Shown here: piece by piece, positions 1-47,865 of the stretch
How the letters are laid out: the number at the start of each line of letters is the position of its first letter
How positions within the stretch are numbered: the first letter of the stretch is position 1
Sequence record: OQ791282
Length of the DNA stretch: 47,865 bases
Direction: 5' to 3' (one strand)
Origin: Shigella phage Henu10
Notes under the pieces: model-generated
The model's database searches: none
Told to the model about the DNA's origin: nothing
Seen by the model: the letters and a program-made list of their open reading frames with translations, nothing else
Program-made: the position numbers and the translations under genes

Positions 1-8734: not shown

Positions 8735-9454
8735 ATGAAAGCGTTAATCAAAATTACAGAACAAAACGGAAAACAAGCCGTGTCAGCTAGAGAGTTACAC
8801 TCTTTTTTAGAGATAAAAGATAAATTCACAGATTGGATAAAGCGAATGTTTGAGTATGGATTTATTGAAAACATTGATTATCAGATTTTATCGGATTTTT
8901 CCGAAAAAATAGGCAGAGGTCGTCCATCGGTTGATTACGCCCTTACACTAGATTGTGCAAAAGAGATTTCAATGTTACAGAGAAGCGAAAAAGGCAAACA
9001 AGCGAGGCGTTACTTCATAGAGTGCGAAAAGAAACTCCGCACAGGGGCTTACGCTTTACCACAGACCTTTGCAGAAGCATTGAAATTAGCCGCCCAACAA
9101 GCAGAGCGTATAGAATTGCAACAGGCAGAACTCAAAAAACAAGCCCCGAAAGTGGCTTATTATGAAGAAGTATTGCAAAGCGAAAGCACTTATAATACCA
9201 ATCAAATAGCAAAAGAGTTAGGTATGAGTGCCATTACGCTTAACAAAAAGTTACAAGATTTAAAAGTTCAGTATCGGCAAGGTGGCACTTGGCTACTCTA
9301 CCACAAATATCAAAATAAAGGCTATACGAAAACTAAAACGCATACCTATACCGATACTAAAGGGGCAACCCAAACCAGTATGCAGACGGTATGGACTGAA
9401 AAAGGGCGTTTATTTATACACGAGGCTTTATCTAAACGCTTACAAAGTGCCTGA
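8735..9454 (+). CDS. AntA/AntB-family phage antirepressor
   Basis: N-terminus MKALIKITEQNGKQAVSARELHSFLEIKDKFTDWIKRMFEYGFIENIDYQ matches the AntA N-terminal domain; paralogue at 22775..23524. Confidence 0.65.
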   Translation: MKALIKITEQNGKQAVSARELHSFLEIKDKFTDWIKRMFEYGFIENIDYQILSDFSEKIGRGRPSVDYALTLDCAKEISMLQRSEKGKQARRYFIECEKKLRTGAYALPQTFAEALKLAAQQAERIELQQAELKKQAPKVAYYEEVLQSESTYNTNQIAKELGMSAITLNKKLQDLKVQYRQGGTWLLYHKYQNKGYTKTKTHTYTDTKGATQTSMQTVWTEKGRLFIHEALSKRLQSA

Positions 9455-9460
9455 TATAGA

Positions 9461-9492
9461 AAAGCACCCTTAATGGGTGTTTTCTTTTTTTA
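9461..9492 (+). terminator. Rho-independent terminator
   Basis: Stem AGCACCC / GGGTGTT (one G-U), loop TTAAT, followed by TTTCTTTTTTT. Confidence 0.5.
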
Positions 9493-9623
9493 GCAATTCA
9501 CAAAGCAGAATATTAAAAAATATTACTAAATTTGCTTTTGTAAGTAAGGGGGACTAAGTTCCCTTTGTTTCAGAATAACAGATTTGGCTTTAGGTTTCGC
9601 AACAAACTTAAAGCCTTTTTTGT

Positions 9624-9809
9624 TTACCGATACTTCTCTAACATTTTTTCTAAATCTTCTGGCGTTTGTTCGGTAAGGTCAATTTCTTTCTCTTTCTTAT
9701 CATCGTCGTAGTCAGGAGCATCTATAAGCATTCGCTGTACGATACGCCAATCCACCTCCCAAAGCAAATAATCTAAAGTCCAGCCGAAATGGTGGCATAT
9801 TTGCCCCAT
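9624..9809 (-). CDS. Tail assembly chaperone, frameshift-extension (T-like) segment
   Basis: Reading frame is -1 relative to 9827..10288 and stays open upstream across that ORF's stop; acidic C-terminus. Confidence 0.4.
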   Translation of the reverse strand: MGQICHHFGWTLDYLLWEVDWRIVQRMLIDAPDYDDDKKEKEIDLTEQTPEDLEKMLEKYR

Positions 9810-9826
9810 AACGCCGTATATAGATT

Positions 9827-10288
9827 TTATTTCTCTATCGGATTCGCTTTGGTTGGACGATTTCCGTTTAACAATGCGATAGAGAGTATAAAATTTGCGT
9901 AGTCAGCCTCTTTTAGTAATGTTTGGGCGAAATTCAGTATTTCTTTTGAAGTATAAGATTTTAATACTTGTCGTTGTATCCACCAGGAAAGAAGTTTGTT
10001 ATCCGTAACGCAAACTGCTATCACTTTGGCTACTTTATGAGCGTTTTGCAATACTGCTTGGTATTGAGCAGACAGTTGTTCTTGAAAATCTTTTGAGTTT
10101 AACGCCTCATCGTTAAGCTCCATAGTGATAAATATCTTAGATAGCCTAAGCATACGCCCCAAAGCCATTTTTTTGGCTTGGAATTTTCTTTTTTTTCCAA
10201 AAAAGGAAGTTACCTCTATTTCAAACCCCTTTCCCGTGAGTAGGTCAAGTTCCTTTTTTTCTGCTTGTATTTGTTCTGTTGTTGTCAT
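9827..10288 (-). CDS. Tail assembly chaperone (G-like)
   Basis: 153-aa ORF between tail tube gene and the tape-measure region; slippery heptamer near its 3' end. Confidence 0.45.
   Translation of the reverse strand: MTTTEQIQAEKKELDLLTGKGFEIEVTSFFGKKRKFQAKKMALGRMLRLSKIFITMELNDEALNSKDFQEQLSAQYQAVLQNAHKVAKVIAVCVTDNKLLSWWIQRQVLKSYTSKEILNFAQTLLKEADYANFILSIALLNGNRPTKANPIEK
9890..9896 (-). other. Candidate -1 programmed ribosomal frameshift site (A_AAT_TTT)
   Basis: Heptamer fits X_XXY_YYZ in the 9827..10288 frame; the -1 frame continues into 9624..9809. Confidence 0.4.
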
Positions 10289-10367
10289 TATGTTTTGCTT
10301 TTAGAAAAAATACCTACCCACAAATGCAGATAGGTATTTCAACAATTAAAAAATAGAAAAATAGAAG

Positions 10368-10871
10368 TTATGCGACTCTAAATGTACTCCATTCCGCCTC
10401 TCCAGCTTTGGTAGGTGTTAAAACTTCCGCTTTAACAACAACTCCCACCCAACTCTCTTTGCCAATGTCAGGGGTAAAACTAGCGGTTATCAAAACTCTA
10501 GGAAATATAAATCCTAAACCTTTTTTAGGCGTGATTTTTAGTGAGCGTTCAATAGTAACCGCAGAAGATGGAGCTTTATAGACTGTTGTTCCTGCTGAAC
10601 CTGATTTAGTTCCGCCAAATACAGCTACTAGAGTATCTTCATCAGGGTTGGCTACTGTAAACTCTATTTTTTTCTCTCCGCTGGTTAAAATAGCATCTGC
10701 TCCGCCGTCAAATTCTTCTACATTTAGTTTTTTTATAGTGGGGTCTCCAAATTGGATTTTACAAGTTCCTTCTTGGGTAAGCCCTAATGCGGCAAATGAT
10801 GTTCCCACTCCTCCGTCTGTAGCGATATTGGAAAGTTCAATCCTTGCTACTCCTAAGTTAAATAAAGGCAT
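10368..10871 (-). CDS. Major tail (tube) protein, putative
   Basis: 167 aa, position immediately upstream of chaperone genes; Gly/Thr-rich beta-type composition. Confidence 0.45.
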   Translation of the reverse strand: MPLFNLGVARIELSNIATDGGVGTSFAALGLTQEGTCKIQFGDPTIKKLNVEEFDGGADAILTSGEKKIEFTVANPDEDTLVAVFGGTKSGSAGTTVYKAPSSAVTIERSLKITPKKGLGFIFPRVLITASFTPDIGKESWVGVVVKAEVLTPTKAGEAEWSTFRVA

Positions 10872-10898
10872 AATAATTTAATTTTAATGGTTATTTTT

Positions 10899-11309
10899 TT
10901 AGTTAAAAGTAGGGTAGGCATTAAGCTGTACCCTGAAATTGTAATAATTTTCGTTTTGTTCTTCAAAGTCCTGATGTGTTTCCACATCAAGGTTATAATC
11001 GTTTTCCCAAACATCGTTTAAAACGGCATAGACCTTATCCGCTATTTCCTTTAGACGCTTGTTGTCTTTATGCAGTTGCGTGATACCACCTACCGTTACA
11101 GACTTTTTAGGCACATAGCAGTTGATATTGAAAACGCCGTTTTGCAGCATTTGGTTCGTCATCGTTAGCGAGTTAATCACAATATCCTCCTTGTTGCTGT
11201 TTACTGGGCGATTGTCTTTGTAAATTTGCCCATTGATGAACTCATTTAACTTTGCCCGAAGTAGCAAGTCTAAAATCCATTGTTTTCCGTCTAATACCGT
11301 TCTTTTCAT
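10899..11309 (-). CDS. Tail completion / neck protein, putative
   Basis: Position within head-tail joining cluster; no motif. Confidence 0.35.
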   Translation of the reverse strand: MKRTVLDGKQWILDLLLRAKLNEFINGQIYKDNRPVNSNKEDIVINSLTMTNQMLQNGVFNINCYVPKKSVTVGGITQLHKDNKRLKEIADKVYAVLNDVWENDYNLDVETHQDFEEQNENYYNFRVQLNAYPTFN

Positions 11310-11749
11310 TGCAACTGTTTTAGTAATATTGGCACTTGTATTTTCGCTAACTGTTCCGCACTTGTAAGCACTACACGCCCTTTGCTTTCTACATAGCTGG
11401 CATATTTCATTCCTGCAACCACAATTAGAGCGATACCTCTAAATTTTGGTGCTACTTGGTAGGCTAACTCTCTACCGTATTTCAATGGGTCTTCTTTGCT
11501 TGGTACGCTTCCGTTAGCTGAAATACTAAAATTTTCCTCAATTACCCTTCCATCTGCTACAATTACATACCCCTTAGAGTTTCTAAGGTTAGCTGTTTGG
11601 TCTTGGTATGTCCCGTTAGCCTTAGCTTCATTAACACACTTTTCGCCCACAAATTTTAAAACCCTTATTAACTTTTGGGTATAGTCTTCCTCTGTTTGTT
11701 TTAGAATAGCATTTATATCATTCATAGAAAACTTTGGAACTAAACCCAT
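11306..11749 (-). CDS. Head-tail joining protein, putative
   Basis: Overlapping start/stop with neighbours in the connector cluster. Confidence 0.35.
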   Translation of the reverse strand: MGLVPKFSMNDINAILKQTEEDYTQKLIRVLKFVGEKCVNEAKANGTYQDQTANLRNSKGYVIVADGRVIEENFSISANGSVPSKEDPLKYGRELAYQVAPKFRGIALIVVAGMKYASYVESKGRVVLTSAEQLAKIQVPILLKQLQ

Positions 11750-12063
11750 ATTCTTGTGTGTAATTGTTCTTTACCAAACCGCTGTACCGTAGCCTCCAAT
11801 CTTAAAATATTGCCGTCCCACACTTGGATTTTAGCCCCCGTGTTGATGCTTGGACAATGTTTTGGAGCGTAAACCACCGCTGAATAAACATAAGCCTCTC
11901 CGTCTGTTTTGGTAATCTTACTACCACCACCGTTAATTTCATCTCTACAATAACCAACAGTAACCCACTTCGCTTCTCCGTCTTCCCATTCTGCCGTAGC
12001 TTGGTTAAAAGTCGCTTCTGTTTCTTGAAGTACTTTCAATATGTAAGGATACTGCTTTACCAT
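11740..12063 (-). CDS. Head closure/connector protein, putative
   Basis: Position only. Confidence 0.35.
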   Translation of the reverse strand: MVKQYPYILKVLQETEATFNQATAEWEDGEAKWVTVGYCRDEINGGGSKITKTDGEAYVYSAVVYAPKHCPSINTGAKIQVWDGNILRLEATVQRFGKEQLHTRIWV

Positions 12064-12380
12064 TGGTTAGAAATGTCTTTAATTGTTGGTTTAGGCAAAA
12101 GATTAGGCTTTCCCAGTTTCTCACATAGCATTTGATAATAGCCCTCTACTGCTTTTTTATCAAAAGATATAGAGTATCCGCCCTCACTAACGCTGTTTGG
12201 GAGCAATAACATTTCGGGGAGCAAATTGTAGAAAAACAAATCTAATTTAGAGGCTGTTTCATTGTTATACTCGCTTTCTATTTGCAAGTCTAACTTTGAT
12301 AATTCTGCACTAATTAAGGCGTCAGAGTAAGACACCGACCATAAATTTAGTTTCTCTCTGATATACTCCCCGATAGTCAT
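12057..12380 (-). CDS. Head-tail adaptor protein, putative
   Basis: Position directly downstream of major capsid gene. Confidence 0.35.
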   Translation of the reverse strand: MTIGEYIREKLNLWSVSYSDALISAELSKLDLQIESEYNNETASKLDLFFYNLLPEMLLLPNSVSEGGYSISFDKKAVEGYYQMLCEKLGKPNLLPKPTIKDISNQW

Positions 12381-13462
12381 TAGAATTTCGTCTTTAAGAT
12401 TAAATTTTGTCTTGTGTTGTTCAACACAGGCACGGCAAACGCAGTTCCTTTGGTTGAAATACTAATCGGGTCTTGGTGTCCGAAAGTTTTCACAAGGATA
12501 AAATCATCTTTGACCGCCTTACTCATTACATCAGGGAAATTCATGTTAAACTCCGTAGTAGTTGTGTACTGGGTAGTTCCTAAGATTGGAGACACAGAAA
12601 ATAAAATATTTCCAGCTTCCCAACCATTAGTGGCTTCTACTTGCCCTGCTTTGTTTTCGTGAGCAACAAACGATTCTACCAATCTAAATGTAGGCAACCC
12701 ATTTCCTTGCATTTGGGCATTTAACTGTTCTATTGTAATGTTAGGCAATACTGTAGAAGAGTTTACAGGAATACCGTGTACAAACTGACGAACCAAAGGA
12801 TTAGCAAGTAATACATCTAACACATCTCTTTCAAGTGTGATAGTAGTATATCTATACCCTTTACCTCGTGCCTCGCTTTGCAAGTCTGTAATTTCTTTAA
12901 TAGGGTCAGCATCTGCTGCACTAAACCAATTTTTCTTAGCATTTTGAGTTTTGATTTTAAAATCAATCTCCACATTTGCCACGCCCCCAGCGTTATTCGC
13001 AACCGTAGTTTTGAACTTTCCGTTAGAAATTAACTGTTTAGCTACCCATTCCAAACGAGCGTTTACCCCGTCCACCGCAAAGGTTACATCTTCGTAAATT
13101 TTATCAATGAGCTGGTTTTTTATCGCTTGATTTTGAGGGTAAAGAGCAACAGAGTTTCTTAGTTGTTGGATTCTAAGCAAGTCCTTCTCGTCTTTATCCC
13201 TTGCAATTTCAATCTTTGGAATTTCTCCTTTGATTGATTCTATAAAATCACGCCCTTTTCTTGAGGCTTTTGAGCCGATAGCTACAATGTCAGCCATTAT
13301 TTTAGCTCCCATTGACCCCTCTATACTTGCAAAGTTCAAGGTTGGGTTAAACTCCAACGGGAACAAGTTTCTGTATTGAAACCCGCCCAAAGGGTAGGCG
13401 TTCAAAACAGCTTCCAAATTTGCCTGACTAAATTCAGGAATAATATTATTTGCGTTTATCAT
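12380..13462 (-). CDS. Major capsid protein (lambda gpE-like family, putative)
   Basis: 360 aa, preceded by a ~120-aa putative decoration protein and a scaffold-like protein, as in lambda-like head modules. Confidence 0.6.
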   Translation of the reverse strand: MINANNIIPEFSQANLEAVLNAYPLGGFQYRNLFPLEFNPTLNFASIEGSMGAKIMADIVAIGSKASRKGRDFIESIKGEIPKIEIARDKDEKDLLRIQQLRNSVALYPQNQAIKNQLIDKIYEDVTFAVDGVNARLEWVAKQLISNGKFKTTVANNAGGVANVEIDFKIKTQNAKKNWFSAADADPIKEITDLQSEARGKGYRYTTITLERDVLDVLLANPLVRQFVHGIPVNSSTVLPNITIEQLNAQMQGNGLPTFRLVESFVAHENKAGQVEATNGWEAGNILFSVSPILGTTQYTTTTEFNMNFPDVMSKAVKDDFILVKTFGHQDPISISTKGTAFAVPVLNNTRQNLILKTKF

Positions 13463-13481
13463 AGTTTAGTTTTTTTTAAGG

Positions 13482-13853
13482 TTAAACGAATGAAATTCTC
13501 GGAAGAACCGTTTTGATAAATCCTACACCTGCTTTCTCTTTGTCAGGTAAAGCATCTTTCCTTGCAGTTCCTGCCATAACAACAGCTACTAAAGGCATAT
13601 CATCAATAACCACATCGTGAGCGGTTAGTCCGATTGCTCCTACAACATTGACAGTAGATAAATCCTCGTTCAACGGCTTGAACATACCCTCTGTATCAGG
13701 AATTAAAAGCGTTCCTGCGGGAACAACACCGTCCGAAAATCTTTCTTTTGCTTTTTCTGCGTTAATATGGACTCCGCCAGTATAAGTTGAGTCCACTTGG
13801 TCAAAAACGACAATCTGACGAGCAATGCCGTCCGTTTTTTTAACTTTTTTCAT
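13482..13853 (-). CDS. Head decoration protein, putative
   Basis: 123 aa immediately upstream of major capsid gene (gpD-like position). Confidence 0.4.
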   Translation of the reverse strand: MKKVKKTDGIARQIVVFDQVDSTYTGGVHINAEKAKERFSDGVVPAGTLLIPDTEGMFKPLNEDLSTVNVVGAIGLTAHDVVIDDMPLVAVVMAGTARKDALPDKEKAGVGFIKTVLPRISFV

Positions 13854-13856
13854 TTC

Positions 13857-14513
13857 TTAGTTCTGATTTTGATTAAACTTTGTTTTAATATAATCCTGAA
13901 CATCGGCAGAAACTTGTCCCTCTACTGGTCTATTTCCAAACAATGGGTTGCTTTGGTTTTTCAGTAAATCATTGTTAATAGACTGTGTAAACGCATCTTG
14001 GCTTTCCTTTAGTTGGTTTGCAAACTCGTTGATTTGCTCATCATTCTCAAAGGTTTTTCCGTCAATATGCAACTTGTAGAAGTTCTCATTTACACCTAAC
14101 TCTTGAAGTTTAGCAGTTAGCTTTTCCTTATTGGATTGTTGGATTTTTTCGGATTTTAAAGCGGTGATTTCCCCTTTTAATTCTTTCAGTAATTCCAACA
14201 TTGGATTTGGCTCAGGATTTCCCTCATTTGGTTTCGGTTCAGGGTTAGGGTTTGGAGTTGGATTAGGCTCGTTCTTCTCTAACTTCTCTTTCAAATCCTT
14301 AACCTCTTTTAAAAGAGTTCTGTTCCTGTCCTCAAAGGACTGATAAATACGCAATTCACTTTCCACGCTTTCAATCGCTTGGGTGATTTCCGTTTCTTCT
14401 GCTTCTTCTTTGACCGTTCTTACCAATCTGTCGGCTGTAACTTTCAAAATGCTTTCACTTAACCCTAAATCTTTATATTTAGTTTTAAGTAATTCAAGAA
14501 TTTTTTTGTTCAT
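13857..14513 (-). CDS. Scaffolding protein, putative
   Basis: Coiled-coil protein with proline-rich linker PNPTPNPNPEPKPNEGNPEPNP, upstream of capsid genes. Confidence 0.5.
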   Translation of the reverse strand: MNKKILELLKTKYKDLGLSESILKVTADRLVRTVKEEAEETEITQAIESVESELRIYQSFEDRNRTLLKEVKDLKEKLEKNEPNPTPNPNPEPKPNEGNPEPNPMLELLKELKGEITALKSEKIQQSNKEKLTAKLQELGVNENFYKLHIDGKTFENDEQINEFANQLKESQDAFTQSINNDLLKNQSNPLFGNRPVEGQVSADVQDYIKTKFNQNQN

Positions 14514-14621
14514 AGATAAATGGTTATTAGTTTTTTAGTATCTTTGTGTTACAAAACTACTTTAAGTAATAACTCCTTACAATAGGAAAACCAAATAAAT
14601 AGCGTTAAAAATTAAATTTCT

Positions 14622-14645
14622 GATTTTAAAAGCGTGTTTTAAAAT
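14622..14645. repeat. 25-bp dyad-symmetric motif, copy 2 (GATTTTAAAAGCGTGTTTTAAAAT)
   Basis: Same arms and core (opposite core orientation) as 6240..6264; abuts ATG 14646. Confidence 0.6.
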
Positions 14646-14912
14646 ATGAACGAGATTTTACACAAGAGAATAGCCGATATGACCACCTTTGAAATGATGG
14701 AGAGTGCTTATCTTATAGAGAAGGCAAGATGTATCACAATGTCTATTGATGATTTTGCCAAGACTATGGGGTGGGACAATCGGAAAGTTTATAAACTTTT
14801 AAAAGGCAAAATACTTCCTGAAAAAATAATAAGGGGAGGTTATGATTCTTTAAGGCAACGCAAAAGACCCGTATTTATAACGGAAGAGGTGTTAAAATGG
14901 ATTAAAAACTAA
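14646..14912 (+). CDS. HTH DNA-binding protein (excisionase/HTH_17-like)
   Basis: 88 aa; plus-strand ORF within the head module, TATCTTTG box at 14539..14546. Confidence 0.4.
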   Translation: MNEILHKRIADMTTFEMMESAYLIEKARCITMSIDDFAKTMGWDNRKVYKLLKGKILPEKIIRGGYDSLRQRKRPVFITEEVLKWIKN

Positions 14913-14925
14913 TAACCAAATAACT

Positions 14926-15156
14926 ATGAGTACATTTAATTTTTCAGAATTTCTGATGCAAAAAGGATTTACTTTTACTAATTACGGAAGCCATAGCTTA
15001 TACGAGCTTTCCAGAGGCGAACACGATTACTGCGTGAATTTACAAGGAGAAGTAATGACCACCAATGAAAGTAAAACAAAGGATTTAAAAGTGGATATTC
15101 CTATTCCTAAAAATAAATCGGAAGCCGAAAGGTGGTTTAAAAAATTTATTGGATAA
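14926..15156 (+). CDS. Hypothetical protein
   Basis: 76-aa ORF followed by terminator at 15163..15190. Confidence 0.4.
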   Translation: MSTFNFSEFLMQKGFTFTNYGSHSLYELSRGEHDYCVNLQGEVMTTNESKTKDLKVDIPIPKNKSEAERWFKKFIG

Positions 15157-15162
15157 TACTAA

Positions 15163-15190
15163 AAAAGCCCTTAAATAGGGGGCTTTTTAT
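15163..15190 (+). terminator. Rho-independent terminator
   Basis: AAAGCCC / GGGCTTT stem with loop TTAAATA followed by TTTTT. Confidence 0.6.
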
Positions 15191-15440
15191 TTGTACGATT
15201 AAATAAATTATCGTAAATTTGTAGGGTAACTGAAAGTCAGTTATGCGAGTTGGCACCTCGCTTGTTTAACTTTAACTAAAAATCAATGAAATTCAGATTT
15301 GAATTGAGTTTTAGAAAGCTGAAAAGAGGTTTTAAAATCAGGTTGTTGGTCGCAATCAAAGATTTATTAAAACTAATTTTCTAATCTCTAACTCGGTGGG
15401 ATTAAAATCCCACCTCATTGATTTTTCACAAAACAAAGTT

Positions 15441-15590
15441 ATGAAATATTTTTTAAAAAATCTCCGTTCTAAATGGAAAGAAATAAACACGGAGGGTTAC
15501 GAAAAAACTTTTGTTCTTGAGTTGTCTTTGGAGCAGATTATTTTAATTGGTATTGCTGTAATTGGACTTATATGGATAATGATAAAATAA
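15441..15590 (+). CDS. Small membrane protein, putative (ATG start preferred over track GTG at 15396)
   Basis: MKYF... with C-terminal hydrophobic helix; the GTG start at 15396 lies inside hairpin 15395..15414. Confidence 0.3.
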   Translation: MKYFLKNLRSKWKEINTEGYEKTFVLELSLEQIILIGIAVIGLIWIMIK

Positions 15591-15775
15591 AGGAACGGAT
15601 TTTAGAAATCTTAGACCTATTTGGAATGACAGGAACAAAGGCGGCAGAAATTATGGGAGTAAAAGCCTCTACATTTAATTGTAAAAAAAACGATAATAAT
15701 CCCCGCCATTGGTTTAATCAAAAAAACCTTGATGATTTAGTCGCTTTTATTAAAAGGGAGGCGGAGAAGTTATGA
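15572..15775 (+). CDS. HTH DNA-binding protein
   Basis: 67 aa; TGTKAAEIMGVKASTF is HTH-like. Confidence 0.4.
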   Translation: MDNDKIKERILEILDLFGMTGTKAAEIMGVKASTFNCKKNDNNPRHWFNQKNLDDLVAFIKREAEKL

Positions 15776-16813
15776 AAGTAATTTAGCATTATTTTCTATC
15801 CATTCAGGCTTATACTTCCAATTCTTAAAGCGGTCTTTATTGTCTTTAACCCACTGATTAAACTGCTTCGGTGTTGCTCCTATATAGTATTTAGAGGTTT
15901 CAGGTGGCAGTTCTTGGTTATTGTTGAGTTCCTTTATAAGTTCCTCATCGCTTTTTAAAATGGTTCTTCTGTGGCACATACAGCCAATATGCCACTTGTT
16001 CCAGATAAAGTTTTTAGGGTATCTTCCTGCTAACTCATCGCAAATGTCGTAAACTTTATGACTTGGGGATAAATGAATTTCTACGCCCACCACATCATTA
16101 TTCTGCATTATTCTTATTTGTTCGCTGGTGCGGTAAGCGGTGTTAATTTCTTCCTTAGCTAATCGCAAAGCGTTTTTGTGTGCCGAACGGTAAACGCCCT
16201 GACCTGGATTATAATATTTGGCATTTTGACTTAATACTAAATTGCCGTGCTTGTCTCTTATCCTGCGGTATAGTCTGTCGGGTTCGTTTAGGTTCTTTTT
16301 GATTTTACGAGCGAGTTCATTGGCACTCATTCCCTCCGAAAGGCTAACATCAATAGCCATCTCTAACTCGGACTTTACTTGTTGGGTAATACTCCAAACT
16401 CTCTCGGATAGTGTAAAATCGTTTATCTTTCGTTGCTGAAAAGAATGTAAGGCTTTGAGGTTATGAGGCGTTTTTGCTACCTTTTCAATCTCTCGGATAT
16501 AGGTTTCCTTGCTTAGTTTATGAGCTAACCTTTCCAAAGTAGCTATTCGCAAAGCATTGTATTTTTCATTTGCGAATTGCCACTGTTTCTCCGTTCCTAT
16601 ATTGATAGTATTAAGCGTGTTTTTGTAATAAGAATCTAAAGCCTTTTCAATCTCCAGTAGTATTTTTTTATTATTGCGGAAGCGGTAAATCTTGTTTGTA
16701 ATATCAGACTTAACGACCAAAGATGAAACCCTTGCAATCAAACCATTGTAGATTTGTTCAAGGGTTCTTCCGTATTGTTTTACTCGTTTCCTATGTAGTG
16801 TATCAAAGTCCAT
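15770..16813 (-). CDS. Phage head morphogenesis (minor head) protein, putative
   Basis: 347 aa directly downstream of putative portal gene with coupled start/stop. Confidence 0.45.
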   Translation of the reverse strand: MDFDTLHRKRVKQYGRTLEQIYNGLIARVSSLVVKSDITNKIYRFRNNKKILLEIEKALDSYYKNTLNTINIGTEKQWQFANEKYNALRIATLERLAHKLSKETYIREIEKVAKTPHNLKALHSFQQRKINDFTLSERVWSITQQVKSELEMAIDVSLSEGMSANELARKIKKNLNEPDRLYRRIRDKHGNLVLSQNAKYYNPGQGVYRSAHKNALRLAKEEINTAYRTSEQIRIMQNNDVVGVEIHLSPSHKVYDICDELAGRYPKNFIWNKWHIGCMCHRRTILKSDEELIKELNNNQELPPETSKYYIGATPKQFNQWVKDNKDRFKNWKYKPEWIENNAKLLS

Positions 16814-18171
16814 CAGATAGCGAATGATTTGCTATTAGCCAATTCGTTAATTCTATCGTCTTCCTCTTGTATCTGCTGTATCATTTCTTTTGGATTCTTA
16901 ATGCCGAGTTTTTGCATAGCATATTCTTGCGAGTAGAGAGGCTTATTGCCATTAGCTTCCATTAAGAAACGAACGAAATCCGCATCGTTATTGATGATGA
17001 AAGGAGTAATAATTGGCTCTACATCTAAGTCATTATTCTTTAGTTTTACATTGAACATTTGTAGGTGCGACTTGATGATACTTGCTCTTCTTTGAAGGGC
17101 AGGAATATAAATAGCCAGCTTGTCCATTACCTTGAGGTGTGCCGATAAAAACAAAAATTCAGCATTGCTTCCTGCTAACATATTACCCAAACCTTTCATA
17201 TTGTCAAAGCTAATATTTGGTGTAGCGGTAAAGTCGTGAACATCTCGTTCTAAACGGTCGGTTTCTTCCGTGAGGCTTTGGTTAGCTTGGGGTTGATTGG
17301 CAAATTCAGCTTCCGCTCCTTCTTCTAACTGTAGTACACGCCCAGACTTGTCTTGTGATAACTGCCCTGTTACTTTGCCTTTTAGTTTTAAAATAGGAAA
17401 AGAAAAGCGGTCGTTGCTTTCTGCGGTGTTAGAATAAATGTGCTCCAATCTTTCAATGGCAGTTTGCACATCTGCCCACTCTACATTTTCCTGCTTGTAG
17501 TACACTATCGGAATTTTTCCTATTGCGTTAGGAATATCGCTTATTTTTTTCCATTCTTTTTCTTGTTCATATCTGATAATCCTTTCGTCTGTATAAACCT
17601 CAAAAATGGTTTTATTTCCATTCTTGAACTCCCGAGCAAAAGAAATAAGGTTGTCGTTTTCGTCAAATTTCGGATATAAGCTATAAATGTCAGGTGTCAA
17701 AACTTTAACCTTTAGCCTAAATTTTGCTCTAAACCCATAATGTTCGTTAGGTTCATCGGTAAAATACCAAAGCTCGGCACATTCTGTAAATCGTCCCACA
17801 GAGGTTGCGATTTCCCTATCCACAAATTTCATCTTGTTTTTTTCAATAACCTTTAAAAAGGCTTTAAATAGCTCATCGTCCTCGAGGTTATTCGTGTATT
17901 TGATAGGTTCGCCACATAAAAAGGTAGTTGCTATATTGACTATCTTTTTTTGATAGGGAAGACCGATGCGATTAAGGGGTATGGTTACTTTTTGTTTTTG
18001 CTTATTTCCTTTTTCGTCTGTATAGTCTGACACCACCGTTCTATCCGGGTATTTTACCAAATCGGTAAAAATTTTATGCTTTTTTACTTCATATTGGGAG
18101 TTGAACAGCGTAATATCAGGCAAAGTACGCTCCCCTTTATGTTTTTCTATTTCTTGAGCAATGGTATTCAT
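16813..18171 (-). CDS. Portal protein, putative
   Basis: 452 aa immediately downstream of terminase large subunit. Confidence 0.55.
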   Translation of the reverse strand: MNTIAQEIEKHKGERTLPDITLFNSQYEVKKHKIFTDLVKYPDRTVVSDYTDEKGNKQKQKVTIPLNRIGLPYQKKIVNIATTFLCGEPIKYTNNLEDDELFKAFLKVIEKNKMKFVDREIATSVGRFTECAELWYFTDEPNEHYGFRAKFRLKVKVLTPDIYSLYPKFDENDNLISFAREFKNGNKTIFEVYTDERIIRYEQEKEWKKISDIPNAIGKIPIVYYKQENVEWADVQTAIERLEHIYSNTAESNDRFSFPILKLKGKVTGQLSQDKSGRVLQLEEGAEAEFANQPQANQSLTEETDRLERDVHDFTATPNISFDNMKGLGNMLAGSNAEFLFLSAHLKVMDKLAIYIPALQRRASIIKSHLQMFNVKLKNNDLDVEPIITPFIINNDADFVRFLMEANGNKPLYSQEYAMQKLGIKNPKEMIQQIQEEDDRINELANSKSFAI

Positions 18172-18263
18172 AATGATATATTAGTGATAATCACAAAATT
18201 AACTATACCAAAAACCGCTAACAATAGCAATAGGGGAGGATTTGGCAGAAAAACTAAATTTTC

Positions 18264-18284
18264 GATTTTAAAAGCGTGTTTTAT
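18264..18284. repeat. Dyad-symmetric motif, copy 3 (GATTTTAAAAGCGTGTTTTAT)
   Basis: Directly downstream of terL stop and about 90 bp upstream of portal start. Confidence 0.55.
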
Positions 18285-19583
18285 TTACAAAATACTCGCA
18301 ATCTGCTGTAAATCGTTTTGGATAGGTTCGTCAAGTTCTATAAAGCCGTAACGAAGAGCATCTATCAAGTGGTTATGTTTGTCAATAGGGATACCAGCTT
18401 TTTTATCGTTCCAAGCGTAATTGCGGAGTTCCTTTTTGAGGTTATGGCTATTCTCGGTTACAATAATTTGATATTCTAACATTTTTAAAATAGAGGCGGA
18501 CACGATGCCAGGCTTTTTCTTTGTTGGTTTTATGTTTAATCCTTTTTTACGCAAGTCCTCAATTAGTCGTGGCTCAGCACTATCGCCTACTATTAAATCA
18601 TTTTCTCGGTCTATAAGGCTTTTATTTAGCAGATACAAATCATCTGTTGAGAGTTGATTGTTTCCGTAATATTTCTCATCAGCATAGATAATTTTTCTTT
18701 TGTGGTCAATAGCTACCTTAACTAATGTATCTGGGTCTATGCTAAATCCGTAATCTTGACCATAGCAGTAAGGAATAGATGTGTCAAAGTCGCCTTCCTT
18801 CCAATTAGTAAAGATAACGCCCTCTGCCATATCAGACCACCTGCCTATGATTTTTTGAGCGTACTTGCTCTTATTGAATAGGGCTTGGTCTAATTTACCG
18901 TTTATAGTACACTGCTCTATACTTTCCTGTTTTATACGCTCTATATTAGACAAGAATTGTTCTGACAAGTTCTCTATGTTGTCTAAATAGGTCGTGTGGA
19001 TATGTAGGACATCGGGGTGGGTGCTTATCTGTACATCTACACCGTCAATCTGTACTATCTTATGGGTATTTTCAATATATTTTTTATAAATAAAATGGTC
19101 GGAGTCGGTAGGGTTGAGTATCAGTATAACTCTTAATTGTTTATTTTTCTGACGAATGGATAGGATTAACTTTTCGTAATCTTCCTCGTTTTCCCACTCT
19201 TCCATTTCATCGCCCACGAAGGTGGTTATCCCCTGTATGGATTTAAGGTTTGCTGTTTGGTTTCCTGACGAAGTTTTTATCCCTCTAAATAAAATACTAC
19301 TTCCTGAAAATTTATTTAGTATTTCATTGTTTGTTACTGTAAAATACTCCTGCACGCCCTCTTTTTCTATTTTTTCCTCAAACTCTGGAATGATAGAAAT
19401 ACGAGCGGAGGTCATCGTGTAACGGCTAAAGAGCATCTTATGCCCAGCTTCAAAAGATAATCGCTCTACAAAGGTAGTCGCATTATAGGATTTTGCAGAC
19501 CCTCTACCTCCAGTAAGGAGTATAATAAACTTGTCTTTGTTGGTGTAAAGAGGGTTATATACTTCTTGTGTTTTTATTGGCAT
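18285..19583 (-). CDS. terL: Terminase large subunit
   Basis: 432 aa; Walker A LLTGGRGSAKS near N-terminus; nuclease-type C-terminal half; follows small subunit. Confidence 0.8.
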   Translation of the reverse strand: MPIKTQEVYNPLYTNKDKFIILLTGGRGSAKSYNATTFVERLSFEAGHKMLFSRYTMTSARISIIPEFEEKIEKEGVQEYFTVTNNEILNKFSGSSILFRGIKTSSGNQTANLKSIQGITTFVGDEMEEWENEEDYEKLILSIRQKNKQLRVILILNPTDSDHFIYKKYIENTHKIVQIDGVDVQISTHPDVLHIHTTYLDNIENLSEQFLSNIERIKQESIEQCTINGKLDQALFNKSKYAQKIIGRWSDMAEGVIFTNWKEGDFDTSIPYCYGQDYGFSIDPDTLVKVAIDHKRKIIYADEKYYGNNQLSTDDLYLLNKSLIDRENDLIVGDSAEPRLIEDLRKKGLNIKPTKKKPGIVSASILKMLEYQIIVTENSHNLKKELRNYAWNDKKAGIPIDKHNHLIDALRYGFIELDEPIQNDLQQIASIL

Positions 19584-19677
19584 TTTGTGAATTTGTCAAT
19601 ATAAAGGCGTGTTTTTTGCTTCGTTTTGGTCTCACGCTGGGGATTTTATTAGACCAAATTGTATTATTTATAAAAAA

Positions 19678-20160
19678 TTATTCTTTTTCTTGTTGATTGT
19701 TTATTTTGAGCCAGTCCGAAATGTTGATACTACCTTTTTGGTTCAGCTCTATATCTTGTCTGTCTCTCCACGCTTTAGGCTGTCTATTTTTCAACCAAAA
19801 TATTTGGGCTGATGTTTCAGGAGGATAATAGTCTTCTACCTCTACAACTTCTACTTTCTCTATCTGTCTATCGTGTTCGTCATATTGCTTTACTTTGATT
19901 GGTACTTGTCTTTTTTCCTTATGCCCCAAAGCTCTTTTATACAAAGTAGAAGCTACATTAGCATCAGCTTCTTCTTTTCCCTTTTTTATGGACTCTAAAA
20001 ATTCAGGGTGTTCGTTCTTCCAATTATTTAAAGTCCCTTCTGTAATCTCAAATAAATTAGCCATTTGAGCATCAGTAAGTCCAGCCAAACAATATTTTAA
20101 TGCTTGTGCAGGGTGATAATTAGCGTCATATTTCGTGGGTCTTCCTACTTTATTCTCCAT
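19678..20160 (-). CDS. Terminase small subunit, putative
   Basis: N-terminal GRPTKY... HTH region typical of small terminase DNA-binding domains; upstream of terL. Confidence 0.55.
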   Translation of the reverse strand: MENKVGRPTKYDANYHPAQALKYCLAGLTDAQMANLFEITEGTLNNWKNEHPEFLESIKKGKEEADANVASTLYKRALGHKEKRQVPIKVKQYDEHDRQIEKVEVVEVEDYYPPETSAQIFWLKNRQPKAWRDRQDIELNQKGSINISDWLKINNQQEKE

Positions 20161-20887
20161 TCTCTATTATTTCTGCAAATTCTTCTCCTTTTATGAACTT
20201 AGTATCTCCGCTTAAGTGAAATCGCTCTAAGAAAAACACTTTATTCTCATAGCTGTCAAAAGATAGGGTGATATAAGGGTCTCCCTCATAAACGGTTCCT
20301 TCCTTAACTTTCGCTTTAGCTTCTTTTACGGCTTGTTTTTTTTCCTCTTGTGAGGCTTCTTCTTCACTATCTTGTGTTTTAGCCTTTTCTTTCTTTTCTT
20401 CTTGAGGTTCAAAAGTAGGCACTTCAATATTTAGGTCTTTAGGTAGTTCTACCTCTATAAAAGAAAGGTCTATATCATCTAAACCTGCTAAATCTACATC
20501 AATATCAGGAACGATTAAAGCTAACTTTTGGTAGTCCATTTCTCCTTGTACGGACTTGGAGTTAAAGAATATGTTTAGCTCTTTCTCTGTCTTTAAATCT
20601 ACATTGATAACTTCTACTTTTATCTCGTAGTCGTTCTCTTTTGTAGAGGAATTATATTTATTTACTTCGTCAGCAATAGATAACTTTTGATGTCCCGATA
20701 CTAAATTTGTGGTTAATTCGTTCCATACCATTCCCCCTATAATGCCGTTTGCCTTGATGTTCTTTTTTAAGGCTTTTCTTGCTTCATCAGTTATCTTTCT
20801 TGGATTGTATGGAGCGGGCGTTATTTGGCTTCTTAGTATAGTTCTAGTTTCAGATTGCTTTATTTTGTTTTTCATAGTCATATTCAA
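20150..20887 (-). CDS. ParB-like nuclease domain protein
   Basis: N-terminal ITPAPYNPRKI...GHQKL resembles ParB/Srx N-terminal domain; acidic low-complexity C-terminal half; overlaps neighbours on both sides. Confidence 0.55.
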   Translation of the reverse strand: MNMTMKNKIKQSETRTILRSQITPAPYNPRKITDEARKALKKNIKANGIIGGMVWNELTTNLVSGHQKLSIADEVNKYNSSTKENDYEIKVEVINVDLKTEKELNIFFNSKSVQGEMDYQKLALIVPDIDVDLAGLDDIDLSFIEVELPKDLNIEVPTFEPQEEKKEKAKTQDSEEEASQEEKKQAVKEAKAKVKEGTVYEGDPYITLSFDSYENKVFFLERFHLSGDTKFIKGEEFAEIIENGE

Positions 20888-21554
20888 ATAAAATTCTTTC
20901 CGTGTCGGGAAACTCTTCTATAACTCTTTTTAAATCCCCTGGAGCGTTTGCCCTACACCATAAAAGAAAAGAAAGGTTTGTTACATCTGTTCCTTGCGAC
21001 CTTGTGTTTCCTACATTTCCATATTGTAATGGCTCTATAAGTCTTTTTTTACTTATAAACTGCAAAACTTCTTTATTAGACCACTTGGATAATGGGTATA
21101 CCTTTTGTGTCTCTTCGTTTATTATTTCGTTTTCATAGGTTCGCAACATCAACCTCCTGTTGAGGCTGTCGTTTTGCTTAAACCCATACACTGCCCATTG
21201 GATACCCGTTTCTTCCTTAATTTTTTCTGTAATTGTTGATAGGTTGTATTGTGCATAATTTACCTCATTAGTCCCGCAGATGCCTAATTTTTTATAATTG
21301 TAGTAGGCGTAATGTGGGGTTTGAATAAACGAGGCATTCTTATATCTTCTTTCAGCCCAAAGAATATATTTGTTTATATGCGAAAGGTCTTTGACCATAT
21401 ACATATACACACACTTTACCTCTTTGAAATAAGGGCTTAACATTTCAAGTAAAGCGATGCTATCTTTGCCATTGGCAGAATGAAAGAGTAAAACCCTGTC
21501 CGTTTTTTCAGACAAGGCTTTAATACTCTTCATTGTGTCGGCTAGCAGGTTCAT
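20850..21554 (-). CDS. PAPS reductase-like PP-loop protein
   Basis: LLFHSANGKDSIALLEML matches the PP-loop motif of the PAPS reductase family. Confidence 0.6.
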   Translation of the reverse strand: MNLLADTMKSIKALSEKTDRVLLFHSANGKDSIALLEMLSPYFKEVKCVYMYMVKDLSHINKYILWAERRYKNASFIQTPHYAYYNYKKLGICGTNEVNYAQYNLSTITEKIKEETGIQWAVYGFKQNDSLNRRLMLRTYENEIINEETQKVYPLSKWSNKEVLQFISKKRLIEPLQYGNVGNTRSQGTDVTNLSFLLWCRANAPGDLKRVIEEFPDTERILFEYDYEKQNKAI

Positions 21555-21726
21555 TTATTACTAAATTGCACCGTTAGCCTTCAATCTTCTGTTAGTTCTA
21601 CCAAAAGAAGACAGTTTCCCTTTCTCGTAGTCTTTTTTTGTTCGGTAGGCTTGTCTTTTCCCGCCTGTGTAACGAACTGCATAAGGTTCTGGCATAATAA
21701 TTTAAGTTTTAATGGTTAATTTTGTT

Positions 21727-22185
21727 TTAAATGTTTTCTCTATTGATTACTCTTGCAATAGGTATTGCGAAAATCATAGGCACTTCGTCTTCATCTGTTA
21801 GATTTTTGAATTTTGCAGGTTCTTCATCTAGCTCGTTAAATCCGTATGATTCTCTTACAAATTTAACATCTTCTTCATCTGCTGGGCTTATAATGTGCGG
21901 TGGGTATATTTCTACATCTAAGTGCCACGATTGATTATAGTTCGTGAATCTAATGTATGTTATATCTTCACGCACAATATCATCTATACCCATAGAACCG
22001 TCTGGATTTTCCAAATACTTATTAAAGGTTTTTTCCTTCTCTTTATCTACAAACATTTTATGATAAAAGTCTGAAAAATCTCTTATTTCTACCGTTTTAC
22101 TACCGTTTGCGATAGCTTCTGCATAAGGCTTTCTCATTAACAGCTTGTAAGCCTCAACTTCTGTATTATTTACCTTTATTTTCAT
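21727..22185 (-). CDS. ASCH-domain protein, putative
   Basis: N-terminus LLMRKPYAEAIANGSKTVEIR resembles ASCH/PUA-like domains. Confidence 0.4.
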   Translation of the reverse strand: MKIKVNNTEVEAYKLLMRKPYAEAIANGSKTVEIRDFSDFYHKMFVDKEKEKTFNKYLENPDGSMGIDDIVREDITYIRFTNYNQSWHLDVEIYPPHIISPADEEDVKFVRESYGFNELDEEPAKFKNLTDEDEVPMIFAIPIARVINRENI

Positions 22186-22372
22186 TTTTCTATTTTTTTT
22201 AATTGTTGTTTCATTCTTTCTATTAACTCAATGTGTTCTACTAACTTACCCCTTGTCTTTGTTTTGTACTTCTGTATGGCTTTTGCTTCAATCATTACTT
22301 TACAAAAGTAGTCTTAATCTATTATATTTCAAATATTAAAGCGTGTATAAATTCAAAAAAAATAAAGATTTT

Positions 22373-22396
22373 GATTTTAAAACACGCTTTTAAATT
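22373..22396. repeat. Dyad-symmetric motif, copy 4 (GATTTTAAAACACGCTTTTAAATT)
   Basis: Immediately downstream of the 22398..22712 stop; a degenerate half-copy at 22336..22352. Confidence 0.55.
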
Positions 22397-22397
22397 A

Positions 22398-22712
22398 TCA
22401 ATACATTAAATTAAACTTTTTAAAACACCTAAACTCATTGACCTCTGTATCAAAATAGACTTGTGTGGTTGGGTTTTCTTTTCGTTCTGAACCTTTGGTT
22501 TCAGGTAGTAAATCGGCTTTCAAAGTACCCCACGCTTCTCTAATGCTACCGTCTACCTTTTGAAAGTAGAAACGAACAATACCCTGTTGCATTCTCTTTT
22601 TTAGTTTGTAATTTGCCCACGCTTTTTTTAGGCATTCGCTAAATTTTAAACCTGTTTGTTTGAAAAACTGCCACGCTAATTGCATTATTTGTTTTAAATA
22701 TGTTGGGTTCAT
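22398..22712 (-). CDS. Hypothetical protein
   Basis: 104-aa ORF; no confident motif. Confidence 0.4.
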   Translation of the reverse strand: MNPTYLKQIMQLAWQFFKQTGLKFSECLKKAWANYKLKKRMQQGIVRFYFQKVDGSIREAWGTLKADLLPETKGSERKENPTTQVYFDTEVNEFRCFKKFNLMY

Positions 22713-22774
22713 AAGTTTATAATTTTATGGTTTAGAATTGTGTAAATAGGGGCGTGTTTCAGCCCCATTTGTTG

Positions 22775-23524
22775 TTAGGCACTTTGTAGGTGTTTGAGAA
22801 ATTTGTTTACAAAATAAACCTGCCCTTTGCCTGTTACCTTTGTGGTTATGGTGGTATGCATAACGCCACCGCTACCTGAACGAGTGCCTTTTTTGAGTTC
22901 AAAAATACCCTGTTCTACATATTTTTGATTGGGTATGTTGTAGCGTTCGCCTTTACGCCCCAAATAGCCATTTTCTCTTAGGTATTTGAACAATCGCCGT
23001 TCGCCTATCTCGTAACCGTTTTGAGTAATTACTTTGGCTAACTCGCCAATAAGACACGAGGTCTTACTACCCATTACCGCCTCTGTAAATAATACCTTTG
23101 GGGCTTGTGCTTCAAGTTGAGCTTGTTGCTCTTGATTTTGCAAGAGTAATACCTCTTTTTCTTCTTCTTTCTTGATGAGTTCAAGTAAGGCTTCTTTGTA
23201 GGTGGTGGGTAGGGTGGTTTTAAGTTTCTTCTCACACTCTATGAAGTAACGCCTCGCTTGTTTGCCTTTGTCGCTTCTCTGTAACATTGAAATCTCTTTT
23301 GCACAATCTAGCGTAAGGGCGTAATTTATTAAGGGGCGACCGCCGTTAGGTTTTTCGGAAAAATCCGATAAACTCTGATAGTCAATGTTTTCAATAAATC
23401 CATACTCAAACATTCGCTTTATCCAATCTGCGAATTTATCTTTTATCTCTAAAAAAGAGTGTAACTCTCTAGCTGACACGGCTTGTTTGCCATTTTGTTC
23501 TGTAATTTTGATTAACGCTTTCAT
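22775..23524 (-). CDS. AntA/AntB-family phage antirepressor (paralogue of 8735..9454)
   Basis: First ~100 aa nearly identical to the 8735 product; C-terminal half diverged. Confidence 0.65.
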   Translation of the reverse strand: MKALIKITEQNGKQAVSARELHSFLEIKDKFADWIKRMFEYGFIENIDYQSLSDFSEKPNGGRPLINYALTLDCAKEISMLQRSDKGKQARRYFIECEKKLKTTLPTTYKEALLELIKKEEEKEVLLLQNQEQQAQLEAQAPKVLFTEAVMGSKTSCLIGELAKVITQNGYEIGERRLFKYLRENGYLGRKGERYNIPNQKYVEQGIFELKKGTRSGSGGVMHTTITTKVTGKGQVYFVNKFLKHLQSA

Positions 23525-23526
23525 AG

Positions 23527-23847
23527 TTAGGCAGATTTAGTGTTAAGCAAAATATCATCTGTCAACAATTCTACATCTTCAAAAAAATCTTTAGGTAATC
23601 GGTTGTGCATCGCCCAAAGCAAAGAGGCTAAGTTGGCTACTCTTTGTTCAGCATTTTGGTAATACCCTTTGCGAATTTCGCCTGTAAGCATATCCATTTG
23701 CTCTGTAACTAGGTAAAATAGATTGTCTTGGTCTACACCAAAACAAGAGTTAAACTCAGATAGGCGTTTTGCTCTATCAATGGTTTTTTGGTTTTGCACC
23801 TCGCTACTGTTGTTTGCGGTTGGTGCGGTTGTTTGATGGTTTAACAT
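23527..23847 (-). CDS. Hypothetical protein (first gene of second antirepressor cassette)
   Basis: N-terminus MLNHQTTAPTANNSSEVQ paralogous to 8340..8732. Confidence 0.5.
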   Translation of the reverse strand: MLNHQTTAPTANNSSEVQNQKTIDRAKRLSEFNSCFGVDQDNLFYLVTEQMDMLTGEIRKGYYQNAEQRVANLASLLWAMHNRLPKDFFEDVELLTDDILLNTKSA

Positions 23848-24030
23848 AATAATTAAAAATAAAATAGGCGTAAGTAGGTGCTGTTAAACCATCGTGTTCA
23901 CGAAAGTGTATAATATTACTATTATACGACACCCTTACGCCTGTAAGTTTATATTTTATTTTTATTGAGTATACAACTACTCACGATGGTTTAACACTGC
24001 AAATATACGACTATTTTTTTAACCACCAAA
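23835..24030 (-). promoter_or_regulatory. Promoter plus structured 5' leader, paralogous copy
   Basis: -33 TTTG and -7 TATATTTG (24007..24000) on minus strand; arm1 GTTAAACCATCGTG, arm2 CACGATGGTTTAAC and start-codon copy GTTAAACCATC co-vary relative to copy 1; the stem CGTGAGTAG / CTACTTACG has a G-U pair only in the sense RNA. Confidence 0.6.
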
Positions 24031-24119
24031 TTTTTTGTAGAAAATTTTTTATTTTTTTCTTTGATGCATAAAAAAAAGCCCCTACAATTGGGGCATTTTT
24101 ATTACAATATATAATCGTT

Positions 24120-24944
24120 CTATTTTTTCTTTTTTTGCTTATCCTCCTTGAGCATTTTTTTATATCCTGCCTTAAGTTCTTTTCTTACATCAGGTAATTG
24201 TTTTTCCTGAGGAAGATTTTCAGGATTTTTACCAACATTCTTTTTGATAATTTCTCTTACCTCTTTGCCAACTTCGTAATGTGTAGCTTCAAGGTTATGC
24301 TGTCCTTGTATCCCCTTACTTTTAATTCGTTCCTCTGTCTGTGTAACACGGAATAAATTAGCTGCCAATTCAGTTCTACCCATGCTATCCATCAGCTTTT
24401 CTTTTTTCACATTGCGTTTATTAGCCAACTCCCAATTTCTCATATTGTACATTCCTAAATATCCCGCATTTGTGAACTTCGCATAATCTTGAACTTTTGC
24501 GTGTTTCAGAGTAGAATTAAGAGATTTATTCCCTTCCGTTAATTCTTCTCTAATTAAAAGCCTATCTATTTCCTGATGATTTTCTATATACAATTCAAAT
24601 TTTCGTGTTTGCTGAGCAAAATATGCTTGTGCTTGTGCAACCTCTATTTTTTTGGGGTCTCCATTCATTACAACCATATAACACGCAAAACGAGTCAGTT
24701 TGAAATCTTGAAAGGTGTTATTATCTATTGTTCTTTGTTCAGGTAAAATATTATCATAGTAAGGAATATTCAATGAAACAAATGCCTTAGTAGCTCTATC
24801 TAAAACTTTTTGAAATGATTTCATATTAGGATACGCCAACATCCTCATTAAGTCTGATGCCCACCAATAAGTTATACCATTTTCTTGCTTAAAATCTTCA
24901 AAAGAAAGTCCGTCAGCATCTGTATTATGAACTAATTCACTCAT
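24120..24944 (-). CDS. Bro-N / DinD-like domain protein, putative
   Basis: N-terminal ITYWWASDLMRMLAY resembles Bro-N/DinD-type N-terminal domains; basic C-terminal tail. Confidence 0.45.
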   Translation of the reverse strand: MSELVHNTDADGLSFEDFKQENGITYWWASDLMRMLAYPNMKSFQKVLDRATKAFVSLNIPYYDNILPEQRTIDNNTFQDFKLTRFACYMVVMNGDPKKIEVAQAQAYFAQQTRKFELYIENHQEIDRLLIREELTEGNKSLNSTLKHAKVQDYAKFTNAGYLGMYNMRNWELANKRNVKKEKLMDSMGRTELAANLFRVTQTEERIKSKGIQGQHNLEATHYEVGKEVREIIKKNVGKNPENLPQEKQLPDVRKELKAGYKKMLKEDKQKKKK

Positions 24945-25044
24945 ATTTTATCTATACTAAATTTATACAAAAATACAAAAAAAAGTAGACTTTCTTATGT
25001 TTTGCTTTTAAAAATTCGTTTTCACACACCTTTAAAAAAACACA

Positions 25045-25075
25045 AAACCCATTGAAAATCAATGGGTTTATTTTT
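25045..25075. terminator. Bidirectional terminator hairpin
   Basis: Perfect 11-bp stem AAACCCATTGA / TCAATGGGTTT with A-run upstream and T-run downstream. Confidence 0.55.
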
Positions 25076-25078
25076 GAG

Positions 25079-25181
25079 GTTGCGAACTATCACAAAGATA
25101 GTAAATTTTTGAAAGCAATTCACAACGCTATTGGAGTTGCTTGTCTTTCAAGTTCCGTTGCGAACCATCACAAAGATAGTA
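25079..25181. repeat. Two 25-bp direct repeats GTTGCGAAC(T/C)ATCACAAAGATAGTA
   Basis: Copies at 25079..25103 and 25157..25181; each carries TATCTTTG on the minus strand. Confidence 0.5.
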
Positions 25182-25183
25182 TT

Positions 25184-25513
25184 TTATTTCACATGAGAAG
25201 AGTTAAACCATAAACTCTTCTCTTGATATTGTGCCTTTATTCTCCCTATTTTTATTTCTTCCACATTTAAAGTTGAATTTTTTGGGACGATAAACATTTT
25301 CCCATCCATTATCATTTGACCGAACGCGTTACCATCTTTAGCATTTGAAATCCTTAACATTTCATCAAAATCAGACTCGGTAATCGTTCCCACTGTTTCT
25401 TGTGTAGTATGAACATCATCTCCCACCTTGAAAAATTCTGATTTTTTACCACAAGATATAAAAGCTCCCAATATTAACAAAGACAAGGCAAAAAACAATA
25501 ACGCTTTTTTCAT
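25184..25513 (-). CDS. Lipoprotein
   Basis: MKKALLFFALSLLILGAFISC signal/lipobox; promoter and 5'UTR identical to that of 6335..7027. Confidence 0.55.
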   Translation of the reverse strand: MKKALLFFALSLLILGAFISCGKKSEFFKVGDDVHTTQETVGTITESDFDEMLRISNAKDGNAFGQMIMDGKMFIVPKNSTLNVEEIKIGRIKAQYQEKSLWFNSSHVK

Positions 25514-25602
25514 AGTTTTAAATTTTAAATTAGTTATGTCGCAAAGATATAAAAAGTTATCAAGAAAAAGAGAGGCGGTAGCCCCTCTGTAATGCTTAGT
25601 GG

Positions 25603-25875
25603 TTACTCTCTTGAATAAACCATACCCTTTCTAAGCCCTGATGTTATTCTCCTGTACTTAAATGTATGTCCAACATCATACTGAGCATATGCTAAAGTGG
25701 GTACTTCCATAATGGAGTCTTTAGATTTGAAAAAGTAATCATAACCGCCTTTATTGTTTTTTAGGCTTATTTTTTCAGTAATTGTAAAGTCAAAATCTTG
25801 ATATGTGTCTTCCTTGTGTTCGCCACAAGAGAGTAAGGTAAATAAAAATAGTCCTGTTAATATTATTTTGTTCAT
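25603..25875 (-). CDS. Lipoprotein
   Basis: MNKIILTGLFLFTLLSCGEHK signal/lipobox. Confidence 0.5.
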   Translation of the reverse strand: MNKIILTGLFLFTLLSCGEHKEDTYQDFDFTITEKISLKNNKGGYDYFFKSKDSIMEVPTLAYAQYDVGHTFKYRRITSGLRKGMVYSRE

Positions 25876-26123
25876 CTCAATTTTATTACTAATTTTTCCG
25901 ATATGTATGTTTTTCCTTTTTTTAGAGTAGCGTAGTCTTCTACATCTACCTGCTTTTCATCTATTTCCCCTGTTATCTCATCTTTTATGATAATGTAATA
26001 CGCGGGGGTGTATCTTGTACCTACAATTTTATCAACCACGGTGTATTTGTACGGCTGTTGTTCTATCTTAAAAAAGAATAGAAATGCTCCTACTAGGAGT
26101 AGGGCGGTTATTGTTACTTTCAT
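25872..26123 (-). CDS. Secreted/membrane small protein
   Basis: N-terminal hydrophobic signal-like segment. Confidence 0.4.
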   Translation of the reverse strand: MKVTITALLLVGAFLFFFKIEQQPYKYTVVDKIVGTRYTPAYYIIIKDEITGEIDEKQVDVEDYATLKKGKTYISEKLVIKLR

Positions 26124-26129
26124 AATTAT

Positions 26130-26495
26130 TTACTGTTTATGAATTAAGTTTATAGCTGTTGAGGTTAGGAAGGGCATTTCTTCTTCTGGAATTTCATATA
26201 AAATATCTTCTACCTTTTTATTTTCTAAATCTTCAATACTCCCAAAATAAAAATCGGAGTAGCATACTTTATTACCTTCTAATGAAAAACCTTCAAATAA
26301 AATTTTACTTTTGGCTCTTAAAAATTCTGGCTTTTTAAACGGATTTTCATTTTCATCACAAGGAATTAACATTGATAATTTCAATGGCATTCTTAAAAAT
26401 TCAGCATAGTTTGTGCATCTTTTTTTAAAAATTTTACCTTTTATGGGTTCGTATTGTTGACTTAATACAAAATCTATCATTGATTGTAACTTCAT
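26130..26495 (-). CDS. Hypothetical protein
   Basis: 121-aa ORF in co-oriented early-gene array. Confidence 0.4.
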   Translation of the reverse strand: MKLQSMIDFVLSQQYEPIKGKIFKKRCTNYAEFLRMPLKLSMLIPCDENENPFKKPEFLRAKSKILFEGFSLEGNKVCYSDFYFGSIEDLENKKVEDILYEIPEEEMPFLTSTAINLIHKQ

Positions 26496-26705
26496 TTATT
26501 CTAAAATTTCTATCTTTTTATTATTCCCTTTTTCTATCACTTTATACATCATTTCTTTAACTTGCGGACCATAAGACCTGTAAGCCTTATTAAATGCTTC
26601 ATAAGGATTGTTTGCTTCTATTTCAAAAGTCCAACCGTCCTCTTCACCCTCGTAATAAAATAAATATAAATCCATATTATTCCTCTGTTTTCTTAATATC
26701 GTCAT
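26496..26705 (-). CDS. Hypothetical protein
   Basis: 69-aa ORF abutting the neighbouring ORF. Confidence 0.35.
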   Translation of the reverse strand: MTILRKQRNNMDLYLFYYEGEEDGWTFEIEANNPYEAFNKAYRSYGPQVKEMMYKVIEKGNNKKIEILE

Positions 26706-27043
26706 TATTTTTCAATTAAATGTTTACATTTGCCGTCCTTAGGCTCAAACATTGATAGTGGGACTATTCCGTTCCCAGTATCTAGCCATCTTAGGCATTG
26801 TTCTTTTAATGGACACTCTTTGTTAGCACATCGGCTAATATCGTTAGGGAGTTTTCTCATTTTCTATTAAATTATATAAAAAGTCAATTACTTCTTTTGA
26901 TTGGTCTTTGAGGTAGGGCTTGGATAAGTCCCATTTAATATTTTTATCATAACCTACTATAATATGTTTCGAATCATAGTCAATATTATATATTGAACCA
27001 TAAAAGTCAATAGCTAAAACAAGGAAAGAGTCTAAATATTTAT

Positions 27044-27793
27044 CTATACCTCATTTATTAGTTTTATTGCAATATTGTTGTCGTATCTTTTTGTATAATA
27101 AAAAGCCTCGCTATCGGTCATAAAGCCTTTAATGTTTAAAGGGACATCTCTTATCCAAATAGGAGTTAGCATATTGTGCAGAAACTGCTCTAGTGTTCTT
27201 AATGCTCGTCTTCTATACGAGTTCATATAATCACCATATTTTTCATAATCTTCATAAGAAACACCTACAAGGTTGTTGTTGTATTCTATTAGTTTTTCAT
27301 AAAAAGCAATGCCATATTTATCCCAAATTTCTTTTTCAGAAACTTCTTTAGAAATTTTATTTTCTTGTCTAAAATCACTTAATAACTCACGATATTTATT
27401 TATTTGAAAATCACTCCAACCCTCCTCTTTGTGAAAAGGTAAATATTCGGCTATTTTTTTACTAATCTCTCTCCAAAATTTAACGTTATAGGGGGTGTTT
27501 TTTACTATTGCTGATTCTTGATATTTTCCAAATATCATAAATATTACTTTAGATGAATCTAAATTTACAGTTATTCTAAAATCCTTGACAGCAAACTCCC
27601 ATATCGTTACTCTTTTATAATCATCAACCTCTATCGGGAAGCCAAATCTTTTGCTTAAATAAAAATAACTTTGGAAATATATATCCTTTGTAAACCAACC
27701 AAAATGAGTGTCCTTGTCTATCTGAAAGCCTAATGCTTTTGCAACTGTTTCAGTGATTGTTTTGTTACCTGAAAATAGGTTATATCTGCTCAT
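27044..27793 (-). CDS. Hypothetical protein
   Basis: 249-aa ORF; no motif recognised. Confidence 0.45.
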   Translation of the reverse strand: MSRYNLFSGNKTITETVAKALGFQIDKDTHFGWFTKDIYFQSYFYLSKRFGFPIEVDDYKRVTIWEFAVKDFRITVNLDSSKVIFMIFGKYQESAIVKNTPYNVKFWREISKKIAEYLPFHKEEGWSDFQINKYRELLSDFRQENKISKEVSEKEIWDKYGIAFYEKLIEYNNNLVGVSYEDYEKYGDYMNSYRRRALRTLEQFLHNMLTPIWIRDVPLNIKGFMTDSEAFYYTKRYDNNIAIKLINEV

Positions 27794-27816
27794 AATTTTT
27801 ATTTTGTTCTCATCTA

Positions 27817-28062
27817 TTAAATTTTAGGCATATCTGGCACTGAATGCCAAAAAACAACATCTAAATCCTCCTCTAAATCTGCCTCTGTCATTATCTTGCC
27901 GTCTTTTGGGTATATTTCGCCGTTTGAAATTCCCCACAAATAACCGTCTTCAACATACGCTAAACAGCCTAACGCTACCCAACCTTTGCCATTCGTTATC
28001 CAAACAGTTTCATTTTCGTTTGGTAATTCTTCTTCTACTTTTTTCCAATTATTTGTTGTCAT
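27817..28062 (-). CDS. DUF551-like phage protein
   Basis: Short Trp-rich protein (WKKVEEELP...WITNGKGW) of DUF551 type. Confidence 0.4.
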   Translation of the reverse strand: MTTNNWKKVEEELPNENETVWITNGKGWVALGCLAYVEDGYLWGISNGEIYPKDGKIMTEADLEEDLDVVFWHSVPDMPKI

Positions 28063-28355
28063 ATATCTTTTACAAATTGTCCGTTAATCATTTTTCCTGT
28101 CCTTTTGCTTATTACATCGTATGCACTTTGTACGCAGTCTATAAAGTTCAGATTCTGCATCTCACATTGAATAATTAGCGTAACTACTATATCTCCTATT
28201 GCATCTTTTATTTCTGTTCCATCATCATCTGCAATAGCTGTGAGTAGTTCTGTACATTCTTCTAATGTTTTGAGTGCTTGTTTTGTGGGCGTTGCTTTAG
28301 CTAGTATTCCCTTGTCGTCAGCCCATTGTTTGATTTGTTTGATTAGTTTTTCCAT
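28059..28355 (-). CDS. MazG-like nucleotide pyrophosphohydrolase
   Basis: LKTLEECTELLTAIADDDGTEIKDAIGDIVVTLII matches the MazG helical EExxE/D motif region. Confidence 0.55.
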   Translation of the reverse strand: MEKLIKQIKQWADDKGILAKATPTKQALKTLEECTELLTAIADDDGTEIKDAIGDIVVTLIIQCEMQNLNFIDCVQSAYDVISKRTGKMINGQFVKDI

Positions 28356-28461
28356 AATTTTTACTTTTTGTCATTTCTAATTGATAAATAAAATACTGTA
28401 ACAATAGCTGCACAGCCAATTATATTCATTATTACTGCTTCTAAATTTTCTCCTATTTCAA

Positions 28462-28779
28462 TCATTGTTTATTGTTTTTTAAAAAATCGTAAAGTTCATC
28501 AGGTGTTTTCAGATGTATCTTTTTATTTTCGTGTAAAATACACAGTTGCTTATTTCCGAAATCTGTTTCCCAACAGAACCACCCTATGTAATCGTATTTA
28601 TCATTCATTTCTTCTTGTAGGATTTTCAGTAGCATATTAGATAAATAGTGATTTTTGGGCATTAAGTCGTTTTCACTTACATCAGTAAAAACCTTACTTA
28701 AATTTTCAGCTACTTCCTTATCGTATTCGTATTGTTTCTTTATAGCCTCAATGGCTTTTATAAATGTTTGTTTTTGCAT
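28462..28779 (-). CDS. Hypothetical protein
   Basis: 105-aa ORF. Confidence 0.4.
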   Translation of the reverse strand: MQKQTFIKAIEAIKKQYEYDKEVAENLSKVFTDVSENDLMPKNHYLSNMLLKILQEEMNDKYDYIGWFCWETDFGNKQLCILHENKKIHLKTPDELYDFLKNNKQ

Positions 28780-28943
28780 AGCTGTTGTTTTAATTGTTGT
28801 ATTTGGTTATCGTTGTCTATGATTTTTTTTCTAAGCTCCTTGTATTTCTCTAATACTTTCTTTTTATGCCCTTCATAAAGTTGTTTCATATACCGTAGCT
28901 CTTCTAGCTTTTCGCGTATTGCTTCTTTGTCCCTGGCATTCAA
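28758..28943 (-). CDS. Hypothetical coiled-coil protein
   Basis: 61-aa basic helical ORF. Confidence 0.3.
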   Translation of the reverse strand: MNARDKEAIREKLEELRYMKQLYEGHKKKVLEKYKELRKKIIDNDNQIQQLKQQLCKNKHL

Positions 28944-28999
28944 TTCTCTTAGGGTGGGGGGGTTATGTTTAGATAGTTCTGTATCATTTAATTATAGTT

Positions 29000-29812
29000 T
29001 TAAAAATTGCAAACACACTTGTTTTCTTCAAAGTTTAGCTCTCCTGTAAAAGGGAGCTTAGAAAGCTCTACTAAATCGTCAATACTTTTATGACCTCTAA
29101 AAGAGGTATTGCCATATTTCCCCTCCATTTTTCTATACCAGTCTATAAAACGAGTTCCCTTTCGGATAACATCTATTAGATTGGCGTCAGATTTTTTCCA
29201 ACATAGTTCGCAGTTTCCATACTTGTTGTGTATTTCCAACTTGAATGGCTGACTATCCCAAAATTTATTTAGTTCCATTTGTCCTATTGGAAATTGAAAA
29301 TCAGTCAAAAGTGGAAATATCCTTATTTTGTCTTCCTTGATTTCTGCCCAACTTATTCGCTTGGGCATATCTTCTTTACGAAATCCAATAGCTTTTAAGT
29401 AACTATTCACACCGAAAATATCATCTGCAATTTTTTTAGCAGGTAATGTTTTAAGCATTTCGCTACAAAAAGGGGCTTCAAGGTTGGGCATACCATTAAA
29501 TGCTCCTTTATTTTTGTGTGCAATAGCATTCTCAAATGGTTTAGCAGTCATATCTAAGTTATCCCAATCTACTAGCTTGTAACTAACCCCAACACCCATT
29601 TCTGATGAATATACGCCTTCAATTTTAACAAGTGGAATATTCCAATGCTTCTCTATATTTTTGAGAAAATCTATCGTCTCTGGTCGCTCCATTCCTGTAT
29701 TGCAGAAAACAAACAACTTATTGTAATCCTTATATTTTTCGGATACTTGGATATGTCGTGCCATCATAGCGGAACTTCTCCCTCCAGACACTGTTATTAT
29801 TAAATTTTTCAT
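29000..29812 (-). CDS. PP-loop ATPase (PAPS reductase-like) with C-terminal Cys cluster
   Basis: N-terminal IITVSGGRSSAMMARH PP-loop; C-terminal CELCW...C.C cysteines. Confidence 0.55.
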   Translation of the reverse strand: MKNLIITVSGGRSSAMMARHIQVSEKYKDYNKLFVFCNTGMERPETIDFLKNIEKHWNIPLVKIEGVYSSEMGVGVSYKLVDWDNLDMTAKPFENAIAHKNKGAFNGMPNLEAPFCSEMLKTLPAKKIADDIFGVNSYLKAIGFRKEDMPKRISWAEIKEDKIRIFPLLTDFQFPIGQMELNKFWDSQPFKLEIHNKYGNCELCWKKSDANLIDVIRKGTRFIDWYRKMEGKYGNTSFRGHKSIDDLVELSKLPFTGELNFEENKCVCNF

Positions 29813-29837
29813 AGTTTTTCTGGTAACACATTTTGCT

Positions 29838-30125
29838 TTATGAATTCACAATGATAGCTTCTACTCCTGCAACAGCTTCTGGTTTTAATTCCAAAAAGTC
29901 TGTGCCTATTTGGTTGGCTTTGTTTTTACATATTTCTGCTAAATCCTTGTTGATTTCGCAGAAAAGAACCTCCTTAGCTCCGTACTCTTTCAGATAATCT
30001 ATAATATTACCTTTTCCTGCACTTGGCTCTAAAATAGTTTTGTTATTTACATCTAACTCCATAAGGTCTAAAACCTCTCTAGGAGTAGGGTAAAAGTCTT
30101 GGTTGAATAGGTTTTGGTATTTCAT
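29838..30125 (-). CDS. SAM-dependent N6-adenine DNA methyltransferase-like N-terminal fragment
   Basis: FYPTPREVLDLM followed by ILEPSAGKGN resembles motif X and motif I of gamma-class amino-methyltransferases; ORF stops (…AIIVNS) before any NPPY-type catalytic motif. Confidence 0.4.
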   Translation of the reverse strand: MKYQNLFNQDFYPTPREVLDLMELDVNNKTILEPSAGKGNIIDYLKEYGAKEVLFCEINKDLAEICKNKANQIGTDFLELKPEAVAGVEAIIVNS

Positions 30126-30234
30126 TTTGCTTTTTTATTAGGATTATTTCTTCTCTTGGGCTTTTGCTCTAGGCTTTGCCCTCTTTTCAGAAAGACCACA
30201 GGTCTATTGAGTTTCTTGGCTTCTTCTAATACCT

Positions 30235-30558
30235 CTAAGGCTTTTCTTCGTTGCTCCTTGCTTCGTTGGAGTGTAATTCCTTCCATTCTTTGGTGTCTTT
30301 TATGGTTAGTATTTCTTTTGGGAATTTCTTTTGTTTTTCAAGCTCTACAAAGTTTTTCAGTTCTTCGCTAAAAACTGTTTTCTTTTTAGCTAACTCGGCA
30401 ATCATTTTGAGTGGGAGGGAGGGGGCTTTAACCTTGCAATCTCTGCTCTCAGTTGTATATTTTCTATCGAAAGCCGTTTTATCATCGTGAATAAGTCTTT
30501 GGTTTGGTAATTCACTTGTTCTGATATTTGCTGTATTTGCTGTATTCCTTTGTACCAT
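30235..30558 (-). CDS. Hypothetical protein (overlaps 30402..30803 in another frame)
   Basis: ORF track only. Confidence 0.25.
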   Translation of the reverse strand: MVQRNTANTANIRTSELPNQRLIHDDKTAFDRKYTTESRDCKVKAPSLPLKMIAELAKKKTVFSEELKNFVELEKQKKFPKEILTIKDTKEWKELHSNEARSNEEKP

Positions 30559-30803
30559 TTTGTTTTTTTTAGTTTTTCTAATCCTTTAAGACCTTCTTCT
30601 GGACTTAAAGGGTGTTTTTGTAACACTTTCAAATCACATTCAGAGAGGTATTTATGAGACCAATCTGTAATGAATCTTATTTTATCACTCATCAACTTCT
30701 GATAATGAACATCTGTTACACTTTCTGTTTTTGCGTTGGCGTCCATTACAAAGTTTATGAACGCTTCTTTCACTTCGTCAGAAAGGCATCTCGTCTGTTT
30801 CAT
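30402..30803 (-). CDS. Hypothetical protein
   Basis: 133-aa ORF immediately downstream of helicase gene. Confidence 0.35.
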   Translation of the reverse strand: MKQTRCLSDEVKEAFINFVMDANAKTESVTDVHYQKLMSDKIRFITDWSHKYLSECDLKVLQKHPLSPEEGLKGLEKLKKTKWYKGIQQIQQISEQVNYQTKDLFTMIKRLSIENIQLRAEIARLKPPPSHSK

Positions 30804-31833
30804 AATTTATTGTATTAAATGCTTCACTTGGAGTGGTTCTAAATTCTTCTATTTTAAACTCTTGATTGGGTCTTCTGTCCTTGAACTTTGTGCATTGTGC
30901 AAACTGCACTTTGTCGTCAAACATCTCATAATATCGTCTGCTTCTCCAATCGTAGTAAATGGAGTAAATCCCCCATTTAGCAACCCCTTCAGGCTTAATT
31001 TTCAGGATATGTATATTTGTCTGATTTTCGGCTACATACTCCTCGTCTCCCTCTGGGTTTTCGTTTGGCTCTGGTCTATGGACTAAAATTTGCAACATCG
31101 CTTTTCTGTTGTTATTTTTTCCTCCATAGAACTCGTCAGCTAAAGCTGTGAGTTTTATTCTCTTTCCGCTTTTGGTTGTTACTTTAGCCGTCTCCGCCAC
31201 ATGGTTCACTATGATGTCGAACCTGTTATTTTCCTCTGCTTCTAAATTTATTCTGTTCAATACTCTAAGCACCTCACTCGCTTTAGGCTCAAAGTCGTCT
31301 ATATCGTAAATGGGGTCTATCACAAGGCAGTCAAACTTTATCCCATAATTAGCCTCCGCCATTGCTAACTCTTTGTAGATGTTATCTAGCTTCTGATAGG
31401 AGGTATCTTTTCTATCTTGCTTGAAAATATACAAGTGTCTTAAAATAAACTCTTCTGCCTCTGCTACTTCCTCATCTGTCATAGCGTACTTGTTGGGCTT
31501 TCCATCTGGTCTGACTTTAGTGTATGGCTTACCTTGATACATTCCGCAAAACTGCGTGAAAACTTTCTCTACATCTCCGCTTTCTGTGGTAAATAAAGCC
31601 ACTTTGAAATGGTGCTTTTCAATAAGCTGCATTACCATTTCGTTAGTTACTTGTGATTTACCGTGATTGGGTTCGCCACCTATTAGCAAAGTACATTTCC
31701 TGCTTCCCATTAACCATTTTCCATTGTTAAAGTCATTCCAAGTTTCAAACGAAAAATAGACTGGGTCTATCTCTCCCTTTGTGCGGAGTTTTCGCATCTG
31801 TGAATGAACCGAAGCTAAGTCTATAAACGCCAT
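30778..31833 (-). CDS. DnaB-like / RecA-fold replicative ATPase-helicase
   Basis: Walker A LLIGGEPNHGKSQ and Walker B FDCLVIDPIYDIDD. Confidence 0.6.
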   Translation of the reverse strand: MAFIDLASVHSQMRKLRTKGEIDPVYFSFETWNDFNNGKWLMGSRKCTLLIGGEPNHGKSQVTNEMVMQLIEKHHFKVALFTTESGDVEKVFTQFCGMYQGKPYTKVRPDGKPNKYAMTDEEVAEAEEFILRHLYIFKQDRKDTSYQKLDNIYKELAMAEANYGIKFDCLVIDPIYDIDDFEPKASEVLRVLNRINLEAEENNRFDIIVNHVAETAKVTTKSGKRIKLTALADEFYGGKNNNRKAMLQILVHRPEPNENPEGDEEYVAENQTNIHILKIKPEGVAKWGIYSIYYDWRSRRYYEMFDDKVQFAQCTKFKDRRPNQEFKIEEFRTTPSEAFNTINYETDEMPF

Positions 31834-31845
31834 AATTCTAATTTT

Positions 31846-32622
31846 TTAAACGCTCCAAATTCCGTAAGTCTTCTTCTTTTCTGTGGCTTTTTGAGAGGTT
31901 GTATTTTTGTACTTGTCTAGGGTTACGGGACGGCTAAAAAATTCAGGTGTTAGGTATTTATAGCCTTGTTCCATATGGTATTTGTCCTTTACCGCATTTT
32001 CGATAGCCTCCAGTATATCCTCTTTTGTGTAGCCTTCTTTCAATCTAGCCTTGTACTTTCTCTTTATTTGGTCGTTTATCGTTTTAAACTTGCGTTTTGT
32101 TTTGTCGCTTATGAAGTTTAATAGCTTTTCAAAGTCTATATCGTTATTGGGCTTCGCTTTTCCCTCTTCTTCCAAATCCGAAAGAGACCCTTTTGGTTCT
32201 TTTTCTAAAAGAACATTTAGTTTAGTTTTATTTAGTTTATTGTTAGTATCAGAAACTGTATCAAGAACCGTATCAGAAACCGTGTCAATATCTGTATCAG
32301 AAACTGTATCAAGAACCGTGTCAGCTGTTGATACAGTTGGAAAAACATATTTAGTTTGTCCGTCTATTCCCTTGCTTCTTTTTTGCGGTGTTTTAAAGTC
32401 AATAAGTCCTAATTGCATCAATCTATTTCTAGCATCTCTAACAGTATTAACTGACATTCCAAGTGCGATACTTAAATGTCTGTCGGAATGCCCAAAGGGT
32501 TGCTTCCAGCCCAACGAATTACAAGTATGCAACAGATAGAAGTATAATCTTGTGTCGTTAGGGCTGATGCAACGCTCTAAGTTGCATTGCCAAAATTTGT
32601 TTATGAGAACTATATAATTCAT
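31846..32622 (-). CDS. Replication initiation protein (N-terminal HTH, repeat linker, conserved phage C-terminal domain)
   Basis: Peptide repeats DTVLDTVSDTDIDTVSDTVLDTVSDT encoded by iteron-like DNA repeats; C-terminal region resembles conserved phage replication-protein C-terminal domains. Confidence 0.5.
   Translation of the reverse strand: MNYIVLINKFWQCNLERCISPNDTRLYFYLLHTCNSLGWKQPFGHSDRHLSIALGMSVNTVRDARNRLMQLGLIDFKTPQKRSKGIDGQTKYVFPTVSTADTVLDTVSDTDIDTVSDTVLDTVSDTNNKLNKTKLNVLLEKEPKGSLSDLEEEGKAKPNNDIDFEKLLNFISDKTKRKFKTINDQIKRKYKARLKEGYTKEDILEAIENAVKDKYHMEQGYKYLTPEFFSRPVTLDKYKNTTSQKATEKKKTYGIWSV
32246..32336. repeat. Iteron-like direct repeats (putative origin) inside replication gene
   Basis: GTATCAGAAACTGTATCAAGAACCGT at 32246..32271 and 32294..32319, plus further GTATCA-type units and an inverted TGATAC. 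Confidence 0.5.
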
Positions 32623-32645
32623 ATTTTTTTATTTCCTATCGTGGC

Positions 32646-32837
32646 TTAAAGTACCTTTACCTTTCCATTTTTTTCTTTATACTTAACTTCTGTATTTATT
32701 ATCTCGTACTTCCCATTTGGCAGTCTATTGACCGCTCTTATCTTAGCGGTGAGGGTGTTTTTCTTTTTCTTTTTTGAAATGAGTACCATTTGTTTTTTCT
32801 TTTGCTTCTCTGATTGCCTCTGTGATATTTTTCGCAT
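32646..32837 (-). CDS. Hypothetical basic protein
   Basis: 63-aa ORF. Confidence 0.3.
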   Translation of the reverse strand: MRKISQRQSEKQKKKQMVLISKKKKKNTLTAKIRAVNRLPNGKYEIINTEVKYKEKNGKVKVL

Positions 32838-32925
32838 CTAGGTAAATGGTCCTCTCGCTATTCCAAATGAAAAAAGTGGTACCCATTTTACCTAGATTAA
32901 AATTACTCCCTTCTATTTTCATTAG

Positions 32926-33222
32926 TTAGAAAGGCAAATCGTCGTCGTCCTGAAAATCATCGGCATTTGCTTCCTGTATTTTAGGTGTTGATTTTCTTAG
33001 ATTTCCGATGAATACAGATTTTATATTATCCTTATGATATTCTTCTTTTAATGGAGAGGATATAGAACCGTCATTTTCGTATTTGTCAGGTTCATCATTG
33101 ATATATACATTGACATTGATATATCGTGTTCCGTTTTCGTGTTTAAAAGTTTTTAGTTTACCTGATTTAAGATTTTCTAATAGTTTGTCGTAGTTAATAC
33201 TACCGTAAAATGATTGTACCAT
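32926..33222 (-). CDS. Small protein with SSB-type acidic C-terminal tail (DDDDLPF)
   Basis: C-terminus ...DDFQDDDDLPF resembles the SSB C-terminal interaction tip (E. coli SSB ends DDDIPF). Confidence 0.4.
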   Translation of the reverse strand: MVQSFYGSINYDKLLENLKSGKLKTFKHENGTRYINVNVYINDEPDKYENDGSISSPLKEEYHKDNIKSVFIGNLRKSTPKIQEANADDFQDDDDLPF

Positions 33223-33246
33223 TGGTTTTTATATTTTTAAAAATTA

Positions 33247-34005
33247 TTATTCAATTACTAAATAGCCTTCTCTTTCGTTTTTATAAATGAGACCTTTCCA
33301 CGCTAATAGATTGCTCTTGTCTTTAAATCTTGTAATTCTATGGTCGTTCATTGCTAAATCCATATACTCTACATCTGTAATTAAAGGTGCTTCTTCTAAG
33401 TGCGATTTTATTGTGTCTCTCATCTCAAAAAAGGTTTTTGCTCGTTCCTTAATCTCTGTTTGAAATTCTATATCTGCATCAAATTCTTTGATATGGTATC
33501 TTTGGTCTAATGGAATATCAAACTCTATTTTGTTGCCCCATTCGTCCATAACATTAGAGGTAAGGTAATAGACTAAATACCCTTTGTTAAATCCCGTCGC
33601 TAACATTTGCATCTGGACTTGTGCTAAGTAGTAGGCAGGTACTTTATCAATATTTTGTTTAAAAGTGTATATAGTGTATGGACATTTTATATCCATACAA
33701 TAATTGTCTATGGGGTTAATTACATCAGGAGTAGCCCATAATCCTTTGTCTATTTCAAAACTAACATCTGACTGATAAACAGTATTTTGAAAATTAGGCT
33801 GTATAATTACATTATAGGCTTCTTCTTCATTAAAAATGCCGTGTTGCATTGCTGTTGTTGTAAGATGTTTTTTTTGACCTAAAATCAACTCTAAGGCTTT
33901 TTCGTAAGCAAGGGTTTGAGCGGTCTTTGCCTTTAGCCCTTGTTGGGTAAATAACGCTCCAATTTCAGAAGCTCCAAGTCCTCCAAGTTTGTTTATTTCT
34001 TCCAT
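33247..34005 (-). CDS. YqaJ-like recombination exonuclease
   Basis: N-terminal GGLGASEIGALF motif; paired with ERF gene upstream. Confidence 0.6.
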   Translation of the reverse strand: MEEINKLGGLGASEIGALFTQQGLKAKTAQTLAYEKALELILGQKKHLTTTAMQHGIFNEEEAYNVIIQPNFQNTVYQSDVSFEIDKGLWATPDVINPIDNYCMDIKCPYTIYTFKQNIDKVPAYYLAQVQMQMLATGFNKGYLVYYLTSNVMDEWGNKIEFDIPLDQRYHIKEFDADIEFQTEIKERAKTFFEMRDTIKSHLEEAPLITDVEYMDLAMNDHRITRFKDKSNLLAWKGLIYKNEREGYLVIE

Positions 34006-34577
34006 TAGTTAATTCCTAATTTTTTGAGTTCAGCTTCTGTTTCTTTGGATACCTTGTATTTTTTTCTAATATCGCTAACTGTAAATGTTTTACCTTCGTC
34101 TATGCTTGATACTAATTTAGCCCATTGTTCTGTGTCTTTATTTAGCCACATTGCAGGCTCATTTGCTTTTTGTATCTTGGGTTTCGTGTCTAATACTTGC
34201 TTGTGTTCGTTAGTGTCAGCGTCTTTAGTATCATCTATTAAAAACAAACCATTTAAAGCATATTTGCGTGCATAAGATGACGACGCACCGAATGTTTGTG
34301 ATATATCCATTCCTTTTTTTGTGGGGTCAATACCAGCTTGAGCTTTTACGGATATTTGTGTGTTTTTATCACTAATTGTCGCTGTTGCCTCGCAATAAAT
34401 AATATCACCTATTTGCTTTATTTCATCGGTAATAACTAATGTGCAATCGTGTTTTAGTAATATTGGCTTTAAAGCCTCCAATATATCCTCACAACTTCTG
34501 TACTTGTATTTACCAAAGCTATTATATTGCCCTTTTGGGGCTTTTAGCTCTGATTGTATTTTGATGAGTTTTTCCAT
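34005..34577 (-). CDS. ERF-family single-strand annealing protein
   Basis: N-terminal region FGKYKYRSCEDILEALKP typical of ERF. Confidence 0.6.
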   Translation of the reverse strand: MEKLIKIQSELKAPKGQYNSFGKYKYRSCEDILEALKPILLKHDCTLVITDEIKQIGDIIYCEATATISDKNTQISVKAQAGIDPTKKGMDISQTFGASSSYARKYALNGLFLIDDTKDADTNEHKQVLDTKPKIQKANEPAMWLNKDTEQWAKLVSSIDEGKTFTVSDIRKKYKVSKETEAELKKLGIN

Positions 34578-34691
34578 TTTGTATATTTTTAATTGTTGAT
34601 TTTGTTTCTTGGGGGTTACGAAAAAATGCCGTAACCTTTCTTAACAGGCAATAGCCATAGGTAGTAACCTATTCGTTTTGCCTTTTGGGTT

Positions 34692-34877
34692 TTATATTGT
34701 TTTATCCTCGCTTTCATCTCTGAAAAAGTTTGTGATTTCTTGCTCTTTTACATTCATAAAAAGGCTTATCAATAAAAGCCCTACCGCAGACATCAAAGCC
34801 ATTGTATCGTGGCTTTCTGATACGGCGAAAGCGTAAATAATCGCCGTTACTGTTGTTATTTTTGATAGTGTTTTCAT
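34692..34877 (-). CDS. Small membrane protein
   Basis: 61 aa with two hydrophobic segments. Confidence 0.3.
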   Translation of the reverse strand: MKTLSKITTVTAIIYAFAVSESHDTMALMSAVGLLLISLFMNVKEQEITNFFRDESEDKTI

Positions 34878-34973
34878 TTTTTGGACTTTTTAAAGAAGTA
34901 GTCTAGTATATCTTTCTCAAACTCGGTGGCTTCTTGGTATTTTTTACCGTTGATAAGCCAATAGCCGTTTTGA

Positions 34974-35288
34974 TTATTTATTTTTATTAAAGTCATTTTT
35001 TAGGTCTGCTAGATGATACTCTAGTTCTAGGTCTTCTTCTTGGTTTTCGTATAGCTTTTGTTTCGCTATATTTACCCAGCCTTTTTGGGCTTCTTCTGAC
35101 ATTTGGAGGTCTTTTAGGCAAAGATTTTCATCTGTGATATTTACCTCTCCAAATTCATCTACTGTTACTAAAACAGTGTCGTCTTCGTCTATTGCGAACC
35201 ATACGGTAGGGGTAGTATTTCTACCCTCGTAATTGAACCCAAAATCGTTAAATTTTAAGGTTTCTAAGTTTTGTTGTATCTTTGCCAT
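34974..35288 (-). CDS. Hypothetical acidic protein
   Basis: 104-aa ORF. Confidence 0.4.
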   Translation of the reverse strand: MAKIQQNLETLKFNDFGFNYEGRNTTPTVWFAIDEDDTVLVTVDEFGEVNITDENLCLKDLQMSEEAQKGWVNIAKQKLYENQEEDLELEYHLADLKNDFNKNK

Positions 35289-35343
35289 ACTTTTGATTTT
35301 TTAAGGATTTAACATTCTTATTAAACTTGCTCTCTAATTGCCG

Positions 35344-35553
35344 TTAGAGGGCTTTTTTTCTTCTTTTTCTCTTTGGTTTTGGATATATTTTATACCTTTC
35401 TTTGGAATCAAACATAGCGTGCAACCTCTTCTTTCTACTTTCTTTGCTTTCCGCTACCCCTAACATCCAGCGATGAATTTTCTCTGTCTCTTTAGGGTCG
35501 CACACTAATGTTAATTGTGTTCTAAATATTGGTATAAGTTGCTCTGCTGTCAT
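35344..35553 (-). CDS. Hypothetical protein with basic C-terminus
   Basis: 69 aa; start overlaps stop of Cro-like ORF (ATGA). Confidence 0.4.
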   Translation of the reverse strand: MTAEQLIPIFRTQLTLVCDPKETEKIHRWMLGVAESKESRKKRLHAMFDSKERYKIYPKPKRKRRKKAL

Positions 35554-35729
35554 ATCTCAATCTCGTCTATTTCTTTTTTTAAACATTCTTTTGCTCTTTT
35601 TCTAATGTTCTTTGCAAGTTCACTCTCTGTGAAATATTTTAGAGCGTTAGTAATAGTCTGTTGAGTTACCCCAAACTCTTCTCTTAAGATTTTGTGATAT
35701 TTACTTGGTAGGCTTATTCTTTTTTTCAT
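35550..35729 (-). CDS. Cro-like HTH regulator (59 aa, below ORF-track cutoff)
   Basis: Translation MKKRISLPSKYHKILREEFGVTQQTITNALKYFTESELAKNIRKRAKECLKKEIDEIEI; first gene of the leftward early operon, divergent from the CI-like gene. Confidence 0.5.
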   Translation of the reverse strand: MKKRISLPSKYHKILREEFGVTQQTITNALKYFTESELAKNIRKRAKECLKKEIDEIEI

Positions 35730-35746
35730 AACTTTAACCCGTTAAA

Positions 35747-35809
35747 TTGATAGTGCAAATATAATACAAAATTGTATTATATAAAAATAATAATGATACA
35801 ATTCTGTAT
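35747..35809. promoter_or_regulatory. Early promoter/operator region
   Basis: Minus-strand TATATTTG (35763..35756) inside the 19-mer TTGATAGTGCAAATATAAT, also present at 40704..40722; inverted repeats ATACAA-N2-TTGTAT (35764..35777) and ATACA-N4-TGTAT (35796..35809). Confidence 0.5.
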
Positions 35810-35848
35810 TAAACAATTTAATTAACTGAAAATCAATATTAAAAATTT

Positions 35849-36415
35849 ATGAGAAGCTTTAGATTAAGCATTATTTCCTTAGTAATTTCTCTAATCGCTA
35901 TTTCTTTGGTGTATTTTAGACCTAGCCCTATTGAAATAGATATGTTTAATTCTATCATTACCATTCTGGCTCTTCTCATAACCTTACTAATAGGATATCA
36001 GATTTTCCAAATAATTGATTTTAAGCAAGAAAAAACCAACTTATTAAATGAAGTTGATAAAAAATTTAAGGCTACCCAAGAAGAGTTTGATAAGTCTATG
36101 CTAGAGATGAAAGGGGCAAATACAGTAATGTACAGCCATTTTTTTCAGTATTATATGGAGGGACAAAATGATTATGGTGTACTTTCCACATTTTCTGATA
36201 TTGTAATAAATAACTCACATAATGAAGATTTGTGCAAAGTAATGCTAAGAGCTGTTTTAGAATATACAGAAACGGGAATAACATTTAAACACGAATATGA
36301 ACAGAAAGAAATAATGAAATTATTTGAAGCAAAATCTATAGATTTTTTAAAAGCAATAGACAAAGAAAAATTTGAACTATTAAGAGAACGACTAGATATG
36401 TCATCAATTCGTTAG
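35849..36415 (+). CDS. Membrane protein (superinfection-exclusion candidate)
   Basis: Two N-terminal transmembrane helices; sits between the cro-like and cI-like genes. Confidence 0.4.
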   Translation: MRSFRLSIISLVISLIAISLVYFRPSPIEIDMFNSIITILALLITLLIGYQIFQIIDFKQEKTNLLNEVDKKFKATQEEFDKSMLEMKGANTVMYSHFFQYYMEGQNDYGVLSTFSDIVINNSHNEDLCKVMLRAVLEYTETGITFKHEYEQKEIMKLFEAKSIDFLKAIDKEKFELLRERLDMSSIR

Positions 36416-36684
36416 ATGATTTTGACTGTTCAGTGTTATTTACTAGCGAAGTGTTATTTTCTTTGGTATGAATGGGTGTATTTTTATCAAGAAGTAAAGA
36501 ACGAAAGATTGTTTCTTTAACAATATTTGAAGCTCTTTCTTGGTGTATTTTGGCTACAATTTTTTTTGATAGCTCATTTGATAAGAGAGCTTTATCATAT
36601 TTCTCTTCGTTGATTGCTTTGTAAATAATTTCTAAATCGTTCATATTAGCAATGTTTAGGATGTTAAAATAATAATACAAATAT

Positions 36685-37443
36685 ATGAAAAAGATAATAC
36701 AGAAAAGTATTAAAAATAATTTAAAGGATAGATTAAATACTGTTTATAACTATCTGAAAAAAACGACAGAATTTACAACGCAAACACTTTTAGCTGAGAA
36801 GATAGGATATACACGCTCTAATTTTTCAGCTGCATTAAATGGAGACGAGAGGTATCTAACAGAAGGTGTTGTTGATAAAATAGTGGAGGCTTTTCCGCAG
36901 TTAAATAGAGAGTGGTTCATAACGGGCAAAGGCGAAATGCTAAAGTCTTCAGAAGAAACTCCGATAAAAGGGGAGGGGGTAAAAGTAATTTTAGACGCAG
37001 AGATAAAAAGAACCCCATCGGAAGGCACACCTTATTATGATGTTGATTTTGCCGGAGGTTGGAACTCTGATGAGATTTTTTCACTTGGGAATCCATCATT
37101 TTATATCCAAAGTCCAGATTTTAGAAGGGCAGAGTTTGCTACTAATCTCGTGGGAAACTCTATATCAAAGATAATTCCCAGTGGAGCCATTGTAGGATTT
37201 AGACAAGTAGAGGATTGGAAAACTTATTTCCCAACAAATGAGCTGTATGGTATCATTACTAAAAACGAAATGAGAACCGTAAAAAGGGTAAAAAGAAAGA
37301 AAGGAGACTCAAATACACTTGTGTTGATTCCTGACCCATTAGAGGTTCATTCAGGATATGAGCCTGAGGAGTTGCCTATTGATTTTGTTTCAAAGATGTT
37401 TCAAGTGGTTGCTTGGGCAATGTTTGAGAGAGTAGCAATGTAA
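36685..37443 (+). CDS. CI-like repressor (HTH plus S24 LexA-like peptidase domain)
   Basis: N-terminal HTH (TQTLLAEKIGYTRSNFSAALNG); C-terminal GNSISKIIPSGAIVGF with downstream Lys-rich segment resembles the S24 Ser-Lys dyad region. Confidence 0.65.
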   Translation: MKKIIQKSIKNNLKDRLNTVYNYLKKTTEFTTQTLLAEKIGYTRSNFSAALNGDERYLTEGVVDKIVEAFPQLNREWFITGKGEMLKSSEETPIKGEGVKVILDAEIKRTPSEGTPYYDVDFAGGWNSDEIFSLGNPSFYIQSPDFRRAEFATNLVGNSISKIIPSGAIVGFRQVEDWKTYFPTNELYGIITKNEMRTVKRVKRKKGDSNTLVLIPDPLEVHSGYEPEELPIDFVSKMFQVVAWAMFERVAM

Positions 37444-37457
37444 TTAAAATAGAAATT

Positions 37458-37910
37458 ATGAGTCCTACTGAAAAAGGAAAGATATTTGAGGATTATGTTC
37501 AGGATATAATGTTTCCTGTTGATAGATATATAGTCGTTAGAAAGACGCCTAATTTTGAGGACGCAAGCAAACGATTGATAGAAGATTGCAATAATCCTGA
37601 TTTTACATTTAGAAGAATAAGAACAGGGAAGGAGTATAGCGTAGAGGCTAAATTCAGAATACCTAGAGGGTACAATGTTAATGTTTGTACGGAAGAACAG
37701 CTAGAGAGATATAGAAAGTATGATGAGCAAAGCCCTACTTTTATGGCTTTAGGAATAGGAGGGTGTCCGTCTAGTCCTACGATATTACTGTTTTTTCATA
37801 TAAGTAAGCTGGCGAGCACCAATATTTTCTTACCTGATTTCTTTAAGGATAATTATTTCAGATTGAACAGCCCTGTATTTTCTAAGTATATGGAAAAATT
37901 ATTAAGATGA
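37458..37910 (+). CDS. PD-(D/E)xK-like nuclease-fold protein, putative
   Basis: IFEDYV ... NNPDFTF ... SVEAKF gives an E / PD / ExK pattern with canonical spacing. Confidence 0.35.
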   Translation: MSPTEKGKIFEDYVQDIMFPVDRYIVVRKTPNFEDASKRLIEDCNNPDFTFRRIRTGKEYSVEAKFRIPRGYNVNVCTEEQLERYRKYDEQSPTFMALGIGGCPSSPTILLFFHISKLASTNIFLPDFFKDNYFRLNSPVFSKYMEKLLR

Positions 37911-38176
37911 AAACAGCGATAGACGAAAGAATATTGAGCCTGCCGAGATACCTAAAGAAGAACGGAGAAATAAAAAGGCTCCAAGAGTTCTACGATGAAA
38001 TTGGAATTTCCAAGCAACGGTTTAATAAAATTAAAAAACAAGATATAAGTGGCATTAACGCACACTTTACCGTTGAGCAGATACACAAAATAGGAATAGT
38101 TTATGGCATTGATTTTAATTGGATTTTTGGGGTAACAGATACCCCTAGACAAAACACCAAAAGTGCACAAATTTAA
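37907..38176 (+). CDS. HTH protein (excisionase/regulator candidate)
   Basis: 89 aa; YDEIGISKQRFNKIKKQ HTH-like; immediately upstream of the integrase. Confidence 0.4.
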   Translation: MKTAIDERILSLPRYLKKNGEIKRLQEFYDEIGISKQRFNKIKKQDISGINAHFTVEQIHKIGIVYGIDFNWIFGVTDTPRQNTKSAQI

Positions 38177-38228
38177 AAAAAAGTCAAAACAAAACTATAT
38201 TGATTATCAATAAATTAAAATTTCAAAA

Positions 38229-39545
38229 ATGGCAAAAAATGGTCAAAAAGTTTCCCTCTCTCTCCGCAAAAAGGAGTTAAGCCGTTGTAAATCAACGGTT
38301 TTGCTTTATAAAACAGGTCTTAAAGCACAAAAGTGCACAAATTCCATTTCCGCTACCCCTAATGTCCAACACTTTAATTTGGACGAAATGGAAAATTATT
38401 GGACTAATCCCAAAGTGAAACATTACCCCTTAGAAACAGGTAAGGATTGGTATGTTTGGTTTCGATTTAACGGAGGTAATCCCATTAGAGTAAAGCAAGG
38501 GCTTAATCAGATTCCAGAATTTGAGGAAAGGCTGCAAGAGGCTTATGCAATGGCAGATGTCATAAGAGAAAGGCTAGAGAGTGGTTGGGTTCCTCAAAGT
38601 GCTAAAGTGAGGGTAAAAAGGATAAATCTTATAGATGCCGTTATATTTGGCTTTGAGGAAAAAAAGAAAACTCTTTCAAAAAACAGCATCGATAATTTTA
38701 GAAGCTCTGTCAATTTCTTTATTGAAGCGGTCAAGGAGTTGCAATATCACAGAATGCAGGTGTCTAGTTTTGAAAGGATACAAGCTAAAGAGGTTCTGGA
38801 ACATCTAAAAAATGAGAAAGGCTGGTCTAACAAGACTTATAATAAACATCTTGGTTTTTTAAGGTCTGTTTTTCACGAAATACTTGACGCTGACTACATA
38901 AAAAGTAATCCATTTAGAGACATTAGAAATCTAAAGGTTCTAAAAAAAGAAGCAAATGTACCTCCAACAAATGAGGAGATGAAAGCTATATCTAACGCTT
39001 TGCAGGATTACTGTTTTGGGTTCTATGTCTTTTGTTCCACTATCTATTATTGCGGTATCCGTCCTGCGGAGTTGGTGCAAATGAAAGTATCAATGCTAGA
39101 TTTGGATAACGAGCTAATCAATTTACCTGCTGAAATAACAAAAACAGATGCTGATAGGGTAGTACCCATAAGCGAAAACTTGAAAAGTCTATTTTCAAAA
39201 TTTAACCTTTCTAATCCTCATAATTATTTGTTTGGTACTTGCGTGCCGAATGGAGGAAGGCACGGTATTAAAAATAGATATTTTGAGCCTAATGAGTTCA
39301 AAGTAAAGGAAGACACAGCTAATAAGCTATGGCGTAGGCTGATAAAAGACGGCTTAGGCATTGACAAAAATATGTACTCCTTGAAGCACAAAGGAGCAGA
39401 CGATAAAATATTAGCAGGAATGCCTATTGAAACCATACAGGCTATATTTGGACACTCTACTCAAAAAATGACCGAGCGATATGCTAGGATAATGAAATTG
39501 CAAAGATTTGAAGAGGCTAAAAAAATAAAGTTGCCTTCTTTTTAG
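38229..39545 (+). CDS. int: Tyrosine integrase (true start may be ATG 38388)
   Basis: C-terminal catalytic region ...GHSTQKMTERYARI (H-x-x-x-T-x-x-Y); a terminator-like hairpin and a 16-bp direct repeat lie within the first 160 nt of the track ORF. Confidence 0.8.
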   Translation: MAKNGQKVSLSLRKKELSRCKSTVLLYKTGLKAQKCTNSISATPNVQHFNLDEMENYWTNPKVKHYPLETGKDWYVWFRFNGGNPIRVKQGLNQIPEFEERLQEAYAMADVIRERLESGWVPQSAKVRVKRINLIDAVIFGFEEKKKTLSKNSIDNFRSSVNFFIEAVKELQYHRMQVSSFERIQAKEVLEHLKNEKGWSNKTYNKHLGFLRSVFHEILDADYIKSNPFRDIRNLKVLKKEANVPPTNEEMKAISNALQDYCFGFYVFCSTIYYCGIRPAELVQMKVSMLDLDNELINLPAEITKTDADRVVPISENLKSLFSKFNLSNPHNYLFGTCVPNGGRHGIKNRYFEPNEFKVKEDTANKLWRRLIKDGLGIDKNMYSLKHKGADDKILAGMPIETIQAIFGHSTQKMTERYARIMKLQRFEEAKKIKLPSF

Positions 39546-39550
39546 ATAAA

Positions 39551-39581
39551 AACCGCGAGAATTTACAAAGTTCTCGCGGTT
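39551..39581. terminator. Bidirectional terminator between convergent int and Panacea-pair operons
   Basis: Perfect 11-bp stem AACCGCGAGAA / TTCTCGCGGTT with loop TTTACAAAG. Confidence 0.6.
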
Positions 39582-39586
39582 CTAGT

Positions 39587-40189
39587 TTATAATTTTTGTG
39601 AATCTTGTTTAGAGTATAACTCTTTTATCTCTTCTGTAACGATAGGTTCATAAAATTTTATAAAATCATCTATAACACTTTCGTCACATGAATTTTTATT
39701 ATAACCTACATAAATATTGTCTCTGATATTTCCTTTTTGTTTCATATCATATTCTTTTTTTATACAATTTCTTTTCAAAAAAGTATAAAAAACGCTCATT
39801 CTTCTGTTTAAATCCTCTTTTTGAGAGTGTTTGACATAGTTGTCATCTAATGCATAAAAACAAAAAGAATAACCCTTATGTTCTTCTATGCAAAGGTTAA
39901 AACATTCTCTGAATAGTCGTAAAGTTACCATAGGATTTATACAATCCCTACCTTTATTTCTTTTAAATTTTTTTATCCCTTTAGATTTGGAAAATTTAGT
40001 AAAATAAAAAGACAAAACAATTATTTTGTATTTTTCAAAACGCTCTAAAAGAATTATCCATCTATGCTTTTTGTCTTCATCACAAATAATGAGGCTATAT
40101 TCCTCTTCAACATAAAATACTCCGTGCTTGTCTTTATTGGAACTTTTAATCCTTTTTTTAGAAACTTTAAAATAACTCTTCCCCAACAT
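39587..40189 (-). CDS. Hypothetical protein, putative toxin partner of the Panacea-domain protein
   Basis: 200 aa, Cys- and Lys-rich; overlaps the upstream gene by 23 nt; no recognisable domain. Confidence 0.35.
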   Translation of the reverse strand: MLGKSYFKVSKKRIKSSNKDKHGVFYVEEEYSLIICDEDKKHRWIILLERFEKYKIIVLSFYFTKFSKSKGIKKFKRNKGRDCINPMVTLRLFRECFNLCIEEHKGYSFCFYALDDNYVKHSQKEDLNRRMSVFYTFLKRNCIKKEYDMKQKGNIRDNIYVGYNKNSCDESVIDDFIKFYEPIVTEEIKELYSKQDSQKL

Positions 40190-40679
40190 TACTGTTAAAA
40201 GTTGCTATCCCACATACATTGTGATTGACAACAGGTATCCTTCCGTTACCGTCCAATGAAAAATCAGAAATACTTTGTCCATCTATTTTTATTGTATTGG
40301 TAGATATTTGCTCAGGAGAAATTTCTCCTCTAGCATTTCTCCAAAGAGATTCACTATGAGTCAAATCTACTAACTCTAATCCTGTATATCCTCCATAAAT
40401 CTTCCAAATTTCATTCAGATGAGAAACGATTTCTTTATCACATATATCTTTTTCAATATATCTCTCATTTATTAAATCCCCTCTTCTTATAAACCTATAT
40501 TTATCCCAAACATTGCGAACAACAGGACCTAATACCCAAGCCTGTATTTCGTCTTTAAATAGCAAATTTCTATACTTAACAAAATACCAAACTTGAGAGT
40601 AAAATAGAAGTTTCTGTAACTTCAGTGGTGTTACTCCTTTTCTAATAAAGAAAAACGATATATCTACTGCGGAATACAC
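40167..40679 (-). CDS. Panacea-domain (DUF4065 / GepA-like) protein, PanA-like antitoxin candidate
   Basis: N-terminus MYSAVDISFFFIRKGVTPLKLQKLLFYSQVWYF...AWVLGPVVRNVWDKY matches the Panacea hallmark (T.LKLQKLLYYAQ ... AW..GPV); own TATATTTG promoter at 40720..40713. Confidence 0.55.
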   Translation of the reverse strand: MYSAVDISFFFIRKGVTPLKLQKLLFYSQVWYFVKYRNLLFKDEIQAWVLGPVVRNVWDKYRFIRRGDLINERYIEKDICDKEIVSHLNEIWKIYGGYTGLELVDLTHSESLWRNARGEISPEQISTNTIKIDGQSISDFSLDGNGRIPVVNHNVCGIATFNSNVGEELF

Positions 40680-40854
40680 GATACAATATTTTATATATTA
40701 AATTTGATAGTGCAAATATAATATTTTAAAATTATTTTTATTTTTCTATTATTAAATTATGTAGTCAAATGTGCAAAAGCAGTTTAAATCTAAATGTCTA
40801 AATGATAAAAACCACCGTGAGGGTGGTTTTTGTTTTTACTTGCATTTGACGATA

Positions 40855-41349
40855 TTAGAAACTTACATATTCTGTCTTTTGCCTATTATACAACCCTTGC
40901 AAATCTGCAATAGACTTACCAAAGGTTTTTTGAAAATGTGGAGGGTCAGTAAATCTCCAATCGCCGCCCCAAGTCCAACCATAGCGTTTAAATATAGCTA
41001 CAATTTCTTGCCAATCTGCTATTTTATCATTGTCAAAATCTGCTTTTGTGTCCCACACGGCTGTTTGGTAAGTTCCGTTATTGTCTTTATCCACTAATAA
41101 GCAAATATCAATAGCCAATCCATAATTATGGTAAGACTGTCCACCTCTTGCATTAGTTACTCGTTTTCCTTTTTTTGTTCGACCTATTGCGTACAAGTCG
41201 TTTTGCTCCTTAAAAGTTCGGAGCGTATGAGTAAATCTACAAATAGCATTCCCTGTAAGAGCCTTGCAAATTTCCTTATAAATAGCTTTAGCTTCTTCCC
41301 TTAATTTCGGGTGCAAAAGTTCAATTCTTTGCAGTGTGATTTTATCCAT
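40855..41349 (-). CDS. Endolysin, peptidase M15 (L-alanyl-D-glutamate peptidase-like)
   Basis: Motifs RTFKEQNDLY, SYHNYGLAID and DWRFTDPPHF match M15/VanY zinc-ligand architecture. Confidence 0.75.
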   Translation of the reverse strand: MDKITLQRIELLHPKLREEAKAIYKEICKALTGNAICRFTHTLRTFKEQNDLYAIGRTKKGKRVTNARGGQSYHNYGLAIDICLLVDKDNNGTYQTAVWDTKADFDNDKIADWQEIVAIFKRYGWTWGGDWRFTDPPHFQKTFGKSIADLQGLYNRQKTEYVSF

Positions 41350-41361
41350 AGTCTTGTTTTA

Positions 41362-41940
41362 TTAAAATAGTTTTATTCTTTTCAGATAAAAGTAAAGTAC
41401 AGCCCCTGCGATAATTAGGATACTACCTATAATTATCCACACCCAAGTACCGAATGTAAATCCAGATGATTTCACTTCGTTAGATACCGCCCTTATTTCA
41501 TTAGCTACCTCATTTATTGTTCTTTGGGACACGGTGTTTCTTGCCAATTCCTGCACTTCATTAAGATATTCCTTTACTTCTTTTTTCTCCGTTGTATGTT
41601 GATTGCTATTCTTGAAAGATTTAACCGAGAATTGAGCATTCCCCTTTATGATGATGCTTTGTAAAGTATCCTTACCCTCTACTTCGTGAAAGACAAAGGG
41701 CTTATCGGTTTCTGTTTTTCCGAAAATTTCGATTTTCTTTTCTTGATGTTTAGAATGTTTATCAATCTGAAGTTTATCCTGTACTTTAGTCGTTTGTTCC
41801 CGCTTGATTTCTTTTGCAGAAATGCTGTCTTTTAGCTTTACTTCCACAGTTTTACTTTGGATATGAGTGTCCGTCTTCTTCCTCGTCCGACAAGAAAACA
41901 AAAGAAGTACAGCGATTATCAATAAAAATTTACTCTTCAT
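41362..41940 (-). CDS. Unimolecular spanin-like lipoprotein, putative
   Basis: N-terminal lipoprotein signal (LLLFSC) and C-terminal transmembrane helix in one 192-aa protein, between holin and endolysin. Confidence 0.4.
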   Translation of the reverse strand: MKSKFLLIIAVLLLFSCRTRKKTDTHIQSKTVEVKLKDSISAKEIKREQTTKVQDKLQIDKHSKHQEKKIEIFGKTETDKPFVFHEVEGKDTLQSIIIKGNAQFSVKSFKNSNQHTTEKKEVKEYLNEVQELARNTVSQRTINEVANEIRAVSNEVKSSGFTFGTWVWIIIGSILIIAGAVLYFYLKRIKLF

Positions 41941-42451
41941 ATTTTTTAGTTTTAAAAGTTTCTAAATCTGCATTTTCATTAAACTTGCGTAATTTTTTCA
42001 TCCACCCGACTGGTGGAAACTTTCCATTGGTTAGAATTGATAAATTCCCCATTGCACTTCCCGCAGGATAGAGTAAAACCATTAGTTGGAGCAATACTTT
42101 GAAATAGATGGCTATAAAATCAACATCTTTGACAATTTGATGCACCATTTCAAACAGAACATAGCCCACAATTACGCTTGTGGTTTTCCCAAATAACCCA
42201 TAGACATTTTCTTTAAATGAAAAATCCCTTTTCCTCCAATGCACCCAACTACCTAAAATATGGTCTAAAAACAACGCCACAAAAACAAAGGTCATAAAGA
42301 TTTGGTTTTCTATGTACCAACCGATAAACCGCTCCGTAAGAGATATTCCTATGGCTGGTGCGGCAGCTAATTTTATCGTTCCTAGTATTTTTTGGCTTGC
42401 AGTTCCTGTATGTATATTCATCAGATTAGTGATGATAAACTCTTTAATCAT
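41930..42451 (-). CDS. Holin-like membrane protein
   Basis: 173 aa with several predicted transmembrane helices; lysis cassette position. Confidence 0.45.
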   Translation of the reverse strand: MIKEFIITNLMNIHTGTASQKILGTIKLAAAPAIGISLTERFIGWYIENQIFMTFVFVALFLDHILGSWVHWRKRDFSFKENVYGLFGKTTSVIVGYVLFEMVHQIVKDVDFIAIYFKVLLQLMVLLYPAGSAMGNLSILTNGKFPPVGWMKKLRKFNENADLETFKTKKYEE

Positions 42452-42807
42452 AATGTGCGTCTTTTATTAAAAATTTGCCAAAGTTTTCGGTTTTTCAAAT
42501 ACTCTAAATCGTTTTGATTCTCATAAGCCTCTCGTTCAAATATGATGTTCCGATAGGCTTCTCTATGGTTCTTGTACCTAAACAAGTTCCATAGGTAGTT
42601 TAGTCCATACCAAACGAAAAAAGGCAAAATCAGTAATTCTAATTGCTGTCTTAGATGTATTTTCTCGTGGTTCAACAAGTACCTATTACTTTGATACTTT
42701 TTATTCTTTAGAAAGATGAAAGGAAACACCGCCATTGCGGTGTACCCTCTCGGTACTAAATACTTACTTATTATTACCATCTTCTGCCTCTTTTTTTTCA
42801 ACTTCAA
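42448..42807 (-). CDS. Small membrane-associated protein with HExxH motif
   Basis: NHEKIH motif, basic N-terminus, hydrophobic segment. Confidence 0.3.
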   Translation of the reverse strand: MKLKKKRQKMVIISKYLVPRGYTAMAVFPFIFLKNKKYQSNRYLLNHEKIHLRQQLELLILPFFVWYGLNYLWNLFRYKNHREAYRNIIFEREAYENQNDLEYLKNRKLWQIFNKRRTL

Positions 42808-43087
42808 AGCCGTTTATTATTTCTAAGATTGTATCTAAGGCACTATTGACCACCTGTAAATCTTCCACACTATTTACGCCTGTTCCATTTAATGATAGCC
42901 CTCCACCTTTAGAGTAAGAACCTGATAAGGTATTCCCGTCTTGTAATTGAGTGCTGAAATTGACCATTTGGGGAGTTTTATTATTGTAATCAGTTTCGTA
43001 CTGATAATAAATTTGTTTTTCCCCAATGTTTTCCATTAGCGTTGTTGCTACTCTCTCGTTTACTTTTTGTAAGTTTTTTGTTTTCAT
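42764..43087 (-). CDS. Hypothetical protein
   Basis: 107-aa ORF downstream of the fibre gene. Confidence 0.3.
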   Translation of the reverse strand: MKTKNLQKVNERVATTLMENIGEKQIYYQYETDYNNKTPQMVNFSTQLQDGNTLSGSYSKGGGLSLNGTGVNSVEDLQVVNSALDTILEIINGFEVEKKEAEDGNNK

Positions 43088-43113
43088 AGTTTTATTGTTT
43101 TTAAAAGTTATTA

Positions 43114-46100
43114 TTATGAATAATTTGTTATTATACCTTTTCTAATGGTAAGCCATACTCCCCCCAAAAATAATTCTCCTGTATATCCTACCTCTCCACC
43201 CACACGAATATCTCCCGATTCTATATTTAAGGCAGTAGCATACTGTCCGTCAGCCCTTATAGATAGGGCGTTGTAGGGCGTATAATTGTTCACATCACGC
43301 CCCCAGAGCCGAAGTATATTGTTTTTATTTCCGTTTAAAATACTATCATCATTATTGATGAGAGCATAGCTTTCTCTCCCAGATGAAAGACTTTTTTTAT
43401 ATGAAAGTATGCTTCCAGATGACTTTATTTCTAAATAGTCGTTTGGGTCTGCTATTCCTTGCCCCGAAAGTGTATTTCCGCTAATATTGAACCTTGCTAT
43501 TTTACCACCTGTAATTTCCATATCAGAGCCATAAACTTTCCCATTATCCAGCACCCTAAATGGTGCATTATGTTTATTGGCGTAGTTCGCTCCTGCTCCA
43601 AATCTCACGCTCATTGCTCCCTCGTCGGTAATACCACTAATAAAAGCGTTTTGATTAGCTTGGTTGCTTCCGACTGACATCAAGTTAGCCATCATCAACC
43701 CGCCTTGAATAGAAGTGAAGTTGTCGGTCTTGGTCTTCACATCAGCCAAAGAGGTTTGCATATTAGCTATTCCTTGTTGAAGGTTGGCAAATAGTGCGTC
43801 CAAGTCTTCGGGGGCGGGTGTCCAATCGGTTGCTTTATTGCCTTTTTCAAGTTTTACATCTTTAAACCAAACTGTATTGTTGCTAAACGCTCTGAGTATA
43901 AAGATGAAATAGGCTGTGTCAGGCTGTGTCCTTATTGTGAAGTTCACATATTTATATTCTGAATTAACAGGGAACTCCCTGTAATTATCAGAATAAACAG
44001 TCGTATGAGTGCCGTTCTCTTTCATTTCTAATGCGTAGAAAAAAGCTGAACCTATCCCCTTAACAAAGGCTGATATTGTATATTCTGTGTTTTTCTCACA
44101 TTTTATATTTTGGTCTATTTGATTGTAAACTTGTCCATCTATCGAGGTTATTTTAACGCTCCTTTCATTAGGTAGAAACTCTGCTTGTGGATACCCTTTG
44201 CTCCAATGCTCTCCACCGTTTTTAAATTCAGTATTGCGAGCTAGGTTTCGACCACCAACAATTACTCCATTGATAGCATTATTAAGTTGAGATGTTGTTG
44301 CACCTCCACCATTACTCACTATTGCCGAAGCGTTTAGTAACTCTGTTTTGATATAGCCTCCCTGCACAATTGTGTTGCCGAGCATTGCTCTTTCTACGGA
44401 GTTCTGCCACGCCATTGTGCCGAGATTATTAAATTTGCTAGTAACCTCGTTTCTATGAGTATTTACCAACGCTTGAGCGTGTGCCTTAGCTTCTTCTAAC
44501 TTCGCCTTAGCTTCATTTATTCTCGCTTGTTCTTCGGCGGTCACTATACTATCTGCGTGAGCCTCTGCTTGCAACCTCGCCAAATTAGCTTTAGCTTCCG
44601 CCACAGCAATAGCTGATTGTTCAGCCTTATCAGCTTTTCCATCTGCGTAGGCTTTTATTAGCGTTTCCTTTAAGTTATCTTGTGCCTGTGCATACTCTTT
44701 AGCTAATTGCAGTTTCTGCTGGGCATCTGCAATCGCTCGTTGTTCTTCTTTGCTAACCTTTCCGTCAGCGTACGCTTCCGCCTGCGTCTTGGCTAAATTA
44801 GCCTGTGCCTGTGCGTAAGCATTAGAGGCTTGTGTTGCCTGTTGCTCGGCTCTTGTAATATCTGATTGTATATCTTCAGGAGCAGGTGTCCAATCAGTAG
44901 CTTTATTTCCTTTTTCTAACTTCCAATTTCTGTGGTAAATTTTTGCAGTTGCAGGAACACTTCCGTCATTATTCCATATCGCATATATGCCCATAAAACG
45001 AGTGTTGTTATATGGAGAATTTTCTATCTTCGTCCAAACATTCGCAGGACAAAATTTTCTATTATTCTCCCCAAAACCTATATACATATCGTGAGTGGGC
45101 TTTACTTCCATTGATTGGATAGTTTCCTGCCCTGTGAGGTCTTCCGTGAAAACACTTATATTATTGAGTAAATGAAAATAGGTAGAAATATAAAAATTAC
45201 CATTATTCACACTTGTTCCAGAAATCCATTTCACTCCATTTTCCTCTCCCTGTGTTAAGTCCCATGTTCTTCCGTTGTTGTTGAACATTCCGTATCCTTT
45301 TTGAGAACCCCTAAGGTAATTTCTACCTCCTACACTTACCGCATCCACCGCTTGTTGTATAGCACTCCCAACTTCCGCATAACCATTACCGCTTTTGAAC
45401 TTAATCGTTCCTGCTATTTCCCCACTATCCAAATCAAAATAGGTTTGTCCGTTGAGCGATTTAATTCTCCCTGCTGTTATTTGCCCTCCGTGCATAAATA
45501 CATTACCGTACATTGCTTCTGCTTCTCGTTTACTGTCTTTTGGTGTGTAGAGTAAGTAACACAAGAAGTAATAATAATCTGACCGACTATCAAACCTTAT
45601 CTGCTCGGTGGTGATATACCACATCGCATTACTACTTCCTCTTGAACATTTCGCATAAACGTAATAAACCTGATTCAATAAATCATTACGGCTGTATGGT
45701 AGTAAATTCCACTCTCTAATATCGTCTTCTAAAGAAAAATGAACCAACTTCCCACCACTAATAAATGTTCTTGCAGGATTACCCTCTATATTAGGATTCA
45801 GACTTATATTTTCTAATGCAAATTGTTGGCTCTTTGCTCCAACCGAAAGCATATTGGCTTCTATACTCTCTGGCTTGATATGTGTAGAGTCAAAGTAACC
45901 CTCTACATCAAAGACACTTTCTCGAAGCTCTTGCAGGTTACGATAACCGTTCAAGTAATTTCGTCGGTTAATTTGTTCCTGCGTTTTTATAACCGTTTTA
46001 GTATCTTTAATATCGGTAAGCAGACTTGCTACAAAGCTGATTTCGTAAGTGTCCGCAATGCCTATTTTGTAATTATATTCATCTAATAAGTCCCTCGTAA

Positions 46101-47865: not shown

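Follow-up and report, generated by a model that had tools for sequence, protein, structure and literature searches.

A probable G/GT-type programmed -1 frameshift with a conserved downstream hairpin in a gene pair of Bacteroidota siphophages

Two short open reading frames (ORFs) on the minus strand of the window, by which we mean the whole stretch of 47,865 nt analysed here, are entered in public records as two separate hypothetical proteins, with no slip annotated. A previous, sequence-only reading took them for a tail assembly chaperone pair of the G/GT type joined by a -1 frameshift, and remarked that the tape measure gene, which normally comes directly after such a pair, is set apart from it by an island of plus-strand genes. 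The locus raises the question of whether ribosomes shift from the first frame into the second, and whether the products are tail assembly chaperones at all. Judged from the sequence and from its comparison with relatives, the pair very probably uses a real G/GT-type programmed -1 frameshift, with the ORF at 9827-10288 encoding a G-like tail assembly chaperone. The window as a whole is a RAP44-like Riemerella anatipestifer siphophage, and phages PT03, PT15 and PT33 are 100% identical to it over the region searched. The features discussed below are collected in Table 1.

Table 1. Coordinates of the features at and around the putative chaperone locus
Feature	Position	Strand	Remarks
Tape measure protein gene	1967..6148	-	1393 aa
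Bacteroidetes-type -7 promoter-like motif, TAAATTTG	6170..6177	-	21 nt upstream of tape measure ATG
Accessory island	6335..9454	+	four ORFs, opposite strand to structural genes
Big_2 Ig-like lipoprotein	6335-7027	+	island ORF
DUF3800 protein	7183-8016	+	island ORF
Unknown 130-aa ORF	8340-8732	+	island ORF
AntA/KilAC antirepressor	8735-9454	+	island ORF
Second terminator-like site	9461-9483	+	just past antirepressor stop
Terminator-like hairpin with plus-strand T tail	9586..9615	+	convergent gap between island and T stop
T segment, read after the predicted slip	9624..9890	-	-1 frame, 88 aa + stop
Predicted GT fusion	9624..10288	-	221 aa
ORF of the putative G-like tail assembly chaperone	9827..10288	-	zero frame, 153 aa
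Predicted frameshift-stimulating hairpin	9832..9885	-	5' arm 9885-9877 UCUCUAUCG; 3' arm 9840-9832 CGAUAGAGA
Slippery heptamer A_AAU_UUU	9890..9896	-	family-wide invariant core U_UUU (9893-9890)
Tail tube (major tail) protein gene	10368..10871	-	directly upstream of chaperone pair

Frames and coding in the overlap

Both ORFs on which the sequence-only reading was built, of 153 aa and, counted from its ATG, of 61 aa, are present on the minus strand. The annotated 61-aa ORF (9624-9809) is the 3' part of a longer T segment. Its frame, open between 9902 and 9627 and closed by a stop codon at 9626-9624, overlaps the last 73 nt of the G ORF, which confirms that the T frame is -1 relative to G and open across the G stop. 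In the predicted GT fusion, codons 1-133 would be read in the zero frame (10288-9890), base 9890 would be read again and translation would go on in the -1 frame to 9627, giving the junction ...KEADYANF/YTLYRIVK.... The tryptic junction peptide predicted for GT is EADYANFYTLYR, and the corresponding peptide of G is EADYANFILSIALLNGNRPTK.

The comparison set consisted of 157 intact related loci (133 unique) from phages and prophages of Bacteroidota, spanning Flavobacteriales, Bacteroidales, Cytophagales and Chitinophagales. Each of the 157 intact loci combines a G ORF of 100 aa or more (142-238 aa in the listed loci) with a T-like ORF placed -1 relative to it, and G and T share one frame in 0 of the loci analysed. 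Three loci considered as exceptions to the -1 rule were rejected as such: the copy in L096 has decayed, the sequence of L150 is masked by Ns, and L103 uses GGATTTC. Amino acids in the T frame are conserved from the slip site onwards, about 27 codons ahead of ATG 9809; residues L136, Y137, R152 and G159 of the fusion, all located upstream of this annotated start, are invariant. The zero-frame tail of G is conserved as well (P145, E152), and the overlap is thus dual-coding.

When compared with PHROGs, the G ORF matched phrog_12247 (E = 1e-46), whose function is annotated as unknown, and T alone matched phrog_11996 with 116 bits. Since the fusion matches phrog_11996 over residues 29-220, naturally fused homologues might be suspected. 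We rejected this reading, as T alone scores 116.4 bits (profile positions 127-205) and the fusion 119.9, with no match for G alone.

Slippery site and downstream hairpin

The heptamer noticed earlier, AAATTTT at 9896-9890, does lie in the overlap, where it is the sole canonical X_XXY_YYZ motif and is phased GC(A AAT TTT) in the zero frame. By itself it is weak evidence in an AT-rich genome: the genes of the window contain 0.011 in-frame canonical heptamers per codon, and the probability of at least one in a 24-codon overlap is 0.23. What lifts the frameshift signal beyond chance is that relatives conserve the frame, the site and the hairpin downstream of it. The conserved core proves to be a U_UUY tetramer rather than the heptamer. 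Every one of the 133 unique relatives has N_NNU_UUY at the homologous position, most often as GGATTTT (70/133), followed by AAATTTT (36/133), GGGTTTT (14/133), GTCTTTT (8/133) and others, GGATTTC included (5/133). A canonical heptamer is found at the slip site in only 50/133, which indicates that tandem slippage is not the conserved mechanism. Transcriptional slippage was rejected; it requires longer homopolymer runs, and the longest run at the slip site is T4.

The site nevertheless presents a motif of the canonical -1 type (X_XXY_YYZ or Z_ZZN) in the correct phase. Frameshifting on U_UU.Y tetramers occurs in E. coli if a stimulator lies downstream, and H_HH.U_UU.Y heptamers are among the efficient motifs, with heptamers about ten-fold more efficient than tetramers (PMC4066793). 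An upstream Shine-Dalgarno-like GAGG, 10 nt before the heptamer, is not conserved among the relatives. Its lack of conservation is not surprising, as Shine-Dalgarno-like sequences are not recognised by the ribosomes of Bacteroidia (PMC10798248).

In the predicted hairpin the first pair forms 4 nt past the heptamer in this phage, and the conserved CUCUA begins 5 nt past it. The 9-bp stem (CUCUA.../...UAGAG) closes a loop of about 34 nt which encodes the G C-terminus, and the 3' arm stops 2 nt short of the G stop codon. The MFE fold has a z of -3.27, and the same stem was recovered in relatives with the slip site forced unpaired. CUCUA follows a fixed 5-nt spacer in 125/133 unique pairs. No Rfam family matched the hairpin.

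RNAalifold run on a plain MAFFT alignment predicted no structure, because the arms are out of register there: loops are longer in six lineages, and a bulge is present in one clade. It was replaced by an arm-swap test, explicit pair counts and a covariance-model alignment. In the arm-swap test, own arms gave -12.8 kcal/mol vs. -7.1 kcal/mol for crossed arms (p = 5e-4). In the structural alignment of 74 distinct sequences, which was fitted to the model and in which both arms lie within conserved coding sequence, 92% of cells are paired vs. 21-54% with the partner slid. Compensatory double changes occur at 6 of the 9 hairpin pairs, and the number of cells changed on both sides (57) exceeds that in shuffles (18 +/- 3), with 0 of 500 shuffles reaching the observed value. 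The covariance model gave one match per matched locus, 88 among the 93 sources searched, and all matches that were compared with mapped slip sites lie at the junction. These results give the site a stable structure with covariation support, of the kind that canonical -1 signals carry about 5-9 nt downstream of the motif.

Position of the pair, its identity and the accessory island

The product of the tail tube gene matches PF25681 Phage_TTP_17 (30.3 bits, cutoff 27) and phrog_6767, and the gene syntenic with it in Porphyromonas phage005a carries the annotation 'major tail'. The tape measure protein (PF20155 TMP_3, E = 3e-30; phrog_9959 'tail length tape measure protein', E = 0) is encoded by the next same-strand gene past T, which starts 3,475 nt beyond the T stop. 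Porphyromonas phage005a, Bacteroides phage Versailles and a fecal phage likewise carry G/T homologues flanked by the major tail gene and the tape measure gene. Where a tape measure gene is visible (113 relatives), it borders directly on T in 109, in agreement with the claim that it normally follows the pair directly. The locus thus has the layout of G/GT genes: an ORF pair between tube and tape measure genes, here with the 3,475-nt opposite-strand island in between, a -1 second ORF that stays open through the 3' end of the first ORF, and a slippery sequence conserved among relatives.

Searches of G, T, the fusion and 22 relatives against Pfam, chaperone families included, gave no family above threshold, and a PDB profile search gave no match. 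The AlphaFold model of G (pLDDT 72.9) consists of an N-terminal helix, a beta-hairpin and a helical bundle; the T-only model (pLDDT 52) was unreliable and was not used. In BFVD no match to the G model was obtained at E <= 0.001 and TM-scores were at most 0.5. The weak matches are enriched for tail assembly chaperones, with about ten chaperone, G or GT proteins among the named top-50. Synteny and architecture are the grounds for calling the pair chaperones, rather than any homology in sequence or solved structure, and the fold likeness is weak. Of the G/GT architecture proposed earlier, position, frame and site hold; homology to chaperones in sequence or solved structure is not part of the case.

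The separation of the pair from the tape measure gene by a plus-strand accessory island of four ORFs is likewise borne out. GC is 0.28-0.34 over 6001-9000 vs. 0.37-0.40 in flanking windows, and the island content differs among Riemerella phages, RAP44 being without the DUF3800 gene. A gap after T is seen in 4/113 relatives; one of these (L116) has lost its tape measure gene, which leaves 3/113 with both an insert and a tape measure gene. Among the 113 relatives, an insert between T and an intact tape measure gene is found only in Riemerella lineages, and the island is a moron-like insertion specific to the lineage. In Emticicia prophages, inserts that follow T were rejected as independent islands, since these degraded prophages have no tape measure gene or run into host genes.

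The tape measure gene probably has its own promoter, of which the motif TAAATTTG is itself a weak hint. In the window, neither the TAnnTTTG motif alone (89 observed vs. 71 +/- 9 expected) nor the strict Bacteroidetes promoter pattern (6 matches vs. 3.2 expected) is significantly enriched, and as the -7 motif is not enriched we can only infer such a promoter; a sigma-70 promoter scan was uninformative (17 sites vs. 16 expected). With a promoter of its own probable for the tape measure gene, the chaperones would act in trans.

Proposed mechanism, alternatives and known systems

In the mechanism that we propose, most ribosomes would stop at 9829-9827 and yield the G protein of 153 aa. A minority would slip back one base on A_AAU_UUU, with tRNA-Phe in the A site re-pairing from UUU to UUU and tRNA-Asn in the P site from AAU to AAA, while the RNA hairpin presumably pauses the ribosome at the slip site. 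The slipped ribosomes would continue to 9627 and produce the 221-aa GT fusion. If the proteins work like lambda gpG and gpGT, the tape measure protein would be coated by G and by the G portion of GT, the T portion would recruit the tail tube protein, and neither G nor GT would remain in the virion. The sequence and its comparison show the frame layout, the conserved site, the dual-frame coding that begins there, the covariation of the hairpin and the tube/tape measure position of the pair, whereas slippage itself, its efficiency and the chaperone activity are inferred.

The GenBank annotation implies instead two independent genes, with a 61-aa T translated from ATG 9809, e.g., by re-initiation, and no fusion. 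This ATG is located 18 nt past the G stop, the pair stands as two hypothetical proteins in all public records and gene callers give T ORFs of 61-68 aa in many Flavobacteriia genomes. Yet T-frame residues are conserved upstream of this ATG up to the slip site, T has no conserved start codon (from the slip site to the conserved FGW motif, 86/125 lineages are without a Met), and the conserved -1 phase, U_UUY site and hairpin are not required by independent initiation, so we regard independent translation of T as extremely unlikely. The notion that overlap and heptamer are coincidental, without recoding function, could draw on the 23% of such overlaps in this genome that are expected to hold an in-frame canonical heptamer, but it is effectively refuted by the comparative data, as the -1 phase, the site and the covarying hairpin are kept in 157/157 intact relatives from four Bacteroidota orders.

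It is also very unlikely that the frameshift is real but serves some other tail or neck accessory factor with a recoded extension. Against this stand the tube/tape measure position kept in 109/113 relatives, the size and the G-plus-short-T layout, which fit the conserved G/GT pattern (PMC5009743), the weak BFVD fold matches, mostly to chaperone, G and GT proteins, and the lack of another candidate ORF pair in the 186 nt that separate the tape measure start from the island; what speaks for it is that known chaperones have no sequence or solved-structure homology to the pair, which in this genome lies 3.5 kb from the tape measure gene. A further alternative concerns the sub-mechanism only, namely a hairpin-driven slip of a single tRNA in the A site on U_UUU, with the AAA triplet incidental. 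We consider it possible but rather doubtful. U_UUY is the sole invariant, the upstream triplet being GGA, GUC, AAG, GUG or GGC in 83/133 relatives, and tetramers need a stimulator (PMC4066793), a conserved one being present here. On the other side, the full A_AAU_UUU is kept in this phage and in 35 other unique relatives, heptamers have the ten-fold advantage in E. coli mentioned above (PMC4066793), and by base-pairing rules many GGAUUUU lineages would permit partial P-site re-pairing (GAU to GGA).

Within the favoured explanation, a G/GT-type programmed frameshift, we lean cautiously towards one conserved -1 recoding cassette (U_UUY, 5-nt spacer and CUCUA.../...UAGAG hairpin) common to the chaperone genes of Bacteroidota siphophages, the hairpin acting as main stimulator on ribosomes that ignore Shine-Dalgarno sequences. 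The Riemerella island would then be a natural experiment showing that tail assembly can do without adjacency in cis of GT and the tape measure gene and without their co-transcription. The pair represents an undescribed and unannotated family that uses the expected mechanism with a family-specific stimulatory hairpin, and current understanding is not overturned. Corrected annotations would follow for every RAP44-like Riemerella phage, a group with several members under study as therapy candidates against a duck pathogen, and for hundreds of prophages of Bacteroidota that have G and T entered as two hypothetical proteins. A chaperone family absent from Pfam would thereby be defined. The compact, covariation-supported frameshift signal can be tested in Bacteroidia, whose translation signals differ from those of E. 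coli, and, with its tape measure gene displaced, this phage lends itself to a simple test of whether the order of G/GT followed by tape measure is mechanistic or only inherited.

Lambda gpG/gpGT and the tail-assembly frameshift were reportedly treated by Levin (1993) and by Xu, Hendrix and Duda (2004, 2013, 2014). The conserved frameshift of long-tailed dsDNA phages, including that of lambda, has been reviewed (PMC5009743). Like lambda gpG/gpGT, the present pair consists of two ORFs between major tail and tape measure genes, the second ORF being -1, with a slippery site where it runs over the 3' end of the first ORF, and the shorter product, of about 150 aa, receives a short C-terminal extension. 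The two pairs differ in that no sequence homology is detectable between them, in the slip site (G_GGA_AAG in lambda vs. the U_UUY-based A_AAU_UUU here), in the covarying downstream hairpin with fixed 5-nt spacer that the present family keeps, and in the 3.5 kb of genes on the opposite strand that displace the tape measure gene in this phage. In the HK97-like cluster of tail assembly chaperone frameshifts, measured efficiencies are 6-7% (PMC3711429); this cluster represents another protein family in other hosts, and the Bacteroidota family was not found reported in that paper.

The order of shift motif, 5-nt spacer and stem-loop is shared with bacterial -1 signals such as those of IS3/IS911 and dnaX, and the site fits the rules for Z_ZZ.N tetramers and X_XX.Z_ZZ.N heptamers (PMC4066793), by which U_UU.Y requires a stimulator and A_AA.U_UU.U falls within the efficient H_HH.U_UU.Y class. 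In contrast to IS3/IS911 and dnaX, the hairpin described here has a large loop that encodes the G C-terminus, and the site is without a conserved upstream Shine-Dalgarno-like stimulator. Finally, the island is similar to phage morons and accessory cassettes of late operons in its low GC, its own promoter-like motifs and terminator-like sites, and its lysogeny-related cargo (antirepressor, surface lipoprotein, DUF3800), which varies between close relatives. It differs from them in that the T/tape measure insertion site is filled in only 3/113 relatives that keep the tape measure gene, and in its orientation, head-on to the structural operon.

Overlapping frames and a conserved slippery site

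The sequence-only reading had placed the T frame -1 relative to G and open past the G stop, with A_AAT_TTT in the overlap, and both points were confirmed. The 153-aa G ORF shares its final 73 nt with a -1 frame of the minus strand that contains the annotated 61-aa T ORF, and the heptamer, phased GC[A AAT TTT], is the sole canonical X_XXY_YYZ within the overlap. A slip at this position is predicted to give a 221-aa fusion (GT) with the junction ...KEADYANF/YTLYRIVK.... Canonical in-frame heptamers occur at 0.011 per codon in this AT-rich genome and the probability of at least one in the 24-codon overlap is 0.23, so the heptamer taken alone is compatible with chance and is weak evidence.

Distant relatives were found by tblastn with the fusion (Porphyromonas phage005a/b, Bacteroides phage Versailles and a fecal phage), all with G-like and T-like ORFs between the major tail and tape measure genes. 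Another 80 loci came from pattern scans of IMG/VR and 80 from bacterial genomes, the latter named Riemerella, Chryseobacterium, Elizabethkingia, Prevotella, Bacteroides, Alistipes, Muribaculaceae, Dysgonomonas, Emticicia, Dyadobacter, Spirosoma and Chitinophaga. In 157/157 intact loci (133 unique G/T pairs) T is preceded by an ORF of at least 100 aa, 142-238 aa among the loci listed, and lies in frame -1 relative to it; G and T share a frame in none of the loci analysed. Seeming exceptions to the -1 rule were dismissed as one decayed copy, one masked sequence and one GGATTTC site. Three loci are degraded prophages: Chryseobacterium sp. E1 (L096, 5400-6400), whose G gene is interrupted by stops and frameshifts; Emticicia sp. 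17c (L116, 6300-11730), where the tape measure gene is gone between T and the distal tail protein; and Emticicia soli (L127, 6400-11200), with host-like genes after T, e.g. an EamA transporter.

Every one of the 133 unique pairs carries N_NNU_UUY at the homologous position, as GGATTTT (70 pairs), AAATTTT (36), GGGTTTT (14), GTCTTTT (8) or singleton sites (5). A canonical heptamer thus stands there in only 50 pairs, with an overlapping U_UUU_UUN in 16 others. [quoted passage not shown] In E. coli, U_UU.Y tetramers shift appreciably only given a downstream stimulator, and H_HH.U_UU.Y heptamers, A_AA.U_UU.U included, are among the efficient ones (PMC4066793); the conserved site agrees with these data.

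A Shine-Dalgarno-like GAGG (AGGAGG in the close relative L007) lies 10 nt 5′ of the heptamer, the spacing found in the dnaX frameshift signal. Other lineages do not keep it, and Bacteroidia ribosomes reportedly disregard such sequences (PMC10798248).

Hairpin downstream of the slip site

The stretch 9896-9790 folds into a hairpin (z = -3.27 vs. shuffles); when the heptamer is constrained to be unpaired, the stem has UCUCUAUCG (9885-9877) pairing with CGAUAGAGA (9840-9832) and finishes 2 nt 5′ of the G stop codon. An equivalent stem is predicted for nearly all relatives; CUCUA begins exactly 5 nt past the heptamer in 125/133 unique pairs, and most lineages have a hairpin of 52 nt, others one of 55-76 nt. 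The inner stem covaries (pairs include AUCG/CGAU, ACGG.../...CCG, ACC/GGU, ACU/AGU, AUUCGA/UCGGAU, AUCAGAU/AUCUGAU). In an arm-swap test, the mean was -12.8 kcal/mol with each lineage's own arms and -7.1 with arms crossed between lineages (p = 5e-4 by permutation), and in a gapless alignment of 44 sequences (42 distinct rows counted) 85-87% of cells were paired vs. 20-55% with the partner slid.

The covariance model built on the 44-sequence alignment returned exactly one match per matched locus (88 matches, 93 sources searched), and all matches compared with mapped slip sites fall at the junction, including lineages outside the training set. The model's structural alignment of 74 distinct sequences has 92% of cells paired, with compensatory double changes in 6/9 pairs and six pair types at pair 22:99. 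Both sides had changed in 57 cells vs. 18 +/- 3 after shuffling (57 being reached in 0/500 shuffles), with the caveat that the sequences are related, the arms code for protein and this alignment was fitted to the model. No Rfam family matches the hairpin.

Translation of T and the chaperone assignment

An alignment of 22 diverse fusions has F133, L136, Y137, R152, G159 and G162 invariant. Conservation extends to the zero-frame tail of G 3′ of the site (F133, S136, P145, E152), so that about 20 codons are dual-coding. Independent initiation of T, for which the annotated ORF offers Met161, is very unlikely: all the invariant residues except G162 precede this Met, and 86/125 lineages have none from the slip site up to the conserved FGW motif. 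T would thus appear to be translated from the slip site rather than from its own ATG. That overlap and heptamer merely coincide has next to no probability. The frame arrangement, conserved site, dual coding, covarying hairpin and synteny are all observed.

The proposed G/GT chaperone architecture stood as to position, size and recoding, which are the original defining criteria of the tail chaperone class (PMC5009743) and on which our assignment rests; sequence searches were uninformative and fold matches weak. Pfam returned nothing for G, T, the fusion or 22 relatives, no relative was found in the PDB, and the PHROG families matched are of unknown function. The G model (pLDDT 72.9, pTM 0.65) has an N-terminal helix, a beta-hairpin and a helical bundle. 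It matched nothing in BFVD at E <= 0.001; among the named top-50 matches, all weaker than this, chaperone proteins predominate: pre-tape measure frameshift protein G of Xylella phage Sano, tail assembly protein GT of phage N15, tail assembly chaperones of Staphylococcus, Serratia, Mycobacterium, Lactobacillus and Arthrobacter phages and an unclassified virus, and tape measure chaperone proteins of Enterococcus and Burkholderia phages. This fold evidence lends weak support, and a recoded protein other than a chaperone seems improbable.

Phage module and the displaced tape measure gene

Region 1300-13500 is 100% identical over the full query (megablast) to Riemerella anatipestifer phages vB_RanS_PT03, PT15 and PT33, and 96-99% identical to RAP44-like temperate siphophages, RAP44 included; PT15 shares its numbering here. 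The PT03, PT15 and PT33 records are 43.8-44.1 kb vs. 47,865 nt for the window, whose origin may be a longer relative or a prophage setting. The minus strand carries the standard structural module. G and T are separate hypothetical proteins, the frameshift unannotated, in the PT03 and RefSeq RAP44 records, and the remaining Riemerella records have only hypothetical proteins beneath the match.

Features of the window discussed in the text
Feature	Position	Strand	Match or remark
217-aa ORF	1317-1970	-	no family match; probably spurious antisense
HigB-like toxin and HTH antitoxin pair	1432-1964	+	PT03 annotation; 1602-1964, phrog_1373 'transcriptional regulator'
Tape measure protein	1967-6148	-	PF20155; phrog_9959, E = 0
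Big_2 Ig-like protein	6335-7027	+	lipoprotein signal peptide MKK...FTSC/SRDDD
Terminator-like hairpin	7071-7094	both	bidirectional
DUF3800 protein	7183-8016	+	
Promoter-like TTTG...AAAAAAATAGTCGTATATTTG	8153-8183	+	5′ of 130-aa/antirepressor genes
Unknown 130-aa protein	8340-8732	+	
AntA/KilAC antirepressor	8735-9454	+	
Terminator-like hairpins	9461-9483; 9586-9615	+	
G/T ORF pair	9624-10288	-	
T ORF as annotated	9624-9809	-	61 aa
Open -1 frame	9902-9627	-	
G ORF	9827-10288	-	153 aa
AAATTTT	9896-9890	-	slip site
GAGG	9907-9910	-	
Tail tube protein	10368-10871	-	PF25681
Major head protein	12380-13462	-	
Portal	16813-18171	-	
Large terminase	18285-19583	-	
Promoter-like TTTG...AAAAAAATAGTCGTATATTTG	24000-24030	-	5′ of minus-strand gene near 23847
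107-aa ORF	30235-30558	-	no PHROG match
133-aa ORF	30402-30803	-	no PHROG match
Integrase	38229-39545	+	phrog_1
1452-aa tail or host-range protein	43114-47472	-	phrog_19846

The integrase gene is consistent with a temperate lifestyle. The 1452-aa protein was rejected as a second tape measure protein; it goes with phrog_19846 and with tail and receptor-binding families. The 133-aa and 107-aa ORFs share 157 nt. An in-frame A_AAA_AAA precedes a 109-codon open -1 frame here, which could be a second recoding site or just overlapping ORF calls. Product names in the PT03 record (L001, MZ995504.1, 1668-9155) look displaced by one gene: 'Ig-like domain-containing protein' is given for the tape measure gene, 'DUF3800 domain-containing protein' for the Ig gene, 'hypothetical protein' for the DUF3800 gene and 'antirepressor KilAC domain-containing protein' for the 130-aa ORF.

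The claim that the tape measure gene normally follows the pair directly, with an accessory island here, was borne out: its start lies only a few bases, or at most 70 nt, from the T stop in 109/113 relatives with a visible tape measure gene. The exceptions are this phage (gap 3,475 nt), viral contig L007, whose chaperone pair is 98% identical (3,483 nt), a Riemerella columbipharyngis prophage (1,742 nt) with a different, same-strand cargo, by eye HicB-type antitoxin-like, and a degraded Emticicia prophage that lost the tape measure gene. RAP44, merged with an identical locus in this count, has a gap of 2,446 nt; such islands are rare. GC is 0.28-0.34 across 6001-9000 vs. 0.37-0.40 in adjoining windows, and content differs among close relatives (RAP44 is without the DUF3800 gene), both signs of island acquisition. 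In the Big_2 Ig-like protein, a candidate lysogenic-conversion surface protein, the N-terminal lipoprotein signal and acidic stretch MKKVLLFFALSLATLGTFTSC-SRDDD resemble the Bacteroidetes surface-lipoprotein export signal. With the toxin-antitoxin pair directly downstream, the tape measure gene has opposite-strand accessory cassettes on either side.

Several terminator-like sites on the minus strand within the island make read-through from G/T into the tape measure gene seem unlikely. A TAAATTTG motif 21 nt 5′ of the tape measure ATG hints at a separate promoter, though only weakly, as the window shows no enrichment of this motif. Should the gene have such a promoter, the tape measure protein would come from a different transcript and the chaperones would act on it in trans. 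The near-identical TTTG...AAAAAAATAGTCGTATATTTG copies suggest co-regulated transcripts.

Programmed -1 frameshifting of the G/GT type, giving tape measure chaperones, is very probably the best explanation. A -1 slip at A_AAU_UUU, stimulated by the downstream hairpin, would yield a major 153-aa G and a minor 221-aa GT, which would jointly serve as chaperones of the tape measure protein and nucleate polymerisation of the tube; slippage itself, its rate and the protein functions are what we infer. No mention of the frameshift was found in two papers on RAP44-like and Porphyromonas phages. As the tail chaperone -1 frameshift mechanism is textbook, what is new here is a frameshift unannotated in the RAP44-like group, a protein family without a Pfam entry, a cassette of U_UUY, 5-nt spacer and hairpin that appears conserved across Bacteroidota, and an unusual, displaced tape measure gene.

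Follow-up and report, generated by a model that had tools for sequence, protein, structure and literature searches.

Gene order in the loci compared shows that two overlapping genes, one encoding a PAPS-reductase-like PP-loop protein and the other a ParB-like protein, travel together as one inherited unit at the start of the packaging operon. They lie directly upstream of the terminase genes in the window, by which we mean the whole 47,865-nt stretch analysed (OQ791282, Shigella phage Henu10), a RAP44/PT03-type Riemerella anatipestifer siphophage. The pair is obligate and probably translationally coupled in phages of Bacteroidota and of Lactobacillus, and ASCH-like and small Arg-rich proteins appear to be frequent accessory members of the cassette. 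It is proposed that this cassette is expressed late and modifies nucleic acid, most likely DNA, a reading that we put a little below even odds (about 45%).

Operon layout and conservation of the pair

The features of the region, all on the minus strand, are as follows.

22303..22333, minus strand: Bacteroidetes-type promoter-like element, TTTG-N19-TACTTTTG, ending 8 nt upstream of the operon's first ORF
22182..22295, minus strand: NinG/Rap endonuclease remnant, 37 aa, first ORF of the transcription unit
21727..22185, minus strand: ASCH-like (PUA-like fold) protein, 152 aa (Pfam ASCH below the cut-off, plus motif)
21561..21695, minus strand: small Arg/Lys-rich protein, 44 aa (MPEPYAVRYTGGKRQAYRTKKDYEKGKLSSFGRTNRRLKANGAI; tblastn conservation)
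20850..21554, minus strand: PAPS-reductase-like PP-loop ATP pyrophosphatase, 234 aa (Pfam PAPS_reduct, phrog_424)
20150..20875, minus strand: ParB/Srx-fold protein, 241 aa from the conserved ATG (PHROG, AF2/Foldseek)
20150..20887, minus strand: longer form of the ParB/Srx-fold protein from a TTG, 245 aa (ORF call)
19678..20160, minus strand: terminase small subunit, TerS, 160 aa (phrog_309, 8.9e-55)
18285..19583, minus strand: terminase large subunit, TerL (Pfam Terminase_3, 8.2e-28; Terminase_3C, 2.9e-16)
16813..18171, minus strand: portal (ORF coordinates)

The ASCH-like, PAPS-reductase-like, ParB-like and TerS ORFs of the preliminary description are all present on this strand, and the coordinates bear out the tight operon directly upstream of the terminase that it described, including the 11-nt overlap between the ParB-like gene and TerS (20150-20160). 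The 38-nt overlap that it gave for the PAPS-like and ParB-like genes holds with the TTG start at 20887 only, which is doubtful, and becomes 26 nt with the conserved ATG. Since the ParB-like homologues begin at the equivalent of Met5 (MQNKIKQSET) and GenBank record MZ995504 annotates the same start, 20875 is the likely start of this gene. The conserved 44-aa Arg/Lys-rich ORF and the 37-aa NinG remnant had both been overlooked. Alignment with RAP44 revealed an in-frame 315-bp internal deletion in the latter relative to the NinG protein gp37, and its stop codon overlaps the start of the ASCH-like gene (ATGA).

The promoter-like element at 22303-22333 sits in the intergenic gap between the WYL_2 gene and the NinG remnant. 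Its pattern, TTTGN{18,21}TANNTTTG, has six matches in the window against 2.3 expected, a count reached in 1 of 100 shuffles, and we take this copy to function as a promoter from the Bacteroides -33/-7 consensus. The cassette comes after this element and ahead of TerS, TerL and portal. Neither the Rfam nor the tRNA scan of the window found anything.

Gene context was taken from IMG/VR loci, isolate phages and contigs retrieved by exact protein look-up. In 80 of 80 IMG/VR loci (52-97% identity) the gene that follows the PAPS-like gene is the ParB-like one, with a gap of about 550 nt between the two in one of them (L023). In 16 of 18 dereplicated lineages the two frames overlap by 8-35 nt, and in 2 of 18 they are separated by 2-3 nt. 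The association extends to four relatives of 27-30% identity: in each of the five loci retrieved for them, the downstream ORF matches a ParB-like profile (1e-38 to 1e-52). Three isolate phages also carry the pair: in Bacteroides phage BS-TP2 the ParB-like gene is next downstream, and in Lactobacillus phages LR1 and JNU_P7 genes for basic proteins sit between the two.

The pair is almost always found upstream of the terminases, whatever their family. HNH proteins help the terminase in some cos phages, and an accessory role in packaging can be envisaged here too, in which the ParB-like "nuclease" aids the terminase in pac/cos recognition or cutting or in concatemer loading, with the PP-loop protein as a cofactor. 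The 11-nt overlap with TerS, the position beside packaging genes in essentially every locus examined and the placement of a comparable pair between TerL and portal in Flavobacterium phage FCL-2 are all consistent with such a role. Yet the pair stays in place while TerS and TerL are swapped for unrelated families (no detectable TerS/TerL homologue, a DUF5681-type TerS, or Terminase_3 versus Terminase_6N), and several lineages have other small genes inserted between the ParB-like gene and TerS. Furthermore, an ATP pyrophosphatase has no known role in packaging, and ParB-like relatives in the same position are tied to methylase, Mom or DpdA rather than to the terminase. We consider this explanation unlikely.

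Domain content of the cassette proteins

Conserved motifs and a structural model show that the PAPS-like protein has a PP-loop ATP pyrophosphatase fold with the predicted ATP-binding loop kept. The PAPS-reductase domain first assigned to it is confirmed by Pfam PAPS_reduct (PF01507; E=7.7e-9, with 36.2 bits where 22.5 would suffice) and by phrog_424 (E=5.4e-20). The homologue alignment features three invariant motifs (the SxxGKDS PP-loop, GFKxxDxxNRR and YPLS) and an invariant Ser186-x-Gly188 in the C-terminal region; Cys48, located in a core beta-strand, is the sole invariant Cys over 15 homologues. The AF2 model (pLDDT 87, pTM 0.84) matched TtuA best in the PDB by Foldseek (5e-8), followed by LarE, GMP synthetase ATPPase, ArtA, NAD synthetase and APS reductase (2goy, 7.5e-5). 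Searches against both PDB and BFVD returned generic PP-loop enzymes at a TM of about 0.5. Because all of these structural matches are so low, we draw no inference on substrate class from the fact that the best of them are tRNA- or small-molecule-modifying enzymes (TtuA, LarE, GMP synthetase). PDB sequence searches with single proteins and profiles gave a marginal match to CysD (1zun, 1.3e-3). The family comprises 754, 374 and 44 clusters of 50% identity at E<=1e-3, E<=1e-10 and E<=1e-30, respectively; of the best 150, those that are full-length measure about 210-300 aa, and no fusion to ParB or to a methylase is apparent in them. A second PAPS_reduct-type paralogue is encoded in the window at 29000-29812 and is unrelated to the cassette protein by BLASTP.

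The GenBank/PHROG label "phosphoadenosine phosphosulfate reductase" and the category "moron, auxiliary metabolic gene" would make this protein a true PAPS/APS reductase (CysH) or sulfate adenylyltransferase (CysD) that boosts sulfur assimilation of the host, and there is weak NCBIfam similarity to both CysD and CysH. These matches, however, reach 13-21 bits against CysH/CysD cut-offs of 154-413. The conserved C-terminal Cys is absent, and so is the catalytic ECGLH-type motif, which belongs to the C-terminal tail of CysH; in addition, both the pairing with the ParB-like gene and the location in the packaging operon are strictly conserved. A true PAPS reductase acting as a sulfur auxiliary metabolic gene is effectively refuted by the motifs and the NCBIfam cut-offs, and we regard a metabolic role as hardly credible.

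Structural modeling shows that the ParB-like protein has a ParB/Srx NTP-binding fold, with no detectable helix-turn-helix (HTH). Its earlier designation as ParB/Srx-like holds for the fold, which is supported by PHROG and by the Foldseek match to 6sdk, but not in Pfam, where the protein has no match. It matches phrog_9353 (1.9e-88) and phrog_620, "ParB-like partition protein" (8.3e-21), as well as the ParB N-domain of phrog_498 (3.8e-19) and the N-terminus of the PADLOC model MTase_II (1.1e-9); for its relatives the Pfam ParB_N matches (1e-5 to 4e-4) stay under the cut-off. In an alignment with Spo0J, the motifs YNPR and SGHQ(K/R) fall on ParB boxes I and II. An N-terminal ParB-like NTP-binding fold is followed by an acidic, Lys-rich disordered linker and a small conserved C-terminal domain, with AF2 pLDDT values of 75-88 for residues 12-110, below 50 for most of 114-205 and about 65 for 205-243. 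In Foldseek the N-domain model retrieved ParB-CDP (6sdk; E=4.8e-4, prob 1.0), then Noc, pNOB8 ParB-N, KorB and sulfiredoxin (Srx), and the PDB sequence/profile search found Spo0J 6sdk marginally, at 0.25. No Pfam HTH matched the protein, and residues 114-205 are mostly disordered in the AF2 model.

The product of 21727-22185 is probably an ASCH protein, judging from its motif and from family profiles. The motif supports the preliminary assignment; the Pfam score, 17.8 bits (PF04266, E=0.0056), stays below the cut-off of 21.2. Residues 28-35 read GSKTVEIR, a GxKxxExR-type sequence that we take to be the N-terminal ASCH signature (Iyer et al. 2006), and G28, E33 and R35 are invariant in the family alignments A3 and A5. 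Three of nine family members, the window protein counted, match Pfam ASCH at E<=0.01. The best match (7.3e-7, 30.3 bits, above threshold) belongs to the position-equivalent homologue gp48 of Lactobacillus phage JNU_P7, to which the Bacteroidota ASCH-like family aligns in hhalign at E=9.5e-5 and prob 59% over the N-terminal 32 columns only. The PDB profile search reached the ASCH domain of ASC-1 at E about 0.9 only, and the equivalent gene of phage BS-TP2 is annotated as ASCH.

A counterpart of the 44-aa Arg-rich protein with about 55% identity occupies the same position in diverged loci (tblastn). In 17 of 18 dereplicated lineages the PAPS-like gene is immediately preceded by an ORF of 31-55 aa with 17-33% R+K, which in most of them begins M-[AP]-E. 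Pfam, PHROG and NCBIfam searches gave no match for the 44-aa protein.

Modification of RNA, in particular tRNA, would be one use for these proteins: the PP-loop enzyme would thiolate or aminate host or phage RNA in the manner of TtuA, TtcA or TilS, with the ASCH-like protein as an RNA-binding partner. The top structural match is indeed the tRNA 2-thiouridine synthetase TtuA, and ASCH is classically an RNA-associated fold (cited in PMC12704722). But the similarity to TtuA is weak, at a TM of about 0.5, and the protein lacks the cysteines that ligate Fe-S; the obligate partner is the ParB-fold protein, the ASCH-like gene being missing from some lineages that have the pair. The window contains no tRNA genes, and a place in the late operon would be unusual for genes of translation takeover. 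A role in RNA modification is thus improbable in our view.

Proposed role in DNA modification

We read the pair as a ParB-assisted DNA-modification module because relatives of the ParB-like protein are fused or adjacent to a methylase, Mom or a DpdA-like TGT. Homologues of its N-domain were detected in other phages by tblastn at 1e-6 to 1e-12. Listeria phage B054 gp77 is a fusion of ParB_N and N6_N4_Mtase; in Enterococcus phage phiEf11 the ParB-like gp62 overlaps gp63, a Mom protein (PF25680, 1.8e-45); and after orf76 of Faecalibacterium phage Roos come a DpdA-like TGT (phrog_887, 1.6e-18) and a Vut_1/YhhQ transporter. Where inspected, such genes are placed near the record end, before the terminase, or beside TerS. 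The literature gives parallels: DndB belongs to the ParB superfamily and DndC is a PP-loop enzyme (PMC10853773), DpdB is a ParB-like ATPase that partners DpdA (PMC12839542), and phage ParB-CTPase folds, which are enriched in prophages, are often fused to DNA methylases and to the PUA-like DUF3850 (PMC12704722).

According to the proposed mechanism, the PAPS-like and ParB-like proteins would be produced at linked levels and work jointly, the ParB-like one serving as the NTP-dependent partner that engages DNA, in the way of DpdB for DpdA, of DndB, which is linked with DndC, and of the ParB domain in the phage methylase fusions. The PP-loop enzyme would spend ATP to adenylate a position on replicated phage DNA, from which a nucleophile would then displace AMP. 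The installed group is probably not sulfur delivered as by DndC, since the enzyme lacks a conserved Cys pair or Fe-S ligands. With expression from the start of the packaging operon, concatemeric DNA would be marked shortly before it is encapsidated, and the mark may shield progeny genomes from restriction by the host or from modification-dependent defences. The ASCH-like protein would be accessory; its fold is one that recognises or acts on modified nucleic acid. Several observations weigh against modification: the cassette genes and the neighbours scanned include no sulfur-, amine- or glutamine-donor enzyme, the best structural matches of the PP-loop protein act on tRNA or small molecules, PADLOC gives no match to DndC, SspD or BrxP, and the ParB-like protein has no recognisable DNA-binding domain.

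The preliminary description had left the choice between DNA modification and a packaging-associated function. Comparative context favors the former and gives less to the latter, because the pair remains linked across unrelated TerS/TerL and its relatives stand beside DNA-modifying enzymes. A bolder version, which we offer as a long shot, is that the four cassette genes, for the ASCH-like protein, the Arg-rich micro-protein, a cysteine-less PP-loop enzyme and an HTH-less ParB-like NTPase, constitute an unrecognised, cross-phylum, packaging-coupled DNA modification system whose chemistry differs from methylation, Mom-type, 7-deazaguanine and phosphorothioate modifications; it might substitute a group other than sulfur on an adenylated backbone or terminal phosphate, and perhaps even attach the Arg-rich micro-protein covalently to DNA ends.

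A different function is suggested by E. coli IbrA (PAPS-reductase-like) and IbrB (ParB-like), members of the same two superfamilies that are reported to switch on prophage eib genes: the pair may activate or fine-tune expression of the late genes for packaging and morphogenesis. Phage FCL-2 has an IbrB/IbrA-type pair with a 19-nt overlap between TerL and portal, in which gp08 is ParB_N-like (E=4.5e-4) and gp09 matches PAPS_reduct (1.5e-16) and DUF3440 (4.1e-10); the cassette in the window, for its part, heads the late operon directly after the promoter-like element. However, the PAPS-like protein has no DUF3440 and aligns to gp09 in hhalign at E=5e-5 over 57 columns only, and the alignment of the ParB-like protein to gp08 is not significant (0.035), so that both were rejected as IbrA/IbrB orthologues. 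The pair is also encoded inside the operon that it would activate, Pfam and AF2 give no HTH or other DNA-reading domain, and the Lactobacillus and Enterococcus phages with the cassette or module already own an ArpU-type late activator upstream of it. In the citing passages of PMC4541368 IbrAB is an activator that turns on prophage genes and no modifier, which speaks against the modification reading. Late regulation by the pair is doubtful on these grounds, as doubtful as a packaging function; an IbrAB-like regulator may itself act through a DNA or RNA mark, and the idea is not fully exclusive of modification.

No characterised phage module of ParB and PAPS reductase was found in the literature searched. 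Papers on the RAP44 family and on P. gingivalis phages mention neither the PAPS-like nor the ParB-like gene, and the papers examined contain no report of DNA modification in RAP44-type phages. Phage "PAPS reductase" genes are routinely labelled as sulfur auxiliary metabolic genes, and ParB-like genes as partition proteins or nucleases. One defined subfamily of each forms the pair at the head of the packaging operon, and the ParB-like partner comes from a set found elsewhere with DNA methylases, Mom and DpdA. Should the pair install a DNA mark, it would represent a new enzyme class in phage anti-restriction chemistry, explain widespread mis-annotation and offer a way into the long-unexplained IbrAB and NinC-type proteins; as host range is determined by DNA marks, it would also bear on Riemerella phage therapy.

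Comparison with known systems

The preliminary description could assign the genes to no characterised system, and our searches agree: PADLOC finds no DndC, SspD or BrxP, CysH and CysD are far below their cut-offs, and DUF3440 is absent. PADLOC and NCBIfam give no family assignment for the cassette proteins beyond the sub-threshold CysD/CysH similarity.

The canonical ParB, the CTPase of ParABS, shares with the window protein the N-terminal ParB/Srx fold and equivalents of boxes I and II. In contrast to it, the window protein has no central HTH, no GERRxRA box II, no canonical C-terminal dimerisation domain, no TIGR00180-type NCBIfam match and no sign of a partition role, and no ParA-like match was found among roughly 25 window ORFs scanned. 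A canonical partition ParB was rejected for lack of the HTH and the GERR motif.

To our knowledge, IbrAB is the only PAPS-like/ParB-like pair studied experimentally. IbrA/IbrB and the annotated pairs of Flavobacterium phages FCL-2 and 6H resemble the window in having adjacent, overlapping genes of the PAPS superfamily and a small ParB/Srx protein on a phage or prophage. IbrA-type proteins, at about 380 aa, carry DUF3440 at the C-terminus, whereas the window protein has 234 aa and no DUF3440; the ParB gene comes first in FCL-2, the reverse of the window, and beyond what IbrB-type proteins have, the ParB-like protein of the window carries an acidic linker and a conserved domain at its C-terminal end. 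IbrAB is a regulator by description.

Two further phage PAPS_reduct proteins likewise stand outside sulfur assimilation: lambda NinC, a non-essential protein to which no function has been assigned (PMC10695390), and a PAPS-domain/Dam fusion of a Vibrio phage, which by experiment confers escape from Dnd, a defence based on DNA modification (bioRxiv 10.1101/2021.05.05.442762). Unlike the cassette proteins, these are encoded in early or nin-type regions or as methylase fusions.

Among the DNA phosphorothioation systems, those of DndC, SspD and BrxP, the ParB-superfamily protein DndB is genetically linked with DndC, a PAPS-reductase-like PP-loop ATP pyrophosphatase that acts on DNA (PMC10853773, PMC12839542); genes of these two superfamilies are linked in the window too, with DNA as the putative substrate. 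No Dnd, Ssp or BREX model of PADLOC matches the PAPS-like protein at E<=0.1 (0 families), and the cysteine dyad and Fe-S ligands of DndC are absent from it, Cys48 alone being conserved. DndB is a regulator with a DGQHR motif, in place of which the window protein has SGHQ(K/R). Neither DndA, DndD, DndE, a cysteine desulfurase nor Ssp/Brx partners occur among the cassette genes, their neighbours and the part of the early region scanned; and Dnd resides in a defence island, the cassette in a phage late operon.

The ParB_N-N6/N4 methylases and the ParB-like/Mom and DpdB/DpdA-like pairs have a homologous N-domain, with the ParB-like part fused to, overlapping or close to the enzyme gene (PMC12704722). 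The enzyme partner in the window differs, being a PP-loop ATP pyrophosphatase and not a methylase, Mom or transglycosylase. In its gene arrangement the window fits these ParB-coupled phage DNA modifiers, which we use as a working class and not as a curated family, with a putative action of the PP-loop enzyme on DNA.

Gene organization of the cassette and its predicted transcription unit

The stretch 18000-24000 of the window shares 100% identity with vB_RanS_PT03, PT15 and PT33, siphophages of Riemerella anatipestifer, and 98.5% with RAP44, in which RefSeq labels gp32 'ParB-like nuclease', gp33 'phosphoadenosine phosphosulfate reductase family protein' and gp34 hypothetical, with TerS (gp31) and TerL (gp30) downstream. 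In MZ995504 (PT03, locus L001) the product names have slipped by at least one row against the genes: TerL, for example, carries 'DNA methylase', TerS 'PAPS reductase family protein' and the portal 'terminase'. The genes of the window are as follows.

Cassette genes and the packaging genes that follow them
21727-22185, minus strand: ASCH-like, 152 aa
21561-21695, minus strand: small ORF, 44 aa
20850-21554, minus strand: PAPS-reductase-like, 234 aa
20150-20887, minus strand: ParB-like, 245 aa from TTG
19678-20160, minus strand: TerS, 160 aa
18285-19583, minus strand: TerL, 432 aa
16813-18171, minus strand: portal, 452 aa

The 11-nt overlap of the ParB-like gene with TerS noted in the preliminary description is exact by ORF coordinates, but the 38-nt overlap between the PAPS-reductase-like (PAPS-like) and ParB-like genes holds only with the TTG start; because the ParB-like homologues begin at the equivalent of Met5, as does the PT03 annotation, an overlap of 26 nt is preferred. 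The overlap of these frames measures 8-35 nt in 16 of 18 dereplicated lineages, and a 2-3 nt gap separates them in the other two.

At the upstream end, a 37-aa ORF (22182-22295, minus), a NinG/Rap endonuclease remnant that has lost 315 bp in frame from its interior by comparison with RAP44, shares ATGA with the ASCH-like start. It is preceded by a promoter-like element of a pattern that occurs 6 times in the window (2.3 expected; 1 of 100 shuffles reached 6). The cassette therefore heads a predicted transcription unit running on into the terminase, portal and head genes. A palindrome, perhaps a hairpin for termination or processing or else an operator, recurs in the window; its core is found 7 times against 0.38 expected, a count attained in 0 of 100 shuffles, and copies of the palindrome or core lie immediately 5' of the putative cassette promoter, within the TerS-TerL gap and directly past the TerL stop.

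Promoter-like and palindromic elements
22333-22303, minus strand: Bacteroidetes-type promoter-like element TTTG-N19-TACTTTTG (pattern match)
6241-6263 (plus), 14623-14645 (minus), 22374-22396 (plus): intergenic palindrome ATTTTAAAA-CACGC-TTTTAAAAT
18274 (minus), 19607 (minus), 7527 (plus), 16615 (minus): further copies of the core 9-mer AAAACACGC

Protein families of the cassette

The PAPS-like protein belongs to the family first suggested for it, with a Pfam PAPS_reduct match over the cut-off (E=7.7e-9) and a phrog_424 match (5.4e-20). The family alignment features invariant SxxGKDS PP-loop, GFKxxDxxNRR and YPLS motifs, with Cys48 as the sole invariant cysteine; K30, D31 and S32 belong to the PP-loop. 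The AlphaFold model is confident (pLDDT 87, pTM 0.84), and its structural matches are generic PP-loop adenylating enzymes, TtuA first (5e-8), then LarE, GMP synthetase ATPPase, nitrile synthetase ArtA, NAD synthetase and APS reductase, all with TM ~0.5. Similarity to NCBIfam CysD/CysH reaches 13-21 bits against cut-offs of 154-413, and PADLOC gave no DndC-, SspD- or BrxP-type match. The protein is thus an ATP pyrophosphatase of PP-loop type within the PAPS-reductase superfamily. Sulfonucleotide reductase identity was rejected on the CysD/CysH scores and the single invariant cysteine, which also effectively refute a sulfur-metabolism AMG, a role we regard as extremely improbable; a DndC-type sulfur inserter was rejected on that cysteine and the PADLOC result.

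Unrelated to it, a second PAPS_reduct paralogue (270 aa; 29000-29812, minus; Pfam 3.1e-6, phrog_424 9.8e-42) is encoded in the replication/early region and adjoins a 95-aa ORF (29838-30125, minus) resembling a DNA methyltransferase segment (phrog_31814, 3.8e-65), an arrangement recalling lambda NinC and the Vibrio PAPS-Dam anti-Dnd fusion.

The ParB-like protein has no Pfam match, and its assignment is upheld by phrog_9353 (1.9e-88), phrog_620 'ParB-like partition protein' (8.3e-21) and phrog_498 (3.8e-19), a ParB-methylase family to whose N-terminal ParB part it aligns; it also matches the N-terminus of the PADLOC type II methylase model. YNPR and SGHQ(K/R) line up with Spo0J boxes I and II in the profile alignment, box II including H66, Q67 and K68. 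In the model the N-domain (residues 12-110, pLDDT 75-88) resembles ParB-CDP, Noc, pNOB8 ParB-N, KorB and sulfiredoxin, and an acidic/Lys-rich linker, largely disordered, connects it to a small C-terminal domain; no HTH was detected in the protein.

The product of 21727-22185 is probably an ASCH protein, as first proposed: it carries the conserved GxKxxExR-type signature, but the Pfam score is sub-threshold (E=0.0056). The assignment is supported by the position-equivalent proteins of Lactobacillus phage JNU_P7, ASCH by Pfam (7.3e-7), and of Bacteroides phage BS-TP2, annotated as such; hhalign between the families reached a probability of no more than 59%, limited to 32 N-terminal columns. Of 18 dereplicated lineages, 17 have the small Arg/Lys-rich ORF, which matched no family, immediately 5' of the PAPS-like gene; its product in Bacteroidota phages is 31-55 aa long, in most cases with M-[AP]-E at the start. 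In Lactobacillus phages the equivalent module includes Arg-rich proteins of 92-141 aa, those of JNU_P7 ending ...GSKGG or GSRGG.

Arg-rich genes in loci fetched for comparison (L-numbers)
L009 1344-1475; L037 5858-6001; L020 5891-6001; L083 4836-4997: small Arg/Lys-rich ORF
L084 5669-6040, 6043-6465, 7278-7556: Arg-rich protein genes

Conservation of the pair and relatives with other partners

An IMG/VR scan with a degenerate pattern from the PAPS-like alignment returned 80 loci (52-97% identity), in all of which the ParB-like gene is next 3' of the PAPS-like gene and is followed by packaging genes. The pairing is kept also where no homologue of the window TerS or TerL is detectable, in loci taken to carry other terminase families. 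A packaging accessory is an unlikely role for the pair, which persists with unrelated terminases and is in some lineages separated from TerS by inserted genes. BS-TP2 (37% and 41% identity) has the order ASCH, small ORF, PAPS-like, ParB-like, TerS (DUF5681), TerL. In LR1 and JNU_P7, phages of Lactobacillus (Bacillota), the order is PAPS-like, Arg-rich protein(s), ParB-like, TerS, with TerL and portal after TerS in LR1 and the ASCH protein and an ArpU late activator upstream in JNU_P7.

The PAPS-like family is discrete, with 754, 374 and 44 clusters (50% identity) at E<=1e-3, 1e-10 and 1e-30 in an exhaustive HMMER search, and full-length members among the best 150 measure ~210-300 aa. In four relatives at 27-30% identity with readable contigs the downstream ORF matches the ParB-like profile (1e-38 to 1e-52) and is built of the same three parts; a Terminase_3, Terminase_6N or Portal_Mu module lies 3' of it in three of the four. 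Because this downstream partner is found from close relatives to those at 27-30% identity, we conclude from sequence comparison that the pair is inherited as a unit across the whole family, usually with overlapping frames, and from these two features we infer coupled synthesis and joint function.

By tblastn against isolate phages, the ParB-like N-domain was found in 116 records, four cases of which were inspected. Listeria phage B054 gp77 is a fusion of ParB_N and N6_N4_Mtase. Enterococcus phage phiEf11 has a ParB-like gp62 overlapping gp63, a Mom protein (PF25680, 1.8e-45), past an ArpU-type activator and close to the record end. In Faecalibacterium phage Roos (L088, 3498-6094) the ParB-like orf76 is followed by a DpdA-like transglycosylase (phrog_887, 1.6e-18), a queuine tRNA-ribosyltransferase homologue, and then, where the record ends, by a Vut_1/YhhQ-type transporter. 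This stretch, whose annotation names nothing but hypothetical proteins, resembles a module for 7-deazaguanine modification of DNA. Bdellovibrio phage phi1422 gp42 adjoins TerS in divergent orientation.

Proposed function and comparison with known systems

Alongside the families, motifs, pairing, overlaps, operon position and partner swapping, all directly observed, we tentatively propose a DNA-modification mechanism, to which as a whole we give a probability of about 0.45. The ParB-like NTPase would be the DNA-engaging partner, and the PP-loop enzyme would adenylate a site on phage DNA, the AMP then being displaced by a nucleophile not borne on cysteine; the reaction would take place on replicated DNA shortly before packaging, and the resulting mark would shield progeny DNA. 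Modification of RNA by the pair seems to us improbable. A role in late gene expression like that of E. coli IbrAB (PAPS-reductase-like IbrA with DUF3440, and ParB-like IbrB) is about as doubtful as a packaging accessory: the IbrB/IbrA-type pair of Flavobacterium phage FCL-2 is likewise inside the packaging module, but the window proteins are not its orthologues and lack an HTH, and the window pair lies downstream of its own putative promoter. The FCL-2 pair (L090, 4145-7009) sits between TerL and portal, with an SNF2-related helicase-domain gene (gp07) immediately 5'.

GenBank already records these genes under their superfamily labels, and other pairings of a PAPS-like with a ParB-like protein have been described (IbrAB, DndBC). 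We found no description in the literature of this short, DUF3440-less, cysteine-poor PP-loop subfamily, of its obligate ParB-like partner, whose C-terminal domain is distinct, of the Arg-rich micro-protein and the often present ASCH gene that go with them, or of the cross-phylum siting of the pair at the packaging-operon head; the significance would be greater if new DNA chemistry underlies the cassette.

A 2025 survey found phage ParB-CTPase folds, which are enriched in prophages and bind CTP, ATP or GTP, fused chiefly to DNA methylases and PUA-like DUF3850, and does not mention PAPS-reductase partners (PMC12704722). DpdB, a ParB-like ATPase, works together with DpdA (PMC12839542), DndB of the ParB superfamily goes with the PP-loop enzyme DndC (PMC10853773), and a Vibrio phage fusion of a PAPS domain and Dam confers escape from Dnd (10.1101/2021.05.05.442762). 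The swapping of partners by ParB-like proteins among phages fits this published work on DpdB, DndB and ParB-methylases, as well as on PAPS-Dam.

Follow-up and report, generated by a model that had tools for sequence, protein, structure and literature searches.

A putative one-spacer type II-C mini-CRISPR array in a RAP44-like phage of Riemerella anatipestifer

Downstream of a lipoprotein gene, the phage genome analysed here carries what is, judging from its sequence, almost certainly a phage-borne type II-C mini-CRISPR array with one spacer. The window, i.e. the whole stretch of DNA that was analysed (47,865 nt), is by sequence comparison a RAP44/PT15-like siphovirus of Riemerella anatipestifer, a duck pathogen; RAP44/PT15-like Riemerella phages are temperate. 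We consider it probable that this virus-borne array uses the Cas9 of the host against competing phages. We observed the identity of its repeat and leader to those of the host, its array architecture, its capacity to pair with the host tracrRNA, a match of its spacer to a target, and an expansion of the array in phage CRP19.

The pattern GTTGCGAACYATCACAAAGATAGTA occurs in exactly two copies in the window, at 25079-25103 and 25157-25181 (plus strand). No chance matches are expected, and none were found in 100 shuffles. Both 25-mers contain TATCTTTG on the minus strand and lie between a lipoprotein gene and a hairpin with an 11-bp stem, as a preliminary description of this DNA had reported. The same description called the two copies tandem 25-bp repeats, but they are not arranged head-to-tail: they are 78 nt apart, equal to a 48-nt repeat plus a 30-nt spacer. 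Neither are they equal, since the one at 25079 extends over 48 nt (25079-25126), while the one at 25157 is a 25-nt stub. According to the sequence match, the 25-mers are the 3′ halves of the type II-C CRISPR repeat of the host, flanking a 30-nt spacer. The features of the locus are:

25184..25513, minus strand: lipoprotein gene (109 aa, phrog_25409), N-terminus MKKALLFFALSLLILGAFISC, a lipoprotein-type signal with Cys
25181..25157, minus strand: truncated CRISPR repeat (stub), 3′ 25 nt only, TACTATCTTTGTGATGGTTCGCAAC, with the -7 box TATCTTTG kept at 25178..25171
25156..25127, minus strand: spacer of 30 nt, in crRNA sense GGAACTTGAAAGACAAGCAACTCCAATAGC, of the same length as host spacers
25126..25079, minus strand: full CRISPR repeat of 48 nt, GTTGTGAATTGCTTTCAAAAATTTACTATCTTTGTGATAGTTCGCAAC, with the tracrRNA-pairing segment at 25125..25110 and the -7 box TATCTTTG at 25100..25093
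25078..25030, minus strand: leader-like segment with terminator hairpin and U-tract, a copy of the host CRISPR1 leader where it adjoins the repeat
24120..24944, minus strand: Bro-N domain gene, 'DNA-damage-inducible protein D' in phage records

The stub starts 2 nt past the stop codon of the lipoprotein gene. It is without the tracrRNA-pairing 5′ part of the repeat, and matches the 3′-terminal 25 nt of the host CRISPR1 repeat at 24 of 25 positions. Elsewhere in the window, the repeat was not found except for a remnant near 7050, and there was no second anti-repeat or repeat module. A tblastn search of the window with host Cas9, Cas1 and Cas2 gave no significant match, and the window contained no tracrRNA either. 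As cas genes are absent and the tracr-pairing module occurs only once, the locus is expected to yield a single crRNA. Scanning IMG/VR with the 3′ 23-mer of the repeat revealed no other contig. Scans of the window for tRNAs and Rfam families gave no match, and a reading of GTTCGCAAC as an att site or tRNA fragment was abandoned after the host repeat had been identified.

All genes flanking the array are on the minus strand. The array lies within the 3′ untranslated region of the lipoprotein gene, which has its own -7 box at 25549..25542, the same TATCTTTG as in the repeats. At the other end, the Bro-N/DinD gene is outside the array and marks the lower boundary of the locus; its own -7 box (24975..24968) is located below the terminator hairpin. 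For the proteins near the array, i.e. the lipoprotein and three small ORFs, no sequence relatives were found among solved structures, anti-CRISPR proteins included. Another hairpin, with a 10-bp stem (GAGAAGAGTT/AACTCTTCTC), lies at 25195-25222, inside the 3′ end of the lipoprotein ORF.

Over 5 kb around the locus, the window is 100% identical to RAP44, PT03, PT15, PT33, CRP2 and CRP12. The 239-nt intergenic region with the array was present at the same position in 10 phages that were isolated independently, and none of their records annotates the array. Eight Riemerella phage records, among those checked, are without it. Around the locus, phages with the array hardly differ from one another, so that the conservation of the array is little guide to selection.

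Several other features of the window concern its wider organization. It has the same coordinates around the locus as PT15 (44,128-nt record), and its last 3.7 kb show a 98% match to the tail-protein region of CRP12. Two paralogous gene modules are inverted relative to each other (6291-9036 and 23223-25557), with an identity of up to 91% over 334 nt. Each module comprises an AntA/KilAC antirepressor, a phrog_29185-like gene and a lipoprotein gene; the two lipoprotein genes share promoter and signal peptide but differ in the body, and both lipoprotein cassettes end in a CRISPR-leader-derived terminator. A perfect palindrome, GATTTTAAAACACGCTTTTAAAATC, within a conserved block of ~67 nt, is present at 6240-6264, 14622-14646 (minus strand) and 22373-22397, with a weaker version at ~18261-18292. 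The block thus occupies four intergenic regions at module boundaries (0 expected by chance), and could be a family of phage operators, promoters or terminators. Furthermore, a GTATCAGAAACT-like repeat of 12 nt, in about 6 tandem copies, was found at 32246-32324, inside ORF 31846-32622 (minus strand), and three related segments of ~250-450 nt with 94-97% identity at 1-253, 43804-44254 and 47541-47840.

We compared the phage repeat GTTGTGAATTGCTTTCAAAAATTTACTATCTTTGTGATAGTTCGCAAC with the repeat of the type II-C CRISPR1 array of the host, GTTGTGAATTGCTTTCAATTTTTACTATCTTTGTGATAGTTCGCAAC. They agree at every position of the first 18 and the last 24 nt; the phage repeat departs from the host consensus in its 5-6-nt centre alone. 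This published consensus is present in the two host genomes found with the 23-mer and in further lineages. The phage repeat measures 48 nt and has the centre AAATTT, whereas host repeats measure 46-47 nt and have TTTTT, TTTTC or AATT as their centre. Among 24 published consensus sequences and seven genomes examined, no host repeat had the phage-type centre. The lineage with AATT instead of TTTTT, L044 (GCA_009663465.1), is one R. anatipestifer lineage with a 46-nt CRISPR1 repeat, and indicates that a variable linker joins the tracr-pairing part to the -7 box. The notion of a strictly phage-specific 48-nt repeat centre is weakened, since host lineages vary there too.

The similarity extends beyond the repeat. 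About 45 nt adjoining the phage repeat match the host leader, including the hairpin and the junction (phage ...GGGTTTATTTTTGAG/GTTGCGAAC). Next to cas2, the host leader after the repeat reads CTCAAAAAATAAACCCATTGTTTTTCAATGGGTTTTGCGTTTTT, and its phage counterpart reads CTCAAAAATAAACCCATTGATTTTCAATGGGTTTTGTGTTTTT. The palindrome of this hairpin has been described before in the 107-bp CRISPR1 leader of the host (Zhu 2016). Spacers are 30 nt long in the phage and 29-30 nt in the host. The CRISPR1 arrays of the host have 9-38 repeats beside the cas genes, in the order tracrRNA-cas9-cas1-cas2-leader-array, whereas the phage copy has one spacer and lies between phage genes. Host cas9-cas1-cas2 and the tracrRNA were found in five genomes. 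The best explanation of these sequence matches would be that the array was copied from the leader-proximal end of host CRISPR1, which holds the newest spacers, together with the leader-repeat junction.

The part of the repeat that interacts with the tracrRNA is complete. The published anti-repeat TGAAAGCAATTCACAA, located upstream of cas9 in five host genomes, is complementary to nt 2-17 of the repeat, and these positions are fully conserved in the phage. The predicted energy of the 17-bp duplex with the host tracrRNA is -24.5 kcal/mol for the phage repeat versus -24.6 kcal/mol for the host repeat; no stable duplex was predicted between the stub and the 5′ part of the host tracrRNA. In the tracrRNA gene of the host, a -7 box TAAATTTG is located immediately upstream of the 16-nt anti-repeat, and is conserved in five R. 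anatipestifer genomes (L041, 2888-2903, minus strand, and L042-L045). With this box directly before the anti-repeat, the crRNA:tracrRNA duplex would have only ~17 bp for a 47-nt repeat.

The host system is active in adaptation, which has been demonstrated experimentally, with new spacers entering at the leader end (He 2018), and host arrays contain many spacers against RAP44-type phages (Zhu 2016). Spacers of host strain RCAD1090 (L008) match the window at 38387-38416, 4024-4053 and 36925-36954 with 0, 1 and 3 mismatches, respectively, and the protospacer at 4024 is within the tape-measure gene. When the phage loci (the window, L009 and L004) were taken together, two of their three best protospacers had a C at position +6 of the 3′ flank, which is consistent with the reverse complement of a GWATTN PAM.

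The PAM 5′-GWATTN was reported as 'upstream' when reading from the leader (He 2018), which for Cas9 places the crRNA sense on the opposite strand. This orientation agrees with the reported transcription of type II-C arrays, including those of Flavobacteriia, whose repeats have their own promoter and are transcribed towards the leader end. In crRNA sense (minus strand), the phage repeat starts with GTTGTG, like other Cas9 repeats. The housekeeping promoter of Bacteroidota consists of a -7 element TAnnTTTG and a -33 element TTTG about 19 nt upstream. A TAnnTTTG box is present in the 3′ half of the repeat on the minus strand in both copies, and a -33 TTG at a spacing of 17-21 nt is absent from both; in total, the AT-rich phage genome contains 89 matches to TAnnTTTG. 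By analogy with other type II-C arrays, the boxes in the repeats are plausible promoters. No promoter was found in the host array with an E. coli-type predictor (Zhu 2016). Read-through from the lipoprotein gene is predicted as a second route of expression, because no terminator lies between its stop codon and the array. Transcription in either direction would be stopped by the hairpin at 25045-25069 (AAACCCATTGATTTTCAATGGGTTT), which has an 11-bp stem, a 3-nt loop and T-runs on both strands. Two pairs of its stem show compensatory double changes across six homologues. The preliminary description had proposed a bidirectional terminator here, and the hairpin is indeed predicted to be a good intrinsic terminator on both strands.

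Outside CRISPR arrays, the only match of the spacer was to the tape-measure gene of Riemerella phage GDF21 (27 of 30 nt; E=4e-3 database-wide, 50,697 phage records). The identical target site is present in the RAP44-like prophage L009 (IMG/VR), which was also the sole result of a seed scan of IMG/VR with the spacer. The three mismatches are at 5′ positions 5, 10 and 12, which are PAM-distal, and the 18 PAM-proximal nt match perfectly. The target is flanked by TTATTG, one base off the experimentally derived PAM GWATTN and one base from observed PAMs such as GTATTG, with the most conserved G missing. The site is located in the variable middle of the tape-measure protein, in a segment that is absent from the carrier phage, and no further homologue of the GDF21 segment with the site was found in the phage collection. 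The window itself contains no protospacer, and a perfect protospacer was found neither in the phage collection nor in IMG/VR or the metagenomes. A metagenome scan with the 18-nt seed returned 30 matches, all attributable to chance, with 5-12 mismatches in the remainder of the spacer. Present-day cleavage of the GDF21 site is only a possibility, given the three mismatches and the missing most conserved PAM base.

GDF21 alone among the phages has both the array and the target site. Over 239 nt it differs from the window at a single position, which is the PAM-proximal base of the spacer. This change of the seed base is suggestive of avoidance of self-cleavage, although it is a single substitution in a multi-contig draft assembly.

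In CRP19, the array has expanded at the same site. Four copies with a strict 78-nt period enclose three spacers, i.e. three units of the 48-nt repeat GTTGCGAACTATCACAAAGATAGTAAATTTTTGAAAGCAATTCACAAC plus a 30-nt unique segment are followed by the 25-nt stub. The extra spacer TATTTGAGCCGTTATATCACGCAGAACAAA is present twice, on the leader side (L002, 2166-2195 and 2244-2273), and all added repeats have the phage-type centre. The leader-side place of the new spacer corresponds to the known polarity of acquisition. Judging from these sequences, the added units fit a direct insertion into the phage array. Alternatively, they could have been obtained by recombination with an unsampled host lineage, and a host with a 48-nt repeat could have been the donor. 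The extra spacer has no target in the phage collection, IMG/VR or the metagenomes. It weakly matches Fic-family genes on alphaproteobacterial plasmids (28/31) and in frame encodes YLSRYITQNK; no Fic-like ORF was found in the loci examined. None of the spacers in the supplement of Zhu 2016 equals either phage spacer, and the PAM-proximal 14 nt of either spacer (<=2 mismatches) had no match in the 8.5 kb host cas locus, including the cas9/tracrRNA promoter region.

Decayed copies of the array were found as well. The preliminary description had noticed a related half-element and hairpin after the paralogous lipoprotein gene, and we recovered both (ATAGTTCGCAAC and the hairpin AAACCCACTAAAAATAGTGGGTTT, at 7050-7094). 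The features at this second site are:

6335-7027, plus strand: Ig-like lipoprotein gene, paralogue of 25184-25513 with the same N-terminus
7036..7061, plus strand: degenerate partial repeat AACTATATTTAGCAATAGTTCGCAAC of the 25-nt type, identical to the repeat end over its final 12 nt and carrying a mutated -7 box
7062..7110, plus strand: second leader-like segment with a hairpin at 7071-7094, following the Ig-like lipoprotein gene

The same repeat remnant occurs in PJO17, GRNRAP2 and prophage L009, and in all array-less relatives, and CRP6 has an 18-nt remnant at the main locus. As far as its sequence tells, the element at 7036-7110 has the form expected after loss of a 78-nt unit by recombination between two 25-mers. 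The solitary remnant at 7036-7061 is without the half that interacts with Cas9 and the tracrRNA, and would therefore be unable to mimic a crRNA.

From these features we infer transcription of the array, loading of its crRNA into Cas9, and interference. Transcription would start at the -7 box of the stub, read through from the lipoprotein gene, or both, and the minus-strand transcript would contain the 30-nt spacer and the full repeat and stop at the leader hairpin. Nucleotides 2-17 of the repeat would then pair with the host tracrRNA, and the crRNA would load the host Cas9. Both host components would be needed, as the phage is without cas genes and tracrRNA. The target of the guide would be the tape-measure gene of GDF21-type Riemerella phages, in its variable middle, an allele not found in the carrier, and competing phages would be cut in cells that the carrier has infected or lysogenised. 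The stub would provide a promoter only and hence no spurious crRNA, while the promoter inside the full repeat would yield no more than a short transcript ending in the leader. More tentatively, the phage array might itself be competent for adaptation. Host Cas1-Cas2 could insert new spacers into the phage genome because the host leader-repeat junction is kept, as the CRP19 expansion suggests. The array would then be an evolving, outsourced immune memory against rivals, and carriers would mutate their own spacer or protospacer against self-cleavage, as the GDF21 seed change suggests.

Other explanations assign the locus a different role or none. As an RNA decoy, i.e. an anti-CRISPR by mimicry, an over-produced harmless crRNA would titrate the host tracrRNA and Cas9, diluting the host crRNAs directed against the phage, and the content of the spacer would be irrelevant. 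The phage is indeed under Cas9 pressure, as indicated by the many host spacers against RAP44-type phages and the perfect match at 38387; moreover, the full repeat has kept the exact tracrRNA-pairing module, no perfect target of the spacer turned up in phage records, IMG/VR or metagenomes, and repeat-based RNA anti-CRISPRs are an established phenomenon in other CRISPR types. However, the described Racrs are solitary repeats, whereas this locus is a canonical repeat-spacer unit with a spacer matching a related phage, and the Racr paper (Camara-Wilpert et al. 2023) contains no type II-C example. A single crRNA gene would also require very high expression to compete with 15-40 self-promoted host units. 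We regard the decoy as unlikely to be the function of the locus; it is nonetheless compatible with the mini-array reading, and the two roles are not exclusive. It is less likely still that the locus is an inert relic, a fragment of a host array gained by illegitimate or repeat-mediated recombination, of which only the leader hairpin is used, as a terminator after lipoprotein 'moron' genes, while repeat and spacer are decaying passengers. Decay certainly occurs, as seen from the 12-25-nt remnant with hairpin at 7036-7094 (which all array-less phages share), the 18-nt remnant in CRP6, the eight array-less Riemerella records among those checked, and a hairpin kept by compensatory changes while the repeat was lost. 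Yet all functional modules (promoter box, 30-nt spacer, tracr-pairing segment and leader junction) are intact wherever the array is present, CRP19 gained units rather than losing them, and the substitution in GDF21 falls exactly on a seed base.

Two regulatory explanations are both highly improbable. The preliminary description had suggested tandem phage promoters with an attenuator, or a binding-site array for a phage regulator, controlling neighbouring phage genes. Its boxes fit TAnnTTTG, lie upstream of a hairpin, and stand as plausible repeat-embedded II-C promoters; the small palindrome ACTATCacaaaGATAGT might, in principle, be bound by a dimer. However, the identity to the host CRISPR repeat fully explains boxes and palindrome alike and leaves the regulator array without support, and apart from the remnant at 7050 the repeat occurs nowhere else in the phage. 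The attenuator has to be given up, since the Bro-N/DinD gene further downstream is preceded by a -7 box of its own, below the terminator. The other explanation is a regulatory guide or an antisense mimic: the crRNA might guide Cas9 to a host promoter, for instance that of cas9/tracrRNA, for binding without cleavage, or a plus-strand transcript from the TATTTTTG box (25069-25076) might carry the anti-repeat TGAAAGCAATTCACAA and sponge the repeats of the host pre-crRNA. There are reports of phage RNAs by which Cas effectors are redirected onto their own promoters, but neither spacer has a seed match in the 8.5 kb host cas locus. The TATTTTTG box abuts the repeat, and together with the plus-strand hairpin at 25195-25222 it could bound an antisense RNA containing the anti-repeat; against this, the neighbouring genes are all on the minus strand, and TAnnTTTG is frequent in this AT-rich genome.

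RAP44-like phages are under development against R. anatipestifer, a multidrug-resistant duck pathogen. If the mini-array reading is correct, lysogens could exclude other therapeutic phages by means of a phage crRNA that arms the host Cas9, and this would affect the design of phage cocktails. It would also provide a compact natural case of a bacteriophage exploiting Cas9 with only a repeat, a spacer, a leader and a half repeat that bears a promoter. The expansion in CRP19 and the seed change in GDF21 offer a handle on direct spacer acquisition by phage arrays and on selection acting on carriers. The locus is missing from the annotated features of all deposited genomes. Our search of the literature on Riemerella phages and CRISPR found no mention of the array. 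Faure et al. reportedly surveyed viral mini-arrays in 2019; that survey was outside our search and possibly lists RAP44.

By analogy, the locus best fits the known class of viral mini-arrays in conflicts between viruses, with its function inferred. The mini-arrays of the Saccharolobus portogloboviruses SPV1 and SPV2 (Medvedeva et al. 2019) likewise have one or few spacers and repeats matching those of the host, without viral cas genes, and their spacers match a closely related virus of the same host; the phage spacer matches such a virus at 27 of 30 positions, beside a flank one base off the PAM. Another trait in common with known mini-arrays is that the carrier is a temperate phage. In contrast to these arrays, the phage locus is of type II-C and would also need the host tracrRNA. 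One of its flanks is a half repeat with only a putative promoter, its repeat departs from that of the host in the 5-6-nt centre, it has ~45 nt of host-like leader beside the repeat, and it has grown in one relative. Leaders of bacteriophage mini-arrays are reported to be different from those of the host, precluding direct adaptation, and host-identical leaders are reported only in archaeal viruses. Against these reports, the host-like leader found here is unusual.

With Racrs (Camara-Wilpert et al. 2023), the locus shares that it is a phage copy of a host repeat with its own putative promoter and predicted terminator, and possibly a competitor for Cas components. Racrs are solitary repeats without a spacer from class 1 and V-A systems, whereas our locus is a repeat-spacer unit of a Cas9 system; where an RNA anti-CRISPR would have a solitary repeat, a spacer and a second, partial repeat are present. 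Features that the locus has in common with host CRISPR1 are both ends of the repeat, the palindrome in the leader, the junction between leader and repeat, a spacer length of 30 nt, and the TATCTTTG box within the repeat. As in the II-C arrays of Neisseria meningitidis, Campylobacter jejuni, Flavobacterium columnare and F. psychrophilum, in which a promoter in the 3′ part of the repeat drives the next spacer toward the leader or variable end, the putative promoters of the phage locus lie in the repeat and point to the leader; here, however, the motif is the Bacteroidota -7 box TAnnTTTG, predicted in Riemerella.

Follow-up and report, generated by a model that had tools for sequence, protein, structure and literature searches.

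Organization of the locus

The window (the whole stretch of DNA that was analysed, 47,865 nt, record OQ791282) carries two adjacent ORFs between positions 29000 and 30125, a short one with methyltransferase motifs and a longer one that codes for a PP-loop protein. When the 28000-32000 segment was compared by megablast, 21 phage records matched, nine at 100% identity, and all but one of the 21 were Riemerella anatipestifer siphophages of the RAP44 group. Judged by these matches, the window is a RAP44-like R. anatipestifer siphophage. Both ORFs sit in a leftward early operon that also contains genes for a DnaB-like helicase and a MazG-like pyrophosphatase and, further on, NinB/Orf-type and NinG-type genes. 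The elements of the locus are:

29000..29812, minus strand: intact NinC-family PP-loop gene, 270 aa (PF01507, phrog_424, BLASTP with lambda NinC)
29813..29837, minus strand: 25-nt "spacer" between the two ORFs (ORF list)
29813..29843, minus strand: 31-nt remnant of the methyltransferase 3′ end, best aligned over 29815-29840 (local alignment)
29838-29840, minus strand: new stop codon of the stub, within the 31-nt remnant
29838..30125, minus strand: 95-aa ORF, MKYQNLFNQDFYPTPREVLDLM...ILEPSAGKGN...AIIVNS* (ORF list)
29843..29844, minus strand: deletion junction, AAT-TCA-TAA (N-S-stop), where the N94 codon (AAT) meets the gene's 3′ end out of frame
29844..30125, minus strand: surviving 5′ part of the methyltransferase gene, codons 1-94 (tblastn and nucleotide alignments)
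30122..30286, minus strand: 54-aa ORF upstream of the truncated methyltransferase, its stop and the ATG of the latter overlapping in ATGA (ORF list and sequence)

The 54-aa ORF belongs to the part of the operon that was kept in all locus types, as judged by alignment. Since the ATG of the stub overlaps its stop codon, the remnant is probably still translated by coupling to this upstream ORF. The gap between the stub and the PP-loop gene, which a first-pass annotation of the sequence had given as 26 bp, is 25 nt long. In CRP6, PJO17 and PJA1 the extra DNA found 3′ of the locus contains tRNA-like T-arm sequences, in which ARAGORN called no tRNA.

The 95-residue ORF carries the N-terminal motifs of a DNA methyltransferase

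Four methyltransferase motifs were located within codons 1-94:

30060-30095, minus strand: motif X, FYPTPREVLDLM, residues 11-22
30006-30035, minus strand: motif I, ILEPSAGKGN, residues 31-40
29949-29963, minus strand: motif II/III-like FCEIN
29889-29903, minus strand: motif II/III-like TDFLE

Motifs X and I had already been read from the sequence in the first-pass annotation, and the comparison with relatives bears them out: the D-F-Y-P-T-P of motif X is invariant in 20 relatives of the ORF, the E-P-S-A-G-K-G of motif I is likewise invariant among the relatives, and the latter forms a beta1-loop-alphaA element in the structural model. The SAM-contacting motifs of the stub are all kept (motif I, the II-like E57 and the III-like D76). 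Profile searches of both ORFs had been proposed. With the 95-aa ORF, methyltransferase profiles were matched: phrog_31814 with an E value of 4e-65, phrog_799/6263 ("DNA methyltransferase") at 1e-10 to 1e-11, and the PADLOC MTase_II model at 1e-8. The ORF also covers the first 96 of the 480 positions of phrog_32703 (E 4e-42). Pfam gave sub-threshold matches only (Methyltransf_25, E 0.018).

The same annotation had noted that the ORF stops at ...AIIVNS, with no NPPY-type motif downstream, and this is correct for the coding strand. A six-frame search with the expression [NDS]PP[YFW] found no match on the minus strand downstream of the ORF, and the few matches elsewhere in the window are in antisense frames. 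The catalytic motif IV is therefore absent: the ORF ends with N94-S95-stop, at the point where intact alleles carry MNPPF at positions 93-97. When the intact CRP6 protein described below was used as a tblastn query against the 47.9-kb window, residues 1-94 only were found (95.7% identity); nothing was recovered past residue 94, that is, neither motifs V-VIII nor DUF4942. A split gene, with the missing half encoded elsewhere in the window and complementing in trans, was rejected on the same search. An AF2 model of the stub contains only beta1-beta4 and two helices of the class I methyltransferase fold, or four of its seven strands. With neither a catalytic loop nor a target-recognition domain, the product would be incapable of DNA methylation.

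The intact gene is present in sister phages

An intact 464-aa gene occupies the same locus in CRP6, PJN03, CRP5 and one IMG/VR contig (UViG), where the protein reads ...AGVEAIIMNPPFSEF.... The first 94 residues of the CRP6/PJN03 protein are 96% identical to the window ORF, after which it continues as ...AGVEAIIMNPPFSEFRKHF...; CRP5 carries a 90%-identical allele, and the UViG a 93%-identical one. In the 282 nt that can be compared, the window differs from CRP6, CRP5 and the UViG at 12-14 positions. DUF4942, which is presumed to be the target-recognition domain, was detected at residues 263-457 of the intact protein (E 2.5e-23).

The closest kin of the stub are thus the DUF4942 phage DNA methyltransferases (phrog_32703; CRP6 WIL01331.1, Tenacibaculum phage Larrie, Leeuwenhoekiella phage Arctus_1). 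It shares 96-97% identity over residues 1-94 with the CRP6, CRP5 and UViG proteins, has motif X (FYPTP) and motif I (ILEPSAGKGN) in common with them, and occupies the corresponding place in the genome, behind the same upstream genes. It differs from them in having no motif IV (NPPF), no remaining catalytic domain and no DUF4942 at all, which leaves a 20% stub. The full-length architecture was also found, at 97-99% coverage, in Tenacibaculum, Leeuwenhoekiella, Fusobacterium and Bacillus phages, and, of 18 wider relatives, 17 read (M/A)NPPF at the column after the last residue conserved in the window. This distribution indicates that the 95-aa form derives from an ancestral long form.

Both ends of the methyltransferase gene survive at the locus

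Nucleotide identity with the intact alleles is ∼96% from the upstream gene through codon N94, and ends abruptly, exactly before the NPPF codons. The break reads ...ATGAAT|CCGCCGTTT in CRP6 versus ...GTGAAT|TCATAAAG in the window, and in the intact alleles the NPPF codons come next.

The spacer was then compared with the final 31 nt of the UViG allele, which is intact (window, TAAAGCAAAATGTGTTACCAGAAAAA; UViG, TAAAG-GAAATGTGTTACCAGAAAAA). The two agree at 24 of 26 nt, with a local score of 21; 2000 shuffles gave a mean score of 10.2 and a maximum of 17, and the best match of this type elsewhere in the window scored 13-14. The match was also seen with CRP5 and CRP6, and is colinear with the 3′ end of the gene. 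In its old frame the 31-nt remnant reads ..NVLPEKL* (..NVLPEKI* in the intact alleles), and its TGA overlaps the ATG of the PP-loop gene. Since the spacer corresponds to the last ∼30 nt of the intact gene, the ORF is best read as an internal deletion allele in which both gene ends survive, the loss of ∼1.08 kb (about 1,080 nt) having shifted the frame. The lost length is not a multiple of three, and hence N94 is followed by a serine and a stop codon. The alternative held out in the first-pass annotation, a decayed methyltransferase, is right, and can be specified as this allele of a 464-aa gamma-class NPPF methyltransferase with DUF4942 that is intact in sister phages.

Two other origins of this segment were considered. 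A simple cassette swap was dropped, because the spacer is the methyltransferase gene's own 3′ end. The 3′ end of the X170 gene, an unrelated 170-aa gene that occupies the position in other sister phages, was rejected as well, since it gave only a 10-nt match whose score, 10, is no more than the shuffle mean.

The junction is identical in all five carriers that were aligned (the window, RAP44, PJO17, GDF21 and the prophage contig L024), which points to a single deletion event at the origin of the truncated form. By tblastn, 13 phage records contain residues 1-94 only.

The PP-loop gene belongs to the lambda NinC family

The following features were assigned to the 270-aa protein and, for context only, to another PP-loop gene of the window:

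29771-29788, minus strand: PP-loop SGGRSS, residues 9-14, family-invariant motif
29465-29467, minus strand: C116, family-invariant cysteine
29201-29212, minus strand: C201 and C204 in GNCELCWKKS, family-invariant cysteines
29009-29017, minus strand: C266 and C268, conserved cysteines
20850..21554, minus strand: first PAPS_reduct/PP-loop gene of the window (Pfam E 8e-9; phrog_424 E 5e-20)

The 270-aa gene is indeed the second PP-loop gene of the window, as had been noted. The first one and a ParB-like gene (20150-20887) form a pair next to the small terminase (CRP34 annotation), and pairwise BLASTP detected no similarity between the two PP-loop proteins (E 1.9).

The 270-aa protein matched PF01507 (PAPS_reduct) with 27.7 bits, above the cut-off of 22.5 (E 3e-6), and phrog_424 with an E value of 1e-41. 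BLASTP aligned it with lambda NinC over residues 5-212 at 31% identity (E 5e-28). To genes annotated as NinC in Chi-like Salmonella phages, and as ninC-like in a Pseudomonas phage, identity is 32-35% at 86-93% coverage; further matches were found in Stx-converting phages. Lambda NinC itself matches the same PHROGs (phrog_424/33262). Residues S9, G10, G11, S14, C116, G199-N200-C201, C204, K206-K207 and C266 are invariant in the members from Bacteroidota, lambda, Chi, Klebsiella and Pseudomonas phages, and C268 is invariant in 49 close homologues. The conserved cysteines of the protein, of which the first reading had noted a C-terminal cluster, stand at positions 116, 201, 204, 266 and 268.

The protein resembles lambda NinC (orf-290) in the SGG(R/Q)(S/T)S PP-loop, the F/Y-C-(S/T) and GNCxxCxKKS motifs and a C-terminal cysteine, and both genes have NinB/Orf, NinG and MazG-type genes around them in an early "nin-like" region. 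It differs in belonging to a Bacteroidota-phage branch, whose members are 66-92% identical to one another, and in having a C-terminal CxC instead of CxxSC. These relationships place it in the lambda NinC family rather than with CysH. Its earlier description as PAPS-reductase-like holds at the level of the Pfam domain and fails as a specific family assignment. With CysH (PAPS/APS reductase) the protein shares the clan-level PF01507 domain and the generic PP-loop alpha/beta fold; its C-terminus is KCVCNF, and not the ECGLH that constitutes the CysH catalytic motif. Neither the cysH nor the APS_reductase model of NCBIfam matched it, and the only matches in that collection were of 17-20 bits to PP-loop models of archaeal hypothetical proteins, whose cut-offs are 366-745 bits.

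The AF2 model of the protein (pLDDT 88) shows a generic PP-loop ATP-pyrophosphatase fold. In a Foldseek search of the PDB the best E value was 3e-3, with TM scores of 0.38-0.44 (0.39-0.44 for 6vpu and 2goy); CysH/APS reductase ranked alongside [4Fe-4S] LarE, TtuA, TilS and GMP synthase, so that these are matches at the superfamily level only. A sequence search of the PDB gave spurious matches only. By analogy with such enzymes, the NinC-like protein would adenylate its substrate at a metal or Fe-S site.

A likeness to the DndC/SspD/BrxP group of phosphorothioation proteins was weak and partial. The SspD HMM matched the PP-loop region over positions 3-98 of 277 (E 2.8e-8), which spans only a third of the model, and the BrxP HMM gave an E value of 0.002. 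Neither a DndD/SspC/BrxC-type NTPase nor a cysteine desulfurase was found among the annotated neighbours.

Lambda NinC, a non-essential protein, is described as "poorly understood" (PMC10695390, PMC3224144), so the family name gives no mechanism. No paper in the literature search linked NinC to a function, and the paper on a RAP44-like phage mentions neither the methyltransferase nor the PAPS reductase.

The PP-loop gene stands without the methyltransferase fragment

The first-pass annotation had also offered the possibility that the short ORF is a SAM-binding module working with the PP-loop enzyme. Ten loci with PP-loop homologues of 70-92% identity, from Riemerella and Capnocytophaga genomes and from metagenomes, carry no methyltransferase fragment within 5-6 kb, and this reading is consequently not supported by the gene neighbourhoods; the PP-loop gene does not need such a partner. 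In the sister phages PJA1, GRNRAP2 and CRP19 the same PP-loop gene is preceded by the X170 gene, an unrelated orphan gene for a 170-aa Cys-rich product that also ends in CTATGA. Among the best 150 of 1369 50%-cluster representatives (E≤1e-3), almost all homologues are stand-alone proteins of 250-350 aa.

Origin and fate of the stub

It is very probable that the 95-aa ORF is a pseudogene remnant of a deleted 464-aa methyltransferase, beside an intact NinC-like gene that acts independently of it. The ancestor would have carried a complete gamma-class N6-adenine-type methyltransferase of 464 aa, with motifs X-I-II-III-IV(NPPF) followed by DUF4942, whose stop codon presumably overlapped the start of the NinC-like PP-loop gene (...CTATGA). 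A single deletion of ∼1.08 kb would then have taken out codon 95 to about codon 452, from NPPF to just before the last ∼10 codons, and the resulting frame shift would stop translation two codons past N94, leaving the first four strands of the SAM-binding fold. The downstream NinC-like gene would have stayed intact, its product working alone as a PP-loop ATP-pyrophosphatase with a metal or Fe-S site of 4-5 cysteines.

An order of genes with the intact methyltransferase directly before NinC was absent from the phage, IMG/VR, genome and metagenome collections searched. Phage tblastn, scans of genomes and IMG/VR and scans with the exact junction pattern returned only the deleted form (L024) or forms with the methyltransferase alone. 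The absence of this intermediate is in line with a second path, in which no intact methyltransferase ever stood beside NinC and one illegitimate recombination joined a methyltransferase-only locus of the CRP6 type to an X170+NinC locus of the PJA1 type. The three locus types are found together in one phage population, with flanks that are swapped freely. Nonetheless, we consider this path unlikely. The methyltransferase 3′ end is still there, directly against the NinC ATG and in the translationally coupled arrangement (..NVLPEKL*, CTATGA), and a two-parent crossover at N94 would not carry that end along, so that at least two junctions would be needed. By the deletion and by the recombination path alike, the ORF is a non-functional remnant.

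Could the remnant have been co-opted, as a module that binds or sequesters SAM, as a partner of the NinC-like protein, or as a translated leader that drives the downstream gene? The stub ORF is open in every carrier (about 13 records), its ATG overlaps the upstream stop, the SAM-contacting residues listed above are kept, and fusions and adjacency of methyltransferases with NinC are known elsewhere. In addition, the window and GDF21 fragments differ by 12 synonymous and 3 non-synonymous codons, a ratio that, read literally, suggests purifying selection. The sites that vary, however, form a mosaic shared with the full-length alleles, and the GDF21 variants at codons 66-68 are present in the intact UViG allele; because of this patchwork, the synonymous excess can be accounted for by import through recombination with functional genes. 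The changes private to the window and RAP44 fragments are 3 non-synonymous and 2 synonymous. Two changes adjacent to the junction, M93V and a silent one in codon 92, occur in all fragments and in no intact allele, and position 93 is a methionine in all but one of the NPPF-bearing relatives.

Other observations speak against co-option. The modelled stub has only four of the seven class I strands, the stub is missing beside NinC homologues of 70-92% identity, and sister phages hold the unrelated 170-aa gene where the stub stands. The form that ends before NPPF was found only in this phage clade (window-type, GDF21-type and P0121). The homologue search with the 95-aa query gave short proteins only. 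Judged by their sequences, these are for the most part pieces cut by a contig end or a frameshift in which NPPF is still present; the short hits outside the clade carry NPPF, lie on short contigs or are frameshifted, and so look like broken genes, and the list shows no family of small stand-alone proteins. A retained function of the stub, by co-option in any of the three forms, is very unlikely.

That a sequencing or assembly error produced the truncation, or that frameshifting, splicing or an intein restores the gene, has practically no chance of being right. Nothing but the abrupt stop at the catalytic motif speaks for it, whereas genomes that several laboratories sequenced independently share the junction, as do prophage contigs, and the missing 1.08 kb of coding sequence is absent from the genome.

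We conclude that the pair consists of a pseudogene stub and an ordinary intact NinC-family gene, a case of ordinary phage gene decay and not a new two-part enzyme. In one phage population the slot was found in four states: i) an intact N6A methyltransferase, ii) the N6A methyltransferase plus a C5 methyltransferase, iii) the 170-aa gene X plus NinC, and iv) the deleted methyltransferase plus NinC. The locus thereby offers a clean, dated case of the decay and exchange of phage accessory genes. GenBank, RefSeq and PHROGs label the 95-aa product "DNA methyltransferase", which is misleading, and phrog_31814 is built from the stub. For RAP44-like therapeutic phage candidates, the stub should not be counted in inferences about the methylome or anti-restriction.

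Methyltransferase-NinC associations in other phages

The search for fused methyltransferase-PP-loop architectures that had been suggested was positive elsewhere: Dam-NinC fusions do exist in other phages, with complete Dam domains rather than the remnant present in the window. In P0323, one protein contains Dam (PF05869, residues 9-173) followed by NinC, and in gp18 of Vibrio phage 44E38.1 the fused domains stand in the opposite order, NinC and then Dam. In Salmonella phage Oslo, dam overlaps ninC by 4 nt, between ninB and ninD. The window resembles these fusions and dam-ninC neighbours of lambdoid and Vibrio phages in that an N6-adenine methyltransferase lies upstream of, or is fused to, a NinC-family domain. 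It differs in that their Dam (PF05869) is complete and of another family, whereas the window has a dead stub of the DUF4942 type. A C5 methyltransferase lies 4 nt upstream of a NinC-like gene in a Capnocytophaga prophage, and in CRP5 the slot that NinC occupies in the window, downstream of the intact DUF4942 methyltransferase, holds a C5 methyltransferase. No methyltransferase adjoins NinC in the Chi, Klebsiella and Pseudomonas phages.

The recurrent association may reflect a functional link, and may just as well come from nothing more than a common slot for accessory genes, where the overlap of stop and start codons makes fusions easy. We tentatively raise the possibility, doubtful as it is at present, that NinC-family PP-loop enzymes are tied to the methylation or modification of phage DNA, acting on DNA or on the methylation pathway. 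Its comparative basis is the Rosetta-stone fusions with Dam in both domain orders, together with translationally coupled methyltransferase-to-NinC pairs from three unrelated families (Dam, C5 and the DUF4942 N6A type, the last being ancestral to the window). Since the methyltransferase of the window is dead, any such link would not be operating there. Fusion and coupling offer a testable lead on the function of lambda NinC, to which the window adds little. If the tie were true, the window would represent a lineage that dropped the methyltransferase partner and kept NinC, a conceptual parallel to BREX type 4, in which the place of the adenine methyltransferase is taken by a protein with a PAPS-reductase domain (PMC12914056).

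Neighbours and fusions of NinC-family genes

Fusion proteins joining Dam and NinC were found in both domain orders, and in unrelated phages a Dam or C5 methyltransferase gene is followed by a NinC gene, with the stop and start codons overlapping or nearly so. For the uncharacterised NinC family, these fusions and pairs represent a possible functional link to DNA methylation enzymes. The fusions and pairs are as follows:

P0323, protein with Dam (PF05869, residues 9-173) followed by NinC
L028:2519-3958, comparison locus
L029:1992-3388, comparison locus
L005:4860-6822, comparison locus

In the related phages PJA1, GRNRAP2 and CRP19, the slot 5′ of the NinC-like gene is occupied by another gene (L014:2900-3412, L015:3164-3676 and L016:2596-3108), whose stop codon overlaps the ATG of the NinC-like gene. 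Its 170-aa product, an orphan with CxxC...CxxC motifs, had no match in Pfam or PHROG.

The 95-aa methyltransferase stub that fills this slot in the window carries the RefSeq/GenBank names 'DNA methyltransferase' or 'class I SAM-dependent methyltransferase' (RefSeq entry YP_007003654.1, RAP44 gp58). Its alignment with the 95-position PHROG family phrog_31814, annotated 'DNA methyltransferase', covers the full length (positions 1-95 of 95), and hence this family appears to have been built from the deletion remnant.

Downstream of the NinC-like gene

The gene 3′ of the NinC-like gene begins with ATGATACAG..., a start common to RAP44, PJA1 and the UViG contig that has the intact methyltransferase allele. 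Two features of the window are relevant here:

28985-28987, ATG of this downstream gene
28956-28962, homopolymer run, poly-G on the plus strand and poly-C on the coding strand

The run is C7 in the window and C8 in RAP44, so that the frame shifts after 10 codons, and all that remains of the gene in the window is an ORF of 61 aa that starts at an internal TTG (28758..28943). The difference could reflect a genuine length variant of the homopolymer or an error in sequencing.

In CRP6, PJO17 and PJA1, additional DNA 3′ of the locus, which the window lacks, carries two tRNA-like T-arm/acceptor segments (GGTTCGAGTCC...; comparison loci L002, ~4450-4990, and L013, ~1240-1600). ARAGORN called no tRNA in this DNA, and hence the segments may be relics of an att site or of a tRNA fragment.

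Other features of the window

The first PAPS_reduct-type PP-loop gene and its ParB-like partner (20150-21554) are directly adjoined by the small terminase subunit gene. The ParB-like protein gives a hit to the N-terminal portion of a type II methyltransferase model from PADLOC.

Repeats were detected at the following positions:

6195-6261, 14577-14643, 18219-18285 and 22328-22394, 67-nt intergenic element
1-253 and 44002-44254, 253-nt direct repeat, 97% identity
43804-44103 and 47541-47840, 300-nt direct repeat, 94% identity

The four intergenic copies share 67-76% identity, end in ...GATTTTAAAA(C/G)(A/C)(C/G)G(C/T)(T/G)TTTAAA, and could act as a common promoter, operator or terminator. The direct repeats connect both ends of the window and lie within or near two very long ORFs on the minus strand (1967..6148 and 43114..47472); their origin could lie in paralogous segments of tail proteins, or else the record may wrap around or contain a duplication.

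Follow-up and report, generated by a model that had tools for sequence, protein, structure and literature searches.

Phage lambda has its replication origin midway through gene O, where iterons are followed by an AT-rich tract and encode residues 117-145 of the 299-aa O protein (PMC7466680). Stx phages carry six iterons against the four of lambda, which lengthens the protein by 13 aa, and synonymous recoding has been applied to Stx phage plasmids (PMC7466680); HHpred assigns an HTH_36 domain to the N-terminus of lambda O and a Phg_2220_C domain to its C-terminus (PMC5509034). [quoted passage not shown] When cloned, such origins confer phage-encoded resistance in lactococci (PMC8965321). In the literature, we found no described origin of a Riemerella phage and no mapped phage origin for Bacteroidota. 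Here, we analyzed a DNA stretch of 47,865 nt (47.9 kb, hereafter the window) from a Riemerella anatipestifer siphophage, in which a repeat array lies inside a 258-aa gene on the minus strand (31846-32622). We conclude that these repeats probably constitute a replication origin, embedded in the linker-coding part of the phage's own initiator gene.

Anatomy of the repeat array and of the initiator gene

Read in the coding direction, the locus opens with an inverted unit, which a 5-nt spacer separates from seven direct 12-nt units; an AT-rich tract of 32 nt comes next, and then a 19-nt palindrome. The seven head-to-tail units, presumed iterons (32241-32324, minus strand), share the consensus Y-TGAYAC-RGTT-Y, and their GTRTCA cores, at 32246, 32258, 32270, 32282, 32294, 32306 and 32318, are spaced by exactly 12 nt; the unit closest to the AT-rich tract is reduced to its TGATAC core. 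The 26-nt sequence GTATCAGAAACTGTATCAAGAACCGT is present in exactly two copies (32246-32271 and 32294-32319), with none expected from shuffled sequences. Tandem Repeats Finder (TRF) resolves the array as period 12 in 5.5 copies or period 24 in 3.3 copies and, with a score of 116, ranks it as the top tandem array of the window, in which no other array with at least four copies of a unit of at least 9 nt was detected; two 9-nt arrays of 3.4 copies located elsewhere scored just 32-34. The 10-mer TGAYACNGTT occurs six times in the window, always within 32254-32338 (shuffle mean 0.40, none reaching six), and no second cluster of the unit, as in SPP1 oriR, was found anywhere in the 47.9 kb. The inverted unit (32328-32338, core 32329-32334), which reads TTGATACAGTT on the plus strand and AACTGTATCAA on the coding strand, is a perfect 11/11 match, and the top inverted 10-mer scores 10/10, a value equalled in none of 200 shuffles. 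It faces the first direct unit head-to-head, with 5 nt (ACAGC) separating the hexamer cores, and is presumed to be a dimer nucleation site. These data establish the anatomy of the array and bear out the initial annotation, which had described a 26-nt unit occurring twice, further GTATCA-type units and an inverted TGATAC. Read in unit register, the array begins at 32241, slightly to the left of the 32246 that it had given.

[quoted passage not shown] It reads (TAAAC)n on the coding strand, corresponding to period 5 in 4.8 copies by TRF, and ranks among the least stable 1.2% of all 32-mers in the window. The core of the tract, ATAAACTAAA, is conserved across lineages, including lineages whose iterons differ completely, and its Leu codon is CTA every time, against 14% in the background. 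The palindrome GTTCTTTTAGAAAAAGAAC (coding strand; 32196-32214, 19 nt, exact match), with 8-bp arms and a 3-nt loop, is predicted to fold into a single-stranded DNA hairpin and is also present in phage RAP44. Cumulative GC and AT skews fall near-monotonically and track the orientation of the genes; they show nothing distinctive around 32.3 kb and are uninformative about an origin rather than at variance with one. An Rfam scan of positions 31500-33200 returned no match at E <= 1, which ruled out a known RNA element at the locus, and a promoter and terminator scan remained at the level of shuffled sequences, using a sigma-70 consensus that is unsuited to Bacteroidota.

The gene that carries the repeats is labelled 'hypothetical protein' in GenBank in all identical phages. 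Its product matches replication-initiation, O-like and DnaD-like PHROG families, in agreement with the initial proposal of a replication initiator, and comprises a winged-helix N-domain (aa 1-95; 32338-32622, minus strand), a repeat-encoded linker and, at the C-terminus, a Phg_2220_C domain. AlphaFold2 (AF2) models the N-domain confidently, with a pLDDT of 84-98, above 90 in the winged helix itself, and an H-H-E-H-H-E-E topology. Foldseek places this fold with the MarR, ArsR and CodY winged helices (probability close to 1, E about 1e-2), and family alignments back it. Matches to named initiator domains stay below threshold: DUF6945 (PF22182) scores 20.8 bits against the whole protein and 24.3 bits against the domain alone, below the Pfam cut-off of 28, and is matched at E <= 0.01 by 5 of 18 N-domain relatives, and HTH_36 scores 16.8 bits, below its cut-off of 25, with 7 of 18 family members matching it. 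A sequence search of the PDB returned generic winged-helix regulators only (E >= 0.05), and a profile search with the N-domain yielded only fragments of 50-160 aa, which served solely as the alignment for structure prediction. We found no paper mentioning DUF6945, DUF6291 or DUF7833. The N-domain is presumed to be the iteron-binding part of the initiator.

Together, the direct and inverted units (32241-32338) encode residues 96-127 of 258, with the sequence TVSTA-DTVL-DTVS-DTDI-DTVS-DTVL-DTVS-DT. This segment has a pLDDT below 50 in the AF2 model and is predicted to be disordered, consistent with the DTVSDT linker that had been placed between an N-terminal helix-turn-helix (HTH) and a C-terminal domain. 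The Phg_2220_C domain (PF09524; aa 168-238, 31909-32121, minus strand), modelled as helical, scores 29.1 bits, above the Pfam cut-off of 27, and NCBIfam TIGR02220 scores 31.3 bits, under its cut-off of 66.65; beyond the Bacteroidota phages, the C-domain is closest to a 'replication initiation protein' from a Streptococcus phage. The protein has no match to Pfam DnaB_2, and PHROG 186, 'DnaD-like helicase loader', matches residues 2-223 (6.8e-11), the N-domain relatives PLE3 and AP45 being annotated as DnaD-like. Directly downstream lies a 351-aa gene encoding a RecA-fold, helicase-like protein (30778-31833, minus strand) with the Walker A motif GGEPNHGKS and matches to PHROG 5482 (3e-119), 'DNA primase/helicase' (8.8e-23) and 'DnaB-like replicative helicase' (4.3e-5). 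The Phg_2220_C domain presumably recruits the helicase, and this neighboring gene product appears to be its partner.

Conservation of the layout and constraint on the DNA

We compared the locus with 21 distinct N-domain relatives, scoring as an array any TRF hit of at least 50 centred on aa 89-140. An 11- or 12-nt array is present at the same position in 16 of the 21, so that the repeats, whose absence from functional homologues had been named as a refuting result, are a conserved part of the layout; flanking DNA contained one array in 57 kb. Among the arrays of the relatives, 15 have a smallest period of 12 nt; one array has 11 nt and another 16. The sequence of the unit is lineage-specific, the TGATAC core being common to the closest N-domains, and most array-bearing relatives possess a matching inverted starter unit that covaries with the unit of the lineage. 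The same layout was found in the Firmicute phages PLE3 and AP45. In Gundel_1 and GRNRAP2, the arrays follow a strict 11-nt period, out of frame, and are read in all three frames; the 11-nt unit of GRNRAP2 is of the AACC type, and the L018-type array is built on TGATACGTTGTC. In L013, L018 and L026, the units are perfectly identical.

Variation among units falls about equally on the three codon positions (20, 25 and 22 variable columns, out of 68 for each position), with no third-position excess, and the conserved cores form contiguous blocks of DNA. In the window units, positions 1 and 2 of the fourth-residue codon vary (L/S/I) while its third base, the T of the TGAYAC core, is invariant. The encoded peptides are unrelated across lineages (DTVS, LSKP, PNLP, SKTV, SEVS). 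The even spread over codon positions and the out-of-frame 11-nt period in two related arrays establish that the constraint acts on the DNA rather than on the peptide, and the disorder of the linker leaves the peptide free to follow the DNA.

Natural recombinants show which parts of the locus are inherited together. In CRP6 and CRP5, the N-domain is identical to that of the window and the repeats and AT-rich tract are unchanged in kind, but the C-domain differs and the helicase is of the DnaB type; the CRP5 array is longer by 96 nt (32 extra aa). Conversely, GRNRAP2 and CRP19 retain the C-domain and the 351-aa helicase of the window, whereas their N-domains are of the DUF6291 type and their repeats are different. 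L018 and L027 likewise have a common C-domain with different N-domains and repeats. In GRNRAP2, CRP19, PJA1 and GDF21, the C-domain and the helicase gene downstream of it have been inherited as a pair; in CRP5 and CRP6, both have been replaced together. All three breakpoints (window versus CRP5/6, window versus GRNRAP2/CRP19, and L018 versus L027) lie immediately past the AT-rich tract; in the window, homology to both pairs of phages breaks at about 32213/32214, which coincides with the iteron-proximal end of the palindrome. These exchanges establish a linkage of modules: as judged from sequence comparison, the N-domain, repeats and AT-rich tract move as one and the C-domain moves with the helicase gene, a behavior that corresponds to the classic lambdoid O/P pattern. 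The covariation of repeats and N-domain results in part from physical adjacency and shared descent.

Competing explanations and a proposed mechanism

We weighed three other explanations of these observations. The array might simply encode a low-complexity linker that is prone to slippage and plays no role as DNA; any flexible segment between the two domains would then be tolerated, and replication slippage would keep renewing short in-frame repeats. The predicted disorder of the segment agrees with this idea, and so do the in-frame period of 12, which, as a multiple of 3, makes a peptide repeat compatible with the window sequence taken alone, the variation in copy number among near-identical phages and the perfect unit copies of some relatives; recent slippage alone would yield the identity seen in L013, L018 and L026 and the 96 additional nucleotides of CRP5. 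However, the periods cluster at 12 nt (15 arrays) and 11 nt (one array) instead of scattering over 3, 6, 9, 15 or 18, which is at odds with a freely varying spacer, as are the out-of-frame arrays of Gundel_1 and GRNRAP2, the lack of third-position excess in cores that are contiguous DNA, and peptides without common features across lineages. Moreover, slippage does not produce an inverted copy, yet this copy is recurrent and covaries with the unit, and the same AT-rich element always adjoins the array. We thus regard a function limited to the peptide as quite improbable. It is also unlikely that the units are true binding sites of the N-domain used for autoregulation, copy control, handcuffing or as a transcription roadblock, with the origin located elsewhere. 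Plasmid iterons are known in secondary roles such as autoregulation, copy control and handcuffing, which favors this interpretation. Equally AT-rich stretches are also close by, nine others in the 29-36 kb region matching the instability of the tract (e.g., 33219-33266 and 35753-35813), and in SPP1 a further origin is located away from gene 38 (PMC6316719). Against an origin elsewhere, the window contains neither a second cluster of the unit nor another array of comparable copy number, and the conserved AT-rich tract on the C-domain (downstream) side of the array is the signature of an unwinding origin; in addition, the repeats that lambda, SPP1, TP901-1 and Tuc2009 carry within the gene act as their origin (PMC7466680, PMC6316719, PMC8965321).

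Finally, the repeats, AT-rich tract and palindrome could represent mainly a recombination hot spot, a 'linker' for the exchange of initiator modules rather than a protein-binding origin. Three independent exchanges do break at one point, just past the AT-rich tract, GTTCTTTTAGAAAAAGAAC is common to the window, GRNRAP2, CRP19 and RAP44, which differ on both its sides, and genes for Erf and a YqaJ exonuclease are present in these phages. Such a hot spot does not account for units that differ by lineage, a period fixed at 11/12 nt, an inverted starter unit or cores conserved as DNA, and the CRP5/6 exchange occurred at the same junction without the palindrome. Selection keeping the N-domain with its sites would also leave the breakpoint at this very position. 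We consider recombination as the main role highly improbable.

We therefore retain the putative intragenic origin, for which we infer both initiator binding and origin activity of the repeats. In the corresponding mechanism, the N-terminal winged helix would recognize the TGAYAC(R)GTT units, and an initiator dimer would form first on the two head-to-head units, which lie nearest to the N-domain coding region. Additional initiator copies would then occupy the head-to-tail units, one per 12 bp, or roughly one per helical turn, and the resulting nucleoprotein complex could strain and open the adjoining 32-bp AT-rich TAAAC tract, while the Phg_2220_C domain would bring in the helicase encoded immediately downstream. 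A broader proposal, which we put forward only tentatively, is that the locus belongs to a large, undescribed family of self-encoding origins in phages of Bacteroidota and some Firmicutes, in which the winged-helix protein would start at a head-to-head nucleation site and polymerize, with one copy for every 12 bp, until it approaches an unwinding element whose core, ATAAACTAAA(C/T) or TAAAC repeats, is a sequence-specific signal. If so, this core may serve in single-strand binding by the initiator or in helicase loading, beyond its AT-richness, and the same bases would be under constraint as protein code, binding site and melting site at once.

The analysis proposes a function for the 'hypothetical protein' gene of about 17 sequenced Riemerella phages and hundreds of metagenomic relatives, and provides a concrete candidate origin for phages of a poultry (duck) pathogen. 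A cassette of initiator and origin might provide a replicon on which to build genetic tools for Riemerella and its relatives among the Flavobacteriia, and the natural series of N-domains and units constitutes a data set on how winged helices change their DNA specificity.

Comparison with described initiators and origins

The Phg_2220_C domain is typical of the replisome organizers of lactococcal P335 phages (TP901-1 ORF13, Tuc2009 Rep2009, r1t ORF11). The window protein shares this domain with them, together with repeats within the gene and a helicase gene immediately downstream, but its N-domain comes from another, DUF6945-like winged-helix family: Pfam detected no N-terminal domain of the replisome-organizer type, the only matches being sub-threshold DUF6945 and HTH_36 and generic winged helices. 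Iteron-plasmid Rep proteins (RepA, pi, TrfA) similarly combine a winged-helix initiator, tandem direct repeats, an AT-rich element and specificity between initiator and iterons, except that plasmid iterons are non-coding whereas the window repeats are coding. Plasmid iterons typically measure 17-22 bp. Pfam found neither Rep_3 nor WH1-WH2 in the window protein, with a faint RP-C match at E = 0.08 only, and the AF2 model contains a single winged helix, unlike the double one of the Rep_3 type.

Lambda differs in having four annotated 18-nt units spaced 20-24 nt, where the window has seven contiguous 12-nt units and an inverted one. Each lambda iteron has internal dyad symmetry. The partner gene in the window encodes the helicase itself, as opposed to a P-type loader, and the host of the window phage is a Bacteroidota species. 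Sequence relatedness to lambda O is faint: BLASTP gave no match with the window initiator, Phage_rep_O (PF04492) did not match the window protein even at E <= 10, whereas lambda O scores 123 bits, and hhalign of the N-domain profile with lambda O aligned GWxxP and the HTH at E = 0.096, in a comparison with the single lambda O sequence, the 80 sequences retrieved from IMG/VR for lambda O being identical. The initial annotation had likened the locus to the lambda O-gene arrangement, and the order is indeed that of the lambda origin: midway through the initiator gene, and reading as it is transcribed, iterons precede an AT-rich tract, and they encode the segment between two domains (PMC7466680); the N-terminus is devoted to DNA binding and the C-terminus is coupled to the partner that delivers the helicase, roles that are predicted for the window protein. 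As in lambda and the Stx phages, iteron number alters protein length, here by the 32 aa gained in CRP5. SPP1 gp38 (G38P) offers a similar parallel, with direct repeats in its own gene, an adjoining AT-rich element and helicase genes after it (PMC6316719), but SPP1 has a second copy of the site (oriR) 13 kb away, where the window has one cluster, and a separate loader, gp39, in addition to a DnaB-type helicase, gp40. The principle will not surprise a replication specialist, since it repeats that of lambda, SPP1 and TP901-1: the locus is a putative intragenic origin of the lambda-O/SPP1-gp38 type, an ordinary kind of origin.

A repeat array inside the initiator gene and its neighborhood

The window belongs to a siphophage of Riemerella anatipestifer, and its 29000-36000 segment is 100% identical to vB_RanS_CRP34, PT03, PT15, PT33, CRP2, PJR4 and others. 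The repeats lie within a minus-strand ORF (31846..32622, 258 aa) that all identical GenBank records list as a 'hypothetical protein'. The initial annotation had described a twice-occurring 26-nt unit, further GTATCA-type units and an inverted TGATAC, and each was recovered: the 26-nt unit has exact copies at 32246 and 32294 and no others, GTRTCA cores recur with a spacing of exactly 12 nt (32246, 32258, 32270, 32282, 32294, 32306 and 32318), and a single inverted core is present at 32329. On the coding strand, the seven direct 12-nt units (32241-32324) read, in order, CTGACACGGTTC, TTGATACAGTTT, CTGATACAGATA, TTGACACGGTTT, CTGATACGGTTC, TTGATACAGTTT and CTGATACTAACA; ahead of them stands a perfect 11-nt inverted copy, AACTGTATCAA (32328-32338), with 5 nt separating its hexamer core from that of the first direct unit. 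The array is the top tandem repeat of the whole window (TRF score 116), and the 10-mer TGAYACNGTT, expected 0.4 times in 47.9 kb, occurs six times, always within the array region, confirming that the repetition is far above chance expectation. In the direction of transcription, the gene comprises the N-domain, the inverted unit, the seven direct units, an AT-rich tract, a palindrome and the C-domain.

As had been proposed, the repeats encode a linker: the direct units code for part of a disordered segment (AlphaFold pLDDT <50 at aa 116-159) between an N-terminal winged helix and a C-terminal Phg_2220_C domain. The N-domain (aa 1-95, pLDDT 84-98) has the topology H-H-E-H-H-E-E, and Foldseek paired its model with MarR, ArsR/SmtB and CodY winged helices, including DNA complexes (probability ~1, E ~1e-2); its sequence matches (DUF6945, HTH_36, GntR and RP-C) were all sub-threshold. 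The C-domain is modelled as helical. Many database relatives are just 80-160 aa long, consisting of N-domain and repeats (P0003, P0006, P0014 and P0016), some of them on long contigs. These short homologues could represent genuine initiators, truncated or split, or could stem from sequencing errors in homopolymers; P0003 departs from locus L023 inside the A-rich tract, in a frameshift-like manner.

Upstream of the initiator gene, the same operon-like block encodes an Erf annealing protein (34005-34577), a YqaJ exonuclease (33247-34005) and a 98-aa protein without Pfam match (32926-33222, minus strand); downstream lies a 351-aa RecA-fold helicase-like protein (30778-31833) matching PHROG 5482, with hits to 'DNA primase/helicase' (8.8e-23) and 'DnaB-like replicative helicase' (4.3e-5). 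Together these genes make up a module for phage recombination and replication. The 98-aa protein ends in DDDDLPF, similar to the acidic C-terminal tip of bacterial SSB proteins, its equivalents in RAP44 and GDF21 are annotated as DUF3127 or single-strand binding protein, and it is probably the phage SSB. Two small minus-strand ORFs of 63 and 59 aa (32646-32837 and 32743-32922), overlapping by ~95 nt, directly precede the initiator gene, the 59-aa one matching PHROG 30131 (function unknown). Farther along, a PAPS-reductase-family gene (29000-29812, minus strand) adjoins a short 95-aa methyltransferase-like ORF (29838-30125, minus strand), full length in relatives (1395 nt in CRP5/6); the pair may be a DNA-modification module whose methylase is truncated or mosaic. 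GC and AT skew, cumulated over 1-47865, carried no information on the origin, falling near-monotonically because almost all genes are on the minus strand and turning only at ~36-40 kb, in the plus-strand gene stretch. Rfam and promoter scans likewise added nothing to the origin reading.

Natural domain swaps

Relatives retrieved by tblastn with the initiator protein split cleanly into groups. In CRP5 and CRP6, aa 1-95 are 100% identical to the window protein and the repeats and AT tract are conserved near base for base, with one synonymous GAC/GAT change in a core; their C-domains are unrelated to that of the window, and the next gene downstream encodes a 461-aa DnaB-type helicase. Reciprocally, GRNRAP2, CRP19, PJA1 and GDF21 share aa 143-258 (98-100% identity) and the same 351-aa helicase, and carry DUF6291-type N-domains with repeats unlike those of the window: nine AACC-core units with a strict 11-nt period inside the coding sequence in GRNRAP2 (L003 2359-2459), and TAGCAA units ~10 nt apart in CRP19. 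The homology breakpoints of both comparisons (CRP5/6 and GRNRAP2/CRP19) coincide at ~32213/32214, between AT tract and palindrome. In a third, independent case, the metagenomic loci L018 and L027 share 95% of the C-domain and just 47% of the N-domain, have different units, and diverge likewise directly past the AT tract. In these swaps, N-domain, repeats and AT tract thus move as a single heritable unit, and C-domain and helicase as a second. Adjacency alone would give part of this linkage; the repeated use of one breakpoint is more telling. In lambdoid hybrids, the O N-terminus goes with the iterons and the O C-terminus with P, a module pattern like that of the Riemerella phage swaps. The same gene slot in Riemerella phages (RAP44, L005 2936-3835; GRNRAP2, L003; and L004) accommodates N-domains of no fewer than two unrelated families, DUF6945-like and DUF6291, the DUF6291 versions having a common AATGTAAATGAT (NVND) repeat beside the junction, and three C-domain/helicase partners.

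Exactly at this module junction, the palindrome GTTCTTTTAGAAAAAGAAC (32196-32214) encodes VLLEKEP. It is common to the window, GRNRAP2, CRP19 and RAP44 (with its third C-domain), phages that differ on both flanks, and is missing from CRP5/6. Its role could be that of a linker for crossovers or of an origin element, as with the palindrome next to the AT tract of lambda.

Arrays in relatives and the level of constraint

An IMG/VR scan with a four-sequence N-domain alignment confirmed at least 490 loci, the best 80 of which, together with three GenBank phages, comprise 48 distinct proteins with 21 distinct N-domains. Repeats were not absent from these homologues: TRF arrays scoring at least 50 and centred at aa 89-140 accompany 16 of the 21 N-domains in this sample, compared with one array in all 57 kb of flanking DNA, and by inspection the remaining five have degenerate or wider-spaced copies of similar units. 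Fifteen arrays have a smallest period of 12 nt; for one it is 11 and for one 16. The unit itself is lineage-specific: TGAYACRGTTYY in the window, CTGATACGGTTA in L013, TGATACGTTGTC in L018, TGATACGTTTAG in L020, TGATACCCAAAG in L025, CACCTAACCTAC in L026 and L030, TGACACCTAACC in L077, AAAGTTGAACCT in L078, AAGTAAAACGGT in the L031 group, TTAAGTAAACCC in Bacteroides phage BS-TP3, and an RGGAACA core repeated seven times with a strict 11-nt period, inside the coding sequence, in Tenacibaculum phage Gundel_1 (L011 2782-2851). N-domains at least 49% identical to that of the window mostly keep the TGATAC core, and C-domains across the family are heterogeneous. Even the Firmicutes phages PLE3 and AP45, with ~35% identical N-domains annotated as DnaD-like, have 12-nt-period units (AGTAGGCAAC and TTCCGAAGTTAG, respectively) followed by a TAAAC-rich tract.

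Peptide-level selection would load change on third positions; between units, the three codon positions have near-equal shares of variable columns (20, 25 and 22 of 68 each; minority letters 32, 40 and 39), which favors DNA, and the differences fall in contiguous blocks beside contiguous invariant cores. In the window, the first two bases of the unit's fourth codon vary (CTT, TCT, ATT; L, S, I) and its third base, the T that opens the TGAYAC core, is invariant. In the 11-nt arrays of Gundel_1 and GRNRAP2, the DNA unit is translated in all three frames, the peptide repeating every 33 nt, and encoded repeat peptides have nothing in common across lineages. That slippage is at work is shown by the perfect arrays of some relatives. 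Slippage cannot make inverted copies, and an inverted unit recurs ~5 nt ahead of the first direct unit, its sequence varying with the lineage, with 10/10 matching positions for the window and Dulem virus 40, 9/10 for L020 and L031, and 8/10 for L018, L077, L087, L010, L023 and Gundel_1. Its distance to the TRF array start is 13-17 nt; exceptions are the window (27 nt), Gundel_1 (20 nt) and the low-scoring lineages. AP45 has two inverted/direct pairs by inspection. The covariation of repeats with N-domains is confounded by descent and adjacency. Taken together, these patterns favor a constraint on the DNA rather than on the peptide, and the covarying palindrome of inverted and first direct unit would be the mark of a dimer site.

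The AT-rich flank that the initial annotation had called for is present at 32214-32245 (GC 15.6%, TAAAC repeats); it ranks with the least stable 1.2% of 32-mers in the window, though it is not uniquely unstable there. Its core, ATAAACTAAA(C/T), or TAAAC repeats (peptide NKLNKTK or KHKLN), is kept across lineages with unrelated units, including Firmicutes phages, and directly follows the arrays in L014, L018, L022, L025, L026, L030, L077, L174 and L175. The core leucine is invariably encoded by CTA, a minor codon that accounts for 14% of the leucines of this phage and for 0-27% in the rest of the same genes. Such sequence-specific conservation, in the window and relatives, is puzzling for an unwinding tract.

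A candidate origin and known replication systems

We consider it likely that the array serves the phage as its origin, or at least that it binds the initiator and adjoins an unwinding element. Building on the layout, fold, DNA-level constraint and module linkage observed here and, for binding, oligomerisation, melting and helicase contact, on analogy with lambda O, SPP1 gp38 and TP901-1/Tuc2009 (PMC7466680, PMC6316719, PMC8965321), a winged-helix dimer would nucleate on the head-to-head unit pair, and more initiator molecules would fill the head-to-tail units, one per 12 bp. The resulting complex could strain the adjacent TAAAC tract until it opens, after which the C-domain would recruit its cognate helicase.

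Literature searches found no described replication origin for these phages. The likeness to the lambda O-gene arrangement suggested by the initial annotation is borne out in the order of elements: lambda has four annotated iterons at aa 117-145 of the 299-aa O protein, then an AT-rich tract (PMC7466680). Both systems tolerate changes in repeat number. Six iterons in Stx phages, versus four in lambda, add 13 aa (PMC7466680). In CRP5 (L001 990-1180, equivalent to 32241-32338), the array is longer by exactly 96 nt, two 48-nt blocks amounting to eight additional units, and the linker gains 32 aa; since the short form is found in CRP6 and the window, the putative iterons are naturally polymorphic in copy number. 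HHpred assigned Phg_2220_C and an HTH_36 N-terminus to lambda O (PMC5509034); the window protein matches Phg_2220_C above the Pfam cut-off, and 7 of 18 N-domain family members match HTH_36. By contrast, Phage_rep_O, the defining lambda O domain, was not detected in the window protein by Pfam search, and direct profile comparison with lambda O, aligning the invariant GWxxP motif and the helix-turn-helix, was suggestive only (E = 0.096). By analogy of function and layout, this would be an origin of the lambda-O/replisome-organizer type, with mixed family membership. Its units are unlike lambda iterons in size, spacing and symmetry; its winged helix belongs to a different family, and its iteron layout, at 12 bp, is compact.

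Follow-up and report, generated by a model that had tools for sequence, protein, structure and literature searches.

The non-canonical SSB (a protein that binds single-stranded DNA) of phage HK620 (HkaK/Abc1, DUF669) is encoded by a gene that adjoins that of the annealase Sak4, and the SSB's host-like C-terminal hexapeptide, NDYPPF, is needed both for the binding of Sak4 to SSB-coated ssDNA and for the stimulation of annealing (PMC5928155). The compatibility of Red-beta and RecT follows the last seven residues of the host SSB (PMC13490951). Outside model bacteria, attempts at recombineering are often unsuccessful, since a match between the annealase and the host SSB tip is required (PMC13490951, PMC5928155). 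DLPF forms the C-terminus of the SSBs from Flavobacterium psychrophilum and Psychroflexus torquis (PMC3991886, Table 1), and their C-terminal domains are short, at 31 and 43 aa, respectively (PMC3991886). Among phage proteins, a published SSB carries matches to both the SSB and the DUF3127 domains (PMC8004638). In phage T7, gp2.5's acidic C-terminal tail, which has an essential terminal Phe, docks on the phage polymerase. An acidic tail with Phe as its last residue is likewise present on gp4, the helicase-primase of T7, and it binds the same polymerase patches as the tail of gp2.5.

The window (the whole 47,865-nucleotide stretch of DNA that was analysed, record OQ791282) carries a small gene whose product ends in a tip of the SSB type. 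The original prediction, made from the sequence alone, gave the coordinates and the sequence of this 98-aa ORF correctly, and to these we add its strand. The translated protein reads MVQSFYGSINYDKLLENLKSGKLKTFKHENGTRYINVNVYINDEPDKYENDGSISSPLKEEYHKDNIKSVFIGNLRKSTPKIQEANADDFQDDDDLPF and its C-terminus is ...ANADDFQDDDDLPF, with DDFQDDDDLPF as the last residues. This region is 100% identical to the corresponding DNA of ten Riemerella anatipestifer siphophages, for example vB_RanS_CRP34, PT03 and PT15, and the gene is labelled ‘hypothetical protein’ in all annotated records except one. The single record that departs from this usage names the product an ‘ERF family protein’, a label for which domain scans give no support. 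The gene and its neighbors are as follows.

32926..33222, minus strand: coding sequence of the 98-aa protein from ATG to TAA, stop included; a member of PHROG 24909
33247..34005, minus strand: YqaJ-type 5'-3' exonuclease gene (PF09588, E 2.4e-9; PHROG 149 exonuclease, E 2.3e-27)
34005..34577, minus strand: ERF-family single-strand annealing protein gene (PF04404, E 1.1e-37; PHROG 155, E 1.6e-44)
32743..32922, minus strand: conserved 59-aa gene (PHROG 30131, E 5.8e-43)
30778..31833, minus strand: SF4/DnaB-like helicase of 351 aa (PHROG 5482, E 3e-119; PHROG 239 primase/helicase, E 8.8e-23)

The ERF/YqaJ pair that had been read beside the small ORF is confirmed by these domain matches, and the spacing of the genes is tight. 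The stop codon of the ERF gene overlaps the start codon of the YqaJ gene, which in turn lies upstream of the 98-aa gene on the same strand with a gap of 24 nt. The 59-aa gene starts 4 nt past the stop of the 98-aa gene, and this distance indicates that they form one transcription unit. Beyond the 59-aa gene lie a replication initiator (31846..32622) and then the helicase. The complete genome of CRP34, which is 100% identical, lists no SSB and no DNA polymerase among its annotations.

Scans of the 98-aa protein with Pfam and NCBIfam return no matching model. The only database family that describes it is PHROG 24909, of function unknown, which it matches at an E value of 2e-46 (residues 4-98 against profile positions 1-104 of 104). 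Scattered weak Pfam matches among 84 members (Spore_III_AF in 12 of them, best E 1e-3) were treated as noise. A single-sequence search recovers 13 close relatives, a profile search yields 467 protein matches, and an HMM search run exhaustively against 1.84 billion representatives gives 281 clusters at 50% identity, with a member length of 92-110 aa in nearly all cases. Carriers include phages of Riemerella, Polaribacter, Tenacibaculum and Flavobacterium, as well as prophages in Riemerella, Capnocytophaga, Chryseobacterium, Faecalibacter and Chishuiella genomes. A divergent member, gp31 of Marinomonas phage P12026 (27.8 bits with the family HMM), extends the distribution to a gamma-proteobacterial host. 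Our literature search found no paper on the family or on its Riemerella phage gene. We conclude that the 98-aa protein belongs to a real and widespread family that had not been described, rather than being a one-off.

Conservation by column, computed over 260 family sequences, divides the protein into three parts.

32989..33222, minus strand: conserved folded core, aa 1-78, delimited by two AlphaFold2 runs and by column conservation
32947..32988, minus strand: short acidic linker, aa 79-92 (TPKIQEANADDFQD), unconserved in the family columns
32929..32946, minus strand: SSB-Ct-type tip, aa 93-98 (DDDLPF), with tip columns that are 70-94% conserved

In window numbering, the consensus motifs of the core are YGSI (6-9), G31, N36, W/Y40, N42-D43, D46, Y48-G49-N50, S53 and Y71-x-G73-N74-x-K76, from which the window protein itself departs at E49, F71 and R76. 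An aromatic residue is present at position 40 in 97% of members, at position 48 in 96% and at position 71 in 100%, and the basic K76 is conserved in 97%. Columns 77-93, which make up the linker, are unconserved: the commonest residue has a frequency of 0.1-0.4, and gaps are numerous. The linker spans about 10 to 100 aa across the family, and linker and tip together measure 9-110 aa (median 25). Long linkers are composed largely of Q (20%), P (19%), A (14%) and G (10%), as in the member P0188, which reads ‘...QQAQPAATPWGGQPAQPQQAF...NNDLPF’. The linker and tip of Marinomonas phage gp31, ‘...QGGGWGQQPPAQQPQPQ...GFDDFDDVPF’, resemble those of E. coli SSB.

After this variable segment, conservation returns. 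The tip columns D94, D95, L96, P97 and F98 are conserved at 70-94%, with the two aspartates at 70-85%. A hydrophobic-Pro-aromatic ending is found in 222 of 263 members and is immediately preceded by an acidic residue in 198 of those 222, and 75 of 120 close members end precisely in DDLPF. We also surveyed the endings of 1324 ORFs of at least 50 aa from the window and 21 fetched loci. Endings that combine an acidic run with [LIMVF]-P-[FYW] are confined in this set to the 98-aa family, a DUF3127 mini-SSB and replicative helicases, with one possible exception, a 196-aa protein that ends in KLPF (in locus L007). A chance acidic tail is ruled out, because the tip columns are conserved across the family while the linker columns are not. 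A beta-clamp-binding motif is an unlikely reading, since such motifs are of the QL[SD]LF type, which the tip sequence does not fit. The SSB-type acidic tip proposed in the original prediction therefore stands, and the C-terminus is, as judged from its conservation, a genuine and selected SSB-Ct-type tip. In its overall plan, with a core and an acidic tip that are both conserved and, between them, a low-complexity linker that varies, the family is laid out like a bacterial SSB.

A second line of evidence comes from the related phage vB_RanS_GDF21 (L001). A blastn comparison of the window with GDF21 matches the flanks 30001-32217, 32653-32949 and 34570-34877 at 86-97% identity and detects no nucleotide similarity across 32950-34569. 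The interval that differs can be described as a single feature.

32950..34569, unstranded: exchangeable cassette holding the ERF gene, the YqaJ exonuclease gene and the body of the 98-aa gene (blastn against GDF21)

In GDF21 this interval carries genes for RecT (PF03837, E 3e-43), a 307-aa exonuclease (PHROG 5715) and a 118-aa DUF3127 protein (WVX90399.1) that ends in EDEEDDLPF. The last of these matches PF11325 (E 1.4e-8) and SSB PF00436 (E 4.6e-4, profile positions 6-92 of 104), and also, weakly, an NCBIfam SSB model. The 3' junction of the cassette is formed by 18 nt, GACGATTTGCCTTTCTAA, that code for DDLPF plus the stop codon and are identical in the 98-aa and DUF3127 genes. The 59-aa gene is found downstream of both cassette types, within the shared stretch 32653-32949. 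The break in homology, taken together with the gene content on its two sides, shows that an annealase, an exonuclease and a small tip-bearing protein are exchanged as a block, and thus that the 98-aa gene belongs to an exchangeable three-gene cassette. What stands in its place in GDF21 is, by profile matching, a small SSB relative of the OB-fold type, and this protein bears the same tip.

The replicative helicases of these phages carry tips of their own. The window helicase ends in ...NYETDEMPF, with the acidic Pro-Phe tip ETDEMPF encoded at 30781-30801, and an x-P-F ending after an acidic run is found in 72 of 84 helicase homologues. These endings are FPF (38), MPF (17), LPF (9), CPF (6), IPF (1) and RPF (1), with EDDDDFPF a typical example. 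Primase-helicases encoded beside family members end in NDDNLPF and GSPEVPF. It follows from these endings that the small protein and the replicative helicase both present an SSB-Ct-like tip in these phages. The conservation of the helicase tip suggests a route by which phages that lack a polymerase could recruit parts of the host replisome.

Elsewhere, family members lie in early replication/recombination modules with varied partner genes, as the following arrangements illustrate.

Chryseobacterium lathyri prophage: ERF - exoVIII-like - NinB/Orf - family member
Metagenome contigs L018 and L019: DUF1351 - RecT - 74aa - metallo-beta-lactamase nuclease - 121aa - family member ... DUF6291 - AAA_25 helicase
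Locus L020: ERF ... GIY-YIG - family member
Flavobacterium podophage elemoF: family member - Erf - 5'-3' exonuclease
Faecalibacter and R. columbipharyngis prophages: family member directly upstream of 1060-1085-aa DnaG/Toprim primase-helicases
Capnocytophaga canis prophage: family member about 2.6 kb upstream of a DnaG/Toprim primase-helicase
Locus L022, with a long-linker member: family member - DEAD/SNF2 helicase - primase
Polaribacter phage P12002L and locus L021: family member last in the early region, immediately ahead of the terminase

No Pfam SSB is recorded among the neighbors of family members in the loci examined. Searches by phmmer with E. coli SSB and DUF3127 queries give no match among 254 ORF segments of the window, and searches with E. 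coli SSB and the DUF3127 core against 1623 segments from 26 loci retrieve only the DUF3127 protein of GDF21, the sole locus of those searched that is without the 98-aa family. As far as these searches reach, the family does not co-occur with a detectable canonical SSB in the loci examined, though a very divergent SSB may escape detection because the phmmer queries are single sequences.

Taking these observations together, we lean with modest confidence towards the view that the product of the gene is a phage analogue of SSB built on a non-OB core, and that this SSB-like protein completes, with an annealase and an exonuclease, a three-member recombination cassette that is expressed early. According to this proposal, the core of about 78 aa, with a predicted beta-alpha-beta5 order, would bind ssDNA both where the YqaJ exonuclease lays it bare and at the replication forks of the phage. 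The short acidic linker would leave the C-terminus free, and the host-type tip ...DDDDLPF, by analogy with the SSB/annealase systems in which this has been tested, would dock proteins that recognize the SSB C-terminus. The expected partners are, on the phage side, the annealase, which is ERF in the window and RecT in other phages, and, on the host side, proteins of the SSB interactome, and by the same analogy the docked proteins would thereby be loaded onto the coated DNA. The charges in the family speak for an SSB analogue, in that its cores are mildly basic (median net charge +2, pI 8.7) and linker plus tip are acidic (median net -5). Three observations count against an SSB analogue. First, the family genes of P12002L and L021 do not lie beside recombination genes. 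Second, the core of the window protein itself has a net charge of 0. Third, the best-conserved positions of the core include a number of acidic or polar residues (N42, D43, D46, N50), which would make an atypical DNA-binding face.

The best-surviving alternative is that the protein does not bind DNA and merely presents its tip as an adaptor or decoy, with a core that binds a protein (the annealase, a helicase or host SSB) or simply oligomerizes. The tail would then either bridge that partner to host SSB-binding proteins or soak these proteins up, and soaking them up could block host repair/restart nucleases and helicases. We judge this unlikely but deserving of real weight. The core resembles no DNA-binding fold, the tip is the only sequence feature held in common with SSB, and the uncharged core of the window protein and a conserved acidic loop, N-D-E-P-D-x-Y-G-N, suit a protein of this kind. 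Temperate phages can use the host SSB, so the absence of a phage SSB is not unusual, a consideration that again favors an adaptor or decoy. Against this, the near-invariant aromatic residues at positions 40, 48 and 71 together with the basic K76 are compatible with base stacking. Moreover, the long Q/P/G/A-rich linkers of distant members are of SSB type and are not obviously needed by a decoy, the 98-aa protein is exchanged one for one with an OB-fold SSB relative in GDF21, and the phage helicases bear the same type of tip. This last point fits recruitment better than inhibition, since a competitor for tip-binding sites would also compete with the phage's own replication proteins. It is because of the linkers, the swap and the helicase tip that we favor an SSB-like role with recruitment over a decoy.

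The original prediction had offered a minimal SSB and a decoy as the two possible roles. The former is now the better supported, given the core-linker-tip layout, the genomic slot shared with DUF3127 and the lack of a co-occurring canonical SSB, with ssDNA binding as a presumed property, and the decoy is the less favored of the two.

A further alternative is that the core is an OB fold that has diverged beyond easy recognition. The protein would then be truly homologous to SSB or DUF3127, with a core that AlphaFold has mis-modelled, and its genomic slot, size class and tip are the same as those of DUF3127. The first AlphaFold2 run, based on 84 sequences, was of moderate quality only (pLDDT 79.2, pTM 0.54). 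A second run with 150 more diverse sequences reached a pLDDT of 84.9 and a pTM of 0.60, decreasing to a pLDDT of 63-75 across the last 20 residues. Both runs, which rest on independent alignments, predict the same topology: beta(4-9)-alpha(11-20)-beta(25-27)-beta(33-35)-beta(38-41)-beta(52-58)-beta(69-78). The OB fold has its helix between strands 3 and 4. Structure prediction had been proposed earlier as a check on the protein, and the outcome of both runs, like the profile searches below, agrees with the initial impression that it is unlike a canonical OB-fold SSB.

Comparisons with known structures and profiles point in the same direction. Foldseek searches with the run-1 model give no solved-structure match in the PDB (best E 2.9) and, in BFVD, only uncharacterized phage proteins that are themselves family members. 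Profiles built from the 84- and 150-sequence alignments match no PDB sequence. Neither PF00436 nor PF11325 matches any of the 84 members even at E<=1. When the family is compared by hhalign with the DUF3127 protein of GDF21, only the last 16 residues, corresponding to the tip, are aligned, and with E. coli SSB it is again the tip alone that aligns. According to these moderate-confidence models, the core is not a recognizable OB fold, and we consider a highly diverged OB-fold SSB very improbable. Because its core departs from the usual OB fold within an SSB-like layout, the 98-aa protein is predicted to be, probably, a new kind of phage SSB stand-in. Still less probable is a tail that serves mainly as a degradation tag and sets the level of the protein instead of recruiting partners: an LPF sequence at the C-terminus of SsbA suffices for ClpXP-dependent degradation in S. 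mutans UA159, but this recognition is strain-dependent and absent in E. coli and other streptococci (PMC5143411), the conserved D94 and D95 belong to the SSB-Ct interaction motif and not to a three-residue degron, and the occurrence of the same tip on helicases and DUF3127 is better explained by shared docking.

More tentatively, and at a level of confidence that falls short of our view of the gene itself, we propose that the core of about 78 aa represents an unrecognized ssDNA-binding fold that has arrived by convergence at the full SSB design, in which a disordered linker joins the core to a host-type tip. Along with the helicases and primase-helicases that bear an acidic ...PF tip, it may form part of a ‘plug’ strategy, by which phages of Flavobacteriia, and at least one phage of a gamma-proteobacterium, would connect their own recombination and replication proteins to the network of SSB interactions in the host. 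If the core does bind ssDNA, a new structural class would be added to the short list of SSB folds, and the core-linker-tip design would have evolved, or been reassembled, on a non-OB scaffold. There may also be a practical use. Riemerella, Flavobacterium, Chryseobacterium and their relatives are hard to engineer, and a compact, cognate SSB-like partner for the ERF and RecT proteins of Flavobacteriia phages is an obvious candidate for improving recombineering in these bacteria.

How the family stands relative to known systems can be stated most directly for the OB-fold SSBs (PF00436). Like these proteins, family members have a folded N-terminal domain, a variable disordered linker and an acidic D-D-[LI]-P-F tip, and both kinds of protein are located in phage replication/recombination modules. 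The two differ in the core, which is about 105-115 aa in OB-fold SSBs and about 78 aa, with a predicted beta-alpha-beta5 order, in the family. Thus the linker and the tip of a PF00436 protein are present, whereas its OB domain is found neither by profile nor by structure. The tip is also the same as that of SSBs from the host order, Flavobacteriales, a comparison that rests on two species of this order other than Riemerella.

The DUF3127 protein of GDF21 is of similar size class (118 aa versus 98 aa), has the same DDLPF tip and occupies the same slot, after the annealase and exonuclease genes and before the same 59-aa gene and the replication genes. In the loci examined, the two proteins are mutually exclusive. 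However, profile matching detects kinship between DUF3127 and the OB domain of SSB, whereas the 98-aa family is related to neither and has no match to PF11325.

The tails of T7 gp2.5 and gp4 provide a parallel for the paired tips on the 98-aa protein and the helicase. T7 gp2.5 has 232 aa and an OB fold, and the polymerase that it binds is that of the phage itself, whereas the tip of the 98-aa protein copies that of the host SSB; T7 has its own polymerase, and none is annotated in the genome identical to the window. The HK620 SSB is a 21 kDa distant SSB homologue for which ssDNA binding has been demonstrated, and the 98-aa family has no DUF669 match. With its gene beside that of an annealase and its C-terminal residues needed for annealase binding to coated ssDNA, the HK620 protein is the closest functional precedent for the mechanism that we propose for the 98-aa protein.

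The acidic C-terminal tip that characterizes the family of the 98-aa window protein, which resembles that of SSB, is not confined to that family. The SF4/DnaB-like helicase of the window ends in ...YETDEMPF, and 72 of 84 helicase homologues likewise terminate in x-P-F after an acidic run (FPF in 38, MPF in 17, LPF in nine, CPF in six, and IPF and RPF in one each). Two DnaG/Toprim primase-helicases that adjoin family members end in NDDNLPF and GSPEVPF (loci L006 and L009).

Window 30778-31833, minus strand: SF4/DnaB-like phage helicase (tail codons 30781-30801)
L006 6347-9589: DnaG/Toprim primase-helicase
L009 10415-13597: DnaG/Toprim primase-helicase

Judged from these C-terminal sequences, an SSB-Ct-like tip is conserved on these replicative helicases, and we know of no earlier description of it. 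Within the family itself, a few members carry one additional residue beyond the tip, giving DDLPFN or DDLPFW.

L026 7001-7297: Flavobacterium phage elemoF gp81, residue after tip
P0024 and P0047: family-member proteins, residue after tip

Since SSB-Ct binding in E. coli is influenced by the free carboxylate on the terminal Phe, these variants may differ in binding, or they may represent wrongly called ends.

In other loci, the genes that lead up to family members include the following.

L010 7146-7616: NinB/Orf recombination mediator (PHROG 319, E 2.5e-13)
L011 8539-9105 and L022 3888-4649: PHROG 15333 protein, no function assigned, at the head of a gene run leading to a family member

In a Chryseobacterium lathyri prophage (L010), an exonuclease gene is followed by NinB/Orf and then by the family member. 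SSB is a known partner of lambda Orf, and this partnership fits a tip-based interaction. The PHROG 15333 protein, which could be an unrecognised annealase family, starts the run in both L011 and L022; in L011 the next protein, of 299 aa, shows a weak Cas4/nuclease-like match, and in L022 the next one, of 373 aa, has no matches.

A single record, that of Riemerella phage vB_RanS_PT03, labels the identical 98-aa gene 'ERF family protein' (MZ995504.1 32802-33095). This label looks like an annotation error, because no ERF domain is detectable in the 98-aa protein. Riemerella phage CRP34 (L002), 100% identical to the window across the tested 3 kb stretch, carries two annotated genes between its tape-measure and tail genes that look like a cargo pair inside the structural module.

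L002 17572-18224: HigB-family toxin gene and HTH antitoxin-like gene

The replication initiator gene of the window contains a tandem array.

Window 32246-32324: tandem array (period 12/24, 5.5/3.3 copies, consensus GTATCAGAAACT) within the replication initiator gene (31846-32622, minus strand)

Its product is the DTVSDT repeats of the initiator protein. The array falls within 32218-32652, where homology to the sibling Riemerella phage GDF21 is absent, although present in both flanks. It could be an iteron-type origin located within the initiator gene, an arrangement known from lambda O, and it could have been exchanged along with the N-terminal domain of the initiator.

Follow-up and report, generated by a model that had tools for sequence, protein, structure and literature searches.

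The window, that is, the whole 47,865-nucleotide stretch analysed here (sequence record OQ791282, Shigella phage Henu10), is 100% identical between positions 33000 and 42000 to the Riemerella phages vB_RanS_PT03, PT15 and PT33. CRP12 is 100% identical over 93% of this region, where the CRP12 record ends, and about 15 further RAP44-like temperate phages of Riemerella anatipestifer align to it as mosaics with 96–99% identity. On sequence similarity, the window represents a temperate R. anatipestifer siphophage of the RAP44 group (Weeksellaceae, Bacteroidota).

The region is organised around two divergent transcription units. A long minus-strand early operon opens with a 59-aa gene (35550–35729, read from 35729 to 35550), whose product has a helix-turn-helix-like motif and belongs to phrog_16858, of unknown function; ERF and YqaJ-like recombination genes lie further along. 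The plus-strand unit contains a 188-aa predicted membrane-protein ORF (35849–36415), a CI-like repressor gene (36685–37443), two small ORFs, and a tyrosine integrase gene (38229–39545; Pfam PF00589, 4e-16). The minus-strand genes for PanA (40679 to 40167) and a 200-aa partner (40189 to 39587) come next; after them, likewise on the minus strand, are the endolysin (41349 to 40855) and tail genes. The 19-bp core of attP published in PMC12169736, TCCCTCTCTCTCCGCAAAA, was located at 38253–38271, inside the integrase ORF (nucleotides 25–43). Integration would therefore split the integrase gene and place the PanA cassette ∼1.3 kb from one prophage end. An Rfam search of the window gave zero matches. 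A sigma-70 promoter scan returned 31 sites against 24.6 in shuffled sequence, a model that is not informative for a Bacteroidota host.

The repressor contains a helical N-terminal DNA-binding domain and an S24-like C-terminal domain. It matches PHROG 4 'transcriptional repressor' (8.6e-17); the Pfam S24 match is weak and below cut-off, and its relatives carry HTH_3, Phage_CI_repr and Peptidase_S24 domains. Across 37 homologues, Gly-124, Ser-159 and Lys-200 are invariant and Ala-123 is present in at least 90%; Ser-159 and Lys-200 align with LexA Ser-119 and Lys-156 in a weak BLASTP alignment. The AlphaFold model (pLDDT 79) features helices at residues 2–80, a disordered segment at 91–111, and a β domain at 115–245, and its best PDB matches are LexA (1jhf, 2e-6), 186 CI (2fjr) and lambda CI (3bdn), with E values from 2e-6 to 1e-5. 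On these matches, the protein is a repressor of the CI/LexA kind with the Ser-Lys dyad and the Ala-Gly cleavage site in place, cleavage itself being predicted. Since it belongs to this family, we infer repression by occlusion and RecA-dependent induction. The repressors of Riemerella prophages (P0120–P0132; loci L092, L093 and L144–L147) are modular, with at least four unrelated N-terminal domains joined at GEMLKSSEETPIKGEG to one nearly identical C-terminal domain; in the PJN03 repressor, a different S24 domain follows the window-type N-terminal domain.

The 19-mer TTGATAGTGCAAATATAAT is found exactly at 35747–35765 and 40704–40722 and nowhere else in the window, even at three mismatches. Two copies compare with 0.06 expected by chance, and none of 100 shuffles gave two. 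The original prediction had described this identical core, carrying a minus-strand −7 box at each site; the exact match search and the shuffles confirm it, and the identity in fact extends to 20 bp (TTGATAGTGCAAATATAAT plus A; 35747–35766 and 40704–40723). Allowing one 1-nt gap lengthens the repeat to 25 of 26 columns (TTAAA-TTGATAGTGCAAATATAATA), and the local alignment of the two copies scores 46, against 25.5 ± 4.0 and a maximum of 43 in 500 shuffles.

Read on the minus strand, both copies give ATTATATTTGCACTATCAA, which contains TATATTTG, a perfect match to the Bacteroidota sigma-A −7 box TAnnTTTG, with 12 further identical bases around the box. The boxes, at 35756–35763 (read from 35763 to 35756) and 40713–40720 (read from 40720 to 40713), are intergenic and lie 26 nt and 33 nt before the start codons of the early operon and the PanA pair, respectively, which agrees with the earlier reading of both sites as promoter cores of these operons (P_early and P_panA). 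In the start-site map of Flavobacterium psychrophilum, the TAnnTTTG box occupies −12 to −5 (PMC9723704). Transcription is accordingly predicted to start near 35751 and 40708, with leaders of 22 nt to the ATG at 35729 and 29 nt to the GTG at 40679. Counted from these predicted start sites, the 20-bp repeat would span approximately −15 to +5 of both promoters.

Near-identical promoter modules are present in three further pairs in the window. The promoter and leader at 6299 (plus strand) and 25549 (minus strand) are identical over 34 nt, ahead of two ORFs with similar N-termini; those at 8176 (plus) and 24007 (minus) have 27 nt in common, upstream of two antirepressor-containing modules; and a tandem pair, TATCTTTGTGATrGTTCGCAAC, is located at 25100 and 25178 (both minus) in the 24945–25183 gap. 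In this genome, promoters are reused as a general habit.

P_early is accompanied by a −33-like element and two inverted repeats. The element TTTTT (35783–35787), assigned from the −33 TTTG/−7 TAnnTTTG architecture, is positioned 19 nt upstream of the −7 box; at this spacing the window has TTTT, and three prophages (L144, L145 and L147) have a true TTTG. The sequence ATACANNNNTGTAT occurs exactly only at 35764–35777 and 35796–35809 in the window. The first occurrence is the core, ATACA-N4-TGTAT, of O1 (35759–35782), a perfect palindrome with 11-bp arms that takes up the spacer from the −33 element to the −7 box and extends over the first five nucleotides of the box. The second, ATACAATTCTGTAT, is the core of O2 (35793–35811), which is centred 32 bp from O1 on the upstream side of the −33 element, so that the element lies between the two repeats; the O2 region is 89% complementary to O1 over 19 nt.

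The P_early core is kept with at most one mismatch in all RAP44-like phages, heteroimmune ones included, and the repeats next to it change with the repressor. The window, CRP19 and PJA1 have window-type N- and C-terminal repressor domains and ATACA-N4-TGTAT twice, the half-sites of O1 and O2 being constant and the spacers variable. GDF21 and prophage L147 have an unrelated, second type of N-terminal domain on the window-type C-terminal domain, and contain ACTAAG-N4-CTTAGT and ACTAAG-N4-TTAAGT at these places. A third type in prophage L144, again with the window-type C-terminal domain, is accompanied by TAGAGC-N4-GTTCTA and TAGAAC-N4-TTTCTA. In prophage L145, a fourth N-terminal domain (a weak Pfam Phage_CI_repr match), likewise on the window-type C-terminal domain, is accompanied by CACA-N4-TGTG and CACA-N4-AGTG. 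PJN03 represents the converse swap: the window-type N-terminal domain is attached to a different C-terminal domain (GDSM motif), and ATACA-N4-TGTAT is retained.

Four types of N-terminal DNA-binding domain thus pair with four palindromes at the same two positions, while the −7 core stays constant. In every case compared, operator 1 starts immediately after ...GCAAATATA, which is complementary to the −7 box; operator 2 follows 30–32 bp beyond, with a −33-like TTTT or TTTG between them, 19 nt upstream of the box. Exact operators of each type are found only at the O1 and O2 positions of the cognate phage, and in GDF21 and PJN03 the exchanged modules join at the −7 box itself. The two ATACA(A)-N-(T)TGTAT repeats that had been noted as operator-like are therefore real features of this promoter and, because they change together with the repressor N-terminal domain in four immunity types, their identification as operators of the CI/LexA-like repressor is well supported by sequence comparison.

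The first gene of the early operon does not follow this pattern. GDF21 and L144 encode the 59-aa protein with 100% identity, although they differ from the window in their operators, and PJN03, with operators as in the window, has a different first gene in its place. A 59-aa gene that stays identical across operator types is not swapped along with the immunity module and cannot have its operators in common with CI; a role as a Cro protein acting on these sites was therefore rejected. When relatives of this protein were sought, the sole hit was a high-GC contig (L143), which encodes a longer protein with only the FGVTQQTI motif in common and is irrelevant. The earlier designation of the region as a cI/cro intergenic region is hence only loosely right: the repressor is CI-like, but the 59-aa gene is not Cro-like and the immediate rightward neighbour is the 188-aa ORF, with the repressor gene 836 nt further on.

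The 188-aa ORF occupies a variable slot between the operators and the repressor gene, which holds different genes in PJA1, GDF21, L144 and L145. By length, the occupant has 188 aa in the window, 127 aa in L091 (9154–9534), 441 aa in L093 (6520–7842), 438 aa in L144 (1960–3276) and 82 aa in L145 (3059–3307); the leader of the slot gene (..CTGAAAATCA..) is conserved. The slot (35849–36415 and its equivalents) is a second site for cargo, presumably expressed with the repressor in lysogens. A canonical rightward −7 box for the repressor operon was sought in 35780–35848 and 36416–36684, and none was found.

A possible third operator, ATACAGAAAAGTAT, with one mismatch to the operator core, is located at 36697–36710 within codons 5–9 of the repressor gene. 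It overlies the −33 region belonging to a leftward TATATTTG box (36685 to 36678), and in GDF21 the corresponding place carries a two-mismatch site of that phage's operator type (L093 8079–8094). These matches hint that the site may serve autoregulation or looping. The leftward box overlaps the repressor start codon and lies 33 nt upstream of the ATG at 36644, the start of a minus-strand ORF that runs into the end of the 188-aa ORF (window 36336–36710).

The second copy of the core heads the PanA cassette. PanA (40167–40679, minus strand, GTG start) is a Panacea/SocA-domain antitoxin (Pfam PF13274, 3e-17; phrog_1281, 6e-35), and all of its 119 homologues contain PF13274. The 200-aa partner encoded at 39587–40189 is of no known family and had no match in Pfam, PHROGs, PADLOC or NCBIfam. 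An ORF of 200–210 aa overlapping the end of PanA is kept in loci with 99%, 81%, 63% and 58% PanA identity. From this arrangement, the partner is a candidate for a new family of PanT toxins.

The cassette is bounded by two hairpins. A strong 14-pair hairpin at 39551–39581, between the convergent integrase gene and the PanA/partner operon, forms the cassette terminator, and a bidirectional terminator-like hairpin at 40804–40834, after the endolysin gene, insulates the cassette from the late operon. Sequence common to phages without the cassette starts at 40797. The 20-mer was considered as the cassette boundary and discarded, cassette-specific sequence going on for ∼75 bp upstream of it, to 40796. 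The PanA cassette is present only in PT03, PT15, PT33 and CRP12 (4 of ∼20 related phages); elsewhere the same slot holds other cargo, some of which bears a similar core, TTTACAGTGCAAATATAAA. A chromosomal prophage of R. anatipestifer has the PanA cassette beside a different integrase and lysin, and the 170 nt upstream of PanA are the same there but for one base in the terminator loop. By this comparative evidence, PanA and its partner constitute a self-contained moron cassette (promoter, PanA, partner, terminator) in a hypervariable integrase–endolysin slot.

Two side features of the slot were observed. A plus-strand TAAATTTG box at 40699–40706 stands back-to-back with the PanA −7 box and could start a ∼120-nt transcript (40712–40840) running to the bidirectional terminator; a small RNA from this box was not retained as a candidate, there being no Rfam match and no structure besides the terminator hairpin (z = −1.5). 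The alternative islands of CRP19, PJA1, GDF21, PJO17 and GRNRAP2 (L090 12270–12460 and its equivalents in L091, L093, L094 and L096) contain a second divergent regulatory region. There, a TATATTTGCACTGTAAA promoter points towards a small gene with the annotation 'lambda repressor-like', and the region may act as a switch of its own.

P_panA lacks the regulatory surroundings of P_early. A −33 element was sought 19–21 nt upstream of its −7 box and none was present; the DNA upstream of the box is unrelated and AT-rich, with no cognate palindrome at the position equivalent to the operators. One operator-like sequence, ATACAATATTTTAT, lies in the PanA leader at 40681–40694 (+14 to +27), 10 nt downstream of the shared core. 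It raises the alternative that the CI-like repressor co-represses the PanA operon, either as a roadblock at this site or by looping to O1/O2. The site has a single mismatch to the operator core, its GATACAAT half is the same as the O2 half, and GATACAA is a perfect half-site. However, the other half-site is poor, its extended form matching at only 4 of 7 positions, and the site lies beyond the predicted start, not on P_panA itself. Matches with at most one mismatch are no commoner than chance in the window (5 against 2.2 expected; 12 of 100 shuffles reach 5), and the leader sequence was judged to be one of chance. Nor was an exact cognate operator found in the accessory islands of nine related phage loci and one chromosomal prophage. 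The attP site being inside the integrase gene, the cassette in a lysogen would be ∼37 kb from O1/O2, and the same cassette and promoter occur in the prophage with a different integrase and lysin. Co-repression by the CI-like repressor is therefore unlikely. The suggestion in the original prediction that the Panacea pair is co-regulated with the early promoter is not borne out: P_panA has no operator, the leader match is within chance, the cassette is autonomous and the core is widespread.

The core recurs in PanA loci and far beyond them. PanA relatives were taken from the protein database, an IMG/VR peptide-pattern search having found none. The Riemerella columbina orthologue (81% identity) keeps the core as TATATTTGCAtTATCAt (fuller form ATTATATTTGCAtTATCAt), and a metagenomic orthologue (63% identity) keeps it as TATATTTGCtCTATCAA (fuller form aTATATTTGCtCTATCAA), the flanks being unalignable in both. 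Orthologues of 58% identity or less have only a generic TAnnTTTG, with unrelated sequence after the −7 box. Outside these loci, the exact 19-mer was found 37 times (8 IMG/VR contigs and 29 species genomes), mostly in Bacteroidota and mostly 10–40 nt upstream of a start codon. The sequence TATATTTGCAYTATCAAATT is present at no fewer than 120 metagenomic loci in at least 68 distinct contexts. In at least 41 of these an ORF begins within 90 nt, transketolase and cold-shock genes among them; the enrichment of the core over chance in these public collections is a rough estimate. In the window, TATATTTGCA(G/C)T is common to five promoters. A set of 43 phage promoters has the consensus TAtaTTTGCAgTA, and a position-weight model built from them, a set too small for ranking, placed the core at the 44th percentile. 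Eight human-gut metagenome contigs (L149, L155, L158, L165, L185, L220, L224 and L247) contain a 108-aa gene (MRTREFLHEVMSLAWQFVKRNGY...) with the same promoter core, an identical 68-nt leader and differing upstream flanks; this gene probably travels on a mobile element of gut Bacteroidales.

This distribution bears on a second alternative, in which some other factor, either an early or late protein of the phage or a regulator of the host, times both operons together, independently of CI, with the shared block (−14 to ∼+12) as its cis element. P_early keeps TTGATA(G/A)TGCAAATATA beside four immunity modules and first genes of two kinds (59 aa and 77 aa), the P_early of L145 and L147 matches P_panA to ∼+12 (TATATTTGCAyTATmAAATTTA), and the block is kept in PanA orthologues down to 63% identity, all of which would fit such an element. 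Set against this, the block contains no dyad or direct repeat and does not covary with the first early gene, and in PJN03 positions +1 to +5 are replaced while the operators and −7 box are kept. Moreover, the same 20-mer precedes housekeeping genes of many unrelated Bacteroidota, which fits recognition by RNA polymerase rather than by a phage-specific factor. A timing element of this sort is improbable. In a narrower version, which we regard as quite improbable, the −14 to +12 block would be a dedicated cis element of Riemerella mobile elements (a target for a factor of host or phage, or a 5′ tag on the RNA) that couples prophage cargo to the early lytic programme. If it were true, the PanA pair would be boosted exactly on prophage induction or on infection by a related phage.

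A third possibility is that the core at P_panA is an autoregulatory operator of the PanA–partner complex and that its identity with P_early is incidental. Type II antitoxins commonly autoregulate, and the core is kept in PanA orthologues despite diverged flanking non-coding DNA. In a domain search, though, window PanA contained the Panacea domain only (residues 21–113) and no recognisable DNA-binding domain; N-terminal HTH domains are found in only some PanA proteins (PMC8832971). No palindrome is kept among the orthologous promoters either, and the sequence following the −7 box is unrelated in the orthologues of 58% identity or less. Autoregulation through the core is very unlikely.

We consider it probable, rather, that the two cores are consensus-like promoters for the host RNA polymerase, one gated by CI (P_early) and the other autonomous (P_panA). 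Host sigma-A RNA polymerase would read both cores, comprising the −7 box and the initiation region, on the minus strand. P_early would drive the 59-aa gene and the recombination/replication operon; in the lysogen, the CI/LexA-like repressor bound to O1/O2 would exclude polymerase from it, and RecA-stimulated self-cleavage (Ala-123–Gly-124, Ser-159, Lys-200) would relieve the repression. P_panA would provide the same core, free of operator and −33 element, at the head of a self-contained cassette. Because of this autonomy and the missing operator, the PanA pair is most likely transcribed independently of CI, the lysogen included, as expected of a moron or an addiction/defence module, and we infer that its expression is constitutive.

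Under this two-promoter account, the identity of the cores would reflect a consensus-like Bacteroidota promoter, possibly spread by recombination among Riemerella mobile elements, and not a site for a shared regulator. About seven identical positions go beyond the consensus-like TATATTTGCAnTA, which is unlikely for two unrelated promoters in one genome, at roughly 1e-3 after allowing for the number of pairs. These extra identities probably owe something to common ancestry, through recombination among Riemerella elements, or to selection for a particular strong initiation region. A recent duplication of P_early onto the cassette in the window phage is unlikely, as the same core is found in the cassette of another prophage and a near-identical one in R. 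columbina and the 63% orthologue. PanA orthologues and P_early variants each keep the core, so both lineages carried it before they met in the window genome; an older exchange of the core among Riemerella elements possibly took place.

The kind of system is well known: a lambda-like CI/operator switch built on a Bacteroidota-type promoter, together with an autonomous moron promoter. The likeness to lambda-type switches lies in the divergent lysogenic and early lytic units with dyad operators overlapping the early promoter, in a repressor that combines an N-terminal helical DNA-binding domain with an S24-type self-cleaving C-terminal domain as in the LexA and 186 CI family (cleavage being predicted here), and in immunity types that arise by exchange of the DNA-binding domain with its operators. 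The differences are that the promoter is of the −33/−7 type; that two intergenic operators are present rather than three, the possible third being 900 bp off inside the repressor gene; that a variable gene separates the operators from the repressor gene; that the first leftward gene stays behind when the immunity module is exchanged, leaving no Cro that shares the operators; and that no canonical rightward promoter was found in the window. With respect to Bacteroidota sigma-A promoters, the TAnnTTTG of both sites is perfect and stands at the customary distance from the start codon, and P_early has a −33-like element at 19 nt, whereas P_panA has none and the two promoters share 12 extra identical bases around the box.

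Like the morons of HK97 and lambda-like phages, the PanA cassette has its own −7 promoter and terminator, is flanked by the conserved integrase and endolysin genes, and gives way to other cargo in the relatives without it; it differs in belonging to a Bacteroidota phage and in having a promoter core identical to the phage's own early core, with expression in the lysogen being predicted. It resembles type II PanA–PanT pairs (PMC8832971) in its Panacea/SocA antitoxin overlapping an adjacent partner ORF and in its prophage context. The window PanA, however, has no HTH domain and its partner no recognisable toxin domain, which makes toxicity and neutralisation putative.

In the RAP44-phage literature searched for promoter and repressor terms, promoters are unmentioned, the repressor appears only as a domain annotation, and the switch is undescribed. 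The present analysis provides a first sequence-level map of the RAP44-like immunity switch, with its early promoter, two operators, modular CI/LexA-like repressor and at least four immunity specificities. RAP44-like phages are considered for therapy against this duck pathogen, and their integrase serves as a genetic tool. The map predicts which phages would be homoimmune and that the PanA cassette would be expressed from the prophage; the identity of the promoters at P_early and P_panA does not indicate shared regulation. For Bacteroidota genetics, it offers a core promoter that is compact and probably strong, along with four candidate pairs of repressor and operator.
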